The notes below the pieces were generated by a model. It did no database searches. It worked only from the letters and a program-made list of their open reading frames with translations, and was not told the origin of the DNA. 64,000 nt of DNA from Tetramitus jugosus (taxonomy: Eukaryota > Protista > Heterolobosea), in assembly GCA_937625935.1 (NCBI GenBank), contig OW569367.1, positions 62,001-126,000 on the forward strand, given 5' to 3'. A program made the translations under genes and the position numbers. Positions 1-64,000 of the stretch are shown in pieces (position 1 is the stretch's first letter; every line of letters begins with the position of its first letter).

Positions 1-1
1 A

Positions 2-703
2 GAGGCTCGAAAGCTGTTCATTGATACGCTTGAGGATATCAAGCATCACCAAACATTCCAGGAAGAGAATGTGTATCAGTCAAGGAACAGGCTGGAGTTT
101 GTCAAACATTCCTATCACAAATGGTGTGCAGAAAGGATGCACACACACGATATCACCCTAAGTACCAACAAAAGAAGGCAATGTGTCGATTGCTGCCTCG
201 CTAGATACGTACCATCTACGATGCTCAAGAGGCCTTTCCAAGCAGGTATATACAGTCGTGACCAATTAGTTGTTGATGGACAGCCTCTGGGTCACAAAGA
301 ATTCAAGTCCCTGTTCCCTAAGTGCAAAGTTGGAGTCACATCCCACCAAGTGCTGAAAATTATGATTGGCCAAATGAAGGAATGCATGTGTTCCCAGCTA
401 ATCAACAGGGGAGAAAAAGAACCCGCACTCTACAAAGGGATGTTTCACATAGAAAACAGGAAGCATCTGCAGTCACTATTTGACCAGGAAAGGAACAGAA
501 AAGTGGAAGAATGTGAGAGATGGTGGCTGCAAAAGGCCGTTAGTAGAAGTGAAGCGGACTTTAGCTTCCTCAAAGATCCCCACAGTATAGACAGGCAGCT
601 TGGGTGGTTTCAGATGCAAGTCATCAGTGGAACGCTCCATACCGCAGAGGTTGTTAGAGTCCTCTACAACTCAGACAACAATCCCACCACAGGGCAGTGC
701 TGA
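2..703 (+). mobile_element. Non-LTR retrotransposon (LINE) ORF2 fragment, probably the post-RT / zinc-binding region; open from the window start
   Basis: Frame is open from nt 2. GIYSRDQLVVDGQPLGHKEFKSLF and WFQMQVISGTLHTAEVVRVLY...GQC resemble the region downstream of RT leading into the zf-RVT zinc knuckle of L1/Tx1-like elements. It abuts the RT ORF in a different frame. Confidence 0.5.
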
Positions 704-1995
704 TCGATTCAATCACGAATAGCACATTGTCGATCCCAAAGTTGGACCATCTCCTGAACAAGTATGGCTTACAAGGGGTCAAGTCAAAGTCCAGTGTGTT
801 AGCAGCACTTATGAAGGTTGACAAACTCTTACACACTGAGAGGCGCAGGACACATGATCGCCAGTTCCGCAAGTGGCTCTGGAAAGCGAGAACGTCCGAG
901 CATATCAATTCGGGTCTGTTCTTTGCTTCATCGACAGCAAAGAAGGCCAAAAGAGTCAGGTACAACTCGTGCCAGAGTGCAGGGCGAACAACCCATGACA
1001 CTAGAGCTGTTGCAGAGAGTGCAGCGACTCATTTCGAGGGGGCCTTCTCTGAAGAGATTGCGGACATGTCGTATCTATCTGAGTTGAAATTTAACAAGAA
1101 ACCCATTGAGATGGAAAGAGCATTCTCTTCCATCACAATTGAGGAAGTGAATGAAGCTCTCGGATGGCTAAGTAACAGCAAGACACCGGGGATAGACGGA
1201 ATCAAGAACGAAATGTTAAAGCTCCCACGTATCGAGAACCGCGACTGTCGTAGAGAACTTGCAGAGATCCTCACTCACTTCTTTAACAACATCACAAGAT
1301 CCGGGAAGTTCCCGGCTGAGTGGAAAAGAAGTATCATCATCCCTGCTTACAAAAAAGGCGACAGCAGAACGCTCGATACTTATCGTCCGATAAGCCTGCT
1401 AAGCTCTCTGTCAAAAGTTTACACGAGACTACTCAACAAGAGAGTTTCGTTGGCAGCAGAGAATTGCGAAGTCTTTAATGAGACACAAGGAGGTGGACGC
1501 AGCATGAGAGATATTAGAGAAAAGTTTTCAATAATTAGAGGAATTGTCGATGACGCGAATAGGAGGCAGAGACAACTATACCTTTTATTACCAGACATCT
1601 CGAAGGCTTTTGACTCAGTCCCACATAACGCAATACGTACCGTCTACGATTTCTTCGGCTACCCAGACAACATCACCAAGTTAGTCACTGATATGGTGTC
1701 GAACAATGAGGCACAAGTTTTGGCAGGACAACTCTCGAGACCCTTCAAAATCAACAAGGGCACGAGACAAGGGGACTCGTTGTCTCCCACTACATATATA
1801 TTGGTACATCAAACAGTCCTCATGTTTGCACAACGTAGAGCAATTGGATACCAGGCGCTCTCTCAAAAGATCTGGAACATAGCGTATGTTGATGACTGCA
1901 ACATTGTGTCAGAATCCAAGGAAGCTATAGAACGCATTGCTAATGATATGAGTGGGGTATTGGAGATGTTGCGGATGCAGATTGCTCCCAATGCG
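697..1995 (+). mobile_element. Non-LTR retrotransposon reverse transcriptase, 3'-truncated
   Basis: LINE RT motifs KTPGIDG, YRPISLLSSLSKVYTRLL, DISKAFDSVPH, GTRQGDSLSP and catalytic YVDD. Similarity stops about 30 aa after YVDD (IAPN), where an inverted DNA-transposon fragment begins; the ORF stop is at 2040. Confidence 0.9.
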
Positions 1996-2635
1996 TTCAC
2001 GATACGTGCAACATGCCTGGGACCCAGATTCAAGACTTGAGACGTTCAATGACTCTTCTGGCTTTAACCTTTGCTTGAGCAATCTGCTGATCAGTCTTGC
2101 CATCCCAATCTGTCGTTATACTGCATGAGTGCCATGAAGAATGATTGTAAACAAAGAGTATGTGCCTTGGAGAATGAGAGTAAACAATGAAACGTCACAT
2201 GCCTTGGATTCTGTCCAAAGCTTCATCAACAAGGAGAATACTCCCTCCAGCAAATGCATAATATCAATACTTCCAAAACTTGTCCATTCCCAGTAAGGAA
2301 GCATTTCTGAGAAGATCGAAATACCAGTGTGTCCATTGATGACCAAGCCACTCCTTCACTGAGTAGTGTTCGATACTTGTTGTACACTTCTTTCACTTGA
2401 GTATCTTTTCTCAGGGAGTGATCAAACACAAAATCTTGGAATCGTCTCAACAGAGGATAACAAAACCTCTTATCAATAGTGCAACCAGAGTGATTGCAAA
2501 ATCCACAGGCGCCCCTTCCACCGTGTTGTTGTTGCATGAACAAACCTGCTTTAGCCGGTAGATCGCAACAAGAGTTGATACATCGGAGCCGGAACAACTC
2601 TTCGTTACCGATGAGTTCTGGAGTGTCAGCTTCTT
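1995..2635 (-). mobile_element. CACTA/EnSpm-type (Transposase_21/Tnp2-like) transposase remnant, frameshifted
   Basis: Minus-strand peptides in three frames, in the order expected for this family: FRLRCINSCCDLPAKAGLFMQQQHGGRGACGFC (DxPA...G..C..C), then GISIFSEMLPYWEWTSFGSIDIMHLLEGV (LPYW...D.MH...GV), then RLKS*IWVPG. Confidence 0.7.
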
Positions 2636-2662
2636 ATCAGTAAGTTGGTCGTGATATTGACC

Positions 2663-3150
2663 ATGGACGAAGATCCCATCGACTATGGACTCTTTTTTAC
2701 AAAGACGGCACTCTCAAGTAATGCTGGATTGGGAAGAGGGCGAGTAAAAAATGGTGGTCGATCTCGGTACTCTCCTATAGATATGTACAGCATCTTGAAA
2801 ACGAATCCTAAACTTTTTCAGAAGCTTGTCGTTGACACATTTTGGACAAGTTACGAGGTAAGATTACATTAAAACCCAAGAGCTCTTGGGTTCGAGAGTC
2901 AAGTGTGTGAGTGTTATCAACAGACTGTTGTTAACTCTAATCTGGATTACTCATTATCAGAGATACAACCAGTTGTCATCTTTGTTCGGAATCTCTGAGT
3001 TTTGTGTGTCTGTTGTGATACGTGAGACACTACTCTCGTCTCTTTCTTCAGCAAGAAAGAATTAGTATGAAACATAGTTCTCTCAAGGAGATTGTGTTTT
3101 ATTATCGATGGGACAATTCATCCTATTTCCAAGCCGAGGTATGGTCAGCC
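2663..3150 (+). mobile_element. IS5/ISL2EU (PIF/Harbinger-related) DDE transposase remnant
   Basis: Frame 3 from ~2895 reads VINRLLLTLIWITHYQRYNQLSSLFGISEFCVSVVIRE (HTH_Tnp_4-like). After a frameshift comes FIIDGTIHPISKPRYGQ (first Asp of the DDE_Tnp_4 motif DGT...I..P). Truncated after that. Confidence 0.7.
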
Positions 3151-3159
3151 AAGATTCTG

Positions 3160-4250
3160 TTTTGTGAAGACACTTGTGACACCACCAGTCACCAGATGGA
3201 ACTTCATTCAATACTCACACATTTCAAATGACACGAATGATCACATGCCAGAAGTGGATCATCTTCTGATTCCTCCTCCAGACACACAAAACACTCGTCA
3301 GCATTCAAATGATCAAGTTCTTCATCATCAGAGTTGTCTGTTGCTGCAATATGTGTCACTTCACGATCTCTCAATCACTTGGAACGTCTGCTGTCTAGTT
3401 CACTTGAATATTATCTTCTGTTGAATCACATTGTGTGTCCATCAGTATCATCATCATTCACTTGCTTCTCCATTGCTGTCTCTTACTACCACGTCTCTTA
3501 TAATTTCTCTGTTTGTTGTTCTTCTTCTTCTTCTCAGACAACATTCCAGTATTCTGGGGATCAGCTGACACTAGCATGTAGTTGCTTGGCATCTCACCAT
3601 TCAAGAACTCATAGAATTTCTTCCATGCAGATACCAGGTACTATTCCAAACAATATCTCATGTGCCTTTGCATCTGCAAGTGATTTATGAGTATCATACG
3701 TTCCAGTTGCATTATACATGCATACAGAGCAGTTAAACTCATTGGTACCTTCCCTTTCTTCAGATTCTTAAGAATGCCTGTTCCATTCTAGATCTAAATA
3801 TACTACAGCATATCTGTATATGGTATTGGTTTCTCTGGTCTGACGAATAGAGGCTTCACTTGCACTAATGCAAGCAAAGTACCATTGATTCTAGTTACTT
3901 GAGAAGTTCTGATCTTGTCATTGTACTTGACAACTTTGATCAAAGTTGGATCCAGGTCCTGTTGCACATCATAAAGAGCTTTCCAGCATCACTATACTTT
4001 GCTCCATAATAACTTTCTCTCACCACTTTAACCTTTTGCATATGTAAAGCCCACGCCAGTTCTCGAGCTGATCTTTCGTAAAGCTGTATCTTAGTCCCTG
4101 CATTTCTCTTAGTACACTGATGCAATAACTTCTTGATGTTCTCATGTAGACACACTCTGTTTGTCTGTTTACAAAAGCTATATAATGCGATCTCTTCCCA
4201 AGAGTCATACAATGCTTACGTTCTGGATGCAGAAAATACAAACATTCTGC
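3160..4250 (-). pseudogene. Decayed ORF ending in a PHD finger (transposon-associated or host pseudogene)
   Basis: The reverse strand of 3170-3293 reads ECFVCLEEESEDDPLLACDHSCHLKCVSI, then after a frameshift LNEVPSGDWWCHKC: a PHD C4HC3 pattern with one Cys segment deleted. Upstream sequence is coding-like but full of stops, so the 5' limit is uncertain. Confidence 0.55.
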
Positions 4251-5643
4251 TGACTCTCACTAACTTTGTCATAATGAACTGGAACTGGTAAGCAGTGAAT
4301 CTTCGCATGATGATGAACTGATAAACTTTTGTCAGAATACTGGACAGTTTCACAGAGAGAATAGCGAATAGTATATGCAGCCAGTTGTATACTCCAGAAG
4401 CGAGATATATGTGAGTACAGAAGTTAAATCGACTGTATATGCAACAAGCGACTTAAACTCATCGCACCTTTCACGATGAATAGATACCACCTAACAATCC
4501 TTATTTTTGTTGTGCAATGGATTAAATGCATTGCATAACGATTTCACTTGATATCAATCTAACAAACACGACACAATAATGTAACCGGAATGCAAGAAGC
4601 GTACATAAGATTATTGGAATCACAATAATTGAATTTAACATTCTATTCAAACTTGTTAAGGATCTATTGCAGAGTGTGAGTATTAAGAAATCAGATGTCA
4701 CCAAATTGAAGTAACGAAAATTTACTCCAGCACAACAGTTTCTGTTGTACATGATTTGGATGAGACAATATGTTTTTGACGAGTTCTTAGCTTGTGAAAC
4801 GGTAATTATGTCTTTCAATCATCTTTGGCAAGAAAGATAGGAGAGGAGTGTGTTGACTGGCTCAATCGAGTCCAAGTCATAAAGAGTAAAGGCCAGCAAC
4901 GCTTTGTTGCATGGATGAAGGTTACCGCATCTATGAGTTTGTTGTTGATGGTGGTTGACGGACCGCGTCGACAGTTTACAGAAATTATCAAGGAATTAGG
5001 AAGGGTCAAGGGGTAACTAACCGGTTCCAATACCAGAATAAGAAATTGCCCATGTCACTGCTAGTGTGTAGATTACTCCTGAGCTAGTGTAGGTAGAAGA
5101 ACAGGGAACTGTAGTAACACCACTGTCATCAGTGTCTGTTTTATGCACCGTCGGGGACAACAAGAGCAGAAGAGTGAATGACGGTCGTCACTCACAAAAC
5201 AAGTCAATAAATGAGCAATCGTGTGCTTGATGGTTGTATTTAAAAAACAGCATATGATTTCGACTGCAGACTTCTGTCAATGTTGTTTCAAGTAGTTGCA
5301 AATGCTCGTAGCAACCAGCAATCTCCTTCGAACTCGTGAGGAGGCGACATATCACCTCCGCACATCTTCTCTTTGTGTTCTCTACTAGTGAGGTTTAATA
5401 TGTCCGAGAGACAGTATGCCACAAGACTGAGAAGACTGATCACAACAAACAAGCAAGTATATTGAAACGTTCCAACACAACTAACATTGGATAGAAACAG
5501 AGGAGGCGACGAAACGAGTTTTAAAGGGTAGATGATAAGCATGATCGCAACTGACCTATGGAATCTTCGCAAAGGACGTGCACGGAGAAAAGCATCAACT
5601 GTCATTCCATTCTTGTGCTTTAAAGAAACAACAAACGACTCCC

Positions 5644-6480
5644 ATGCTGCTTGCCCAACATACCTTTCGAATTTTATTGGTCATTCTGTCAGTTTGGATC
5701 ATTTTCAGTGTGTACTTGCTCCTGCCACAGCAATCACCATCGTCATTGCCTCCAAAGGCAATAAAGGCAACTCTTCCCATCTTCAGTACATTCCCAACGG
5801 ATTGCACAGAAAAGTTTGGCCCAAGTGAAAACCGTAGAGTGTACACCTATTACCAATATATCCCAAATTTTAGAGACGACTTGGAAATGATTGAGATTTG
5901 GAAAGCAAACTGGAGGCAACATTGCTGGGAGCCGATAGTGCTGAATGTGACTCATGCGATGAATCATGAGAGTTATGAGTCATTTCTAGCCAATGTGACC
6001 CGGCTTCCTACAGTTAATTCCAAAGCTTATGAAATTTCATGCTATGTTCGCTATTTGGCCATGGCAGTAGTCGGTGGAGGTATTATGGTTGACAACGATA
6101 TGATCAACATTGATTTCAAACCAAGTGATATGACGATTCCTTTGCCAGAGAGATTTTCGTGCTATGATCAATTTATTCCCTCCATGGTCTATGGTTCAAA
6201 AGCCGAGTTTGAAAGAATTGCAAGTTACATGTCTCACTATCAATTAAGATCGGATGACCAGTCCGATGGCAGGACACACACCTCAGATATGTTAATACTT
6301 CGGAGGATGTTGAAGGAGAATCTTGTGGACGAAGTGAAAAACTCTCCAGTCAAGTCAGGTAAATTAAACCATCTTAGCTCCCATTGGACGAAAATGGTCA
6401 ATCAGTATGTTGATGTGGATATTGATAAGAAGAATTTGTTCCGGTTGGCATTGTTATTTAAGCACGGTATGCAGACCTGA
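5644..6480 (+). CDS. Type II membrane glycosyltransferase-like protein (GT-A/DxD type)
   Basis: N-terminal signal anchor ILLVILSVWIIFSVYLLL, Pro/Ser stem, VYTYY...IWKANW...WEPIVLN, then CYVRYLAMAVVGGGIMVDND (GG.x.DxD). First ATG is at 5644 (the ORF track start 5578 is GTG). Confidence 0.6.
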   Translation: MLLAQHTFRILLVILSVWIIFSVYLLLPQQSPSSLPPKAIKATLPIFSTFPTDCTEKFGPSENRRVYTYYQYIPNFRDDLEMIEIWKANWRQHCWEPIVLNVTHAMNHESYESFLANVTRLPTVNSKAYEISCYVRYLAMAVVGGGIMVDNDMINIDFKPSDMTIPLPERFSCYDQFIPSMVYGSKAEFERIASYMSHYQLRSDDQSDGRTHTSDMLILRRMLKENLVDEVKNSPVKSGKLNHLSSHWTKMVNQYVDVDIDKKNLFRLALLFKHGMQT

Positions 6481-6620
6481 ACAAGGGAAAACAAAATGTT
6501 ATAGACAGAACAAGGAGAAGACAAGATGATTGAGCCAAGGCACTTACTCGGGTAGACCTCAAAATTAGACCAAAGACAGCACTGTGTGAAATTCTTTGCA
6601 TCAATAAAATTTACAATTGT

Positions 6621-7445
6621 TTAACAAAATCTGTCTCCATTGAAGGCTGATGGAAGGTCCGTTGCCTTGATGAGATGGATTCCTCTCGACGCCATGTCTG
6701 CCTTGGCAGCATCAATTGTGGAAGAAGCAATACCAACAGTAGCATCTTCAATAACAAATGTCTTGTATCCATAGGATGTCTTGGAATCAGAAGCAGAGAA
6801 GTAGACACAGTAGTCCAATGCAATACCAACGAGGTAAACCTCATCAATGTCATGAGCAATCAAGATGTTGTTCAAAACAGTCTCGTGGAAGTGACCATTG
6901 TCAAAGAATGCAGAGTAGGAGTCAAGGTCACATTTGTAACCCTTTTGGACAACGACATCGGAGCTCTTCTTTACCAATGAATCAACAAATTGAGCATCAG
7001 TAGTGTTTTGTACACAGTGATCAGGCCATAAAGTCTGGCTCAAGGTGACAGTTTGAGTACCAGTGCAATCAACACCATAGTTGGCCTTAGTAGCCAAATT
7101 TGGAGTGGTACACAAGTCACCATTAGTGTTGTACACAAGGTCTCTTGAAGAGAACACTGGATATCCGACGTGAGAAGAAGCAAAGGAAGCATGATTCGGA
7201 CAATGCCAATCTTGAGTTCTCACAACAAGGTCAAAGTGTTGATCATATCTGTTTCTGATTCTGTTGATGGTTGGAACAATGCCCAATCCACCAGAAACAG
7301 CCAATGTGCCTCCTTCAACGAAGCAGTTTTGTACATCAATCATCAATAGGGCTCTCTTTGGGGAGATACGTTTGGCCTGAGTCAGGGAGCTCGTAAAGCA
7401 GACGAGAGCGAGCAATAGAGCTACAACAGTAGTTTTGTACATCAT
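6621..7445 (-). CDS. PNC1: Nicotinamidase/pyrazinamidase with signal peptide
   Basis: IDVQN (catalytic Asp), QDWH and WPDHC (metal ligands), QKG (Lys) and GIALDYCV (catalytic Cys), preceded by a hydrophobic N-terminal leader. Confidence 0.93.
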   Translation of the reverse strand: MMYKTTVVALLLALVCFTSSLTQAKRISPKRALLMIDVQNCFVEGGTLAVSGGLGIVPTINRIRNRYDQHFDLVVRTQDWHCPNHASFASSHVGYPVFSSRDLVYNTNGDLCTTPNLATKANYGVDCTGTQTVTLSQTLWPDHCVQNTTDAQFVDSLVKKSSDVVVQKGYKCDLDSYSAFFDNGHFHETVLNNILIAHDIDEVYLVGIALDYCVYFSASDSKTSYGYKTFVIEDATVGIASSTIDAAKADMASRGIHLIKATDLPSAFNGDRFC

Positions 7446-7583
7446 GGTTGGATTATAGTACAGAGCGGTCTACAGAAGGTTTCTCTTGGTTACTGGCAGT
7501 TGGAGTGCAGTTAAATAGATTAGTTATGTTACAGTGTTTGGTTTGTTTTGTGAGCGTGACTGGAATAACAAACTAGTATTTCC

Positions 7584-7591
7584 TTTTTATA
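7584..7591 (-). promoter_or_regulatory. TATA box upstream of the nicotinamidase gene
   Basis: The minus strand reads CCCCTATAAAAAGG about 140 nt upstream of the ATG, followed ~30 nt later by a CAGTCA initiator-like and CA-rich leader. Confidence 0.4.
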
Positions 7592-8193
7592 GGGGTGTTG
7601 GGAGCGAGATCTGGAACATGTCAACTGTTGGTTGATGAAGTTGATCCCAAGATTTGGTGTCCCAGGGGAAGTTTCGCGACTCGACCTCGTCAACTGTTAA
7701 CCAATGCGCGAGCTGCTCCATCGAGTGTCATTGATCTAGGGTTACTCGGTATGGCTTCTGCATTCTGGATATCAATGATTGATATTGGAGAGCATTCTCC
7801 GATAAAACATCAACCTCACAGGAGGATACTTAGCGAGGCAAGTTTGAGTATTCATGGTGGTTGTGTTGACGACGGAGGATCTTGGAAAGGCAGGTCTGAA
7901 AACTTTCGAGGTGTCTGTAATGTCACAAAAGAGTGCATAGACATTGGAGAAGAGGTAATTTTCCTCGTCTCTTGGGTCTTTGAGTAACAACTACAGTCGT
8001 CACCTCCAACAACGAAAAAGCAACCATTCATTCATGATTCCTCAATTTCTCCACCTGCGACAATCAAAATTCCGTTTCTCCATTTGAATCTCAGCCGGCG
8101 CGCAGCATCCAATTGAATTCCCACACTGCATGATGTGTGAAAAATTCGAATTCTTCTTCAGAAGCAAACAAAAAAGAAGATCTTCCGGAAACA

Positions 8194-9366
8194 ATGACTA
8201 CTTCTACCACCACACTTAACAAACAAAAAATTGTTCCCAAGACAAGCAACGAAAAAGCCATTCGGCTCTTTGACTTGAAAAATGCCATTCCAAAGCATTG
8301 CTTTGAACGAAGTTATCTCAAATCATTTACTCACTTGGGTATTGATTTATTGGAAATTGTGGTTCTAGGTGGAGCCATGCTCTACTTTTTGAAACACTAT
8401 AGCTCAAGTGTGAGCACACCCACCAATATTTTGGTTCAATTGGTGTACTCTGCTTTGCAAGGTGTGTTTTTTACGGCGGTTTGGGTGTTGGCTCATGAGT
8501 GTGGTCATGGTGCGTTCGCTCCTAGTCAGTTGGTGAATGATATTGTTGGATTCATCTTTCATAGTATGATGTATGTGCCGTATTTTGCTTGGCAATTTAC
8601 TCATGCTTCACATCATCATTACACGAGTCACATGGACAAGGATGAAGTTTGGGTGCCAAGCAGGGAAATTATCAAGCCTGTCGGAACAAAAACGTCGGAG
8701 AAAAGTCAACTACAGGAAACAAAGGAAGAACACTCTCATTTCTATGTGTGGTACATGATCTTTGTCATGTTGACAGCTGGATGGCCAATGTACATTTTTA
8801 CGAATGCTACAGGTCACATGACTCAAGACTCTGCCAATCACTTCAATCCTAATAGCTCCATTTTTGATAATATGAAAAAGTCGGACAAATGGAAGATTCA
8901 CTTGGGAACGGCGGGAATTGTAGCTTGGACCTTGTTTTTGATTGCAAGTCCATTCTTGTTCTCTGGTTTCACTTTTATGATGCTTGTGAGATTGTATGTC
9001 CTTCCAATGTGCGTCAACTTTTTCTTCTTGACTTCCATTACCTATTTGCAGCACACGGATCCAAAGTTGCCTCATTTTGAGAGCAGCGAATGGGATTGGT
9101 TGAGAGGAGCTACAACCACGATTGATCGTGATATGGGTGCTTTCTTGAACTGGCAATTGCACGACATTCATCACACTCATGTCTGTCATCACATTTTTAG
9201 CAAATTGCCATTCTACAACTCAAGAGAAGCTACAGTTCACATTAAGCGTGTGTTGGGAGATTCTTATCAGTACGAAGAAGAGAACTACTTTATTTCTCTG
9301 TACAAGAATTTGAAGGCCTGCCGTACTTTACAAGAAACTGAACCGGGCATTTTATGGTGGTTGTAA
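8194..9366 (+). CDS. FAD2: Delta-12 (omega-6) fatty acid desaturase
   Basis: AIPKHCFERS, three His boxes (HECGH, HASHH, HVCHH), TYLQHTD and WDWLRGA.TIDRD. First ATG is at 8194. Confidence 0.93.
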   Translation: MTTSTTTLNKQKIVPKTSNEKAIRLFDLKNAIPKHCFERSYLKSFTHLGIDLLEIVVLGGAMLYFLKHYSSSVSTPTNILVQLVYSALQGVFFTAVWVLAHECGHGAFAPSQLVNDIVGFIFHSMMYVPYFAWQFTHASHHHYTSHMDKDEVWVPSREIIKPVGTKTSEKSQLQETKEEHSHFYVWYMIFVMLTAGWPMYIFTNATGHMTQDSANHFNPNSSIFDNMKKSDKWKIHLGTAGIVAWTLFLIASPFLFSGFTFMMLVRLYVLPMCVNFFFLTSITYLQHTDPKLPHFESSEWDWLRGATTTIDRDMGAFLNWQLHDIHHTHVCHHIFSKLPFYNSREATVHIKRVLGDSYQYEEENYFISLYKNLKACRTLQETEPGILWWL

Positions 9367-9482
9367 ACAAAGCCGCCGATGAGATAAACAATTTTGCATT
9401 TTCTAAATTTATGCCTTCACATCTGGTGGCCAACAACATCCCAACAACAAGAAAAAACACAAGAGTTGAGCTACGAAGAAGA

Positions 9483-10574
9483 ATGAACTTGCTTGGCAAC
9501 GGTGGAATCTTATTTATTGCAGTCATATTGTCTTGGCTCTATTTCAGAACATATGTGCAACCAACAACCACCCCAATGATTGTTGCAGTACTTGGTGGCA
9601 CTGGATCACAGGGCAAAGGGGCAATTGATATGTTATTGAGCAACAACAATCAACTGATTATTCGTACAATGACCCGTAACGTCTCATCACCTGAAGCTCA
9701 AGCTTTGATGCAGAGAGGAGTCGAAGTAATGTCCGGTTCGGTTCACAACGAACGAGATCTCACTCAACTTTTACAAGGTGCTACACACGTTTTTGCTGTA
9801 ACTTTCTCTGATTTTGAACAGGGAAGAGAACTGAAATCTGGTCAGCTGCTGGGAAAGATTATCTCTCGTACTCAATCCATTTCCAGTGTTGTGTTCAGTG
9901 GAGGACAAAGAACAGGCATTGCTGTCCTTGATACGAAGGCTGATATCGAAGAAGAGTTGAAAGGACAAATTGCCAATGAGGAGGCAATGAATCATTTGAA
10001 ATTTGTCCTATTCCTTCACTCGTCCTTTTTCTATGAAAACTTGATTACAAAAACGGGAACCAAACGTGTTTTCAAGACAGATGATGGCTCAATAGTCTTC
10101 AAAGCTCCTTTACCAAAAGATCTGAGTGTTCCAATGGTGAGCTCATATGATATTGGTAGAGCTGCTGGTTACGCTTTCCTTTATCCAGATAAATTCCAGA
10201 GTTATGCTGCTGTCGGTCGAAGTCAATCTGTGAAATTATTCCAGGCTCAACCTATTCAGTTGGTGGGCCAAGTTGCTAGTGGCGACACCTTTGCTGAGCA
10301 ATTTACACTACAAAGCAAGGATTTGGGTCTTTCAGCAACGTATGAAGCATCTGGAGCCAACAGAACAACTCTTTCACAGCAACTACCACCAAAAGAAGCA
10401 GCCGCGTTAGAACTCATGTATCAGTGGTTCGAAAAGATGGCTGATCAAACAAAAGACAGTCACAAGAATGTTGACTTGTGTTCGAAACTGTTTCCAGGGA
10501 TCGTTCGAAATGTTCATCACTGGATGAAAGACGAAGGACACTCTAAAATACTTAAGCTCTTGTCCGTCCAATAA
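9483..10574 (+). CDS. NmrA-like NAD(P)-binding protein with N-terminal membrane anchor
   Basis: Rossmann motif VAVLGGTGSQG, IRTMTRN, GVEV, DTKADIE, SFFYEN and MVSSYDIG; hydrophobic GGILFIAVILSWLYF at the N-terminus. The start could also be ATG 9411. Confidence 0.85.
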   Translation: MNLLGNGGILFIAVILSWLYFRTYVQPTTTPMIVAVLGGTGSQGKGAIDMLLSNNNQLIIRTMTRNVSSPEAQALMQRGVEVMSGSVHNERDLTQLLQGATHVFAVTFSDFEQGRELKSGQLLGKIISRTQSISSVVFSGGQRTGIAVLDTKADIEEELKGQIANEEAMNHLKFVLFLHSSFFYENLITKTGTKRVFKTDDGSIVFKAPLPKDLSVPMVSSYDIGRAAGYAFLYPDKFQSYAAVGRSQSVKLFQAQPIQLVGQVASGDTFAEQFTLQSKDLGLSATYEASGANRTTLSQQLPPKEAAALELMYQWFEKMADQTKDSHKNVDLCSKLFPGIVRNVHHWMKDEGHSKILKLLSVQ

Positions 10575-10613
10575 ATGAAAACAAACATTGTATATTTACA
10601 ATAGAAATGAAAA

Positions 10614-11699
10614 CTAAGAATTAGCCCCTTCACACTTTAACTGTGGAGACTTGGATGTGGTGAGAGTTTCCGTTTGTCTATCAATTGTTCCGTCTTCTTG
10701 TCTCACCCATGTGTCAATCTTGAAGGGAGACTCTGTGATTTCAATCACTCTGGCACCTCTCTTGAATTTATCACGGAAATACCCACCAAAACCAGTCTTC
10801 CTTCCATAACTGAGCGACACACCGTTGTAATCGACCACGAAGTCATTGTCGTGATCGTGACCAACATATGTTGCTCTCACATCTTGCATCTCCTTGAATG
10901 CACCCAATATTCCAGTGTTGACCGATGAACAGCACACTGTTTCCTTTTTTGACCCTCTGCCTTGCAAATTGTTGAGCGCACTCATGTACTCTGGAGCGGC
11001 AATGTGGAAGAAGGCCAATGAAGGAAGAATAGAACCATGTTTTCTTCTCAATTCCATCGACGTTTTTCGGTACCACTCTACTTGATCAGGCATCATACAA
11101 CCCCATCCAGCCACACCCATACATTCCCTGTTTCCAGTGTCCAAAAAGTACAGGTGACTGACCGCTTTGTCGCTATTGGATCCAAGAACTTGGAGCACAT
11201 AATTCGAGTGACCATTAATTGAATTGGGTCCCATTTGAGTCATACTCAACGGATACCCCATATCGAGTTTCATGACTTGTTCACGAGACAAATTACCTTC
11301 ACCGTCATGATTCCCCAGAGTGTATCCCCAAGTAATGTTGGCATCCATCATTGCTTTGACTGTCAAAGGATAGCAACCAGCGACCCCACCGTCCTTCATA
11401 CAACTTGATTGTTCTTTATAGGCACCACCACTGATGGAGTCTCCAGATACGACGACGAAATCGGGTCGTTCCCACTTAAGAATCTGAGCTTGTTGTTGTA
11501 TTGTTTTTTGATCATTCTGGGCGTTCTCACCAAAGTGCATATCTGTAAATTGAACAATCTTGAATTTACCATTGGATTGGAAACGAAGTGGTCGACTACA
11601 GGACACTGCTGCTACATGATACACTAAGAAAAGAGAAAGAACAGTAAATGAGGCCACGAAGAGCACAATTGTCGTTGGTTTTGGCCTCCAGTTCGTCAT
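10614..11699 (-). CDS. Calcineurin-like metallophosphoesterase (DCR2 / purple acid phosphatase 29 type), signal-anchored
   Basis: FKIVQFTDMH, SGD, GNHD, FFHI, GHDHDND, YGRKTGFGGY and GARVIE motifs. Confidence 0.9.
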   Translation of the reverse strand: MTNWRPKPTTIVLFVASFTVLSLFLVYHVAAVSCSRPLRFQSNGKFKIVQFTDMHFGENAQNDQKTIQQQAQILKWERPDFVVVSGDSISGGAYKEQSSCMKDGGVAGCYPLTVKAMMDANITWGYTLGNHDGEGNLSREQVMKLDMGYPLSMTQMGPNSINGHSNYVLQVLGSNSDKAVSHLYFLDTGNRECMGVAGWGCMMPDQVEWYRKTSMELRRKHGSILPSLAFFHIAAPEYMSALNNLQGRGSKKETVCCSSVNTGILGAFKEMQDVRATYVGHDHDNDFVVDYNGVSLSYGRKTGFGGYFRDKFKRGARVIEITESPFKIDTWVRQEDGTIDRQTETLTTSKSPQLKCEGANS

Positions 11700-11832
11700 T
11701 GTTGAGGTTGGGGTGTTGTTTCTTGTTTGTTTTGTGATGTATTCTTTTTCTATTGTCCATAAACGTAATTAGAGCAACCTAAAAAAATTCCGGTGGTTGA
11801 TCGTTTTTTATTGTGTTATGGATGTCGGGCAT

Positions 11833-14800
11833 TCAGTTGGAGGTATAAAAGAAGATTCTTGAGGCATTCCAGGAGAAGAACAAGAGTTCGAACTCTCTCT
11901 TGTAACTCTTGATTCTGTTCATGGTCAATTTCATGGTTTGTAATTCATCATCAATGTTCGTATTGTTTCTTCCTGTGGCCTGATTCTTCTTATCGCTCAT
12001 TGTCTTCTTCAATTCGACATGTTCATTATCATAATGAGCTGCCACACTTTCGAACCAGTGCAAAGAATCGAATCTATGATTCTGATTCAGAATTTTAAGA
12101 ATGAAAGCAACACCCAAAGCAAAGCCATCATTGGTGAAATTGGCTTCCTTACCAGCTCTGATCATCTTGTCCTTGCTGATGAGCATATTTTCAACAAAGC
12201 TAATGGTCAAAGCAGGAACAATGATGAAAAAGTTCTTCATGTGACTGTTCTGTTCCTTTTGCATCTCTTCTGTGAACACATTCTCCAGAGTCTTGAAGTA
12301 GTCACTTCCTTCAGCAAACTTTTGAGACAGATTAGTGCAGATTTGGTACAAGTTCTTTGCAGCCTGGCTTGTTTGAGTGCTGAGAGGTATGCCTTGTTCC
12401 TGAGCTTCAGCCTGTACAAGTTCTTCAAAATTGTCAATACCATCGAGATCAGGAACAAACTTGATAGCATCAGAAATGTAACGAAGACCACCAGCACGCA
12501 CCATTCTTACATATCCAAGTGCATTACCAATCTCCGTAATCAATTGTCTGAATTGATCGAGATAACTAATACCTTGATTGGTTACTCCCAACTTCTTGAT
12601 ATATTTAATGAAACTGGCAGCTTGCTTCAATGGATACTTGTTGTCGAGTTCCATGGCCTTATCTTTGTAGAATCGAATATCCTTAATCAGTCTGCTCTTG
12701 ATGTGATCATCGAATAGGAATTGAGAAAAGATGTAGAATTTCCTTCCTAAATACTTGTACACAAAATTGACAGTCGTATTCATGATACCTGTTCCGTGAG
12801 TTCGAATCGAATTTGCAACATGCTTAATGTGAATGGTGTTCAAATTCTTTGCATCGGTTGTTGCGCATCTCTCAATAAACATATTGTTGTTCAGATTGTA
12901 ACTGTACTTTGCAACAAAGACGTTGATATGTCTCGTAATTTCCAAAACATCCAATCCCTGCTCCAATGTCTGACCAGGCAAATACACATTTGTCATGTCC
13001 AAACCATACTTTTCACTTGCCAAATTTCTCATTTCCTCATATGTCTTATGATCGTGTGGCGTAATGCATGTCAATTCATAGAAGGTCTTATCCAAATAAT
13101 GAGCAACTCGTCTCTTAATATCAATCATGTCATCACAGAATCGAATTGGTCTCAATTTGAAGAAGGAGGTCATATCTTTCATACTACCTCTCATTTTCGA
13201 AATATTGTTATTGGATTGAATGACTGCACTGTGAATATGCAAACGCAAATCAGTTTCAATCTCAGTACACAGTGGCTTAATAATGTGCTCCTCGAATGAA
13301 TCTAATATCTCGCTTCTGTACGATGAAAATAATTGTTCTCGTGTTTTCAAGTGAACAGCGCTCTTCAAAATCCTCTCAGGATCCTGCATTGCATAGAACA
13401 TTTGTCTCATCTCAGATGATCGATCAGGATTCTGTAGGACATCCTTGAAGAAACTATGAATAATGAGTCTATTCCAATACAACAAGGAGCAGTCGCAGGC
13501 ATCAGCCAAGTTTTGCTCGAATTGTCCAAGTGAATCAAGTTTTCGGAGCAAACTGCGAATCTCTTCGAATTCAGAGCCTTGAAGCAGACCTGTAGTTCTC
13601 TGCAAAGCAATACATAACACAAGTCTGACTAATAGCAGACGCTTACGGCTAGGGGAACCACCACTCAACAAGTGAAGAGTGAGCAACGATGAACTCAACT
13701 GATCAGTGTCGATATCATTGGTCTTCTTCTTGGACTCAAGTCTATTTCTCAAGGGCAACATCAATTTTTGAATCTTGAAGCTCAAGAATTCAGACAAAAC
13801 AGCCACATGCTTGGCAAAGCTAGCACTCTTTCTGTGGAATGTAGCCTGGATAGACTTTAACATTTCTATGCACTTGCAAAGCATTACGACTTGTGCAAGA
13901 GTGAGAGGCTTCTGTTCCATGACATGCAAATAGATTGTTGTCTTCAATAAATTACTAATTTGATAAGCGAGTTGCACTCCCTGAGTCAATAGAGTTGCTT
14001 CCACTCCAACCACATCTCTTCCCTCCTTTTCCACCATGAACGTAGATTCGATCCTCGAAATCCACACAGCCAAATTAATATCGTGACTCTTGACAACAAC
14101 AGGCAACTGAGCAACCAAGTTCTTGAGATAGTATGCCCGTGAGTCACTAATCTCCTTTCTTGGATTTCTCACACCAATCACTCTCAACATGTCTGGAATT
14201 TTGTTCAAGAAGAACTCTGCGGAACTCCATATCGTATTTCCATACAGGTGAATCACAGGCAAAGTTGTATGCACAGCCCACAGCTTCTTAAAATACTTTT
14301 TGTTCGAAGTATCCATCCACAATGTATAATACAGAATATATAAGCCACTAAGGCCAACAAACTTTGATCTACTATCCATCTCCTTTGGAGTGTTCAGGTC
14401 TTGAGTCACAATTGTAAAGTAAGACTCTAGATTGGCCAAAAATTCCTTTTGGAAGACAGTGTTCGTTTGAATGTGAATATTTCGCGAATCGTCCTCAAAA
14501 TTTTGACTGATACAGCTCTGTATACAGTTTATGATACGGATTAATATTGTAATGAGCTCACACACGTACTTTAGAAATAAACACACACCTTAAAAATATT
14601 ATCATCCAAAATATCACCATCAATTCTCTGCAACAAGTATTGAATTCGACTGGCAGATCGCTTGTCTGTTCCATAACGTTCAGGTTCTTCCAACACACGA
14701 GAAATCATTCTATCGATTATCATCATTATTCAGTATTATAAATTGTGTGAGCTGTTAAAATCATCTCAAAAACACACAATAGTGTCACGGTCATTATATC

Positions 14801-15589
14801 ATACCTGTTGTAGGCAGTCAATTGAAGTGAAAAGGACTGATTCTGTTGAATAATTTCATCCAAAGTAATCATCACAGTCAACAAATCAGCCAATGAAGAA
14901 AAAACTGGTAAAAAATGAACATTCAAATAGGATAGCATTCCCGTCTTCTCCTTGACATTTCTTCCATTATAAATAGCGGCCATTTGTTGAATCACATTCG
15001 TAATCACTGCATTTACACGTTCACAATAATTCCACAAGTCCATCAACAGTGGTATGCTTCTTCCGAACTGTAATTGCTTTTCACCTTCTTCCATTTGATC
15101 ACCCACAAATTCACCAAAGATGCACAAGGATGGATAAATTTTTTCTTCGCCCTGTATGTGTGTTTTTTTTCATATGCCGTGTGAATCAACCGATCAACAA
15201 CAACAACAAATGAGAAGAAAAAATTTTCAATAAAAACTCACCATTCGCTTCAGCAATTCAATCTCATCACACAGTGTAGCAAACACCAAAGTCACTTTTT
15301 GCAATAGCTTATTCTCTGTTTGAATCAACTCATCATATCGCAGTGCTTCATGTGGCTCAAATTTTAATTTGATGCAGTCGTTGAATGAGTCCCATAATTT
15401 GCCAAACACTGCATCATCACCATCATTCATCTCAATCTCTTTTGTGTTCAGTTGGTCATTGTACTGCAAAAGAAATCTTTTGAACGAGTCAAAATGTTGT
15501 TCTTGTGGTGTTTTGTCAGGTTCTTCTATAAATCCATCGTACAAGTATCCTCCGCCGCCACCGCCACCACCATTGTTATTCTCACTCAT
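11833..15589 (-). CDS. WASHC4: WASH complex subunit 4 (SWIP/KIAA1033), 4 exons
   Basis: IETDLRLHIH, QTLEQGLDVLEI, HVANSIRTHGTGIMNTTVNF, IGNALGYVRMVR and FDSLHWF. Frame-preserving GT-AG introns at 15152-15241, 14710-14804 and 14518-14588. Confidence 0.93.
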
Positions 15590-15738
15590 TTCAATTGTTG
15601 ATTGTTGTTGTTATTGTTGTTGTGAATTCGACACGAAAAAGCTTTTCTTCTTGTAAAAAATCTCCGATTTGTGCCGACTTCCATTTCGATTTTAGCGCCA
15701 TTTTTTTCTTCGAATACAACTACGAAAGCTTTTGAGTT

Positions 15739-17211
15739 TTATTTTTGCCATAATACGGCGTCGTTCTCTGGTTCATTAGGTATGTACCAATCCTTGTGAC
15801 GCTCTTTCATGTCTGGACCCCACCTATAGTCAACAAAGACTTCTTCATCACTAATGTCTCTGGTTGCAATGAACACCACAGTTCGAAGGTATCCTAAATC
15901 GGCAAACAAAATACTTGGATGCTCAAAGTACTTGTTTGGAATGTAAGGCAACAACTCTGGGTCAAACTTCAATGGAACTCTAAATGGAGCAGCAATTACG
16001 TTGGGAATGGCACTTGATGCGATGCTGGGTGCATGATTCACCTGATTCAATTGAGCAAACGGATGCATATACCGCAATCCAAGCTTATGCCCATGCAATC
16101 GTTCATTGATATCATCTCCCATTGTGAATCCAGTCAATCGATTCCACAAACCAGTCGTCTTATCATTCTTTTTACCCGTTGTCACTTCCACCGACTCATT
16201 GTCCGTCACATGATTATACATGGTCTCGAAAAAGGGTTGATCCCACAGCTTTCCATCAATATAGGAACCACCGTGCAATCCAGGTATCAACTGCCTTATA
16301 TAATCACACTTGCTCGCCTTTATCATATTAATGTCCATATTCTGACAATAATTTGTTCTAAACGCATTGCTCGTGTACACCATTCCAGGATACAGTCCAA
16401 TCACTGTTCCTCGTTTGCATGAACCCTTCAAGAACAATCCCTTTCCATCTCGTGCATCAAAATTATAGTGATCACGAGTTGTGGTGATGCTCGCGGTGGA
16501 CGGTTGAACAATAGGGCACCAACCCACTTGTTTGAACACCTCTTGACTCAACTCACTCAATCTCTCCTGTTCAATCCACTGTATCCGTTGCAACTTTTCA
16601 TCATTACCATATTTTTGCTCATGTTTGTTGAGTCTTGCTTGAGATGTTGGTTCAGCACCATTAGAATCATTATGTTTTCTCATGTGATAACCACTCTTGT
16701 CATCGTCATCATCTGCAAATCGATCATATGGTCTCTTGAATTTGAGCGCCAATCTCTCCAGTGATGACTCTTCAGTGTACTCCTCGTCATTGAACTGTTC
16801 CTTGTACAGTTGATGCGATGTTTTTGATGAGTGATCAATCTTGTGCCAAAGCTTTAGCAAATGATGCACTTGATGCTCAATATTCTCCTGAGATTGAATC
16901 AATTGCTTGCGATAGCTCAGAGGTATGATGCTTGAGTCATCCGCAGATGTTGTAGTTGTTGTGGTTGTTGTCAAGGATGATTTCGTTGTTAGAGTGGGAA
17001 CAAATTTTTGTTGGGTAGTGATTTGTGCAGTGAGTGAGGATGATGATACTGTCTTGTTGGTGTTGTCATGATTCGTAGTTGATGATGCGGGTTGAGTCTG
17101 GTGAGCATTCAAGTGTTTCCAGATGCGCCACGTGTCCAATTGATGTTGAAATGCTCGCTTTCGAACCACTGTTTTTTGAATAATAGGATTGGTGAGCAAG
17201 AGCTTGATCAT
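15739..17211 (-). CDS. SETD9: SETD9-like SET-domain protein
   Basis: GKGLFLKG...GTVIGLYPGMVY, YIDG, PFAQLNQVNH, PNV and VVFIATRDISDEEVFVDY; basic presequence-like N-terminus. Confidence 0.75.
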   Translation of the reverse strand: MIKLLLTNPIIQKTVVRKRAFQHQLDTWRIWKHLNAHQTQPASSTTNHDNTNKTVSSSSLTAQITTQQKFVPTLTTKSSLTTTTTTTTSADDSSIIPLSYRKQLIQSQENIEHQVHHLLKLWHKIDHSSKTSHQLYKEQFNDEEYTEESSLERLALKFKRPYDRFADDDDDKSGYHMRKHNDSNGAEPTSQARLNKHEQKYGNDEKLQRIQWIEQERLSELSQEVFKQVGWCPIVQPSTASITTTRDHYNFDARDGKGLFLKGSCKRGTVIGLYPGMVYTSNAFRTNYCQNMDINMIKASKCDYIRQLIPGLHGGSYIDGKLWDQPFFETMYNHVTDNESVEVTTGKKNDKTTGLWNRLTGFTMGDDINERLHGHKLGLRYMHPFAQLNQVNHAPSIASSAIPNVIAAPFRVPLKFDPELLPYIPNKYFEHPSILFADLGYLRTVVFIATRDISDEEVFVDYRWGPDMKERHKDWYIPNEPENDAVLWQK

Positions 17212-17381
17212 GATGATAATTGTTGTTGCGGACTGTTTTTTTGTTATGCGTCGCTATCGATTAGGTGCAATTCATGCAAAATCAATAATTACGACAATAA
17301 AAAACCCCAAGGGGCGTCATGCAAAAAAGAGTGATTGTTTTTGTTTATGTTTTGTTGTTGAGGATCAAAATGATGATGTTT

Positions 17382-17912
<531 letters not shown>

Positions 17913-18155
17913 TCAACTTGTGCGGAGAAACGGAAAGTGAGAGTCTTTGTTCGATAAAAATATGGAATCGCATAGTATCACTGTCTGTCAAACGTGAATC
18001 CAATGGATGCATGTTTGTTCACACAAAGTACTGGAAGCAATATGTTGTGTGAATATTACAGAGGGTTTTTATGTCAGTGTGCATTTATGTCTTGATAGGA
18101 ATTATGATCTCGCTCAAACAGGGATGTCAAAATAGGAAAGGCGCCAAAAGTCTTC

Positions 18156-19250
18156 TTACAAATTTTTCCTCCAGAGTATAATTTCACGTTGCTTGAAGAA
18201 TCGTCTGCCCTTGGTGTCACACAAGGCCAAGTAGATGAAATATTTCACAGAGAACTTGTGTTCGACTGGTGTTTCATCGGGTATGGTTGGTGTAAGCTTC
18301 CATGCATCAATTGCACTCAAGTAGATTCGAACAGGCACAACTTCGTCCTTTGCTGGTGTGCCATCAATAATCTCAAACTTTTTGAGTGTTTCTTGTTGAA
18401 CGAGCTCTTGATCACCGTGCCATGTCTTCTCCTTCTTGATCAATGATACTTCAGCCTTATCAATCTTCACATTGACCAAATAGAATCGCAGGTGACCGTG
18501 GATGCAACCATGGCCAATCTCATGGAACATTTGATCGTACTTTATACTCAACAGAACAATGCCTTCCAGACCAACTTCCATACTGATGCCTGGATCCGAT
18601 GGTTGCTTGTTTGGTGAGACCAATTGTGAGTGTTGCACCCAAAATTCTTGTTCCTTGACAATGGAGAACACTGAACGAGTCACAGTCACTCTCAAGTAAT
18701 ATCTCAAATCACAATTGATGCCTCTGTAGCTCTCATAGTCTTTCATGACACTACGGAACTCAAATGGGAACACAGTTTCCTTTGAAAGAATACCTGGAGC
18801 GGCCAATTCCTTTGATAAATTACAAAACTTGTGAGACTGCTTCGTCTCAAAGTACAATACAATTTCACCAATCAACTCTAGACGAATTCCTTGATGTTGC
18901 GTGTTGCCTGCCAATGGAGTCACAACGACATTACCCTTGATGGGGTCATCTCTATCGAATCGTGTGAATGGTTGCAACGTTGAAGCTGCGTTTGGGTCAC
19001 TGCTGTCAGCAGCTGCACTGTCCTGAGTGAATTGGTCATGTGGATCAGTGACCATGATTGTTCTTTGTATGGTTTTTTGACGTGTCATTGAGCTCAACAG
19101 TTGCTTAAAGTCAGTGTTTTGTTGCTGTTGTTGTTGTTGTTGTTGTGGAAGGGTCAGTTGTTCCTTCTCAAGACGATCCAATGACTCTGATGGATCGAGA
19201 TTGATTGCCACAGAGCATGGTGTTTTAAAGGAGGAAAATAATTTTTTCAT
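18156..19250 (-). CDS. VPS26: Retromer subunit VPS26
   Basis: HQGIRLELIGEI, YESYRGIN..LRYYLRVT, ISMEVGLEG, FEIIDGTP, FSVKY and RRFFKQREIILWR; poly-Q insertion near the N-terminus. Confidence 0.92.
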   Translation of the reverse strand: MKKLFSSFKTPCSVAINLDPSESLDRLEKEQLTLPQQQQQQQQQNTDFKQLLSSMTRQKTIQRTIMVTDPHDQFTQDSAAADSSDPNAASTLQPFTRFDRDDPIKGNVVVTPLAGNTQHQGIRLELIGEIVLYFETKQSHKFCNLSKELAAPGILSKETVFPFEFRSVMKDYESYRGINCDLRYYLRVTVTRSVFSIVKEQEFWVQHSQLVSPNKQPSDPGISMEVGLEGIVLLSIKYDQMFHEIGHGCIHGHLRFYLVNVKIDKAEVSLIKKEKTWHGDQELVQQETLKKFEIIDGTPAKDEVVPVRIYLSAIDAWKLTPTIPDETPVEHKFSVKYFIYLALCDTKGRRFFKQREIILWRKNL

Positions 19251-19568
19251 TTTGTGGGTGTAGTGTGATTATTGTTGTGTTGTTGTTCTTGTAGTAGAAT
19301 AATCAACCCTCTCTGTTGTTGTGAGCTTTTGTTGTTCTGGTGTGGGTGATGAAACAAAGGGTCGGTAAAATTTGTATATCTCCGGTTGGTTGTAAGATTT
19401 CTCCTCTGATTAGAAGCATTGAGTGGTTGTATCTGATCTATCTGCTCTGTGGTCTGAAAGAGTGGGGAAGTGATGTGTATCTTTTGTGATTATCGAGCTG
19501 AGAGACAATGGTCAAAGAAGAATTTGTCATCCATTGAAAGAACAAGCAACAAACAACTTGAAAAAACG

Positions 19569-20711
19569 ATGCAAGAAGAACAATTCTATGCAATTGATTT
19601 GGGAACTCAATATATCCGTGCAGGTACTTGTGGTGAAGAAAATCCAGAGTTGGTGTTGTTCAATGGAACATTGGATGGAGAGACTCCGTGTTGGACAATG
19701 GGATCACAACCGATAGTGTCAGCTGCTCAGAATATGGAGTGGTGGATGGATGTATTGCCACGATCACAAAACATGACTTGTAGCATTGACAATCTTTGTG
19801 GCCAAATGAATGAAGAGGTCATGCAGAAAGTACTGGAAACAATGTTTCAAAAGGCTCAATTCACAGGGATGAGTGCTTCCTGTATGTTTGGTGTTTCGAA
19901 TGCGAATGTTGCACGGGTGCCTGGATTGAGTGAGTTGATGTTCGAGGTGTTTGAATCGAATTCAATGTCTTGTTTTACTCAGTTCGAAGCTTTAGCTTAT
20001 TCTCTTGGTCGGAGCTGTGCATGTATGTTGAACTTTGGAGCAGGAAGTATTGAAGCAAGTACATTGATCGATTATCAAAAATGTAGTCCCGTTGTATATT
20101 CTTCAGTTATGGGCACAAGACATTACTCATCCATGTTCCTTCAAGCATTGAAGAAAGATAAAGCAAAGCTGAGATACTTGGATATCAACGATCCAATTCA
20201 CCTCCAATGCATAGACTGCTGGAGATCATCCATACAGAATAGGACAAACGAGAGCAACATATTTCGGTTACCAGATGGGAGTCAAATCACACTTGACAGA
20301 GACAATAGGATTGATGCAGAACTGTTGGAGCTGCCCTTGAAACTTATGTTTGAAGGCGATGTTGTTAAGAATTATTGTTCTGCAACAGAAGAAGGTGATA
20401 TGAGTACTGTGATAGATATGCTGGATCAAGCTATTCAGGTTGTTCCAATCGATCAGAAGAAGTTTCAATCACATGTCTATTGTTACGGAGATGTCTCTGG
20501 GGCACTGTGCAAGGATATTCAGAGCAGAACGAACGCAACACAAACGGTCCAAAGTATCCCAGGCCAGTTCTTTGCTCATTTTGTTGGTTTATCCATTCTC
20601 GGATCTTTATCAACTGTAAAGGCAAGTTTTTACACCAAGCAAAGCTACCTTGAATTTGGTCCCTATCAACCATTCTCGAATCATATGCATAACTACTTTT
20701 CTACTAACTAA
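19569..20711 (+). CDS. Divergent actin-related protein
   Basis: AIDLGTQYIRAG..GEENP, ELMFEVFE, AYSLGRS, FRLPDGSQITL and VGLSILGSLST...TKQSYLEFGP. First well-placed ATG is at 19569. Confidence 0.8.
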   Translation: MQEEQFYAIDLGTQYIRAGTCGEENPELVLFNGTLDGETPCWTMGSQPIVSAAQNMEWWMDVLPRSQNMTCSIDNLCGQMNEEVMQKVLETMFQKAQFTGMSASCMFGVSNANVARVPGLSELMFEVFESNSMSCFTQFEALAYSLGRSCACMLNFGAGSIEASTLIDYQKCSPVVYSSVMGTRHYSSMFLQALKKDKAKLRYLDINDPIHLQCIDCWRSSIQNRTNESNIFRLPDGSQITLDRDNRIDAELLELPLKLMFEGDVVKNYCSATEEGDMSTVIDMLDQAIQVVPIDQKKFQSHVYCYGDVSGALCKDIQSRTNATQTVQSIPGQFFAHFVGLSILGSLSTVKASFYTKQSYLEFGPYQPFSNHMHNYFSTN

Positions 20712-20752
20712 GATAAACCGTTCCATCCTTTCTTGTCTGCACAGAAGTTTCT

Positions 20753-23700
20753 TCACATCAGCCACCCTCTGCAGTTACGAGAATTACATCGGCACTTGAT
20801 GTGTCCAGTAGTTTTGTATTGGTAGTCAAATGTAAGTTCTGTTCCTGCTGGAATGTCCTTTTTGGTGAAGAATCCAATCCTTGCCACTAAGGGATCATTG
20901 GTATCCACTTGCACTAGTTTGGATATCATATTTGGATTGCAACTATGATTGAACCATCTAGATGCACTGCAGTACTTTCGTGCGTCTATAATAAACCGAT
21001 TATCCTCTTCTTCTGTCATATTGAACAGGTAGCTACACTCAAAAACTTGATCGTACTTTAGACCTCGGACTTCGGCCACTTCATCTCCTACGATCTCTCC
21101 AATATATTCGTCAACAAATTGGTATCTCTTTAGGCTTTGAAGTGTTCTCACTCCCCATCCTTTTTCTGCGGTCTTAAATAATTCGACATGGGTTGAGCAT
21201 CCCTTTTGGAGAACACGGTTCGAGCACAAGTTCTTATCACAAGCACAGAATTTGCCGCACTCAACAATACGTACTGTTTGATTGTCTACCGCTTGCTTTG
21301 TTAAGCAACCATCGGCATCATAAGTTTTTGGTTTCTTCGAGCATTTACAATTGGTGCAGGACGATCTACCTGACCTACTATTGGAGGAACAGCAGTTGCA
21401 CTGTTGAGGGTATCCTTTCAGGGATTGATCCATTGCCACTTGAATTTTCTTATCGAAAATCTTATTCTCCAAACTATAGATAAAGGATCCAGGGGAGATC
21501 TGATCCACAGAATTCGTGGCAGCTATAGGATACTTTGCATATCCTCGAGAGATGTCATCAAATTTATAATAATACTTGTTATTCACTTTGTGCATTGACT
21601 TAGGTAGACTGCTCTCCCCGCCACTGGTCGCCGAATCCACAATGTCATAATTCTCATCCTCAAAATCGAAATCATCATTGATTGCTCCATTCACCGCTAT
21701 AGTTGCCTGAAAAAAGTAAGAGTTTGAATTCTTAATTCGATCGCTCCATTCATCCTTCTTACTACTCAAAATTTTTCTCATATTGTCCACTTCTAAGCCG
21801 CCTTTGGGGTTCCATTGTATGATTCTGTTTGCAGCAAAAATTTTGCCCTTGTCATGAAGCATGCTGCGAAGCTCATTCACTAACTTTTTTCGCTGTATTT
21901 TGTATGCTCTTTCTTCATCAAGTAACTCGTCGTACTCTTTTTCTGAGTCACTATCAACATCATAGATCAGCGTTGAATACGACACCATGGCACCGAGTTC
22001 TTGCAAGTGAGTTTTGATCGTATCTGGAAATCGACCCAAGAGCAGGGACAAACCATAAATCATAAAGTGAATTGGTGTGTTGTCTTTAAACATTTCCACG
22101 TAATCGGAAATGAGAGTTTTCTCCCTATCAAAAAGAGCACTTGTCTTTGGTATCTTACAAAATATTCTCCAGTAAGGAACCTTCATATCCGATAAAATCT
22201 TTTGAAAAAGTGGGGTCGCATGAATCGAGAGAAGTTGCCTTTGTTTCATCAAGTCCAAACAGTAATCTTCTAGTGGGTGTGGATCGTGTTCAGGTACATC
22301 AATATCAGTCACTATCTGAGACTCCTCATAGTTGTTCCATTCTTGTTCCTTATTGGCCTCAAATGAAATCTCTCCGTTTTCCCAATACATTGCATAATGA
22401 TTCAATCCCAACTTGGTAATACGTTGAAAGTGGAATGATATCCGATCGTGGTCGACCATGACTGGATCGTTGCAAAAGTATGCTGTAATAACTGCATATT
22501 TCTTTTTCCTTCCATTAGCATCCATTTCAAACACTGGCTTACCTGAAGGGTTATCTCGATAACAAAATCCCAAGTAGACAACAGTATGTGTTTGATCAAT
22601 AACAGCACAAATAACCTTATTACCAGGCTGAAAGTGCTTAATGGGATGCATGTATATTGAGGAATGAACGATGAGTTGGTTTGGTCTGCATCGATCAATG
22701 GCAACACTGTACATTTCGTGTAGAATTGTATCTTTAAGTGCAGTGGGCGGTTCCGGCTTGAATGGCTCCTGCTGTAAATGGGAAAATAGCGAATATAACC
22801 TTTTGTTTTCACGATGAAACTTGAGTAGCAACGTATGAATCGTTTTATACAACATATCCCTCAGCCGTAAGATTTGATCCTTGACAGTTATCTTCTCGAT
22901 CGATGGTATATTCGGAGAAAGGTGCGTAAAATAGATTGGTAATAAGAAAAAGTCTGGTACGCGAAGTAGTAAACGATCTGAACTGCAACGAAATCCTAAA
23001 CACTTCAAAAAATCAACAATGTCGTTTTTGGTGGTCAATTGACTCCTTACGACCTTTTCTCCATCCTGTTTGTTATGCTTGGTCGATGACTTGAGATAGC
23101 AGCGAATGTGCGTATTGTACAGGTACTCGACAGAGAAATAGTATTGAAGCTCGCTTTCGATCGTCTCCAATGTCATTGATGCCAGTGGTATTCCCTCTGT
23201 GGGAGAAGAAGCTGATGCCAGAGGCAATGACGGAGAGATAGCATCACCACTCATAGCACTCCCACCGTCATCTACTTTACAAACAGCTGGATCAATGCCC
23301 ATAGTCATACTTACTAGAGTGTTCATTGAACACACAGACTGTGATTGAACCTCATGTTTTTGATAAAAGGATGCAAATTGAGACGTAATCTCAAACATGA
23401 TATTCACTGCCTGCAAAAACTCCACCATATTCTCCTTAAACATCTCATAAATTGTCAATTCAAACAATTCCTGAGTAAATTCACGTGATTTATCATTTGT
23501 CCACATGTCGTCAAACATTGGAATCTTTTTCCTATTCTTCTTTAATTTCTTCTTCCTTTTTCTTTTTTCTTCGCTACTATGATCGCCCTTTTCGATTAAT
23601 TTCCTTCGCTTCTTACTCTTCTTTTGGCGGTGAACATGCTGATTTTCTACTTCTTCCGTCTCGGATCCACTGTACGGAGAGGATGCACTGCTCTCGTCAC

Positions 23701-24424
23701 TATCTTCACTTGTTCCGCTACCATGATTACTACTACCACTACTACTTATTTTCTTTTGAGATGTAATCTTGTTCTTTTGACTATGATGACTCTTACTAAG
23801 ACTACTATCACGATGATTATAATTCACACTACTAGTACAATTTTTATCAGTGTTATTATTATTATTATTATTGTTGTTTTTGTTGTTGTTGTTGATTGTA
23901 CTACCCGTACTACTATTGTTGTTGCTATTGCTACTACTACTGTGATAGGTAATTGTTTTTAACATTGTTTGATGTTGTTGTCGACTCGTGACGATAGACG
24001 GTGGTGAAGTAACAACACTTGGTTGTTGTAAAGTGTCAACAGTTGTTGTTGGCTCTGCTGCTTCTGTTGTTGTAGTTGTGATTAAAGATGTCTGATGTTG
24101 ATCTTCATCACTCTCAATAAAAATATAAAAATCATCACCGTCATCATCATTATCGCTATCATAAAATGGTTGATCACTCATAGTGACTGTAGTTGTGGTT
24201 GCAGCGATAGTAGCGATAGTTGATGAATCAGAGTTGGATGATCCCTGATGACTATTGTTTGTGATCATGACCGAGTCGTCATCAGAGTCACAATCATCTG
24301 ATGTTGTTTCATCTTCGTCATGATAGTTGAAGCTTGTGGGAGTTGTCATTGTTGTTCTTTTTCTCTTTCGTCTGAGAGACAGTGATGACAACTCTGATTG
24401 TTGTTCTTGTTGTTGATTGATCAT
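20753..24424 (-). CDS. Histone H3K9-type lysine methyltransferase (SUV39/EHMT/SETDB family; pre-SET, SET, post-SET)
   Basis: DISRG..YPI..NSVD, Cys-rich pre-SET, GWGV, EYIGE, RWFNHSCNPN, ELTFDY and post-SET CRCNSRNCRGWL. The N-terminus is low-complexity with a Lys-rich NLS. The start could be 24505. Confidence 0.88.
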   Translation of the reverse strand: MINQQQEQQSELSSLSLRRKRKRTTMTTPTSFNYHDEDETTSDDCDSDDDSVMITNNSHQGSSNSDSSTIATIAATTTTVTMSDQPFYDSDNDDDGDDFYIFIESDEDQHQTSLITTTTTEAAEPTTTVDTLQQPSVVTSPPSIVTSRQQHQTMLKTITYHSSSSNSNNNSSTGSTINNNNKNNNNNNNNNTDKNCTSSVNYNHRDSSLSKSHHSQKNKITSQKKISSSGSSNHGSGTSEDSDESSASSPYSGSETEEVENQHVHRQKKSKKRRKLIEKGDHSSEEKRKRKKKLKKNRKKIPMFDDMWTNDKSREFTQELFELTIYEMFKENMVEFLQAVNIMFEITSQFASFYQKHEVQSQSVCSMNTLVSMTMGIDPAVCKVDDGGSAMSGDAISPSLPLASASSPTEGIPLASMTLETIESELQYYFSVEYLYNTHIRCYLKSSTKHNKQDGEKVVRSQLTTKNDIVDFLKCLGFRCSSDRLLLRVPDFFLLPIYFTHLSPNIPSIEKITVKDQILRLRDMLYKTIHTLLLKFHRENKRLYSLFSHLQQEPFKPEPPTALKDTILHEMYSVAIDRCRPNQLIVHSSIYMHPIKHFQPGNKVICAVIDQTHTVVYLGFCYRDNPSGKPVFEMDANGRKKKYAVITAYFCNDPVMVDHDRISFHFQRITKLGLNHYAMYWENGEISFEANKEQEWNNYEESQIVTDIDVPEHDPHPLEDYCLDLMKQRQLLSIHATPLFQKILSDMKVPYWRIFCKIPKTSALFDREKTLISDYVEMFKDNTPIHFMIYGLSLLLGRFPDTIKTHLQELGAMVSYSTLIYDVDSDSEKEYDELLDEERAYKIQRKKLVNELRSMLHDKGKIFAANRIIQWNPKGGLEVDNMRKILSSKKDEWSDRIKNSNSYFFQATIAVNGAINDDFDFEDENYDIVDSATSGGESSLPKSMHKVNNKYYYKFDDISRGYAKYPIAATNSVDQISPGSFIYSLENKIFDKKIQVAMDQSLKGYPQQCNCCSSNSRSGRSSCTNCKCSKKPKTYDADGCLTKQAVDNQTVRIVECGKFCACDKNLCSNRVLQKGCSTHVELFKTAEKGWGVRTLQSLKRYQFVDEYIGEIVGDEVAEVRGLKYDQVFECSYLFNMTEEEDNRFIIDARKYCSASRWFNHSCNPNMISKLVQVDTNDPLVARIGFFTKKDIPAGTELTFDYQYKTTGHIKCRCNSRNCRGWLM

Positions 24425-24571
24425 GTGTGTGGAGGTGTGTTTTGAGCAGAGTTTTATTATGTTCAAATTGACCGATATGCTTTTCTCTCGCATCCGGAGA
24501 ATCATGCAATTCGGTCGCTTTTTTCACAACAACAAAATCAACAACAACAACATCAGTACAACAAAAAAAGA

Positions 24572-25618
24572 ATGATAAACTCGACTGCAGCGAGATTGAT
24601 CTGTCGTGTTCGACAACAACACCACCATCATCACCCCTCACTGTACCACCATTCACACCACCAATATCACACATCTCTTTTCACACTCACCAAACCACAA
24701 CCATCATCACAACAACAACAGCAACAGCAACAACAGGAAGAACCTCAACAACAACAATCCAATTTTTTCAAAATTCTTCTCAGTATCAAAGACAAGGCGG
24801 AAACCATGGGTCACCAACTCAAAAAAGAACGAAAAGTTCTGGTCAACAACAGTCACAAGCTGTCATCGTTTAGAGAAGCTCAAGAGTTCATGTGGCATGA
24901 AGGTAAATCACTCATTGGACTCAGGTATCTCATTCCTCAGCAGAGAGCTATTGTTTTTCCGTCGTGTCCTCGTGTTTGTCTCTCTCTTTCCCAAGATCAA
25001 AATGATTTGAACAGTAGGAGTAATACAAGTCGGAGTAATAACAAAAATGGCGGGAACAACGAGTCTACGACTGCTTCTGATTTTGAAGAACAAGAGCATG
25101 TGGATATTGCAGAGTACATTTCAAAGCACAAGATCAAGGCAACCATGGTCACAGTCTCATGCACTGCATTTAGTGCAGAAATGGCAAAGACTTGGATTGA
25201 ACCATTTTACAAGACGTTTCACACGGTCATGTATGAGACTAGGATGGCTCGGACGTCTCCGTTGCACCTCTATGGTGATGCGACGTTTGAGAATGATTAT
25301 TGTGTGAAAATGTTTGATATTTCGGTTGGAAGTAGTCCGTTTGCACGGTTCATGAGAGCTGCACTGATCAAGAACATGAAAAAGAATACTCCAGAGCACT
25401 TGTTGGATCATTCGTTGGCATGTTATCCGAACAGTGCAGATCAGGAGATGCTGGATTACTTTAATGCTAAATTGGACATGCACAATTCCAAGAATTGTTA
25501 TGTATTTTTGTTGGATGAGAATGCAAAGGTGAGATGGAGAGGGGCCGGTAATGCCACTGAAGAAGAATTACTTGTATTGAAAAGGTTGACCATTCAACTC
25601 GTGTCACCTAAAAAATAA
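24572..25618 (+). CDS. ATP10: Mitochondrial ATP synthase assembly factor ATP10
   Basis: Presequence-like N-terminus, EGKSL...LIPQQRAIVFP and C-terminal MHNSKNCYVFLLDENAKVRWRGAGNATEEE. Confidence 0.85.
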   Translation: MINSTAARLICRVRQQHHHHHPSLYHHSHHQYHTSLFTLTKPQPSSQQQQQQQQQEEPQQQQSNFFKILLSIKDKAETMGHQLKKERKVLVNNSHKLSSFREAQEFMWHEGKSLIGLRYLIPQQRAIVFPSCPRVCLSLSQDQNDLNSRSNTSRSNNKNGGNNESTTASDFEEQEHVDIAEYISKHKIKATMVTVSCTAFSAEMAKTWIEPFYKTFHTVMYETRMARTSPLHLYGDATFENDYCVKMFDISVGSSPFARFMRAALIKNMKKNTPEHLLDHSLACYPNSADQEMLDYFNAKLDMHNSKNCYVFLLDENAKVRWRGAGNATEEELLVLKRLTIQLVSPKK

Positions 25619-25973
25619 AAAGATGAGGAGATATTGTGCCGATATGGAAAGGACGATTTGCGTTATTTTTTTGGAGACATGTGAAGCGAAAATATGAAAT
25701 GGGAAGGTGAGACTTTTTGCGTTGTATGGTGGAGCTTGGTGGTGAGCTAGGCGGCAAGATTAAACAAAAAAGGATGCTGTTCAGCGTTTTTTTAGTCTAT
25801 TAGAATGTAAAAAAGCGAACCAGGTTCCATAAGTTGGCTTACAGAGGAACAAAATCAGCTTGCCAGTGTGACTCTAATGCCAGGTCAACCACCACAGTTT
25901 CCTGGATATCTGAACAAAAATAAGATAGCAATACAAAGAAGATAAGATAACAAGAAAAACCAACACATATCGT

Positions 25974-26432
25974 ATGACGATTAGTTCAGAAGAGATAATG
26001 AATGGACACCAGGGTCAACAACCTGTATTCCATTCTCGCAACATTGTAGCTTGTCACACTTCTACAAGCTACTCCATTCAACAAGAGGACTATAATCAGT
26101 CATTCTCAAGCAATACAAAACCTCCTCAGGTCTCACAAAAAATCACAACAAACAAATCGAAGATTTCAATATCAGACAAAGAACTAAGAGAAGTTTTTGC
26201 GTACACTCAACCCGAAGCAGCGAAGAGACTTGGAGTTAGTTTGAGCACTCTGAAGAGACGATTTTACGAGTTAGCAGGAAAAGGAAAGAGATGGCCGTTC
26301 CACGAGATGAAGAAGATTGAGAAGAAGAGATCCATGAAGTTCATTTTGAACGAGACAAATCAACCGGAGAAGATGTTGGATCCTTATACATTGTTCGTTC
26401 TGGCAAAAACTTTCTCTGGGGAGAATATTTAG
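25974..26432 (+). CDS. RWP-RK domain transcription factor
   Basis: ISDKELREVFAYTQPEAAKRLGVSLSTLKRRFYEL...KRWPFHEMKK matches the RWP-RK helix-turn-helix signature. Confidence 0.85.
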   Translation: MTISSEEIMNGHQGQQPVFHSRNIVACHTSTSYSIQQEDYNQSFSSNTKPPQVSQKITTNKSKISISDKELREVFAYTQPEAAKRLGVSLSTLKRRFYELAGKGKRWPFHEMKKIEKKRSMKFILNETNQPEKMLDPYTLFVLAKTFSGENI

Positions 26433-26527
26433 ACAGGAGGTTGAGGCCGACCTTTGTTTTAAGTTTTTATAGTTTCGTAAATAGTAAATAAGTAATGTGT
26501 TTTTGAAATGTAGCTCTCCCTGTTTTC

Positions 26528-28285
26528 TTAGTCGTAGATCTTGTCCCTGTCCAAATAAGCGATTGTTTCACGAGCAATTAGTTCAGCCAATGGTTGAAGC
26601 TTTGCACTTTCGGTGTTTGTCAAGATAGAAACAGCAATACGCTCTTCTGGAATCAAGAATAGTACCGAGGATGATCCAACAGCGCCATCAGTGTTGACAA
26701 CAACTCGGACTGGCTTCTTTCTGTGAGCAAGCGAAATTCTGTCTGCAGTGAATCCGTTGCCTCTTGAGGTGCCTGAGACTGATGTTATAATTTCCTCTTG
26801 ATTCTCAAGTGATACTTCATCGGATGATGGTTGTACGACAACGACATCAACAGCGGATGATTCTGCTTGCTCGGCAGGCTGTTCTTGTTGAACGTTGGAC
26901 ACGTCATCGATCACATCTTCCTGATTCGAAGGAATTGCAACTGCTTCTGCAGATAGTGACTCTTGTGTAGGGGTGTGCTCAATGTCAACAGATACTTGTT
27001 CATTTGACAATTCATTCTCAAATGCTGGTTCACTGTTGGCAAACATTTCTGCAACTGGATTGGCAATAGGTTCGATTTGTTCCACTGCTAATTCATCTCC
27101 TCTTGATTCCGTTGACGATGGTTCAGTTTTCAATTCAACTAGTGCGTGTTCCACTGCTTCTGTTGTTGGCGCGACAGTTTCAGTAGCCGCAGGAATTGCA
27201 CTCGATTCGATAGCAACATCTGTGTCAATAACCACAGGTTGATTCAAAACAGGAGCAGACACAACATCTAAAACAGGAAGTGTTGTTGATGGAGCGGGCT
27301 CCTCAGCAACAGGGATGCTAGTCACTACTGGCTTCAAGAAACTGCTTCCTGTACTTGATGACAAATCAACAGTCACATCATTCAAGAGTGAATGAGCAGC
27401 CAATAGAGCATTTCCAAATTGACAAAGATCAAAAGCTGTTGTCAAGTAGTTCTTGTTGTTTTCGTCCACTTGAGCATTTGCCAATTGGCCATTGTTCTGT
27501 CTATTGTACAATCGACTTCTGTTCTTGATCAATTCAACTTGATTGTCCAAACAAGTGTCCTTCATTTCATTGTCAAGCATTGATCGAATGACTTGAAGAG
27601 CTTTGGCAGAGTTCATATCAACTTGTTGCTGTTGACTCAATTGTTCAGCAATGTTCACCAAAAAGGATTCAAACAATCGAATTCTAGCTTCATTTTGCAT
27701 TGGAATGTGATTTTCGAGGTCACTGTATCCAAAGCTCTTGTGATACACGGTTTCATCGTCACGAATGACGCAGCATTGACCACCAACGAGACCATGTTCA
27801 ATTGCATATTGAACAATGAGTTGTGATAGGTCATCATTCAACTCAGAGGATGAACCAATGGGTGAGAGACCATCAATGGGGAAAATTTGAGAAAGGAGTG
27901 ATTGAACGTATTTTCTGTTCTTTTCATTGTTGCTGCCTTGATTCAACAACAACAAGAGCAAGAGAGTGACGAACAGGAGAAGAAAAGAGTTTTTTCTCGA
28001 GTTTTTGTTCTTGTATTTTTGAATGGTTCGTTCAAGCTCTGAAAGTTTTTGTTCCTGTTGTAATTGTTGCTGTTGCTGTAGTTGCTGTTCGGCGCCAATA
28101 GGAGTATTGATTTCGGCGCTCGGAGTATTCACAGTCGGAGGCGGAGTGGAGAGTGATCTGTTGATCAGATTGGTGAGAAGGGATTGTTGCTTTCGCACCA
28201 ATAATGGTGATTTACTACTTGCTGTCAAATGAGAGATCTGTTTTTGAGCTCTCTTGAGCATGGTTGTTGACGAAAGCTTTTGCAT
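26528..28285 (-). CDS. LACTB-like serine beta-lactamase-fold protein, predicted inactive, mitochondrial
   Basis: Presequence plus TM (SFLLLFVTLLLLLLL). FGYSDLENHIPM, LIKNRSRLY, YLTTAFDLCQFGNALL, TDGAVGSSSVLFLIPE and VSILTN align to LACTB; SxxK is absent. Confidence 0.75.
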   Translation of the reverse strand: MQKLSSTTMLKRAQKQISHLTASSKSPLLVRKQQSLLTNLINRSLSTPPPTVNTPSAEINTPIGAEQQLQQQQQLQQEQKLSELERTIQKYKNKNSRKNSFLLLFVTLLLLLLLNQGSNNEKNRKYVQSLLSQIFPIDGLSPIGSSSELNDDLSQLIVQYAIEHGLVGGQCCVIRDDETVYHKSFGYSDLENHIPMQNEARIRLFESFLVNIAEQLSQQQQVDMNSAKALQVIRSMLDNEMKDTCLDNQVELIKNRSRLYNRQNNGQLANAQVDENNKNYLTTAFDLCQFGNALLAAHSLLNDVTVDLSSSTGSSFLKPVVTSIPVAEEPAPSTTLPVLDVVSAPVLNQPVVIDTDVAIESSAIPAATETVAPTTEAVEHALVELKTEPSSTESRGDELAVEQIEPIANPVAEMFANSEPAFENELSNEQVSVDIEHTPTQESLSAEAVAIPSNQEDVIDDVSNVQQEQPAEQAESSAVDVVVVQPSSDEVSLENQEEIITSVSGTSRGNGFTADRISLAHRKKPVRVVVNTDGAVGSSSVLFLIPEERIAVSILTNTESAKLQPLAELIARETIAYLDRDKIYD

Positions 28286-28509
28286 TTGTTTTTTGTTGGT
28301 CGATTTTTTTGTGTCGGAAGATCCAGTTCGTTTTGTAAGGGCTTTTACAGTTTTTACGGTTTGGTTGCTATGTGTATGGTACAAGGGGAATAATCAGAGG
28401 GTATAACAGGACTAGTATGTCATGAAAGAGAGGAAGGGGGAATTGGCACCAAAAACTTAGAGGGAGTATGGCTTCTGGGGTGAGGTTTGAGAGGATATGG
28501 AGTCAAGTA

Positions 28510-29250
28510 TCATGAAACTACTCTGGAAGAATCTTTCAATCGACGATCTTCTACGAGAGAGTCACGCCTCTTAAGAGAAGCACCAGCTAGAAGAGGTTCT
28601 TTCTCCTTCTCGGATGCTTGAGTCACATTGACTTCACCCTTTGGCTTGGTCCTCGCTACTTCTGGAGATGTTGTTGGTTCCACCGAAACACGAGTCTCTA
28701 AGTCCATGTAGTACAGAAGCCATTGCCCATTGAGGTATATTAGTGGGATGAGTAGCTTGTCTCCCCAATTGGCAAACAAAAAGGAAAAGATGAATAGAGT
28801 GATTAAACCCGGAATGGCAAGCGTTTCTTGTTTACAGCACAGCAAGAATTCGGCGCACAACAGGACGAGCCATGGCACAATGTGAACAATGGCCAACAAC
28901 TTGGAGTAAATTGACCTGAGCTTTCGCACACGGTGTTGTTGTTGAAGCTCCAGTGTTCTCTTTTGTTCTTCGTCGCTTGCAGCTTCGGTTTCCTCTTCTG
29001 TTCTGTCTCTGTTGTGCTTGTCCTTTTGGCTCTGGTAGTATTGTTTTTCTATCCATTGCTCACTCTTCTTCTCCAAGAAATGATTCATCTGGTGGCAGGA
29101 GGTATTCAATCCACAACAGGAGGAAATGATGTAACAGAGTGCTCGTAGGGTTGCCCATTTGTGGTTGATGTTGGGAATGTAGAGGCTGACAACGAACCCT
29201 GAAGCGAGTGAGACTGTTGGAAAGAGGTAGAGTATTGGTCTAAAGTCCAT
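28510..29250 (-). CDS. Hypothetical multi-pass membrane protein
   Basis: 246-aa ATG-initiated ORF with about 4 hydrophobic segments and a charged loop; TATAAA about 155 nt upstream on the minus strand. Confidence 0.6.
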   Translation of the reverse strand: MDFRPILYLFPTVSLASGFVVSLYIPNINHKWATLRALCYIISSCCGLNTSCHQMNHFLEKKSEQWIEKQYYQSQKDKHNRDRTEEETEAASDEEQKRTLELQQQHRVRKLRSIYSKLLAIVHIVPWLVLLCAEFLLCCKQETLAIPGLITLFIFSFLFANWGDKLLIPLIYLNGQWLLYYMDLETRVSVEPTTSPEVARTKPKGEVNVTQASEKEKEPLLAGASLKRRDSLVEDRRLKDSSRVVS

Positions 29251-29597
29251 GGTTTAACCTTTTTAGTTGTTTACCTTTAATGTCACCGGTGTTTGTAAGG
29301 CAGTATGGTTCAGATCGGGAATATACGAACCAGGAAGTAGTGTCGTTGTTGTTGTTTGGCTTCAGGTTGATTGACTCTTCGTGTGATCTCCAGTCGATGT
29401 TCGTTTATAAATACTTCCACTTCATGAGTAAGCAATTTTGTCCACTGGTTGACTCTTGATTATCTGAAATATTCCAGTTTTTGTGTCCGGCCATTCAACA
29501 GTCACAAGTAACTGGTGGTCTAAAAACAGAAAAACTGGTTGCGAATCCGAAGGACTCCTTACTACAGGTGAGTTTTGTAAGTGACGTCAATTCTCTT

Positions 29598-32500
29598 TCA
29601 TTCAGTGTTGCTATTGACCCTCTTTTGAATCCATTTTTCTGCAGTTTGGATGACATCACCCTTCTTGTATGGTTTTGTTAGGTAGTCATCCATGCCAGCT
29701 TCAATGGCTTTTTTGGTGCTCTCATCCCTGGCGTTCGCTGAGACTCCCACAATCGGTACACGAGGATGACCATGCAGCATCTCATAGTTTCTGATCTTTT
29801 TGGTGGCCTCCAATCCATCACAGATAGGCATCAAAATATCCATCAATATCTATGAAAAGGTCAGTATTCATAACGATAACGAAGAGCAAGCAATGATGAT
29901 GACTCTACATACAACAGAATATCCATTTTCTTTGCATAAAGCTACAGCATCAATTCCATCAGATGCTACTTCGCATTCATATCCAGCATTACTCAGAATT
30001 TTGCACAATAGCTTCGCGTTGATCTGATTGTCATCCACAATCAAGATTTTGTTTGTTTCGCTGGGCAAGTGATCAGGCATGGGAACCGGGGATGGTATTC
30101 TTGGTTGGGGCGATGCACTTGATGTAACTTCTGGGTTCTCCTCAACAAGGTCAAAGATTGCACTGAACTTGAACGTTGAACCTTTTCCTTTCTCACTCTC
30201 CACTGATATCTTCCCACCCAATAGCTCGACAAGGTCCTTACAAATCTTGAGACCCAAACCTATTGATGAACAATGGAATTAGAGCGACAAGAAGGAACGA
30301 TGCATGAGTTAAAAGTGCAATACAAACCTGTTCCGCCATATTTGTCATAAATCTCTTCAGAAGCTTGAGAGAACGCTTTGAACAATCTTCTGTGTTCAAT
30401 CTCAGACAACCCGATGCCTGTGTCTGACACTTCTACTGTCCACTCTACTCGTGATGGATCATTTGTGATCCTGTTACATGAGCTACATATTACTATTGAA
30501 CCATATTGAGTAAACTTAATGGCATTAGAGAGCAAGTTAATCTATGATGAAGTGATGGAAATGTGTTAGTTTCACTGCTGTACGAAGACACACGAAAAAG
30601 AATCATAGATACTTACAATAATTTCCTTAAACCGATAAGCATCTCCCTTGACCTTCAGATCACTCTCGGAGTTATGCTTCAGTATGAGACGTAGTTTTTT
30701 CTCTTGAATTTGAGCCTTAAACATCGAGCTCGTCAGAGAAATCACTTGATCTGGTTTGAAAGTGACCGAGTGCAGAATGTTTGATTGATTTTCCAATGCA
30801 GAAATATTCAGCACAGTATCAACGATGTCTTTTAAGTGATTCGCACTACAGCTGATCGATTCTATGGACTCCATTAACTCTTGAATCTCACTATACTCAA
30901 TACTCACTCTGTCTTGGGAATTCAATTGTTCTGAAACATGGGGGTTCAGAACTTCTTTTAGAATGTTCGTGTTGCCATATATTGCATTCAATCTGTGAAA
31001 ATAAAATTCCATTAGAGTCACCCTTCCAATACACAACAAAGTGATACATACGGGTTTCTTAGTTCGTGACACAGAACATCGACGAACTCCTCTAGTTTCT
31101 GCTTTCTGGATTTTAATTCGGCAGCAATTTCGCGATACTTCTTCTCTATTCTCAAGTCCTCAGAGAATTTACTGTTCTCGAGATGAAGGAGCAGTTGGGA
31201 GGCGAGTAATTCTAATACTTGTACTCGATCGTTCGAGAAAGCATTGTTGGCCATATCATTATCAAGATACAAGATACCCATGAGATCAGATGAATAGGGA
31301 CGCAGAATAGGCACACATAATACAGATTTGATTCCATAAGTGTGAACATAGGGATCCACAGCGAATTGTTGATGTTCAAGTTGGTTAAAATCTCCAATCT
31401 CGATATGATTCTTTGTTCGTGCTACATAGTACACGACACTCTTGGCACACATTGAAAATTGTTCGAGGGATATCACTCTCATTGAGTCATTATTCATGCT
31501 ATTCATTGTTCCCTCTGCCATGACAAGTAAACCTCCATTAGGTTCACATCGAATAATGACGCCTTTATGAGCTCCCGAATTCTCAATAATGATTTTTGTC
31601 ATATTGTTTAAATACGCGTCCAATGATCGACTCTCAGATGATACAGCCCTTGTCGCTTTCATGACAGTCACAAGGTCAATTGCTGAAGCAGCAAATGACA
31701 ATTCAGGAACGAGATTGGCTTGATTGTCAATGATTGAAAAATTTTTTGAATCGAGAGAGAAACTACCTGACCGATACCTAGAGAGTATAGCTCGAAACTT
31801 GGACTCCAAATACTTGGCCCTCACAGAAGAACCATACTTTCTCCATAGGGATATTGCTTCCTTCAGATTTAGTTTCGCAAAACGATAAATGTTCTGTTCT
31901 ATCCAATACTCTGCAGCCAATTCCTTGACAAGAGCCTCCATCTGCAATTGACCAGCCCGCTGTGCTGCTTCTCCTGCTTCTTCGTATAATTTGGCAGCTA
32001 GATATCCATTATTCCCGTCATATCTGCACTTTTCTGCCTGTAAGAGTTTCAATCTGGGCAAAAAGTTCTCCTCGCAATTCTCACAAAGAATCACTAAATG
32101 GGAAATAAGGCTATCCACACGATTCATCAATAATTCCTTTTGATGATCCGTCAGAGGTATATAATCTGAGCCACATACTTTAATGTAGAGTAGGGAAGCA
32201 TAGACCCGACCTTCAAACAGAAGATAGTAGATTTCACTTGCCCCTGCTAAATCCGAGAAGAGAATGTCTGCATTATCCATTGCCTTGGCGAAGTCACCCG
32301 ATAAATAACTGCTACAAACAACACCAATATGATGACAAATCTTTGTAATTGGCAATAAATCATATTTCTCTTTCTCTAGAGTTTCTGGAAGTCCCAACAA
32401 GTATCTCACGACCGCCATAAATCCCATTCCTGTCACGTACATGAAATAATTCTCTCTCTTCAACCAATCCATCAGTCCATGATAGAATCTGTACAGAGAA

Positions 32501-35500
32501 TCAAGATCTTGCCCGGAATATAATCCAAAGAATAATCGACAAATGGACGTATAAGCAGAAAAGGTATAATCTCCCTGTGCTGAAGCAATCTCTGCGGCCA
32601 AGTCCATATACTTGATTGAAGTATGAAATGATTGCAACCAACAAACGCAAGTACTGCCATAAGCTAAGTACACACGCTTTGGAATGAAATCATCTGGGTA
32701 TTTGTCACATAATCGGATACTCAATGAGCCGAATCTTCCTGCGGTCACATAATCCTTGGTCTCACAACTTAGGACACGTGCAAAAAAAACATAAACCAAT
32801 GAACTGGTTGAACAGTTTCCATGTAATAAACACAAGTTGGCAGCCATGCATGTGAGAATTTTCAATTTGAGATTCTTTCCCAAAAATATGAATAATGGCC
32901 ATCCTCTTGTCAATAGACCGAGTTTTATCAATATCTTCTCATCCACGATCTCGGGTGCATGAATGATATCTTCCACTTCTCTTCCAGATAAGTATGAAAA
33001 CACATTCCCTAATTCTTCTTTCAAAATTGTGGAGAGTTCTTGTGTGGTTTCCGGCAGCTCAATTCCTAGCATTTGTAAGCAATCATCGTATAAAGAGGCC
33101 ATTTCTTGGAATTGTCCCGCAGCTTCCAACGCTTTCATTCGAACCATATGTAGCGATAAGATATCTAAATCTGAAGTACAGTGCTCAAGAGCATAAGTAT
33201 AAATCTGTTCTGAATTTGGAAAGTTCTTTCGACAATATTCACTCTCCAGCATTAATCTGTGTACGTTGAGGGCCATGTGGTAGTGTTCTTTCCACATGGA
33301 ATTCTTCGCATCAATTAATTGTACAATAGCCTTACATATTCGAAGACAGTTGGAGCATGCAGATGATCTTTTTGCTTTGCTTGCTGCATGAAGTAAGAAA
33401 TGCGCTATATCTAAGACTGCATGGTGGTCATAGCTTTGAATGAGACTTATTGCCTTCACATAGTGATCAGCTACTTCGAACAAAATTTCATCTTTATCAT
33501 CATTCATCTGCCGAAGATACAATGCCACTCTAAAGTGAATTTCTTCGATTCGCGCATCATCGATCATTTCATACAGTATTCGATGAACGTGATCGTGTAC
33601 AAATGTGTGTTCGATCTCTTCAATTTCACTCTCTGATTTGTTCATAATTAAACCTTCTTCCAATGCTGGTAACAACAGTTCTTCGGTTTGTTCGATTGAA
33701 GATGAATCAATCGTAGCAAGAAGCAGAACAGAGAAATTGTGACCAATTACGGCAGCTTCAGATAGCAATTTTCGAGTTTCATCCGGCAGTGATTGAATTC
33801 TATTCTCTAATAGCGCGACAATCTCAGTCGATATGGGTTCTTTGCGAATACTATCGATGTCCCAGACCCATTTCTCACGTTTGTAGTCAAAGAAGATGGA
33901 TTGATTCCTTACCAACTCGCTGATGATGGTGTGTACAAAGTAGCAATTTCCATTCGATTTCATATGTATTAACTCTGCCAACGATTGGACCTTGACCCTG
34001 TTGGAACAAAAAGTGTCAGACAGTAAGTGAGCAATGGAGTCTATTGATAAAGGTGGTAACTCCACGCGAGTAATTCTGAGCTCCAATGACTGCTCATTAA
34101 GTAAGTTCCGATGAAGTGTATCGTTCTCGACTTCGTCGCGATAGGCGCCGATCAATAAGATGAATCGGCAGTTTGGATCTTGCAAAATGGTTCTGATTAG
34201 GTTGATTGTCACCAAATCGCTCCACTGAAGATCATCGATAAAGCATACTAATGGTCGCATCTCTGACGCAAACAAGCTGATGAAATCCAGACAAGTTCTC
34301 AAGAAACGCGTCTCATTTTCAGTGGCTGACAAATCGGCAGCAATTGGTTGATGTGAGCCAACAATTTGTTCCAACTCTGGTACGATATCAATCATGATAT
34401 GTATCCTATGTTTCAACGATTCTGTAATTTTCTGTCTCCAGTGATTTAATCCATCATCACTCAACGTCAACAACGACTGAACGAGTTGTTTAAATATTTG
34501 AATGAACGGATACAGCGGTACAGACTTAAACTCTTCTAACTTTCCAGAAACAAAACACCCTCTCTGTTTCAACAATGGTTTGTGAATTTCCATTACTAGG
34601 CTCGACTTGCCCATACCTGAATTTCCGCACACGAGCACCAGTGCGTTTGGTTTGAATCCCTTGGCAACCTTTGAGAAAACGGACAATAGAGACTCGATAG
34701 ACTCTTGTCGACCATAAAGTGAAGACACTGGATGATAATGATCCCGGATATCCTTACTACCAATCTTGAATTGCAAGAAGGGAACACAACTTTCATCGCT
34801 GTGTGGTCGATGATGTCCATGTGGTCCATGGTGGTGTAAAGTGATCAAACATTGTGCTCCACTCTGTAACGCTCTCTCATCATGTGACTCTCCAGTCAAG
34901 GACCACATTTGATTCAAATCATACTTCAATCCGTAGGTACTATTGTATCTGTCTGCTGAATTTTTCGACAATAGTTTGAGTACTAATTGAGATAGATTCT
35001 CTGGTATGTTCGGATTGATCTGAGTCGGCGGAGTTGGCGCCACTGCTAAATGAAAATATATGGTGGACAATGGATCGTTCTCATCACTTAACATTGGAGG
35101 TCTACCACACAACATCAAATAGAATAGAGCACCGAGAGAATAAAGATCTGATCGTTCATCAATTGACTGATTCATTCTACCTGATTGCTCAGGTGCAAGA
35201 CACTGGAGAGAACTCGGTGAAGACAAGTAATGATTCATGTTGTCTGCTGTAGCAACCGTGGCTCCACCAGAGATGGCTCTTGCCAATCGAAAATCAATAA
35301 TCTTCACCATTCCGCTCTCTACGTCAATCAAAACGTTTTCAGCTGATAAATTACAATGGATGATTCCTTGTCTATGAATGGCACTGAGACCGTTGACCAG
35401 TTGAATCGATAACCTTAGAAACATATTTACACTAGGGATTCCTTGATCAAGCATGTATTGTCTGAGTGTCAAGCTATTCTTGAAATCCTCCAATACCATG

Positions 35501-36209
35501 TACATTCTTCTTTGTTGTGGTTTGTTGCTCTCTTGATCTAGCTCTTGAAATTGTTGTTGCTCTTGTTGTGCATGTAGTTCAACTTTGATTAATGGGTGAA
35601 TCGTCAGAGAGGGAGCAGTATCTCTCTCAAATCGAAACGTGTTGACCATTAGTGGAGAAGACGTTGGCGTATCAATGAGAGACGAATTCACTTGAGAAAC
35701 ATACAAGCCCGAAGAGGCTTCGATTCTCTTGTATTGAATGACATGATCAGTCGCTGGAGTGGATGAATAACAACTCGTAGGAGTGAGTGCTCTCGTTGGA
35801 GACGGTGCACCATTTTCCTTGTTCTTCAATGGTTGACTCGTCAAGAGAGGATCATCCTTGGGAACTGTAATCTTGGATCCCATCTTGAACTCTCGGATCG
35901 TTCGATAGTTGGACGATGCAATGGAGCCATGCAATTGAGGAGAACATGTTTTGAGGATCACAGTTTCTCCATTATCTCTCTCACTCTTTGCCCGGTAGAT
36001 CAGTGAATTCTATTTCAGAATGTTGTGAATGAGCGGAGTTAGCTTTTGTGATTTGAGCTCTTCAGAAGTGCGTTAAAACATACCTTTCCGTTGTGGATGA
36101 GCTGCAAGTTTGAGTAGTCACCAACATTATCAAGACCAATTACATTCTCATGACGATTGTTGGTTTCAGACTCGTTGTATTCATGGGTTCCTGGGGTGCT
36201 CTTCGACAT
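29598..36209 (-). CDS. Hybrid histidine kinase: S/T-kinase-like + STAND/AAA ATPase + GAF + HisKA + HATPase_c + receiver; 6 exons
   Basis: Exon 1 MSKSTPG...IHNGK (ATG 36209) splices to NSLIYRAK...VILK. Motifs: GNSGMGKS (Walker A), FIDDLQW, KSVLCVPI..GILYLDN (GAF), HELRNPLNAI, NLLSNAIKFT, DTGIG, GGTGLGL, ILIVDDN, ILMDI.MP and YLTKP. Introns at 36010-36083, 30993-31051, 30542-30616, 30260-30327 and 29850-29912 all keep frame. Confidence 0.92.
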
Positions 36210-36389
36210 ATTTTAGTTGACTAAACCATCGGTTGTTCCACTGAAGACAATCACACGATAATTGATATTATTACGTTAGTAGGGAGATTTTACGAGGTAA
36301 AAAGACGAGAAAAGAAATAATTGCCATGTATAACCATCTTCTGATCTCTTCAGATCGCAAAACTATTTCAAAATTTCTCAGAATTATCT

Positions 36390-37349
36390 TCAACTATTTG
36401 CTGCATCCTCAACTGACAACAATCTGGTCAACTCTCTGTAGATTGACTCTTCATTGTTCGTGTAGGGACTGACACGCTTTGCAATCTTCTTGAGTGAAGC
36501 ACATGCATTGGCAACACAAATACCGTCAAAGTGCTTAAACATCTCCACATCATTCTCACCGTCACCAAACACCACAACCTTGTCATGAGCAATATTCAAT
36601 TGATTGCACAATGTCTGAATAGCAAGACCCTTGTTGGCCAATGGATGCAATATCTCGACATAGAACTGATGATGGTCATGAGTCGCACACTCTGTCTTGA
36701 CCAAGTGCACCGTATCAGACGACGGAAACAGTTTTCTCAAATCACTCAAGATGTGATCAGCATGTGCTTCATTCTCCGTTATAATCAACCCGTTTGTAAT
36801 CTCAGTCTTGTTCTCCAACAATTCATGATAGGAGCTCACGTACTCCCACTTGTGATTACTGGTAATGTCGGCAAACACGGACAAGGTGGACATGAATTGA
36901 TCCTTCTTGCTACTGCTTCTGTCCTCCTTCTTGTTATTTTCTTCTGTTGCTTCACCATCATCCTTGTCCACAACAGCAATGCACCTTCCATTGACATACA
37001 TGGTCAACAACAGTTCATTCCTAGAGCAGTACTCAAACAAGTCAGAATAGAGCACAGAAGGCAATGGCATGTGAAACAATTGCTCCGTTTCATGTGCGGT
37101 TGTCATTTGAAGGCATTTGGCACCATTGTAACCAATCATGAATACTTCATCAGTCATTTTCAACACATTGACGTACAGTGGTGACATGTTCTCGGTCATT
37201 CGTCCACTAGCGAGCACAATCTTGACTCCATGGTCAAAATGGAGTTTTCTAAGAACGGAGATTGTGTTTTCAGTGATAATTTTCTCCGAAGTGAAAAGAG
37301 TGCCATCCAAATCGATAGCTACGAGTGAGTATGGGAAGAGAGAAGACAT
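36390..37349 (-). CDS. HAD-superfamily Cof-type (IIB) hydrolase
   Basis: IDLDGTL, ASGR, YNGA, NKGLAI and FGDGENDVEM. Likely ATG at 37349. Confidence 0.92.
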   Translation of the reverse strand: MSSLFPYSLVAIDLDGTLFTSEKIITENTISVLRKLHFDHGVKIVLASGRMTENMSPLYVNVLKMTDEVFMIGYNGAKCLQMTTAHETEQLFHMPLPSVLYSDLFEYCSRNELLLTMYVNGRCIAVVDKDDGEATEENNKKEDRSSSKKDQFMSTLSVFADITSNHKWEYVSSYHELLENKTEITNGLIITENEAHADHILSDLRKLFPSSDTVHLVKTECATHDHHQFYVEILHPLANKGLAIQTLCNQLNIAHDKVVVFGDGENDVEMFKHFDGICVANACASLKKIAKRVSPYTNNEESIYRELTRLLSVEDAANS

Positions 37350-37516
37350 GTCTGCTGGTAGGACTACTAGAGTGTTTGTTTCACTTTGTTTGCTGGATGC
37401 ATGCGATGTTGGGAGCTTCTTTAAATGGTCCGACGGAGCTAATGGTCGGAGATGACATTTTGCGGGATTGGAACTTTGTCCGTGCGACTCATTTGGCGAT
37501 CCTTCAACAAACACAG

Positions 37517-37984
37517 ATGATTGAAAATGATCCAACTCACGACCCATTCGCAGACATCAACACTGTTGATCAACAAGAGGAACACATTCACATTCGAATA
37601 CGACAGAGAACTCGGAGGAAACTAGTTACTTCCATCGAGGGTTTGAACCCAAAGTTCGACTATAAAAGAGGTTTGAGGCTATTGAAGAAGACGTTCAACT
37701 GTAATGCAGCTTTGACAGATGATCCAGACATTGGTAAAATCATTCATTTGGCTGGCGACCAAAGGTCAATGATAGTACAGTATTTGTATAAGATCAATGA
37801 CAAGTATTTCGGATATGATACTGACAGACGGTGCTTGAGCCTGACTACTCGTGTGGTGGGTTACGGAAGGCCTGTTCTTGTTCTGGTGGAAAAAGAGATC
37901 AGTTTTGAGAAATGTTTTCCAAAGTTTCACGAGTCAACAAGTCACAGTATGCTCTATGATATCACTATCATAACATTGGATTGA
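37517..37984 (+). CDS. SUI1: Divergent translation initiation factor eIF1/SUI1 homolog with extended C-terminus
   Basis: DPFAD, HIHIRIRQRTRRKLVTSIEGL, LKKTFNCNA and GKIIHLAGDQR. Start codon uncertain (37517 or 37442). Confidence 0.8.
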   Translation: MIENDPTHDPFADINTVDQQEEHIHIRIRQRTRRKLVTSIEGLNPKFDYKRGLRLLKKTFNCNAALTDDPDIGKIIHLAGDQRSMIVQYLYKINDKYFGYDTDRRCLSLTTRVVGYGRPVLVLVEKEISFEKCFPKFHESTSHSMLYDITIITLD

Positions 37985-38128
37985 TAAATTGCCAAGTTAA
38001 CTGGATCTTTTTGTTGCTGCAGCAAATCCAAAGCTGGTGCTTACAATGAAGCATAGGTAACAAATCATTTAATGAATTCTTACAGTACATGCAGTATCGA
38101 ACGATCTGTTTTGGATTCAAGTTAGCTA

Positions 38129-38854
38129 TTAGTGGCGTTGAAGTCGTGCTTCAATCGCGCGACGCGCGACTTCTCTTCTGTGCTCCACAGAATTTTCTGC
38201 ATAACCAGTTGTTGTTTCAATGCTTCTGTCTCCTCCGAGTTGATGAACAACAGGACTTGGAGCTGCATTGCTTTGTTCCTCTCTGTCAGCTGATATGTTT
38301 GGCGTCACCTCAGGATTTGGCATTGTAGGAGCAGGTCTGCTGTGGTAGCCAAAGCTAAGACTAGGGCCACTAAGTACATTGTCTCTCTCCCACCACTCCT
38401 TATTGTTGGGATTTAGCTTTTTAGCTTCCTCTTCATCCAAGACTAGTGTTTCTGTGGGTTTTGGCTTCTCTCTTGCTTTCAATCCATCTCCCTCCTCCAT
38501 CATGGACAATGAAGGAATCAACATGTGTTCAGACGTGTTTATCAGCAAGAGAGTCGATCCCGGACGCACCCAATAATCATCCAGAGTCCTCTCATCCTTG
38601 AGAATGGTTTTGCCGCGACGTAGTTCTTGATCTTCGATTTTGATGCCTTCAGCATCTTCAATCATTTCTTTCAACTCTCGCACAGAGCATTGAGAAGAGG
38701 GAACATTGACAGTGAATCGTCTTCCAGTCAGAGTCGCAATCTTACCCTTGATCAACATGTCTTCACTCCATCCTCTGGACAGTATCACCCTCAGATTTCT
38801 GTCCGTAAAAATCTCGATGGTCATCATCGACGTGGCTTGATCATGATCAGACAT
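38129..38854 (-). CDS. Ubiquitin-like domain protein with C-terminal VIM-like helix
   Basis: IATLTGRRFTVNV..SVRELKEMIEDAEGIKIEDQEL...ILKDERTLDDY.V..GSTLLL (ubiquitin fold, no diGly). Alternative start at 38758. Confidence 0.8.
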   Translation of the reverse strand: MSDHDQATSMMTIEIFTDRNLRVILSRGWSEDMLIKGKIATLTGRRFTVNVPSSQCSVRELKEMIEDAEGIKIEDQELRRGKTILKDERTLDDYWVRPGSTLLLINTSEHMLIPSLSMMEEGDGLKAREKPKPTETLVLDEEEAKKLNPNNKEWWERDNVLSGPSLSFGYHSRPAPTMPNPEVTPNISADREEQSNAAPSPVVHQLGGDRSIETTTGYAENSVEHRREVARRAIEARLQRH

Positions 38855-39090
38855 GGTTTGGTAAGTCTATCGATTTTGATGCAAGTGAAAGAACTGGCTT
38901 GGATTTTTTTTAGATCTGGAATACTCAATTACCCCGTTGTTGGACCAACACTACAGAACTGCTATGGAACTTGAAGAGAATGGAATGGCTTCATTAGCAG
39001 AAAAAACAAGTCCAAAGAATTCAGGCCTGAATTCAACAAATAGAACACCACAGGCAACGCAGTATTGCACCGTCAAGAATTCAATTTGCC

Positions 39091-40539
39091 ATGTTTTTGT
39101 TCAAGAAAAAAATCGCCACCACAACACTTGCCACAGGGAACAACAACAATAGCAACGATAGCATCATGACAAAAGCAGAAGATGACTACTACGAGTACAC
39201 GAATGACGATTTCCATGAGCTTAACACGCTCACCACATCCACCGTTCACACACAAGTTCGAAAGCTATTGTTACACTATTCTAAGCTCATGAAACAACAT
39301 GTGGAATTTCAATCGTTGAGACAACTGGAACAATCGAAACGGATTTCTCAGAACAACAACATTAGCAAGATTTCTGATCAGGATCTGGAAGATAAAGTGG
39401 TGCATGTGCACAGTATTTTGCCTCATGTGTCATTGGATGACATTAGACTGGTACTGCAACATCGAACAACAGGTTCCATTGATGCCACTCTAGATTTTCT
39501 GTTGTCTGATGGTGTGGAATCACAGTTGAAGACTTTGCGAATGACAGCAGTGAACAATGAAAGCAGCAGCAGCAGTAGCAGTAGCAGTATTCATGATAGT
39601 TCACATCAATTGAGTGAGTTGAATGAAGTGGTCGATGTGGGACTATTCATGCACAGACAACAGCAAATGGCACATGTTCGAGAAAAGGTGAAGCGCAACA
39701 GCGAATTGGAACAAACATACATTTCACAGTTGACAAAAAAGGAGCACTTGCGTTCTCAGGTTGATCTCATGACCAACTCACCATCACCACTGTCGATTGA
39801 CCACAATGACGACGTTGAAACAATGTCCAAGCGGAAAAAGTTGTCTGTTGAAAGAAAATTGATTGACAAGAAGATGAGAGAGGACAAGTTGCAGCGAAGC
39901 ACGCGATTTTTCTGTCAAGGAGAGGTGGAAGCCTTACAAAAAAAGAGTTTTGTGCGCTATCCACTGTTGAAAACCAATGTTTTTGATTGTGATGCAGAGC
40001 ATATCCATTTTAGAATGGCAGAGTCACAATTTCAGAGACAGGGAAGCACAGCATATGGTGGTGGAGGATCCTATCGGATCACAAGTGTCGAATACATTGT
40101 AAATCCAACATTAGTCGCCAAGTTCAATCAATGTAAGATTGACTTGGCTCAAAACCATGGATTCTTGGTGGAAAGTATGAAACCATTGTTGCTCTTCCAT
40201 GGAACCAGCGATGTCAACATGGAAAACATTATTAAGACGAATTTCTTGTTAGAAAGGGTTGGCAGCTCCACGGATCTTGGGTACTATGGCAGGGGATTCT
40301 ACTTCTCAGAGTATCCTGGTTTAAGTATCTCTTATTCGAGAGGAAATCCATACTTGTTGATTTGTCTCGTACTTGTAGGAAAGGCTCATCGAATGGAACA
40401 AGTTCAGACCGGTTGTCCCAAAGTTGATGGGTTCGATAGTCATGTGAGTCCTGACGGTTCGACCGAAGTGATCATTTTCAATCCAGATCAAGTGTTGCCA
40501 TGCTACAAAGTCAAGTATGAAGCCGCTCAAGGATACTAA
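39091..40539 (+). CDS. PARP-type ADP-ribosyltransferase with CUE-like ubiquitin-binding domain
   Basis: LLFHGTS, GYYGRGFYF, ICLVLVG, FDSHV and TEVIIFNPDQVLPCY (H-Y-E triad). N-terminal KVVHVHSILPHVSLDDIRLVL...GSIDATLDFLL is CUE-like. Confidence 0.85.
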   Translation: MFLFKKKIATTTLATGNNNNSNDSIMTKAEDDYYEYTNDDFHELNTLTTSTVHTQVRKLLLHYSKLMKQHVEFQSLRQLEQSKRISQNNNISKISDQDLEDKVVHVHSILPHVSLDDIRLVLQHRTTGSIDATLDFLLSDGVESQLKTLRMTAVNNESSSSSSSSSIHDSSHQLSELNEVVDVGLFMHRQQQMAHVREKVKRNSELEQTYISQLTKKEHLRSQVDLMTNSPSPLSIDHNDDVETMSKRKKLSVERKLIDKKMREDKLQRSTRFFCQGEVEALQKKSFVRYPLLKTNVFDCDAEHIHFRMAESQFQRQGSTAYGGGGSYRITSVEYIVNPTLVAKFNQCKIDLAQNHGFLVESMKPLLLFHGTSDVNMENIIKTNFLLERVGSSTDLGYYGRGFYFSEYPGLSISYSRGNPYLLICLVLVGKAHRMEQVQTGCPKVDGFDSHVSPDGSTEVIIFNPDQVLPCYKVKYEAAQGY

Positions 40540-40607
40540 CAACAGAACACGACCTTTGTAAATCAATTGTAAATTTTCAACCATGCAACAAATCTTCGCT
40601 CAACAGA

Positions 40608-40669
40608 TAACAGTGCCCTTGGGCAAGAGAAAAAAGAAGAAGAAAAAGAATTTCCCAAGGGCACTGTTA
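40608..40669. repeat. Perfect 16-bp inverted repeat with 30-nt purine-rich loop
   Basis: TAACAGTGCCCTTGGG (40608-40623) is the exact reverse complement of CCCAAGGGCACTGTTA (40654-40669). Confidence 0.9.
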
Positions 40670-40793
40670 GCTATGATGGTTGACCTTTCAACCAGAGCTC
40701 AATACCAACAAAACTTATGGTCAACCAGAACAGAGGGAACAGAACAACAAAATCTGATAAATACAAAAGATGTGGCTTTATGTAGCACCCAGA

Positions 40794-41429
40794 TCACACG
40801 GAAGAGTAATAGCGATGATTGTTAGGAGACAAGTTAATATAACCTGCTCTTCTCTTTCTACTGTTGCTGTTACCGCAACAGCACATGCAACAAGCTACAG
40901 GCAGAACAATGTAGACAAACAGACATATCAAGGCAAACAACACAATTGCACCAACTCCAACGCCAATCAACCAATTAGGAACATGAACGATAATAGTGCT
41001 GTGACCAGTGACATGCGTCTGATGGATACCCAGATTCCTAATCACCATATAAACAGGTCCATTGTATCTCTTGTTGAACGTGGATGGATTCTTGCCCGTT
41101 GTGTCATCAGAATCAATTGAAAGAGTGGCCACAGTGTTTGGAAACACAGAAATGTACTCTTTGATTGGCTTTCCAAGCAATCCAGAGCTGTTCGTATAAA
41201 TGTCGAACTGCTTCTGATCAAAAAAGTAAAAAGTACAGAGCATCGTGTCACATGAGGCTTGCAGCTTCACAGAGCTTGCAATACCTGGCACAAAGCCCAC
41301 CCAGACCTTAATGGGATCGATATTGGTGGATATCGATTGTGTAACGTTGGCATCCCATGCATGAACACCATGGGACGTGATTATCAACAATAGAGCAATG
41401 GTAGTGACAATGAGGAGTTGAATCTTCAT
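40794..41429 (-). CDS. Single-pass type I membrane protein with Cys-rich juxtamembrane tail
   Basis: Signal peptide MKIQLLIVTTIALLLIITSHGVHA, ectodomain, TM WLIGVGVGAIVLFALICLFVYIVL, then ACCMCCC and a basic tail. Confidence 0.75.
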   Translation of the reverse strand: MKIQLLIVTTIALLLIITSHGVHAWDANVTQSISTNIDPIKVWVGFVPGIASSVKLQASCDTMLCTFYFFDQKQFDIYTNSSGLLGKPIKEYISVFPNTVATLSIDSDDTTGKNPSTFNKRYNGPVYMVIRNLGIHQTHVTGHSTIIVHVPNWLIGVGVGAIVLFALICLFVYIVLPVACCMCCCGNSNSRKRRAGYINLSPNNHRYYSSV

Positions 41430-41598
41430 CTTGATATGGACTCTGAATGATAGTGCAGTTTGTTTTCTTTCCTCAGGAACTGTCAATTCAAAATTTTCGC
41501 GACAGGAGAAACACCTTGGAAGTTTCGACTGAAGATTCTGCGACGACATGCCGAAGTTTGCAGAGATGGATGACACTTTTGAGTGGCTGAGTATGGCA

Positions 41599-42050
41599 TC
41601 AAAATATCTTTCTTAGGTACAATGTCACATTATGACATGGTCTCGCATGTGAGATCCTTGATGTTGCTATGCTGAATATGCAAGGGGTCTTGAGAAGTAC
41701 AGGCGTAGTAAGAGCATCTGAGTCCTCGTGTAACTGTCCAGGTTGAAGAACGAAAACAACCACTGGGAACAACATGACACAGAGCCCCACAATCCATGAA
41801 CTCATCTGACTTGCGGAAGGAGATAACCCAGAGAAAATAAGCAAATCATTCTTCACACGCGATAAAAGGTTCGGGATTTGGAATAGTACATCCAGGTTCA
41901 GCCCCAGAGAAACTAGTGCAGCCAGAAGGAATGTGAGAATTTTGATTCCAGACTGTGGGGAAATCCAATCTTCTTGAACTTCATACAATGAGCGATGAGA
42001 GAACAATTTCTTTTGACGTGCAAGAATGGCAATGAAGAAGGGACCTCATC
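41599..42050 (-). CDS. Possible last exon of a small membrane-protein gene, or a pseudogene
   Basis: Open frame GPFFIAILARQKKLFSHRSLYEVQEDWISPQSGIKILTFLLAALVSLGL...SWIVGLCVMLFPVVVFVL with two TM-like segments. I could not find a convincing start or 5' exon. Confidence 0.3.
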
Positions 42051-42326
42051 AAACGTAAGTAGACTTGGTATGATATCTGTGATATGATATGTTTCGAGTT
42101 CCACCTGGTTGTTCAAAAAGCTGAATTGACTTCTGAGCCCCATTGTTTCCACCTGAACAACTAATCCTTTGCGTCTTAAACAATAACCATTTAAAATGCC
42201 CACAATTCTTACAATGGACTTATTCTGTGTGTCGATTTGATTCTGTTGCCAATCGGTTAATCCCTCCAATAGTAAATTACTCTTGTAACCTTTCAAATTT
42301 TCCGCTGCGCCGAAGTGAAAAAACAA

Positions 42327-42935
42327 ATGAGAGCCATTTTGAATTGGTATTTGCACCATTTGGCACATAATCCTATTGCCACAAAATGCCTGTCATCCAC
42401 TGTTATTGTTGGATCAGGTGATGCACTGACACAACTCATTGAAATGAACAACAAAAATAGTGCACAACCACAATCGCAACAAAAGTTCAATTTTCAACGT
42501 TGCTTGAAGATGGCTTCTTACGGAACGATACTAGGACCCACACTTCACATTTGGTACAAGTTTTTGATGCGTACTTCGGATAAATTTGTTTCTCCGAATC
42601 GACCGCTTAGACAAGCTGTAGTTCAGACGGTGATTGATCAGACCACGTGGGCTCCTGTGAGTATTCTGTTGTTTTATAGCTACATGAATGTATTGGAAGG
42701 TAAATCACCGAATGAATTGAAACAAAAGCTACGAGATCAATTCCTTGATACGTTGAAGATGAATTATTACATTTGGCCTGCTGTGCAAGTCTTTAATTTT
42801 TGTTTTGTGCCGCTCATGTACAGAGTTTTGTTTGTGAATTGTGTGGCATTGTTCTGGAATGCATACTTGAGCTTTACGCAGTACGACACTGACAATAAGG
42901 ATCATGATACGGCACATGAACAACAAAAACAATAA
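42327..42935 (+). CDS. Mpv17/PMP22 family membrane protein
   Basis: WYLHHLAHNPIATK, GDALTQ, GPTLHIWYKFL, DQTTWAP, IWPAVQVFNFCFVP and FWNAYLS. Confidence 0.92.
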   Translation: MRAILNWYLHHLAHNPIATKCLSSTVIVGSGDALTQLIEMNNKNSAQPQSQQKFNFQRCLKMASYGTILGPTLHIWYKFLMRTSDKFVSPNRPLRQAVVQTVIDQTTWAPVSILLFYSYMNVLEGKSPNELKQKLRDQFLDTLKMNYYIWPAVQVFNFCFVPLMYRVLFVNCVALFWNAYLSFTQYDTDNKDHDTAHEQQKQ

Positions 42936-43032
42936 TGGCCGACTATGTATTTTATAATATATTACAAGCTTATTGTCTCTCTTTGTTGCGACATGGATGC
43001 ACAACACAAAAACGAATTCGTATCCGAATAAA

Positions 43033-44193
43033 TTAAATAAAAATGGATTGATTGTATACAATGTTCGCACTTGACAATAAGAAATCATCGTCAATGTCCA
43101 CGATCGATACTCCATCACTACTACTATTGCAACTCACCATAAAACAGTCCCTACTGTTGCTATTGCTACTACTACTACTGCTACTACTGCTACCATTATT
43201 CACACTATAATAACTAAGATTGGTTGTCGTATGGTACTGATCATCTCCATTCAAATCACCGTCTTCCAATTCGATAAATGGAGTATATGGATCCAAAAAG
43301 AGTGGTTTTCGCTTTTGATTGCTACTACTACTATTAATGTGAGAATTTGTTTTTCTAATCGAGGAAGAAGGCGTAGGTGACGATGACCTATTCGTACTCA
43401 TTGTCGTACTCGTATTCGTTCTACTGTTGCGAACCGGTGCAGTCGATGATGACGATGATGCTATAGTATTACTCGTATTGTTGTTCGTAGATGCAGTTGA
43501 TGCTACATTTGTAGTTGTTGTCGTGGAAGGCAAATTGACACCATTCATTGTTTCAACATTAAAATAATCGTATTTGATGGCGACTCTGCGTGTTGCTTGA
43601 ACACGTTTCGCTGCCATCATCAAATGATTTTCATCATTGATTTCACTAGTGGTGATGGGTGGTGATGACGATGATGACAATGGTTCAGTGGATTCACTAC
43701 TATTCTCATTATTATCCTTATTGATTGATTCTGCACTCTTTTTCGTTACTGTCGACAAAATATTCACTTGTTGTTGTTGTTGTTGCTTATTATTCTTACA
43801 TTGATGGGTTGTTTGGTCATTGTCTTCACCACATTCATTCACGTAGACCATTGTGTGTTCAGCAGATGCCAATGAGAGAACAATCGTGTCATCAACATCA
43901 TCAATTGCAGCTAATGTACTCTTTTGTTGTTGTTGTTGTTGTTGTTGTTGTGGAAATGAAGAAGCAGAAGGAGATGGTGGGGAAAATGAAGTGGTGGGTG
44001 GTGAAGAAGAAGAGGAAACATAGGACAGTGTACATTCTTTCTCATTGTTCAAGTCTTGATTTTTTCTTCGTCGGCTACTGCCAAGTAGAATAGGTGCCGT
44101 TGTTGTTGTTGTTGTTACTGTCGGACTACTACAACTATTGTTGTTATTGTTCATGATGATGTGATGATTGGTGTTGTCTGGGTGAGTGGTCAT
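43033..44193 (-). CDS. Hypothetical low-complexity (S/T/N/Q-rich) protein
   Basis: 386-aa ATG ORF with homopolymeric tracts typical of this genome; no recognisable domain. Confidence 0.6.
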   Translation of the reverse strand: MTTHPDNTNHHIIMNNNNNSCSSPTVTTTTTTAPILLGSSRRRKNQDLNNEKECTLSYVSSSSSPPTTSFSPPSPSASSFPQQQQQQQQQKSTLAAIDDVDDTIVLSLASAEHTMVYVNECGEDNDQTTHQCKNNKQQQQQQVNILSTVTKKSAESINKDNNENSSESTEPLSSSSSPPITTSEINDENHLMMAAKRVQATRRVAIKYDYFNVETMNGVNLPSTTTTTNVASTASTNNNTSNTIASSSSSTAPVRNSRTNTSTTMSTNRSSSPTPSSSIRKTNSHINSSSSNQKRKPLFLDPYTPFIELEDGDLNGDDQYHTTTNLSYYSVNNGSSSSSSSSSNSNSRDCFMVSCNSSSDGVSIVDIDDDFLLSSANIVYNQSIFI

Positions 44194-44398
44194 CGTCTTC
44201 TATTTACTCGATAACGAATGTCGTTTTCAGTTTGTGAAAAAGCTGAACTCGGCGGTGATGTTTCGTTAGCAGAGAGTCCTGTCGGAGGAATCACCCGTCA
44301 TCTGTTTCCGATATCGAACAAAAAGGCGTTTTACGACGGGTGAAGCAACTTCTGATGCTTTGGAATAATAATACGAGCGGAAATTATTGAAGAAACAG

Positions 44399-45851
44399 AT
44401 GAACAAAGAGGAAGAGGGACCATGGGAAACAACGGAGCTAATTGAAAAGAGAATCCAGAGACAAATTCAGGAAGCTTTCCCTGCTTCTGATGGAGCATAC
44501 GATGAAACAAATACAGACCGTAAGTGTTTAAACGGATAATATTGTCTTTTTTCTGAATTCAATGAGTTGATTGAATGGTTGTTGATCATTTGTAGAGGGA
44601 AACAGATTAATGAGAAGAAAGTTTGCGAGAGCCAAGAGCTTGACCGCTGTCCCAACACCGAGGATGGAAAGGGATCAAAAGGTAGAGGAGTGGTTAGGTG
44701 AACATAGAGTTGAGGATAGCGAGCTTACTAGTTTAAGGTCAACTGATTTGTTGAGAAGAGATAATGTTTCGAAGAAGAGAGAGATCATATCAATATCTGA
44801 CGAATCTAAGCGAATATTTCACACCACTCTCTCCTATAAGACCACATTATCCGGTGACATAGAATGTGGAGTGTACTTCGATGAAAAGTTTAAAAACCGG
44901 AGAGCTGAACATGTATCTGGCCGAGAGAACGAAGATATGGAGAGGATCATGGACCAAAAAAGAAGAGATAGAAGAAGATCGAGCAAAATGATATTTAACA
45001 ATGGCGTGAAAAACTACAAGTTGCCTTTAGGTGATAAACGAGATTCTGATCAAGTAAAAGCCACTATTATTGATCAATTATTAGAAGAGGAGAACAGACG
45101 AAGGTTAGTTAACCAAAGAAAGAAACACGAGAAAGAAAAGTTCTTGAAGAATCAGAGAAAGAGAGAACTGGTATGGAATGTTAGATAGGATAGATAGATT
45201 GATAATTTGGATTGGTACCATTATTCTAAACAAAATTTATAGGTGGAACTTTCTTTAGGAACGATGCACGATTCTTCTCTCTCGCATGAAAATGCAGCCA
45301 AGATACGGTGGATATCCAATACCATGCGAGAGTCTGCATTCCTCAAGAGGAATGCAAATTTTCATTACTATCAATACTCGGATCTTTATCATTTCGATGA
45401 TTCTGAAAGAGATGAGATAGAAGAAGAAGAAGAATTCATCGAGGGAAGCTCTAACTATGGAAATCCTCTTCTGTTTTCAACGCGTTCCAGTGTTATGAGC
45501 TCTATGCGTGAGAACCAACAGGCCACCTCACAAAGATTCTTTACTTCAACTCAAAGGAGTTATAGTCATCCAAATTTCGAAAGTACAAGGTCTCAGTATT
45601 TACAAAACAATCAAGATCGGTTCAAACTCGTTCAAATTCATCGAAGAGAACAACTGGACAACCTGCAGAGAGCTAAGATGCGCCGAAAAGAGCTCCAGAG
45701 GCTCAGTGGTCAATTGCCATCCAGATTTCTCCACGAGAGAAAATCTCCAAGATTCTCTAATGAAGCCACCTATGAAGAAATAATGTTCTCTCGGAAGGAC
45801 ATTGACCAGTTTGAACAATCGGGCGCAGGTCTCAAGCAACCCAAGCCGTAG
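44399..45851 (+). CDS. Hypothetical charged/coiled-coil protein, 3 exons
   Basis: GTAAGT...TAG intron 44520-44595 and GTATGG...TAG intron 45171-45242 join MNKEEEGPW..., the 44610 ORF and the 45243 ORF in frame. Confidence 0.65.
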
Positions 45852-45940
45852 AAAAAAACGGAGAAAAACATCTTTCTCCGCAACTGTCAGAAAAAAACAG
45901 TGATTTGTGTGACAAAACTAAACAACAAAGAACTCAAACA

Positions 45941-47269
45941 ATGTTTTTCGGCCTGATTTTCTTCCTTGTTCGTTTCTTTGGTTACATTGCACTAGTGTTT
46001 GGTATCATCACCTTTGTGTTTCCACTTGATGATCCAGCATACTATGGCACAGTCAGCAATCGGTCTCATTTGTCAGATGTTGATCATTTGAAACGATTGA
46101 TGGCCCAAAAGAAGAAGCACTCTCCTTCTTCACCTGCTCCCACCGAACAAAAGTCTACTGGAGTAATCTCCGATTCGGATAAATTGAGAGAAAAGCGGAG
46201 AAATATAAAGGCAGAGATATTGTCGACAGAGAGGACCTATGTGCATAATTTGAATGTGCTGCATGATGTATTCCTTGTTCCTATTCGAGAGAAGAAGATT
46301 GTGAATGAAAAAACCCTGAATACCATTTTCTCTCGTGAGATTGACATGATTTTGGAGATTAACCGCATGTTTCTCACTCAGCTAGAGCAGATTCTAGAGG
46401 GTGATCTCACAGAGTCAACCAACAAGGGTAATCACGGAAGTGAGGTTGAGCAATGTGAAAAGCTGGCAGAGCTTCTCCTGAAGCACGCACACTCGTTTAA
46501 GCTCTACATTGGTTATGTGAGTCATTATTCGATTGCAGTGTCTACTCTGAGATCAGAAATGGAATCCAACAAGAAACTGAATCAACTATTGCTGGAGAAG
46601 AAAAAGATTTTGCAGACTCAGGGTGAGCGTGTCACTCAAATTCAAGACTATTTGATCAATCCGATTCAAAGACTGCCAAGGTATCGTCTCTTGTTCCAGG
46701 ATTTGCTGGAGAAGACAGAGTTGAATCATCCGAGCTATCAACAGTTGAAGAAGGCAGTTGATCTCATCAAGGATGTCATTAGTACTGTAAATGAAAAGGA
46801 GGGAGAGCTAAAGAATCAGTTGATTATGCTCGATTTGCACAAGAGAGTGATGAAGAAGGTGCCAGATTTTATCGCACCAACTAGACGATTGAGGGCGCAT
46901 TGTGATGATCAGAATGTGTCCATTGTGTTGGAGGGAAACAAGATGGAGCCATGTTTCCTGTATATTTTCTCTGATTTGATCATTTGCATCTATCAGCAGA
47001 AGGGTCTCAAAAAGAAGGAGAAAGTCATTGCTCAATACATCATGGAGCATCAAGTAACAGAGAAGGGACGAGTTGACTCTGTCAAGATCGTACCAACCGG
47101 TACATCAAAGAATCAATGTAATTTAAAGATTGACACTGTGTATGGATCGAGTCCAATGCTACAAACGAAGAAGGCTCAGACAACAACTGAATCTATCCAT
47201 ATCAGTTGCAGCTCGAGTGAATGCCGTGAGCACATCATGCTTCACTTGAACAAAGTTAACAACACATAA
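45941..47269 (+). CDS. Dbl-homology RhoGEF (DH-PH) with N-terminal hydrophobic anchor
   Basis: EILSTERTYVHNL, FKLYIGYV, YLINPIQRLPRYRLLFQDLL, VISTVNE and PH-like FLYIFSDLIIC. Confidence 0.9.
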   Translation: MFFGLIFFLVRFFGYIALVFGIITFVFPLDDPAYYGTVSNRSHLSDVDHLKRLMAQKKKHSPSSPAPTEQKSTGVISDSDKLREKRRNIKAEILSTERTYVHNLNVLHDVFLVPIREKKIVNEKTLNTIFSREIDMILEINRMFLTQLEQILEGDLTESTNKGNHGSEVEQCEKLAELLLKHAHSFKLYIGYVSHYSIAVSTLRSEMESNKKLNQLLLEKKKILQTQGERVTQIQDYLINPIQRLPRYRLLFQDLLEKTELNHPSYQQLKKAVDLIKDVISTVNEKEGELKNQLIMLDLHKRVMKKVPDFIAPTRRLRAHCDDQNVSIVLEGNKMEPCFLYIFSDLIICIYQQKGLKKKEKVIAQYIMEHQVTEKGRVDSVKIVPTGTSKNQCNLKIDTVYGSSPMLQTKKAQTTTESIHISCSSSECREHIMLHLNKVNNT

Positions 47270-47443
47270 AACAATGGCTTCCTGGCGGTGAACTCTTTTC
47301 CATGTTCGAGAGGTGGTGCAATTTCACGGACCTTGTTTTCTGATCATCATAAAAACGCACCAAAGCCAACCGAAACAATCACAGAACTGCAATAAGCAAC
47401 AACAAAAACAACCGTTATACTACTGTTATTTATATACATTACA

Positions 47444-48823
47444 ATGGTCAAGACATTTGAAGAATACCCACCTGATGTTCTGTTTGAACAATTGCCAAAT
47501 CCTAGTGACTTTGACATGGACGAAGCCATTCAAGCCGGAGATTTCTACAACAAGGGCATTCAACTCGTACTCCACGTGCAAGACTCGTCTGACTTGAATC
47601 GGTTGATTCTAAAGTCCGACAGTTGCTCCATTGAAATTCCAGAGCTGGAGATTGAGATTCCAGAGGGAACAGCACGAGTGTGCACCGTTCATGACTATCT
47701 GGAACAAGTCAAGAGCAATATGGATATGGCGTTCAGTAGTGAGAGCTTGCGTACTCCTGCGCAAAACAAGGTGTTGAACAATGTGGAGCTTGCATTGCAA
47801 GGTCAATGGCCGTTCGATCTGATCCTCAGAGATGTCTTGGGTAATTCAAGGATTCAGGGTGTGGTTCAAGACAAAGGCGCTCAACTCACTGAACAGGTGA
47901 CGGGATTGGAGCTCTATCGGTTGGATCCCAAGATTGAATACCATTTGTTTGATCGCTCAGCAAGAGACAATATTGAACTAGGTATGGAGAATGATAATCC
48001 ACTATTCCAGTCAGTAACTGGCGAAGAAGGAATGAAGTTAGCAATTGAATTGATTCAAAAATCAAACAAGATTGTTGGCTTTACTGGTGCTGGTATTTCA
48101 ACAGAGAGCAACATTCCTGCTTTCAGAAACAACAAGGACGGAGGAAAGGAAAACACCATCTGGAGTGAATATGATGTGAATGACCTCGTGTACTCGAACA
48201 TCATTGCGAATGTAAAGGCAAGAACAAGCTACTTCAAGATGCATGCCATGCTGCATCAATTGATTCAAAAGGCTGACCCAAATGCCAGTCATCGACTCTT
48301 TGTTGAACTGGAGAAACAGGGCAAACTATTGGGAGTGATTACTCAAAATATTGATGGCTTGCACCAAAGATCAGGCGTTTCAGAAGAGAAAGTGATGGAA
48401 CTTCATGGAACTACTCTCCGTGTGAAGTGTGAGACATGTCACAAGAGTGCTTCTTCAGATCCTTATTATGATGAAATCAATAACATGGTTGCCCAGGCAG
48501 TGGATCCACAGGAACTTACTTTCTCTCCATTGTGTGATGCCTGCTCGGGTATCTTGAAGCCAAGTACAATTAGTTTCGGACAAGCATTGGATCCTGATGT
48601 TCTGAAGGGAGCTCAAGAAGCGGCACAACAGTGTGACTTGATGATTGTCATGGGAAGTGCACTAGTAGTTGCTCCAGCTAATCAACTGCCACTGAATTGT
48701 GTGGATAGAAACGTTCCTGTCATTCTCATCAACCTCGGTGAAACACCAATGGATAACATGTGCACAGTGTTGCTGAAGGGCAGATGTGGTGAACTTTGTG
48801 AGCAAATTATTCCACAAATATAG
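47444..48823 (+). CDS. ZPR1-domain / sirtuin (Sir2) fusion protein
   Basis: N-half: KGIQLVLHV..SDLNRLILKSDSCSIEIPELEIEIP..., PFDLILRDVLGNSRIQ, DPKI...FDRSARDNIELG (ZPR1 A/B module). C-half: GAGISTES, TQNIDGLHQ, ELHG, CETC/CDAC, FGQ and GSALVVAPA (sirtuin). Single uninterrupted ORF. Confidence 0.88.
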   Translation: MVKTFEEYPPDVLFEQLPNPSDFDMDEAIQAGDFYNKGIQLVLHVQDSSDLNRLILKSDSCSIEIPELEIEIPEGTARVCTVHDYLEQVKSNMDMAFSSESLRTPAQNKVLNNVELALQGQWPFDLILRDVLGNSRIQGVVQDKGAQLTEQVTGLELYRLDPKIEYHLFDRSARDNIELGMENDNPLFQSVTGEEGMKLAIELIQKSNKIVGFTGAGISTESNIPAFRNNKDGGKENTIWSEYDVNDLVYSNIIANVKARTSYFKMHAMLHQLIQKADPNASHRLFVELEKQGKLLGVITQNIDGLHQRSGVSEEKVMELHGTTLRVKCETCHKSASSDPYYDEINNMVAQAVDPQELTFSPLCDACSGILKPSTISFGQALDPDVLKGAQEAAQQCDLMIVMGSALVVAPANQLPLNCVDRNVPVILINLGETPMDNMCTVLLKGRCGELCEQIIPQI

Positions 48824-48868
48824 TAAACCAGCTTCATGATAGTTTAATTTCTCTTATGTTTACTAGTA

Positions 48869-50446
48869 TTACAATTGATAGATCTCAGTGTACTTTTGAG
48901 TGAGATAGTCAATAAAGTACTTTGGATTAAGTGGTTCACCGGTGGCACGCTCCAACAATTTATCAGCGTTCAAGTCTGCAGATCCTCTCGAGTGAATTCT
49001 TGCAGTCAACAGAGTCTTAATTTCCTTGTATTCACCATTCTCTAGCAACGATTCGAAATTTGGCAACTTTGCGGCGATCTGAGCAGCGATTGCAGCACCT
49101 AGCAGATAAGTTGGGAAGTAACCATAATAACCCATGCCCCAATGAACATCTTGCAAAATACCTTCAGTATCATTGGATGGAGTAATTCCCAAATAATCTT
49201 GCATCTTCTTGTTCCATACGTCTGGCAAACCATCAACTGAATATGTTCCATCGAACAATCCTCTTTCGATCTCATAACGAAGGATAATGTGAAGTGGATA
49301 AGTCACTTCATCAGATTCAACTCTAATAAATATTGGTTGGACAGTGTTGGCTGCTCTGAACACCTCATCAACCGATACTGAATCGGGCAAGTGAGGGAAA
49401 GCAGTTCTGAACTGTGGCCAGAATCTCTTGAAGAATGGCTTACTCAACGCGACATGTCTCTCCCAGAACAATGACTGAGATTCATGTACTCCCATGGACA
49501 GTGCGTTAGAGACTGGTAAATTGGCATACTCTGTTGGCAAGTTTTGTTCATACATGGCATGACCGCTCTCGTGAACCGTACCAGCCAAACCCTGCAAGAA
49601 TTCAGTGGTTCTGTACCTGGTCGTAATTCTGACATCGAATCCAGGAGCAGGACTAATGGTGAACGGATGAACAGACACATCAATTCTTCCACTCTTGAAA
49701 TCATATCCAATCTGCTCAGCAATACTCCTGTTCAACTCTTTTTGCTTCTCAATTGGAAAAGCGCCTTCTTCACCAGACAAGTACGACTCATCAATCGTCA
49801 CCTTGTTCTTTGCTTGTTCAATCTTTTGAATCAATGGAACCAATGATTCCTTGATTTGACCAAACACTTGATCAATTCTCTCGCACGACAACCCAGATTC
49901 ATACTCATCGAGACACACATTGTACGCATCTTGCTCAGGATCAATCAATCCACTCATTGTTTTCTTCAATTGAATCCATTGGGCCAAGAAGGGAGAGAAC
50001 TGAGACCAATCACTGTTCTTTCTTGCATTGACCCACGAGTGATAACCATCAGAGTTGAGCTTACTCTGCTTTTCAATCAATTCCTTTGGTACTTTGACCT
50101 TTCTGTCATATTCATGTCTCGCGAGAACGATATTGGCTCTCTCAAACTCATTCAATGACTCTTCATCACCACCACTGCCAGTCTGCTGTTGTTCTTGTTG
50201 TTGTGAATCAACAGAGTATGAAGCCAACTCTTGCAATAGCTTACCAATCTCAGGATGAGTCACGTGATCGTACACGATTCCACCCAACAGTTGCTTTTGT
50301 TCACTGCGAGGAGCTGCTCCTTGCTCTGGCATCATGACCATTTCATCCCATTCCAACAAGTACTCGATGCCCTTGAGTTGACCAATTTTCTTCAAGTGTT
50401 GGCACAGTTGGTTGTATTGGGATCTTACGATGCTGCTGGAAGACAT
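48869..50446 (-). CDS. Carboxypeptidase Taq (peptidase family M32)
   Basis: HPF, DVRITTRY, HESGH (HExxH), HESQS, IRVESDE, QDVHW and GYFPTY. Confidence 0.95.
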   Translation of the reverse strand: MSSSSIVRSQYNQLCQHLKKIGQLKGIEYLLEWDEMVMMPEQGAAPRSEQKQLLGGIVYDHVTHPEIGKLLQELASYSVDSQQQEQQQTGSGGDEESLNEFERANIVLARHEYDRKVKVPKELIEKQSKLNSDGYHSWVNARKNSDWSQFSPFLAQWIQLKKTMSGLIDPEQDAYNVCLDEYESGLSCERIDQVFGQIKESLVPLIQKIEQAKNKVTIDESYLSGEEGAFPIEKQKELNRSIAEQIGYDFKSGRIDVSVHPFTISPAPGFDVRITTRYRTTEFLQGLAGTVHESGHAMYEQNLPTEYANLPVSNALSMGVHESQSLFWERHVALSKPFFKRFWPQFRTAFPHLPDSVSVDEVFRAANTVQPIFIRVESDEVTYPLHIILRYEIERGLFDGTYSVDGLPDVWNKKMQDYLGITPSNDTEGILQDVHWGMGYYGYFPTYLLGAAIAAQIAAKLPNFESLLENGEYKEIKTLLTARIHSRGSADLNADKLLERATGEPLNPKYFIDYLTQKYTEIYQL

Positions 50447-50639
50447 TTTTGTTTGCTTGTGTTTCTTTGGTTGTTGTTGAGCTTTTTGTTTTTGATATTT
50501 TGGTGTGATCCCGTCTTCTCCGCAAAATTCGATTCTTTACAAAATCTCTTGTTGAAGGCGGCGAAATTTTGAATACAAAGGGGAATCTGATAATAAGGTT
50601 GGTGAATTTACGGTTTCTCTGCAACGATGGCTTCTTGGC

Positions 50640-53600
50640 TCAATTGGCCTTTTGTGTTGCTTTGACTTGATTCCATTTGGTATTGAGTTCAGTCTTTGCT
50701 GCAGCCACCAAGCAAGAGCTAGCAATGAGGGCTGGAACGACTGCAGTGTACGTTCTGAACCAGAAGAGAGCAATGCACGGCATACCCACCCAGGCAAACG
50801 CTATTGGGATAAGCAGCACCTCTCCAATCAGTCCCATTGAGTACCCAGATCGAGCACACACACCCAGTAATCCAATGTAGGAGTGAGTAATACCGAAAAG
50901 TGGGAAGAATTTGTTGACTTCTGCTTGAGCGGAAACAACAGAGCGCAGGGTTATCCGTGTGGTTATTGCCCACCACAGCAAGTAGAATAATACCAAGTTG
51001 ATATATCCTGTAGGAAAAAGTAGCCAATTTGTGCTAAATTTCAGCAAACATCGAATTGATATCTCGTACGACTGCACTAGCATCACCTGAGGGAACAACA
51101 CGGGTATGCTGACCCCGAATAAATTAGGCGAAACTGCAGAACAAGAGCGAACAATAATAGAGGAAACACCACTCCAAAACGTCGCGAGTTGAGTGCACAA
51201 GTTGATGAGACCACCCATGGCTATTTGTCGAATAGGATACACCAGAGGCGAAAAATTCAAAAATCCAAACAGTGCCAAATACCATGTTGCCGATACATTC
51301 AAAAGGCCAAATAGAACTCGGTATGGCTCGTTCGAGTACATGAACTGATCCCACTGCTTGATTCCCAGGAAATTCCATTTAACAAGTTTCGATGTGTATC
51401 GTGGTATATTAATGCTTAGTACATCAGTCGCAGTGATTACGATGAAGAACTCTATCTGTCTCGAACAACTTCTGAGTACATCATTACTGAAAATCTCAGC
51501 AAGTGTATCTTGAGCTCTTGGATAAGTTCTAAAATAAAATCGTATGCTGTTGTACACATATAGAGGTCCCACAAGAATCGTCGCCAGCAAAATGAGCGGA
51601 AGCATGAAAAATCGATAGAAATGTGTCCATGCATCCAACGCCTCGTCTGCCATCATAACTCGGAATCCATTGTCGTAATCATTCTCCTCAGGAGAGAGAG
51701 TTTTCTTTGGTTGTCGTGCCAAATACTCCACGATGTATCTCTCTTTGTATGGATTGCCTGAAAAAGCACTCCAAACAATTCCAGAAAATGTTCTTTGGTT
51801 GACTGTCTCACGCATCAAAACGCTATGATAGAGACTTCTATTTCCTCGCCTCTCTGTATTCGGTAAACGAGTATCAATTGACTCATTCTCACAATAAAAT
51901 CTCCATAAGTAATTTTCATTGGAAACGTCTCTCCAATTCTTACAGACAAGGGCGCTGTTGCAGGTTTCTCTTGGCTCTAAATATGCGAAAGCACTTGCTA
52001 ATATTTCAGATGGAAGAACATTGATGTTAAAGTCTCGTTGTTGTATCTTCCTTGATTCAGTAAAGACTCCTTGTCTCTCATTTTGTTTCATCTTAATTAG
52101 GTATCTAACATATCGAACAATTCGTCTTGTTGTTTCTACTGAATGGAAAATGGTGTAAAAGATAAACAAGGTATTCAATAGACATTGAATATCAAGTAGG
52201 AGAGAATAAACTTGTTTGGCCAGGATTTTCCTTATGTTGCCAAATCCTTCTGCTTTCAATGCCCATAACAACAATGGCACTCTGTATACTGTGGCGACAA
52301 CAATAACACCATACAGCACAGTTATAGCATCAATTGCGGTCGAAGCAGTTGTTCTAGTCATACCAAGTCTTCTTTCCTCGTCGGTTGTTGCAAAGTACAA
52401 CACGTTGAAGAAATTATACAACCTGAATGGCATAATTACACTCGACAGAAATGCAACTGAAACAATTGGTAAATCAATAGCCAGTTGTTTTGCCTGGACT
52501 AGAATAAAATCTCGGAATGATTCTCGTTTCTTTGGTGATCTGCAGTAGGCAACAACATATCGTATTCTATAGGTACTCGACACTACAAACAGGGTTACGA
52601 AAATATAGGGAACATCTATCAACATTTCGACAAAATTATTGAACACCAATCTACGTCGTTCGGAGGCGTTCGAGCACTTCATTAGGGACTGAAGTATATA
52701 CGTCACTCTCCACAAGGATAAAGGCGTCATTATTATGAATGGTATGTCAACAATTAACTCGTAAAATTCTCGAAATACAGCAGCATGAATAAATATTGTT
52801 GTTCCCTCTTTCCATCTTAGAGCTAGAAGGGACAGAATCACCTTGCACCTCCAACTACACAACACGACGATTGTGCACAACATACATGGAATATCAAGAA
52901 TGGTCAACAAAGTGGATAATCCAAGAGCTAACATTCTCTTCCTATAGTCCTTTTCCTCTTGGAGTAACTTTCTGATATAGCCAATCCTCCACACAGCAAA
53001 AGATGATAAAATAACCAATAATATGAGTGGTATATCCTTGATGAGCTCATAGAAAACTATGAATAACTTCTTATGGGTTTGAATAGCTTGTGACAACTCT
53101 AATGATTGCACCAATATGGTGTCTTCTTTGAGAATTTTAACAATACTTGGTGCTCTCCACATAGTGACCATGACAATTATTGAAGATATGCATGCTACAA
53201 CATCAAGTAATATGCACAAAGTCTGCACACTGATAGCTTTCAGAACTAATTTCTTCTTATTGGGCAAATGAGCACTCATTTTGATTAACCGAATCGTAAT
53301 TGGGAGTCGGTACATTGTGAATACAACAACATATGTGCAAATAATGAAAGGAATCTGCAATGGTAATAGGGCGGCATTTTTCATGCACGAGTATCGGTAC
53401 TTATCTCTTAATTCTTCCTCTGACAACAATCGTGTTTCAGGTACAGCGTGATCCCCGTCTTCCAGCACTGAGTTTGCTTGCTCTTCTTTCTTCTTTCTAA
53501 ACTCATTCACACAGGCCTTGTATCTCTGGTAGTAGCTTGCCAGTGTTAAGAGATGAAGCAAAGAAGAAGTCAATAAAATAACAGATATGACAAATGGCAC

Positions 53601-55076
53601 ATCTAAATAGGCTTGCTTAAATTGACGCAGGCATATACGTCTTCGTTCCCTTGCAGCAGACGCTTGAAAAACAGAATAAATTAAGTAAGGCAACCTCCAC
53701 AACGATAGAACAGCTACTAGGATATGCGGCAAGTCAACGAGCTGCTCGCCAACCTCTCTCAACATCACATATCTCATGTGCTTATCGCCTCGATGTGCAA
53801 TCTTACTGTACAGGTTCGGAACTCTGTACAAAAATAAGAAGACTACAACTGAGCATAACATACAAATACTATCAAGAATAATATCAAGTGCAGCGGCCAT
53901 TATAATCTCGTGTGGATCGATAGCAGAATAACTTTGATCTTTCCATAATTCTTCCAACTTTCTTTGTACAGGTCGTATCTTGTAAACAGACAAGCATACC
54001 AAAATTGATGACAATACCATCGGTATATCAAGAAGAGCGGCTGCCAATTGATAGGCAATAATATGTCTAAGCTTAGACGATCCTAGCTTGTTAAAGTAAT
54101 GAACGAACGAGTACCACCTCCAGACCATTGGTACCAAAACCAAGCCCATGATGATAAATGGTATATCGATCACAGCTTCTCTGACAAATTCAATCGCTAC
54201 AAACACTCGCTTATCAACATCAGCGTTGTACAAATCGATCAAGTACTTTTTAGTTCTGTAAGGAAACAGAACACACAAAATAAGTGTGAAATAAAGGATT
54301 GGTGTTTCCACAAAGGCCTTCATCTCTTGAACTACCAGAACCTCGCCAAAACTAATGTTTCGTTGTCCAGTTGGTGGTGGAGGTGCAGGTGCTGCTGTAC
54401 CTATAATCTGTTGTGGTGAATACTTCCTGATCGAACGATAAACGTGCCCTATTCTTGAAACATTGATCAATAGAATTGGAGACAATGCCAATCCAATCAC
54501 AATCAATATCGAGAGAATCAAATGTTTGAGGCACTGATTGGTCACTTCTCTTGGCTTTGCCCGAGACAAGTCTGCGAAAAATGCAGGTATTCTCACAATG
54601 AACCCATGACCCAGAATCGACAGCAAGAACCCAAGCATCTCCCACTGCAACAGCATCATATCCCAGAACATTTTCGCACGATCTATCTGGCCACCCAACA
54701 GAAAATGCGCTCTCTCGTACATGACCACTGACATGATCAATGAAAACGAAATGGATAACCATCGAACGAACGCAGACTCCTGCAACAGCAACGACAAGTG
54801 ATACAAATAAGTGAAAATGGCATAGAGACTCAGTAGACCCAATGGCAAGAACATTAAGCTCAACACATATCTCACAGGTATCAAAAAGTAGTGCGAGATT
54901 GCATTGCCATTCTCTCGATGCTGGTAGGAACCATATTTGAGCACATTGACTTTGTAAACAAAGTAGTGCAAGAAGCAAAACGGTGCTCCAATCACCAACG
55001 CAACACCATCGAATATTTTACAGCAGACAGTGATCAGAAATTGGAGAACGATCACAACTAACGGGGCATCCCTCAT
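50640..55076 (-). CDS. Large polytopic membrane repeat protein with F-box
   Basis: About 15 hydrophobic repeats of the form xD[IVL]P....[WY]R; F-box INVLPSEILASAFAYLEPRETCNSALVCKNWRDVSNENYLWR at ~51900-52025; intronless, 1478 aa. Confidence 0.8.
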   Translation of the reverse strand: MRDAPLVVIVLQFLITVCCKIFDGVALVIGAPFCFLHYFVYKVNVLKYGSYQHRENGNAISHYFLIPVRYVLSLMFLPLGLLSLYAIFTYLYHLSLLLQESAFVRWLSISFSLIMSVVMYERAHFLLGGQIDRAKMFWDMMLLQWEMLGFLLSILGHGFIVRIPAFFADLSRAKPREVTNQCLKHLILSILIVIGLALSPILLINVSRIGHVYRSIRKYSPQQIIGTAAPAPPPPTGQRNISFGEVLVVQEMKAFVETPILYFTLILCVLFPYRTKKYLIDLYNADVDKRVFVAIEFVREAVIDIPFIIMGLVLVPMVWRWYSFVHYFNKLGSSKLRHIIAYQLAAALLDIPMVLSSILVCLSVYKIRPVQRKLEELWKDQSYSAIDPHEIIMAAALDIILDSICMLCSVVVFLFLYRVPNLYSKIAHRGDKHMRYVMLREVGEQLVDLPHILVAVLSLWRLPYLIYSVFQASAARERRRICLRQFKQAYLDVPFVISVILLTSSLLHLLTLASYYQRYKACVNEFRKKKEEQANSVLEDGDHAVPETRLLSEEELRDKYRYSCMKNAALLPLQIPFIICTYVVVFTMYRLPITIRLIKMSAHLPNKKKLVLKAISVQTLCILLDVVACISSIIVMVTMWRAPSIVKILKEDTILVQSLELSQAIQTHKKLFIVFYELIKDIPLILLVILSSFAVWRIGYIRKLLQEEKDYRKRMLALGLSTLLTILDIPCMLCTIVVLCSWRCKVILSLLALRWKEGTTIFIHAAVFREFYELIVDIPFIIMTPLSLWRVTYILQSLMKCSNASERRRLVFNNFVEMLIDVPYIFVTLFVVSSTYRIRYVVAYCRSPKKRESFRDFILVQAKQLAIDLPIVSVAFLSSVIMPFRLYNFFNVLYFATTDEERRLGMTRTTASTAIDAITVLYGVIVVATVYRVPLLLWALKAEGFGNIRKILAKQVYSLLLDIQCLLNTLFIFYTIFHSVETTRRIVRYVRYLIKMKQNERQGVFTESRKIQQRDFNINVLPSEILASAFAYLEPRETCNSALVCKNWRDVSNENYLWRFYCENESIDTRLPNTERRGNRSLYHSVLMRETVNQRTFSGIVWSAFSGNPYKERYIVEYLARQPKKTLSPEENDYDNGFRVMMADEALDAWTHFYRFFMLPLILLATILVGPLYVYNSIRFYFRTYPRAQDTLAEIFSNDVLRSCSRQIEFFIVITATDVLSINIPRYTSKLVKWNFLGIKQWDQFMYSNEPYRVLFGLLNVSATWYLALFGFLNFSPLVYPIRQIAMGGLINLCTQLATFWSGVSSIIVRSCSAVSPNLFGVSIPVLFPQVMLVQSYEISIRCLLKFSTNWLLFPTGYINLVLFYLLWWAITTRITLRSVVSAQAEVNKFFPLFGITHSYIGLLGVCARSGYSMGLIGEVLLIPIAFAWVGMPCIALFWFRTYTAVVPALIASSCLVAAAKTELNTKWNQVKATQKAN

Positions 55077-55335
55077 TGTATGTTGTTAGTATTTTGAATC
55101 GTTGTTGATTGAGTTGCTGGTGAAGTAAGTTGGTTGTTGTGTACAATGTTTTGTGCAATTGATGGCCTCCGAAAAACTCTTGGGGTACTCTTGGTGGGGA
55201 ACAGTCATGAGATCCAAGTTCTCTCACAAAGAACAAAGTGAACAAGAGATAAAAACAATCAAGAACTTGTCAAAAATAAAAAATTGATAGATGGTCACTA
55301 CAGATTACTGGCTGAGTTGATTATGTTTGTTGTGC

Positions 55336-56445
55336 TTATTTTTGTTGTTGTTGACCCTGTGCCTCCTTTGGTTGTTGCTTGCCAGATGTGAACTCTGCGA
55401 CTGAAACCTCCCCGCAGTCCTTGATAAACAATCGCTTCAATGGCTTATCGTTGCGATCTTTTGGTGCTCTCTCAATCATATGAACAAGGTCCATGCCTTG
55501 AATGACCTTGCCGAGAACAACATGCTTTCCGTTGAGCCATGGCGTGTCTGCTGTTGTAATAAAGAACTGAGAGCTATTGGTGTTGGGACCTGCGTTGGCC
55601 ATACTAACACAACCAACAAAATGCTTCACAGCAAAGTTTTCATCAGCAAATCTACGTCCGTAAATGGAATTTCCACCGGTACCGTTGCCCTTGGTGATAT
55701 CACCTCCCTGAATCATAAAGTTTGGAATGACTCTGTGAAATGGTGAATTCTTGAACGTTAATTGTTCGTTTGTGTTGGATGCCAAAACTCTAAAGTTCTC
55801 CACAGTCTTTGGAACCGTGTTACCAAACAGACCAATCACAATTCTGCCCAAATCTCTCACTGAACCATCATCCTGTTGCTGTGCGACCTCAAAATAAACA
55901 ATTTTGGTAATGGCAACCGTAGCATTCTCATTGTCCACAGTCAAAAAGTCTGCGGATGGTGGTGATGCACCATGTTGCTGTTCTTCTCTTCTGAGATCAT
56001 TCAACAATCTCTCTTGATCCTGTTGATACTGCTCATCCAACATTTCCTTCTCCATTTTCTCTCTGACTCTCTCTCCGTACATGAGCTTGTAAATAATGTA
56101 ACCAATGAAACCAAATGTCAAGTGAACAAAACGGAATTTGAAACCTTGTCCAAACGGATTCCAACCTGATTCAGCAAAACGACTCTGCTTCAACTGTCTT
56201 GATTCTCTCTGAGATTCAGAGGTTGTCTTCTTGGAAAAGTAGTTTTCTGCTTGAAATGCTGTGTTTGTTGAGAAGAAAGCTCTATTGTTGTTCATGCTAC
56301 TTGTTGTTGTTGGTGTCATCATCAACAATGGCATGTGCGTGTTGTGATTGAGAACATTCTTGTAAGAAGCTGATGTGAACAAGTTGGTGGAGCGATAGAG
56401 GTTGGTTGGTTTGCGAGTCAACAGAACTGCAGATTGCTTGAGCAT
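55336..56445 (-). CDS. Cyclophilin-type PPIase with mitochondrial presequence and TM anchor
   Basis: [38 protein letters not shown] and WLNGKHVV; presequence from MLKQSAV (ATG 56445); [20 protein letters not shown]. Confidence 0.92.
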
Positions 56446-56658
56446 TCTTGATGTTTGTTGTTTTTGATGTTTTCTTGCTTGCGGGTGATCTGGTGTCTTT
56501 TCAACTGTTGTTGTTGGCGATGGAATGTTTTTTGTTGTAAAAGGCAAATGCATCTCGGCAAAACTTAGCCATTGCATTATCACGCCGGAGAGACACAAAG
56601 TGAAGCTCAAGGTACACACGCAGCATGACGGAATCTGAAAAGCATTTTGGGATCAACT

Positions 56659-57246
56659 TTACTTGTTGGTGATTTGACCGCAGTCAGAGATGGAAATTCT
56701 TTGCTTGGTAGCTCCAGAGTGAGAGCCATAGGACTCCATGGACTTCAACACCTGGAAGCTCTTGTCATCAGCGACTTGACCAAAGACAGTGTGCTTTCCG
56801 TCCAACCATGGGCATGGGATAAAAGTAATAAAGAATTGAGATCCGTTGGTGTGTGGTCCAGCATTGGCCATGCTCAACAAACCACCATCCGTGTGCTTTG
56901 CAACAAAGTTCTCATCAGGGAATGTTCTTCCATAGATTGATTCACCACCAGTACCATTTCCATTGGTAAAGTCACCACCTTGCGCCATGAATTCAGGGAT
57001 AATTCTGTGGAAGGAACTACCCTTGTAGTGCAATGGCTTTCCAGACTTTCCAATGCCCTTCTCTCCAGTGCACAGAGCTCTAAAGTTTTCAGCAGTTTTT
57101 GGAGCAATGTCATCAAACAGATCAAATTCAATGCGTCCAGCAGACTTTCCGGCAATATCAATGTCAAAGAAGACTCTTGGGCGAATCAAGGTGGTTTTTG
57201 TGGCGTAGAGTCTGGTGGTTGATTTCAAGATGTGGAAGGTGCTCAT
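56659..57246 (-). CDS. Cyclophilin-type PPIase (CypA/CypD-like) with short presequence
   Basis: [46 protein letters not shown] and [10 protein letters not shown]. Confidence 0.96.
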
Positions 57247-57508
57247 TGTTGTTGTCGATGTGTGTTTCTTTTGTGTGGTGTGCTTTTCTTGTATGAAGCT
57301 TCCCTAGGCGGATAATTAGACAAATTGTTTTTCGCGATCTTGTTGTAAAATTAACCCGGACGAGTTAGTCCGATTGCATGGGCAAAGAGCAAGACGCTTT
57401 TTTTTGGAGTTGTGAATGAACAACTGAGACAACGACTCCATACAGACAATAGGCACCCCATATATTCTTTGTGAAACAGCCATCATACTCTCATTACACA
57501 GCATTATC

Positions 57509-60500
57509 ATGCATCCATCAAGAAAGCGCTCTCAATCAGACGCTTCCAATCCAAATCTCCCACCACAACAGCAACATGCAGCTGACATGACTCATCATCA
57601 ACCACACATGGCGCCACAACAACTTAGTATGAGAGGAACAACGACTACTACACCTCCCTCCACAGGATCTTATCAAAGCTATCAACCAACCTCATCAACT
57701 TACATGCAACAGCAAGCTTCATTTGGTGGTGGCAGTGTCTATCCTCCTCATCAGCAACAACCACAACCACCACAACATCACGTGCTCAGTTATCAGCACC
57801 ATCAGCAACCACAACAAGCTTCAACCTATCATCACCCTCAATATCCACACAGTCGATCTTCTCCTGTTCCCCAATCATCACAACAACATCATCAGCAACA
57901 GATCTCACCCATTTCTTCACAACAACAACAATTCTATCCTCATCATCAACAATCGTCGTCCATGGCAACAACAAGCAGACAACAACAGCAAGTGCAACAA
58001 CAACACATGGTTCCATTGTCTCAATCTGCTTCTCATCACACACAACAACATCACTTTCAACAACAACAGGTACCTTTATCATCTTCACCACCACTTGCAC
58101 AACAACAACAACAACAACAACAAACACTTGTCAACACTAATGAACAAAAACATATGCTCAGTGCATCGAAAGATGTCATACAGGATATCATTTCCAATTT
58201 TGAAGATAATTTTAATTATTCGCAAGAGTTGTTGGTTGCTGCACTGAATCATTTGGCCTCGGTGATGAACACGACACCAGAGCATCGCTACTATTATGTT
58301 GGATTGGCTCATTTGTGCAAATTGCACCCAAGAGTCTTTGCCAGTGAGATTGTCATTCAAAAAATGATCCAGATATTGTCGACGACACCGACTCCGCAAT
58401 CAATAACGACTGTCATTGCCAGAAAGACTGCTGGTTTAACAAGAGTATTGCTTGTGAATATTTTGATGCGTCTCTATGCTCAATCCAATGATTGGCCATT
58501 GAATTTTGTGAGGGTATGTGTGTGACTGACTGATCGACTGCATTACCAGTTGAAACAGCACTGTTTTAGCTGTTTATTCTGTTATTATTCGTTTCTTTTC
58601 GTGCTCATTTCAATCATTTGTTTTCAATTGTATTCATGTGTTTTAGGCATTTGTGGATGATAGTTTAGGTGAGAGACTATGGGTTGACAGTGATTCAGGA
58701 TACTGTAGATTATTCATCGCAAATATATTAACTATATATCAGTCAGCAGAGTCCATACGACAATTGTATCCAAATCTCGGTGACGAAGAAAGTATTATTG
58801 AACGATTTTCGAACAATGAGCAAGAGGTGATCGCTCAAACATTGGAGTACACCGTCGCGCAAGTTAGAGCAGCGATTCATCAGAGTAGGACTGGAAAGCG
58901 ACGTAATATCGAGTCACATATTATTCGCCTATGTATTAGTACAGCTTCTTTACCCGAGATACGGCTTTTGTCTTCGAGCAATCTAGAATCATGGTTGAAT
59001 CAGAGTGCGACACAGGCGAATCAAGTCGGATCGCAGCAGGCTCCAGTTTTGAAACAAGCGCGAGACTTGTTACAAAAAATGACCGTATACATGCAAAATT
59101 CAGCGGACCCAATGGATCACGAAGCATTCAATAACTTGGTTTCAATGAAACTCAAATCCGTCCTATCAAACTATTACCTGGAAACGATATCGAAGATGAT
59201 GGTAAGTGAGGGCTATCAAGCGATTGCCATCCAGCACTTTCTCACAAACGAGTGTCAATCCTATAGAAATGCAACGTCAGCCGCCAGCTCTATGAATTAT
59301 TTTAAAACTTTTATTCATATTTATCGAGCGATACCTGAGCACGGTGCTTTACAATTAGGTCATGTATTACAAGGAATGGCCGCTACCGATCAATATCAAC
59401 CACATTTACGGCCGTTGATTAGGAGAATCGTAAAGAATCTACTTCCCCTCGGATTGGATTTTGTAGAGTTATGTTCTAGTTTATTAACGGCTAGAGAACA
59501 AATGATTCAGCAGCCTTTAGAGATTAGAGAGAAGTGGATCAATTGTCTAGTAGATTTGGTGTGCTTTGTATGCGCATCATGCAAGATCTATTACACAAAG
59601 GATATGACGTTTGACATATACGAGCAAGTATCTACCGTGTGTAGTCGATGTATGGAGTGGTGCAAGCTTGTATTACCGACTTATTTGCCCGAGTTGTCGC
59701 GCAACCAATATGTTACACTTGTCACACATTTCTTGTTTCTGAAGCCACCACATGCTTATCTCCCACAAGATAACATAATCGAATCAGAGAAAAATCTAGT
59801 GCAGGCAATGATCAACGAATTACCTGTTCAAGAATCGACCATTTTGGATTTGGAGATTCTGTGCTTAACAATGGGACGCCTAAGCAACGAAGCAGCATTG
59901 GATATCCTGTTTTCTATCATACATCGAGCAGCCTTTTATTCTGTTGTTAGCGGAAAGAATTGTCTGATGGTACGCAATACTGACATAGTCGTCGGATTGT
60001 TGCAGTGTACTTTTTCTGATTTACCGTCCTGGTTTCCTCAAGACTCAAAACCAGTCATTCTCCCTGAGAGTATAGTTATTGCTATACGCCACCTATTTTG
60101 GAGATCGTGCAAGATTTTGTTAATATTGACATCGTTCAATTCTTCTATATCGATTGAGGTAATGAAACTACCAACTATGAAGTTACTGGTGGAGAGCACG
60201 ATCAAGAATCAATTACCAGATTTAGAGAAGATGCACGATGATGAACACGTTCTTGAATATGAAAGAGAGATGATTCAATACTATAGCAGAGAAATGTATG
60301 ATCGTGTGAATCAGTACCAAATTAATGTGGAGTTATTCAAGAATGGAGTGAGTGATCTCTCACCTTTTCTAAATTACTTTATAGCTATTAATCCGTATTC
60401 GGATACCAGAATTCCTCCAGTCGAGGAGATAGGACATTTTATTAAGCTAGAGAAAGATCTCCGACTTGGTAGTTCCCTTCGAAACAGCAGAGATCCTGAT

Positions 60501-63500
60501 TTACTTTCTGATGTTATGAAGCACGAGGGATCACTGCAGTCTCTATCATGGCTAACATCTATTATCCATAATGACATCAGTACTCTATCCATATTACCAG
60601 CACCAATCTTGTGCGAGTTGTTTTTAGCGTCAGTTTCTAAGAAAGATCGAGCAAGTAATGAATTGATAACGAGAATGATCGCTCGATTGTGCGAATGGTT
60701 ATTCAATTCAAGTGTTGAGAACTCGTATCAAGTTCTTTCATTTTTCTCTGCCAAACTGGCAGATCCATCTGACAACTCACGTCGCCTGACCAAACAATGC
60801 CTCAGAAGACTACTTGGTCAAGATGACATATATCAAATTGATACACCTCTGGATATGATGGGGACAGCGACCAAACAGTCCCATTATGGAGTTGCTACAA
60901 AGCAATATAGTTGGATGAACAAGATACCAACGCTTATTTGTTGGCCACAATTTCAGATTTCGTTGTGGAATACCTTTACATCATTGCTCAAATGTGATAC
61001 TGATCTCTCCTTTATTGCTGCTTTAACTGAGTTTATGTATGTGTACAAGGTGAAGGGTGCATTTGATATTTCGCTTGTTCTGAGTGATATGATTATCAAT
61101 CGTCAGTATTTGAGCCGAGAGATATTCTCGACATTGGTTCATGCACTCCCATATCATTCAATGGTTCAACGGATATTTGTTGAGGCGTATACGCACATCC
61201 AAAATGATCAAGCAGCATTATCTCGTTCTTTCGAACCTTCATTAACCACCATATTGCGCAGTAACGAACGAGAGATTTGTATGCCAACAACATACTTGCA
61301 AGGTTTAATTTCTTTTGTGCTGTTGCCTTTACCACCGAGCTCTAAACACCTAGAATTTAGTGATCCTATGATCACGGCAATAAGTTCTCTTTTTGGAAAA
61401 GGTGTTCGAGTGATAATGAGACAAGGAATTCCAACAGATGAAGTTTTGCTTACTGATGCCTTGTCAAAGAAGCTTCTTCTCACGAATTCCTCTTTACTGA
61501 TTCGTAAAGCATTAGAATCAGTGAGTGTTGAGGGAATGATACAGGTTTTATGTTCATTCGGTGCTTCTGAGAAGTGCATACATTTTATTAAGGAGGCGAT
61601 ACACAATCGATACTTACAAACTCCAGACGGTCGACAACACTTAGGTCAGTATTTTAGTAGGATGAATCAGTACGAATTTTCGCAGTTACTTGATTGTCTA
61701 GGTGAAAACAAGGACGATCCTCTTTACAATTTTGTTCGAACATTAGCGACACAGTCAGAACATGTGTCAGACAAACTTCAACTGATTGATGAACTGGGCA
61801 ATGTGATCCAAGATTCGACTGACTCATGTAAATCAGGTGATAAGCCTTCCTCAAGGGTAGAAACAACCTTCGTTAGACAGATTATCGAAAGAGGTCTTCT
61901 TAAAGGCGAGTTGGATGAGTTGCATATCCTAATTTCAGCATTATTTACTGGAACAGTTGAAAGTGACGAACAATATTCTATTATTTTAAGGACTTGTGTG
62001 GACACTGTTGAACAAACGTTTATCAATTCCGACCAGACCAATATTTTATCATCAGGAAATGCTTCTGCCATTCTCGTTCCTCTGATAATATTGACTCAGA
62101 GACGTTCTGCCCAACGATCTAGTCTTGCTAACCTTAACGCGCTTGCTAGGCTTACCGATATTATAATCAGCGCATTATCATCCACAAGGAACGGTAGTTC
62201 AAGTTACAATGTTCAACAGTACATTCTTTCAACGTACTATGCAATGGAAGTGATAAGACAAAGCAAAAACACATCTGATCTTCTTAGTATTTCAACGGAT
62301 GTGATACCTGTAATGGTCGATTCCATGTTCATGAAAATAGGACAGGTGAACAATAACTTACTTGACAATTTGCCACGGTTGGTACAAATGGGCTCCGGAT
62401 TGGTAGAGGCTATCATACATCATATGGCGTTGTCCTCTTATGATGCGACTGCAATGATGCGATTCTTTGATCAAATTGGTAACCTAACGCATCTGGTTTC
62501 GAAATTGAGTTTGAAAGGCGTTTTCGCTGATATGTTGCTTCAAATCGATCCAGCCATTGAGCTTGATTCCCATAGAGACATCATTTTTACTCACAAGAGG
62601 GATTGTCGACTATTTAAGAGTCTATCGCGTATGCTCATGTGTTTAATGATCCAGAATCTTGAATTCTCTCGTGTTGTTCATTTAGTTGAGAGCAGAGACG
62701 TGGCTTGTGTAGGGAAATTTGATCAAGAACTGGACGAAGACAGCACAATGCAGTTACTAAAGAGTATAACAAGGGATGAAGCACAACAAAATACTTCAAC
62801 TATTCAACGAGAGAAGATTGCTCTTCATTGCATATTCAACTTAATGAGTCGAGGACACTCTTTGTATGATATGCTCCGGAGTACAAAATATGTCTCGTTC
62901 CTTGAATCATTCTTACACAAGGGTTGTGTGGAAATTCTCGCAAGTCAATCTCACAACACGGATCACGTTCATCAATTGCTGTTGTGGTTGTATACATGCG
63001 ATCCTGATTCACCATTTGACAAATATTTCAGTCACCAGGAGCAAGAGAAGATATTCTCTGATTTGACCAACAGTGACACACTTCCTTTTTTAACAACAAA
63101 ATTGGATAAGATGATGCATCGAATTGGTCGAGTGTTGATGAACCAACAGGTGCAGTATAATCAAGGAGCACTAAAGGCTGATATCCAAGTGTTTGCCCAT
63201 TCCCTTTTGCGTCAAACTGCTTTTAGACATCCATATATTGTTCTGCGCTATCTCAATAGTATTTTGGCACTATTAGAACCAGTTGACTCAATCACTCTTG
63301 GATCGGAGATTCCACTCTCAGTCATCACAGTATACACTCAAGTGTTGAGCATAATGGATGCTCTGCGACCTAATATCTTCACTACAAAGTCAATCTCAGA
63401 GCTGTTGACCAAATCACTCGGTTTATATTTTGAATTGCTCAATTCCGCAACCGTGGCACAACATGATGCACTTTTACCACTTGTGAGCCACTTTATTGAC

Positions 63501-64000
63501 TTTTTAGGTCACTATATTCTCAACATTGCTTCGCAACTCGAATTACATGACGCAAGAAACATGCAACTCTCAAAGGAGGTCCAATTTCTGAGCAGTCGCT
63601 GTTCTGTACTGATACAAGCTCAGAATATTTTCTCTCAGGTCGCCACACAGATAAAGAATGTTCGGTTTAACATTGACATTCTCCTCGGTGTCATTAATGG
63701 AAGTAAATCAAAAAATAAGAGAGATGTACTCTCTCTGATCAGAAACGACGAAGCAACTTATCTGTCTGGAGTGAGTGTGAACACAGCGCTAAAGTTCCAA
63801 TTGCGTCCGAGAGACCCCAAACTGAAGGAGACTCTTCATTATTTAGACGAGCATTCTCAATATTCGCCCTCCATTCTGGAGAGCTATATCGATAGCTTGT
63901 TGGATCTCGTTATGTGTGAACCCAGAGATGACTACAATACTGACAGCACGATTCGTATGAGCTATTTACTGATCATACGATACTTGAAGACGGATTCAAA
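57509..64000 (+). CDS. INTS1: Integrator complex subunit 1 (3'-partial)
   Basis: Exon 1 ends ...NDWPLNFVR. Intron 58514-58646 (GTATGT...TAG) joins AFVDDSLGERLWVD, followed by EIRLLSSSNLESWLNQ...ARDLL (INTS1 signatures). The exon-2 frame appears open to nt 64000, which is why the ORF track misses it. Confidence 0.88.
57560..58135 (+). repeat. CAA/CAT-rich low-complexity tract encoding a Q/H/P-rich N-terminal extension of INTS1
   Basis: Multiple (CAA)n runs, e.g. 58098-58123. Confidence 0.8.

Follow-up and report, generated by a model that had tools for sequence, protein, structure and literature searches.

The stretch of DNA analyzed here (i.e., the window; 64,000 nt) carries, on its forward strand at positions 47444 to 48823, a single-exon coding sequence of 459 codons plus a stop codon that joins a ZPR1 module without a zinc finger (i.e., a fingerless module) to a sirtuin. 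The open reading frame that the original prediction had placed there is present and uninterrupted, both in the list of open reading frames and in RNA contigs. All of the features described below lie on the same strand unless stated otherwise. The upstream neighbor is a RhoGEF gene (positions 45905 to 47269; PF00621), which was also correctly predicted to end just ahead of the fusion (i.e., 174 nt before its ATG), and the downstream neighbor is a convergent gene for an M32 carboxypeptidase (positions 48869 to 50446). A 5' untranslated leader was assigned to positions 47361 to 47443 on the basis of the starts of the RNA contigs (i.e., 47382 in two cases and 47403 in one; the loose end of one contig set starting at 47382 reaches approximately 47361). 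This leader contains an in-frame TAA (positions 47393 to 47395) that lies 16 codons 5' of the fusion ATG, and the position of the start methionine is identical in all of the orthologues in the family alignment.

The fusion stretch, or part of it, was found in 20 public sequencing runs from 15 studies (eight of the runs are recorded as RNA). RNA contigs from three independent soil metatranscriptomes start at position 47382 or 47403, extend over both domains, and continue beyond the stop codon, with no joints and no indels inside the coding sequence. Transcripts that split the two halves had been named as one observation that would speak against a genuine fusion; these contigs instead cross the junction without a joint. 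In a run from a related organism, a 1,397-nt contig corresponds to positions 47436 to 48832. Coverage is absent from approximately 47230 to 47381 (i.e., the interval between the RhoGEF and fusion genes) in all three metatranscriptomes, which provides an internal control indicating that the sequenced material was RNA and not contaminating DNA. The RNA contigs also run on into the convergent M32 gene, which indicates only that the 3' ends of the two genes abut. The ZPR1-module/sirtuin fusion is one real, expressed, intron-less gene.

The N-terminal part of the encoded protein starts with a conserved, cysteine-free segment (residues 1 to 35; positions 47444 to 47548; pLDDT, >90), which exhibits an M-K-T-F start and an HFD..EAV...YY.KG block in the alignment of the fusion family and is probably the vestige of a lost zinc ribbon. 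It is followed by a ZPR1-type jelly-roll/beta-helix domain (residues 36 to 181; positions 47549 to 47986). Pfam model PF22794 (jr-ZPR1) matched residues 50 to 180 (E = 2.3e-18; 66.8 bits against a cutoff of 27), and BLASTP aligned the module with the A-domain of the canonical ZPR1 encoded in the same genome (hereafter, the host genome; 31% identity over 160 aa; E = 3e-16), with a weaker match to the B-domain of that protein. The ZPR1 motifs that had been read by eye from residues ~25 to 185 are reproduced in the A-domain alignment. A profile of the N-domain family matched mouse ZPR1 (PDB entry 2qkd; E = 6e-38), with 74 bits for the A-domain and 57 bits for the B-domain, and a comparison with PDB representatives aligned residues 32 to 181 of the AlphaFold model with the A-domain of 2qkd (Z = 15.1; rmsd, 2.2 Å; 132 residues). 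Profile and structure comparisons thus both bear out the ZPR1 relationship proposed for this half of the protein. Two insertions stand out in the module: an alpha-helical hairpin (residues 82 to 118; positions 47687 to 47797), modeled as helices at residues 82 to 96 and 105 to 118, and a segment specific to the fusion family (residues 141 to 160; positions 47864 to 47923), which has no counterpart in canonical ZPR1 in the alignments and the first half of which (residues 141 to 150) was modeled with a lower pLDDT (i.e., 74).

Neither Pfam (in the fusion protein) nor a six-frame genome search (at the fusion locus) detected the zinc ribbon of ZPR1 (PF03367). There is also no cysteine in residues 1 to 60 and, together with the in-frame stop codon upstream, these results uphold the earlier claim that the C4 finger is absent. 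No tandem finger-plus-jelly-roll pair was found in the fusion, which yields one stretch of module, whereas canonical ZPR1s yield two. Since neither a ribbon nor a tandem arrangement was found when both were looked for, the fusion is not a member of the ZPR1 family in the functional sense. In a tree of jelly-roll domains, nine fingerless modules formed one group (SH-aLRT, 81) separate from 29 A-domains and 29 B-domains, which themselves formed two distinct groups; pairwise scores favor the A-domain.

A short ordered linker (residues 182 to 199; positions 47987 to 48040; pLDDT, 91 to 98) leads into a sirtuin catalytic domain of the CobB-like bacterial type (residues 200 to 459; positions 48041 to 48820; matched by PF02146, NF040867, and PDB entry 1ici). 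The SIR2 model PF02146 matched residues 215 to 411 over its full length (model positions 1 to 180 of 180; E = 6.5e-41; 140.7 bits against a cutoff of 24). For both halves of the protein, the E values obtained with Pfam, BLASTP, and profiles are far beyond chance. The components of the complete in-frame sirtuin that had been claimed could all be placed by alignment and motif position: the NAD-binding motif GAGIS (residues 215 to 219; positions 48086 to 48100), the motif TQNID (residues 300 to 304; positions 48341 to 48355), the catalytic His321 in ELHG (positions 48404 to 48406), which was aligned to Sir2-Af1, and the zinc-binding module of Cys329, Cys332, Cys364, and Cys367 (positions 48428 to 48544). 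Residues 179 to 459 of the AlphaFold model matched Sir2-Af1 (1ici) with a Z score of 29.1 and an rmsd of 2.4 Å over 250 residues, and Foldseek matches to sirtuins had TM scores of 0.83 to 0.88 (by target). The best family and structure matches of this half are CobB, Sir2-Af1, and Sir2Tm, in line with the likeness to bacterial CobB/class U enzymes that had been noted from the sequence. Since the score obtained with the CobB equivalog model NF040867 lies under the cutoff (199 versus 320 bits), the fusion sirtuin is not a CobB equivalog; the remaining CobB models in NCBIfam likewise scored under their cutoffs.

The motif IPAFR, which had been pointed out as standing in place of IPDFR, occupies residues 224 to 228 (FR, residues 227 and 228) and, together with a loop insert of ~7 aa that follows it (loop pLDDT, 66), spans positions 48113 to 48160. 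Its alanine is invariant in all seven family members, while bacterial relatives have an aspartate there; the insert after I-P/S-A-F-R is likewise present in all members of the fusion family and absent from bacterial relatives. Located beside the NAD pocket, the alanine and the insert may possibly entail unusual or weak catalysis. As for acyl specificity, a Tyr-x-x-Arg pocket accommodates succinyl and malonyl groups in SIRT5 and CobB. At the corresponding acidic-acyl pocket positions, the fusion has His and Leu in the alignment where Sir2-Af1 has Tyr and Arg, which makes a SIRT5-like desuccinylase specificity unlikely.

The AlphaFold2 model of the whole protein (alignment of 78 rows) has a mean pLDDT of 94.9 and a pTM of 0.89, and that of the Naegleria fowleri orthologue has a pLDDT of 93.9 and a pTM of 0.86. 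Given the pTM values, both models predict a fixed, rigid packing of the two domains. Isolated beta-bridges seen in both models would fit local pairing inside the module. With the fusion as the query, a feature search of the ESM Atlas returned no match and a shape search returned plain sirtuins alone; the latter result indicates that the atlas holds no large metagenomic cluster with the two-domain shape.

A 99%-identical form of the fusion is present in other data sets. Orthologues were identified in Willaertia magna (KAL9646873.1; 479 aa; 39% identity at full coverage), Naegleria fowleri (XP_044557446.1; 471 aa), Acrasis kona (KAL0478296.1; 450 aa), and Pelomyxa schiedti (KAH3763460.1; 451 aa), and two metagenome/transcriptome contigs also carry the two-domain fusion; in one of these contigs (P0004), the N-terminal half is encoded in a small upstream exon (L014:3595-3804). 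The architecture is thus shared beyond the host genome by sequences that are already deposited, where they are annotated merely as hypothetical proteins or generic deacylases. Six of the seven family members retain the catalytic motifs. The exception is the Pelomyxa model, from which the QNID-His stretch is missing; the middle of its sirtuin is either mis-modeled or part of a decayed gene. The sirtuin halves are 42 to 48% identical among themselves and 40 to 46% identical to bacterial-type sirtuins of ~255 aa, and they do not exceed 30% identity with any of the 11 other sirtuins in the host genome. In the sirtuin tree, the seven fusion halves grouped into a single clade (SH-aLRT, 95) that lies among sequences of the bacterial type, a topology that points to a bacterial (CobB-like) ancestry and a single origin. 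The most parsimonious scenario is that a bacterial sirtuin was acquired once and fused once, after which the fused gene was passed on within Heterolobosea. The host genome itself falls with Heterolobosea in both the module tree and the sirtuin tree. Literature searches on ZPR1 with sirtuin/Sir2, on Naegleria sirtuins, and on Zpr1-eEF1A found no description of a ZPR1-module/sirtuin fusion, which agrees with the original prediction that none had been described. The fusion architecture is apparently undescribed, and its deposited orthologues are apparently unstudied.

Our search of the host genome (26.35 Mb) found four jelly-roll domains. Two of these belong to a separate canonical ZPR1 (contig C41; 501 aa; two ribbons and two jelly-rolls), the existence of which the original prediction had proposed to confirm, one belongs to the fusion, and one belongs to a 1,271-aa protein (contig C7). 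In the last protein, an N-terminal jelly-roll without a ribbon precedes AMP-binding, carrier, and thioester-reductase domains, an order that identifies it as a carboxylic-acid-reductase-like (CAR-like) enzyme. An exhaustive search of 1.84 billion representatives with the module profile yielded 1,258 matches. Nearly all of the best 150 of these 1,258 matches are two-module ZPR1s, and the single-module matches starting at residue 1 among the same 150 are the sirtuin fusions, the CAR-like protein, a protease fusion, and two fragments; the range of partners seen in this subset is a lower bound. The protease fusion (390 aa; metagenomic) links a fingerless module to a C39/C70-like papain-fold protease. 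In the jelly-roll tree, its module is nested within the sirtuin-linked ones, beside the Acrasis sirtuin module (support, 93), and this nesting indicates that the fingerless module has been shuffled between enzymes inside this amoeba group. Word-index searches with the N-domain of the sirtuin fusion and with that of the CAR-like protein each returned same-lineage proteins only; it was the exhaustive profile search that brought up the relatives. Another sequence, P0251, is a 161-aa fingerless module with no recognizable family among the neighboring open reading frames. The possibility that the conserved N-terminal lysine occupies the cleft of the sirtuin as a pseudo-substrate was considered but set aside, since the protease fusion carries this N terminus as well. 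Two other sirtuins of the host genome carry TPR repeats, and further ones have a zf-UBP finger, a region resembling CAP_C, or long extensions without an assigned family; N-terminal accessory domains are for this reason the local rule for sirtuins.

The most plausible reading of the fusion is an active-looking deacylase equipped with an accessory module that is specific to this lineage. More specifically, we consider it moderately probable that the protein is a lysine deacylase that depends on NAD+, descends from bacterial CobB-like enzymes, and bears a rigidly packed, ZPR1-derived accessory domain for partner recognition or regulation. The accessory domain consists of one beta-helix/jelly-roll with its hairpin and has lost two hallmarks of the ZPR1 chaperone, namely, the zinc ribbon and the duplication in tandem. 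We infer that the sirtuin core would remove a lysine acyl group with NAD+, while the module, fixed to this core, would most probably select the site or the target of deacylation or would regulate access to the cleft.

The main rival explanation, which we regard as doubtful, dispenses with an outside partner: the module would be an intramolecular lid, a stabilizer, or an oligomerization surface that tunes the attached enzyme. The rigid packing and the ordered linker predicted for two orthologues (pTM, 0.89 and 0.86) speak for such a role, as does the location of the module, which is always directly N-terminal to a catalytic domain. However, the same module would then need to suit three catalytic folds that are unrelated to one another, and a high pTM obtained from ~7 full-length rows is no proof of a native interface.

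The original prediction went further than a generic accessory role, proposing that the module docks the sirtuin on eEF1A or another translational GTPase, such that NAD+ status would control its acylation or biogenesis. [quoted passage not shown] The fusion module is homologous to the A-domain of ZPR1 and keeps the hairpin, one of the two elements that Zpr1 uses on eEF1A (PMC10869706, PMC11790920), but the zinc finger is missing in every family member. The hairpin, moreover, is less conserved than any other region of the module: identity is 17 to 20% within the fusions and 14% between the fusions and canonical A-domains, compared with 28% within the canonical A- or B-domains of far wider taxa, while the beta-strand cores of the module are 35 to 52% identical. 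A full ZPR1 is retained in the host genome for the chaperone job. The CAR-like enzyme that bears the module has no obvious business on eEF1A, and the presence of the module on such a small-molecule enzyme argues against a dedicated eEF1A function; its presence on both this enzyme and the C39/C70-like protease fits a generic accessory module better. Docking on eEF1A is consequently unlikely, and by homology eEF1A stands as one candidate partner of correspondingly low probability. A broader reading would make the module a portable docking adaptor that recognizes eEF1A or a related GTPase and brings to it several enzymes (i.e., a deacylase, a cysteine protease, and an adenylating reductase). This reading is quite unlikely; if it were true, heterolobosean amoebae would have built a small eEF1A-directed modifier toolkit from a chaperone domain.

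AMP-forming enzymes, including acyl-CoA synthetases, are classic substrates of CobB. By analogy, the fingerless modules might pair with each other, so that the fusion sirtuin would reach the CAR-like enzyme and deacylate its catalytic lysine in the manner of CobB. Two host-genome proteins (i.e., the sirtuin fusion and the CAR-like protein) do carry the module, and a separate two-exon sirtuin gene lies ~1.6 to 1.9 kb downstream of the CAR-like gene; the chance expectation for such proximity is ~0.003 (~13 sirtuin loci in 26 Mb), a value from a test that was chosen post hoc. The CAR fusion turned up in no other lineage, however, whereas the sirtuin fusion is much more widespread, and the sirtuin-linked and CAR-linked modules are only ~24 to 27% identical; we consider this pairing very improbable. 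Lastly, the possibility that two separate genes were joined artificially during assembly or gene modeling has nothing in its favor and can be discarded with near certainty, given the single uninterrupted frame, the independent RNA contigs from several studies that cross the junction, the 99%-identical proteins in other data sets, and the full-length orthologues in at least five other organisms.

The favored reading, an accessory module on a CobB-like deacylase, rests on a fusion that is solid, conserved, and expressed; what is new here is the portability of the fingerless ZPR1 domain. To our knowledge, the ZPR1 beta-helix had so far been seen solely as part of an essential chaperone of eEF1A, and in the proteins described here it is reused, finger-free, as an add-on domain of enzymes. 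The fusions also define a small, hitherto overlooked subfamily of sirtuins of bacterial ancestry, whose members come from Pelomyxa and from Heterolobosea, the pathogen Naegleria fowleri among them. A partner of the module, once found, would reveal the function of a sirtuin without an animal counterpart, and its identity would tell what a lone ZPR1 beta-helix can recognize. In other respects this is an ordinary case of domain fusion that does not bear directly on any long-standing question.

No description of a ZPR1-type accessory domain on any sirtuin was found in the literature searched, and the fusion is therefore best compared with known systems one half at a time. With prokaryotic CobB-type sirtuins (i.e., Sir2-Af1 [1ici/1m2n], Sir2Tm, and Sir2-Af2), it shares the Rossmann fold, the GAGxS and QNID motifs, the catalytic histidine, and the four cysteines. 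Unlike these enzymes, it adds a ZPR1-derived N-terminal domain of 200 aa, has an alanine in IPAFR and an insert of ~7 aa, and reaches 199 of the 320 bits required by the CobB model; it also differs from Sir2-Af1 in having His/Leu in place of the acidic-acyl Tyr/Arg. With ZPR1 and yeast Zpr1 (2qkd), it shares the beta-helix/jelly-roll, the helical hairpin, and the core motifs, whereas the zinc ribbon is missing, one module replaces two, the module is linked to an enzyme, residues 141 to 160 are inserted, and the fingerless modules branch apart from both the canonical A- and B-domains. The archaeal homologues of ZPR1 (TIGR00340) resemble the fusion in having a single module but stand alone and keep the zinc ribbon; the fusion module scored 39.6 bits with this archaeal model and 52 bits with the eukaryotic ZPR1 model. 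The macrodomain-fused SirTM (8rsn) offers a parallel in principle, an added domain that sets the target or the regulation of a sirtuin, although the accessory fold differs. The same principle, again with different folds, is shared by the TPR-, zf-UBP-, and lipoyl-carrier-linked sirtuins of the host genome.

The fingerless ZPR1 module (i.e., the ZPR1 jelly-roll without its zinc ribbon) is also carried by proteins other than the sirtuin fusion. A gene on contig C7 of the Tetramitus jugosus genome (G000:C7:587688-591503, minus strand; L007:1692-5504) encodes a 1271-aa protein in which the fingerless jelly-roll (aa 47-180) is followed by AMP-binding, carrier, and thioester-reductase domains. These three domains make the protein carboxylic-acid-reductase-like; its NF041592 score (525 bits) is below the cut-off. 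The sole relative found outside this genome was P0123, a protein with 90% identity. A 390-aa protein on a JGI metagenome contig (P0152; L013:8001-9173) combines the same fingerless module with a Peptidase_C39_2/C70-like papain-fold protease. Its module shares an M-K-T-F start with that of the sirtuin fusion and clusters with the module of the Acrasis sirtuin fusion. On a Logan contig, a 161-aa fingerless module (P0251; L025:472-957) is a separate gene call overlapping a downstream 360-aa ORF, which has one membrane helix and matched no known family.

At the window locus, the fusion gene converges with the M32 carboxypeptidase gene, and only 45 nt lie between their stop codons (window 48824-48868). 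RNA contigs extend through both genes; thus, the two 3' ends abut or overlap. In each of the three metatranscriptomes, the RNA contigs that cover the RhoGEF gene stop at 47214-47229, which is 40-55 nt short of the stop codon of the ORF (window 47267-47269); this gene may have a 3' end or a last exon other than that of the plain ORF (window 47214-47269). The deposited model of the Pelomyxa schiedti orthologue (P0074; KAH3763460.1) has a low-complexity Pro/Thr/Ser-rich segment in place of the QNID-to-catalytic-His stretch, which looks like a retained intron or a wrongly modelled exon; alternatively, the enzyme may have decayed.

The T. jugosus genome contains approximately 12-13 sirtuin loci, and at many of them the protein is extended at its N-terminus (contigs C14, C44, C32, and C42; L018, L019, L020, L021, and L015). 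The extensions include TPR (two sirtuins), zf-UBP (one sirtuin), and a weakly matched CAP_C-like domain (one sirtuin), and in a 635-aa sirtuin 360 residues without domain assignment precede SIR2. A two-exon sirtuin gene (approximately G000:C7:584938-585960, minus strand; L012:2938-3960) lies ~1.6-1.9 kb downstream of the carboxylic-acid-reductase-like gene on the same strand, by chance or through a functional link. Its GAGLS exon is near L012:3956 and exon 2 spans L012:2938-3783; compared with the sirtuin of the fusion gene, its product is only 21% identical.
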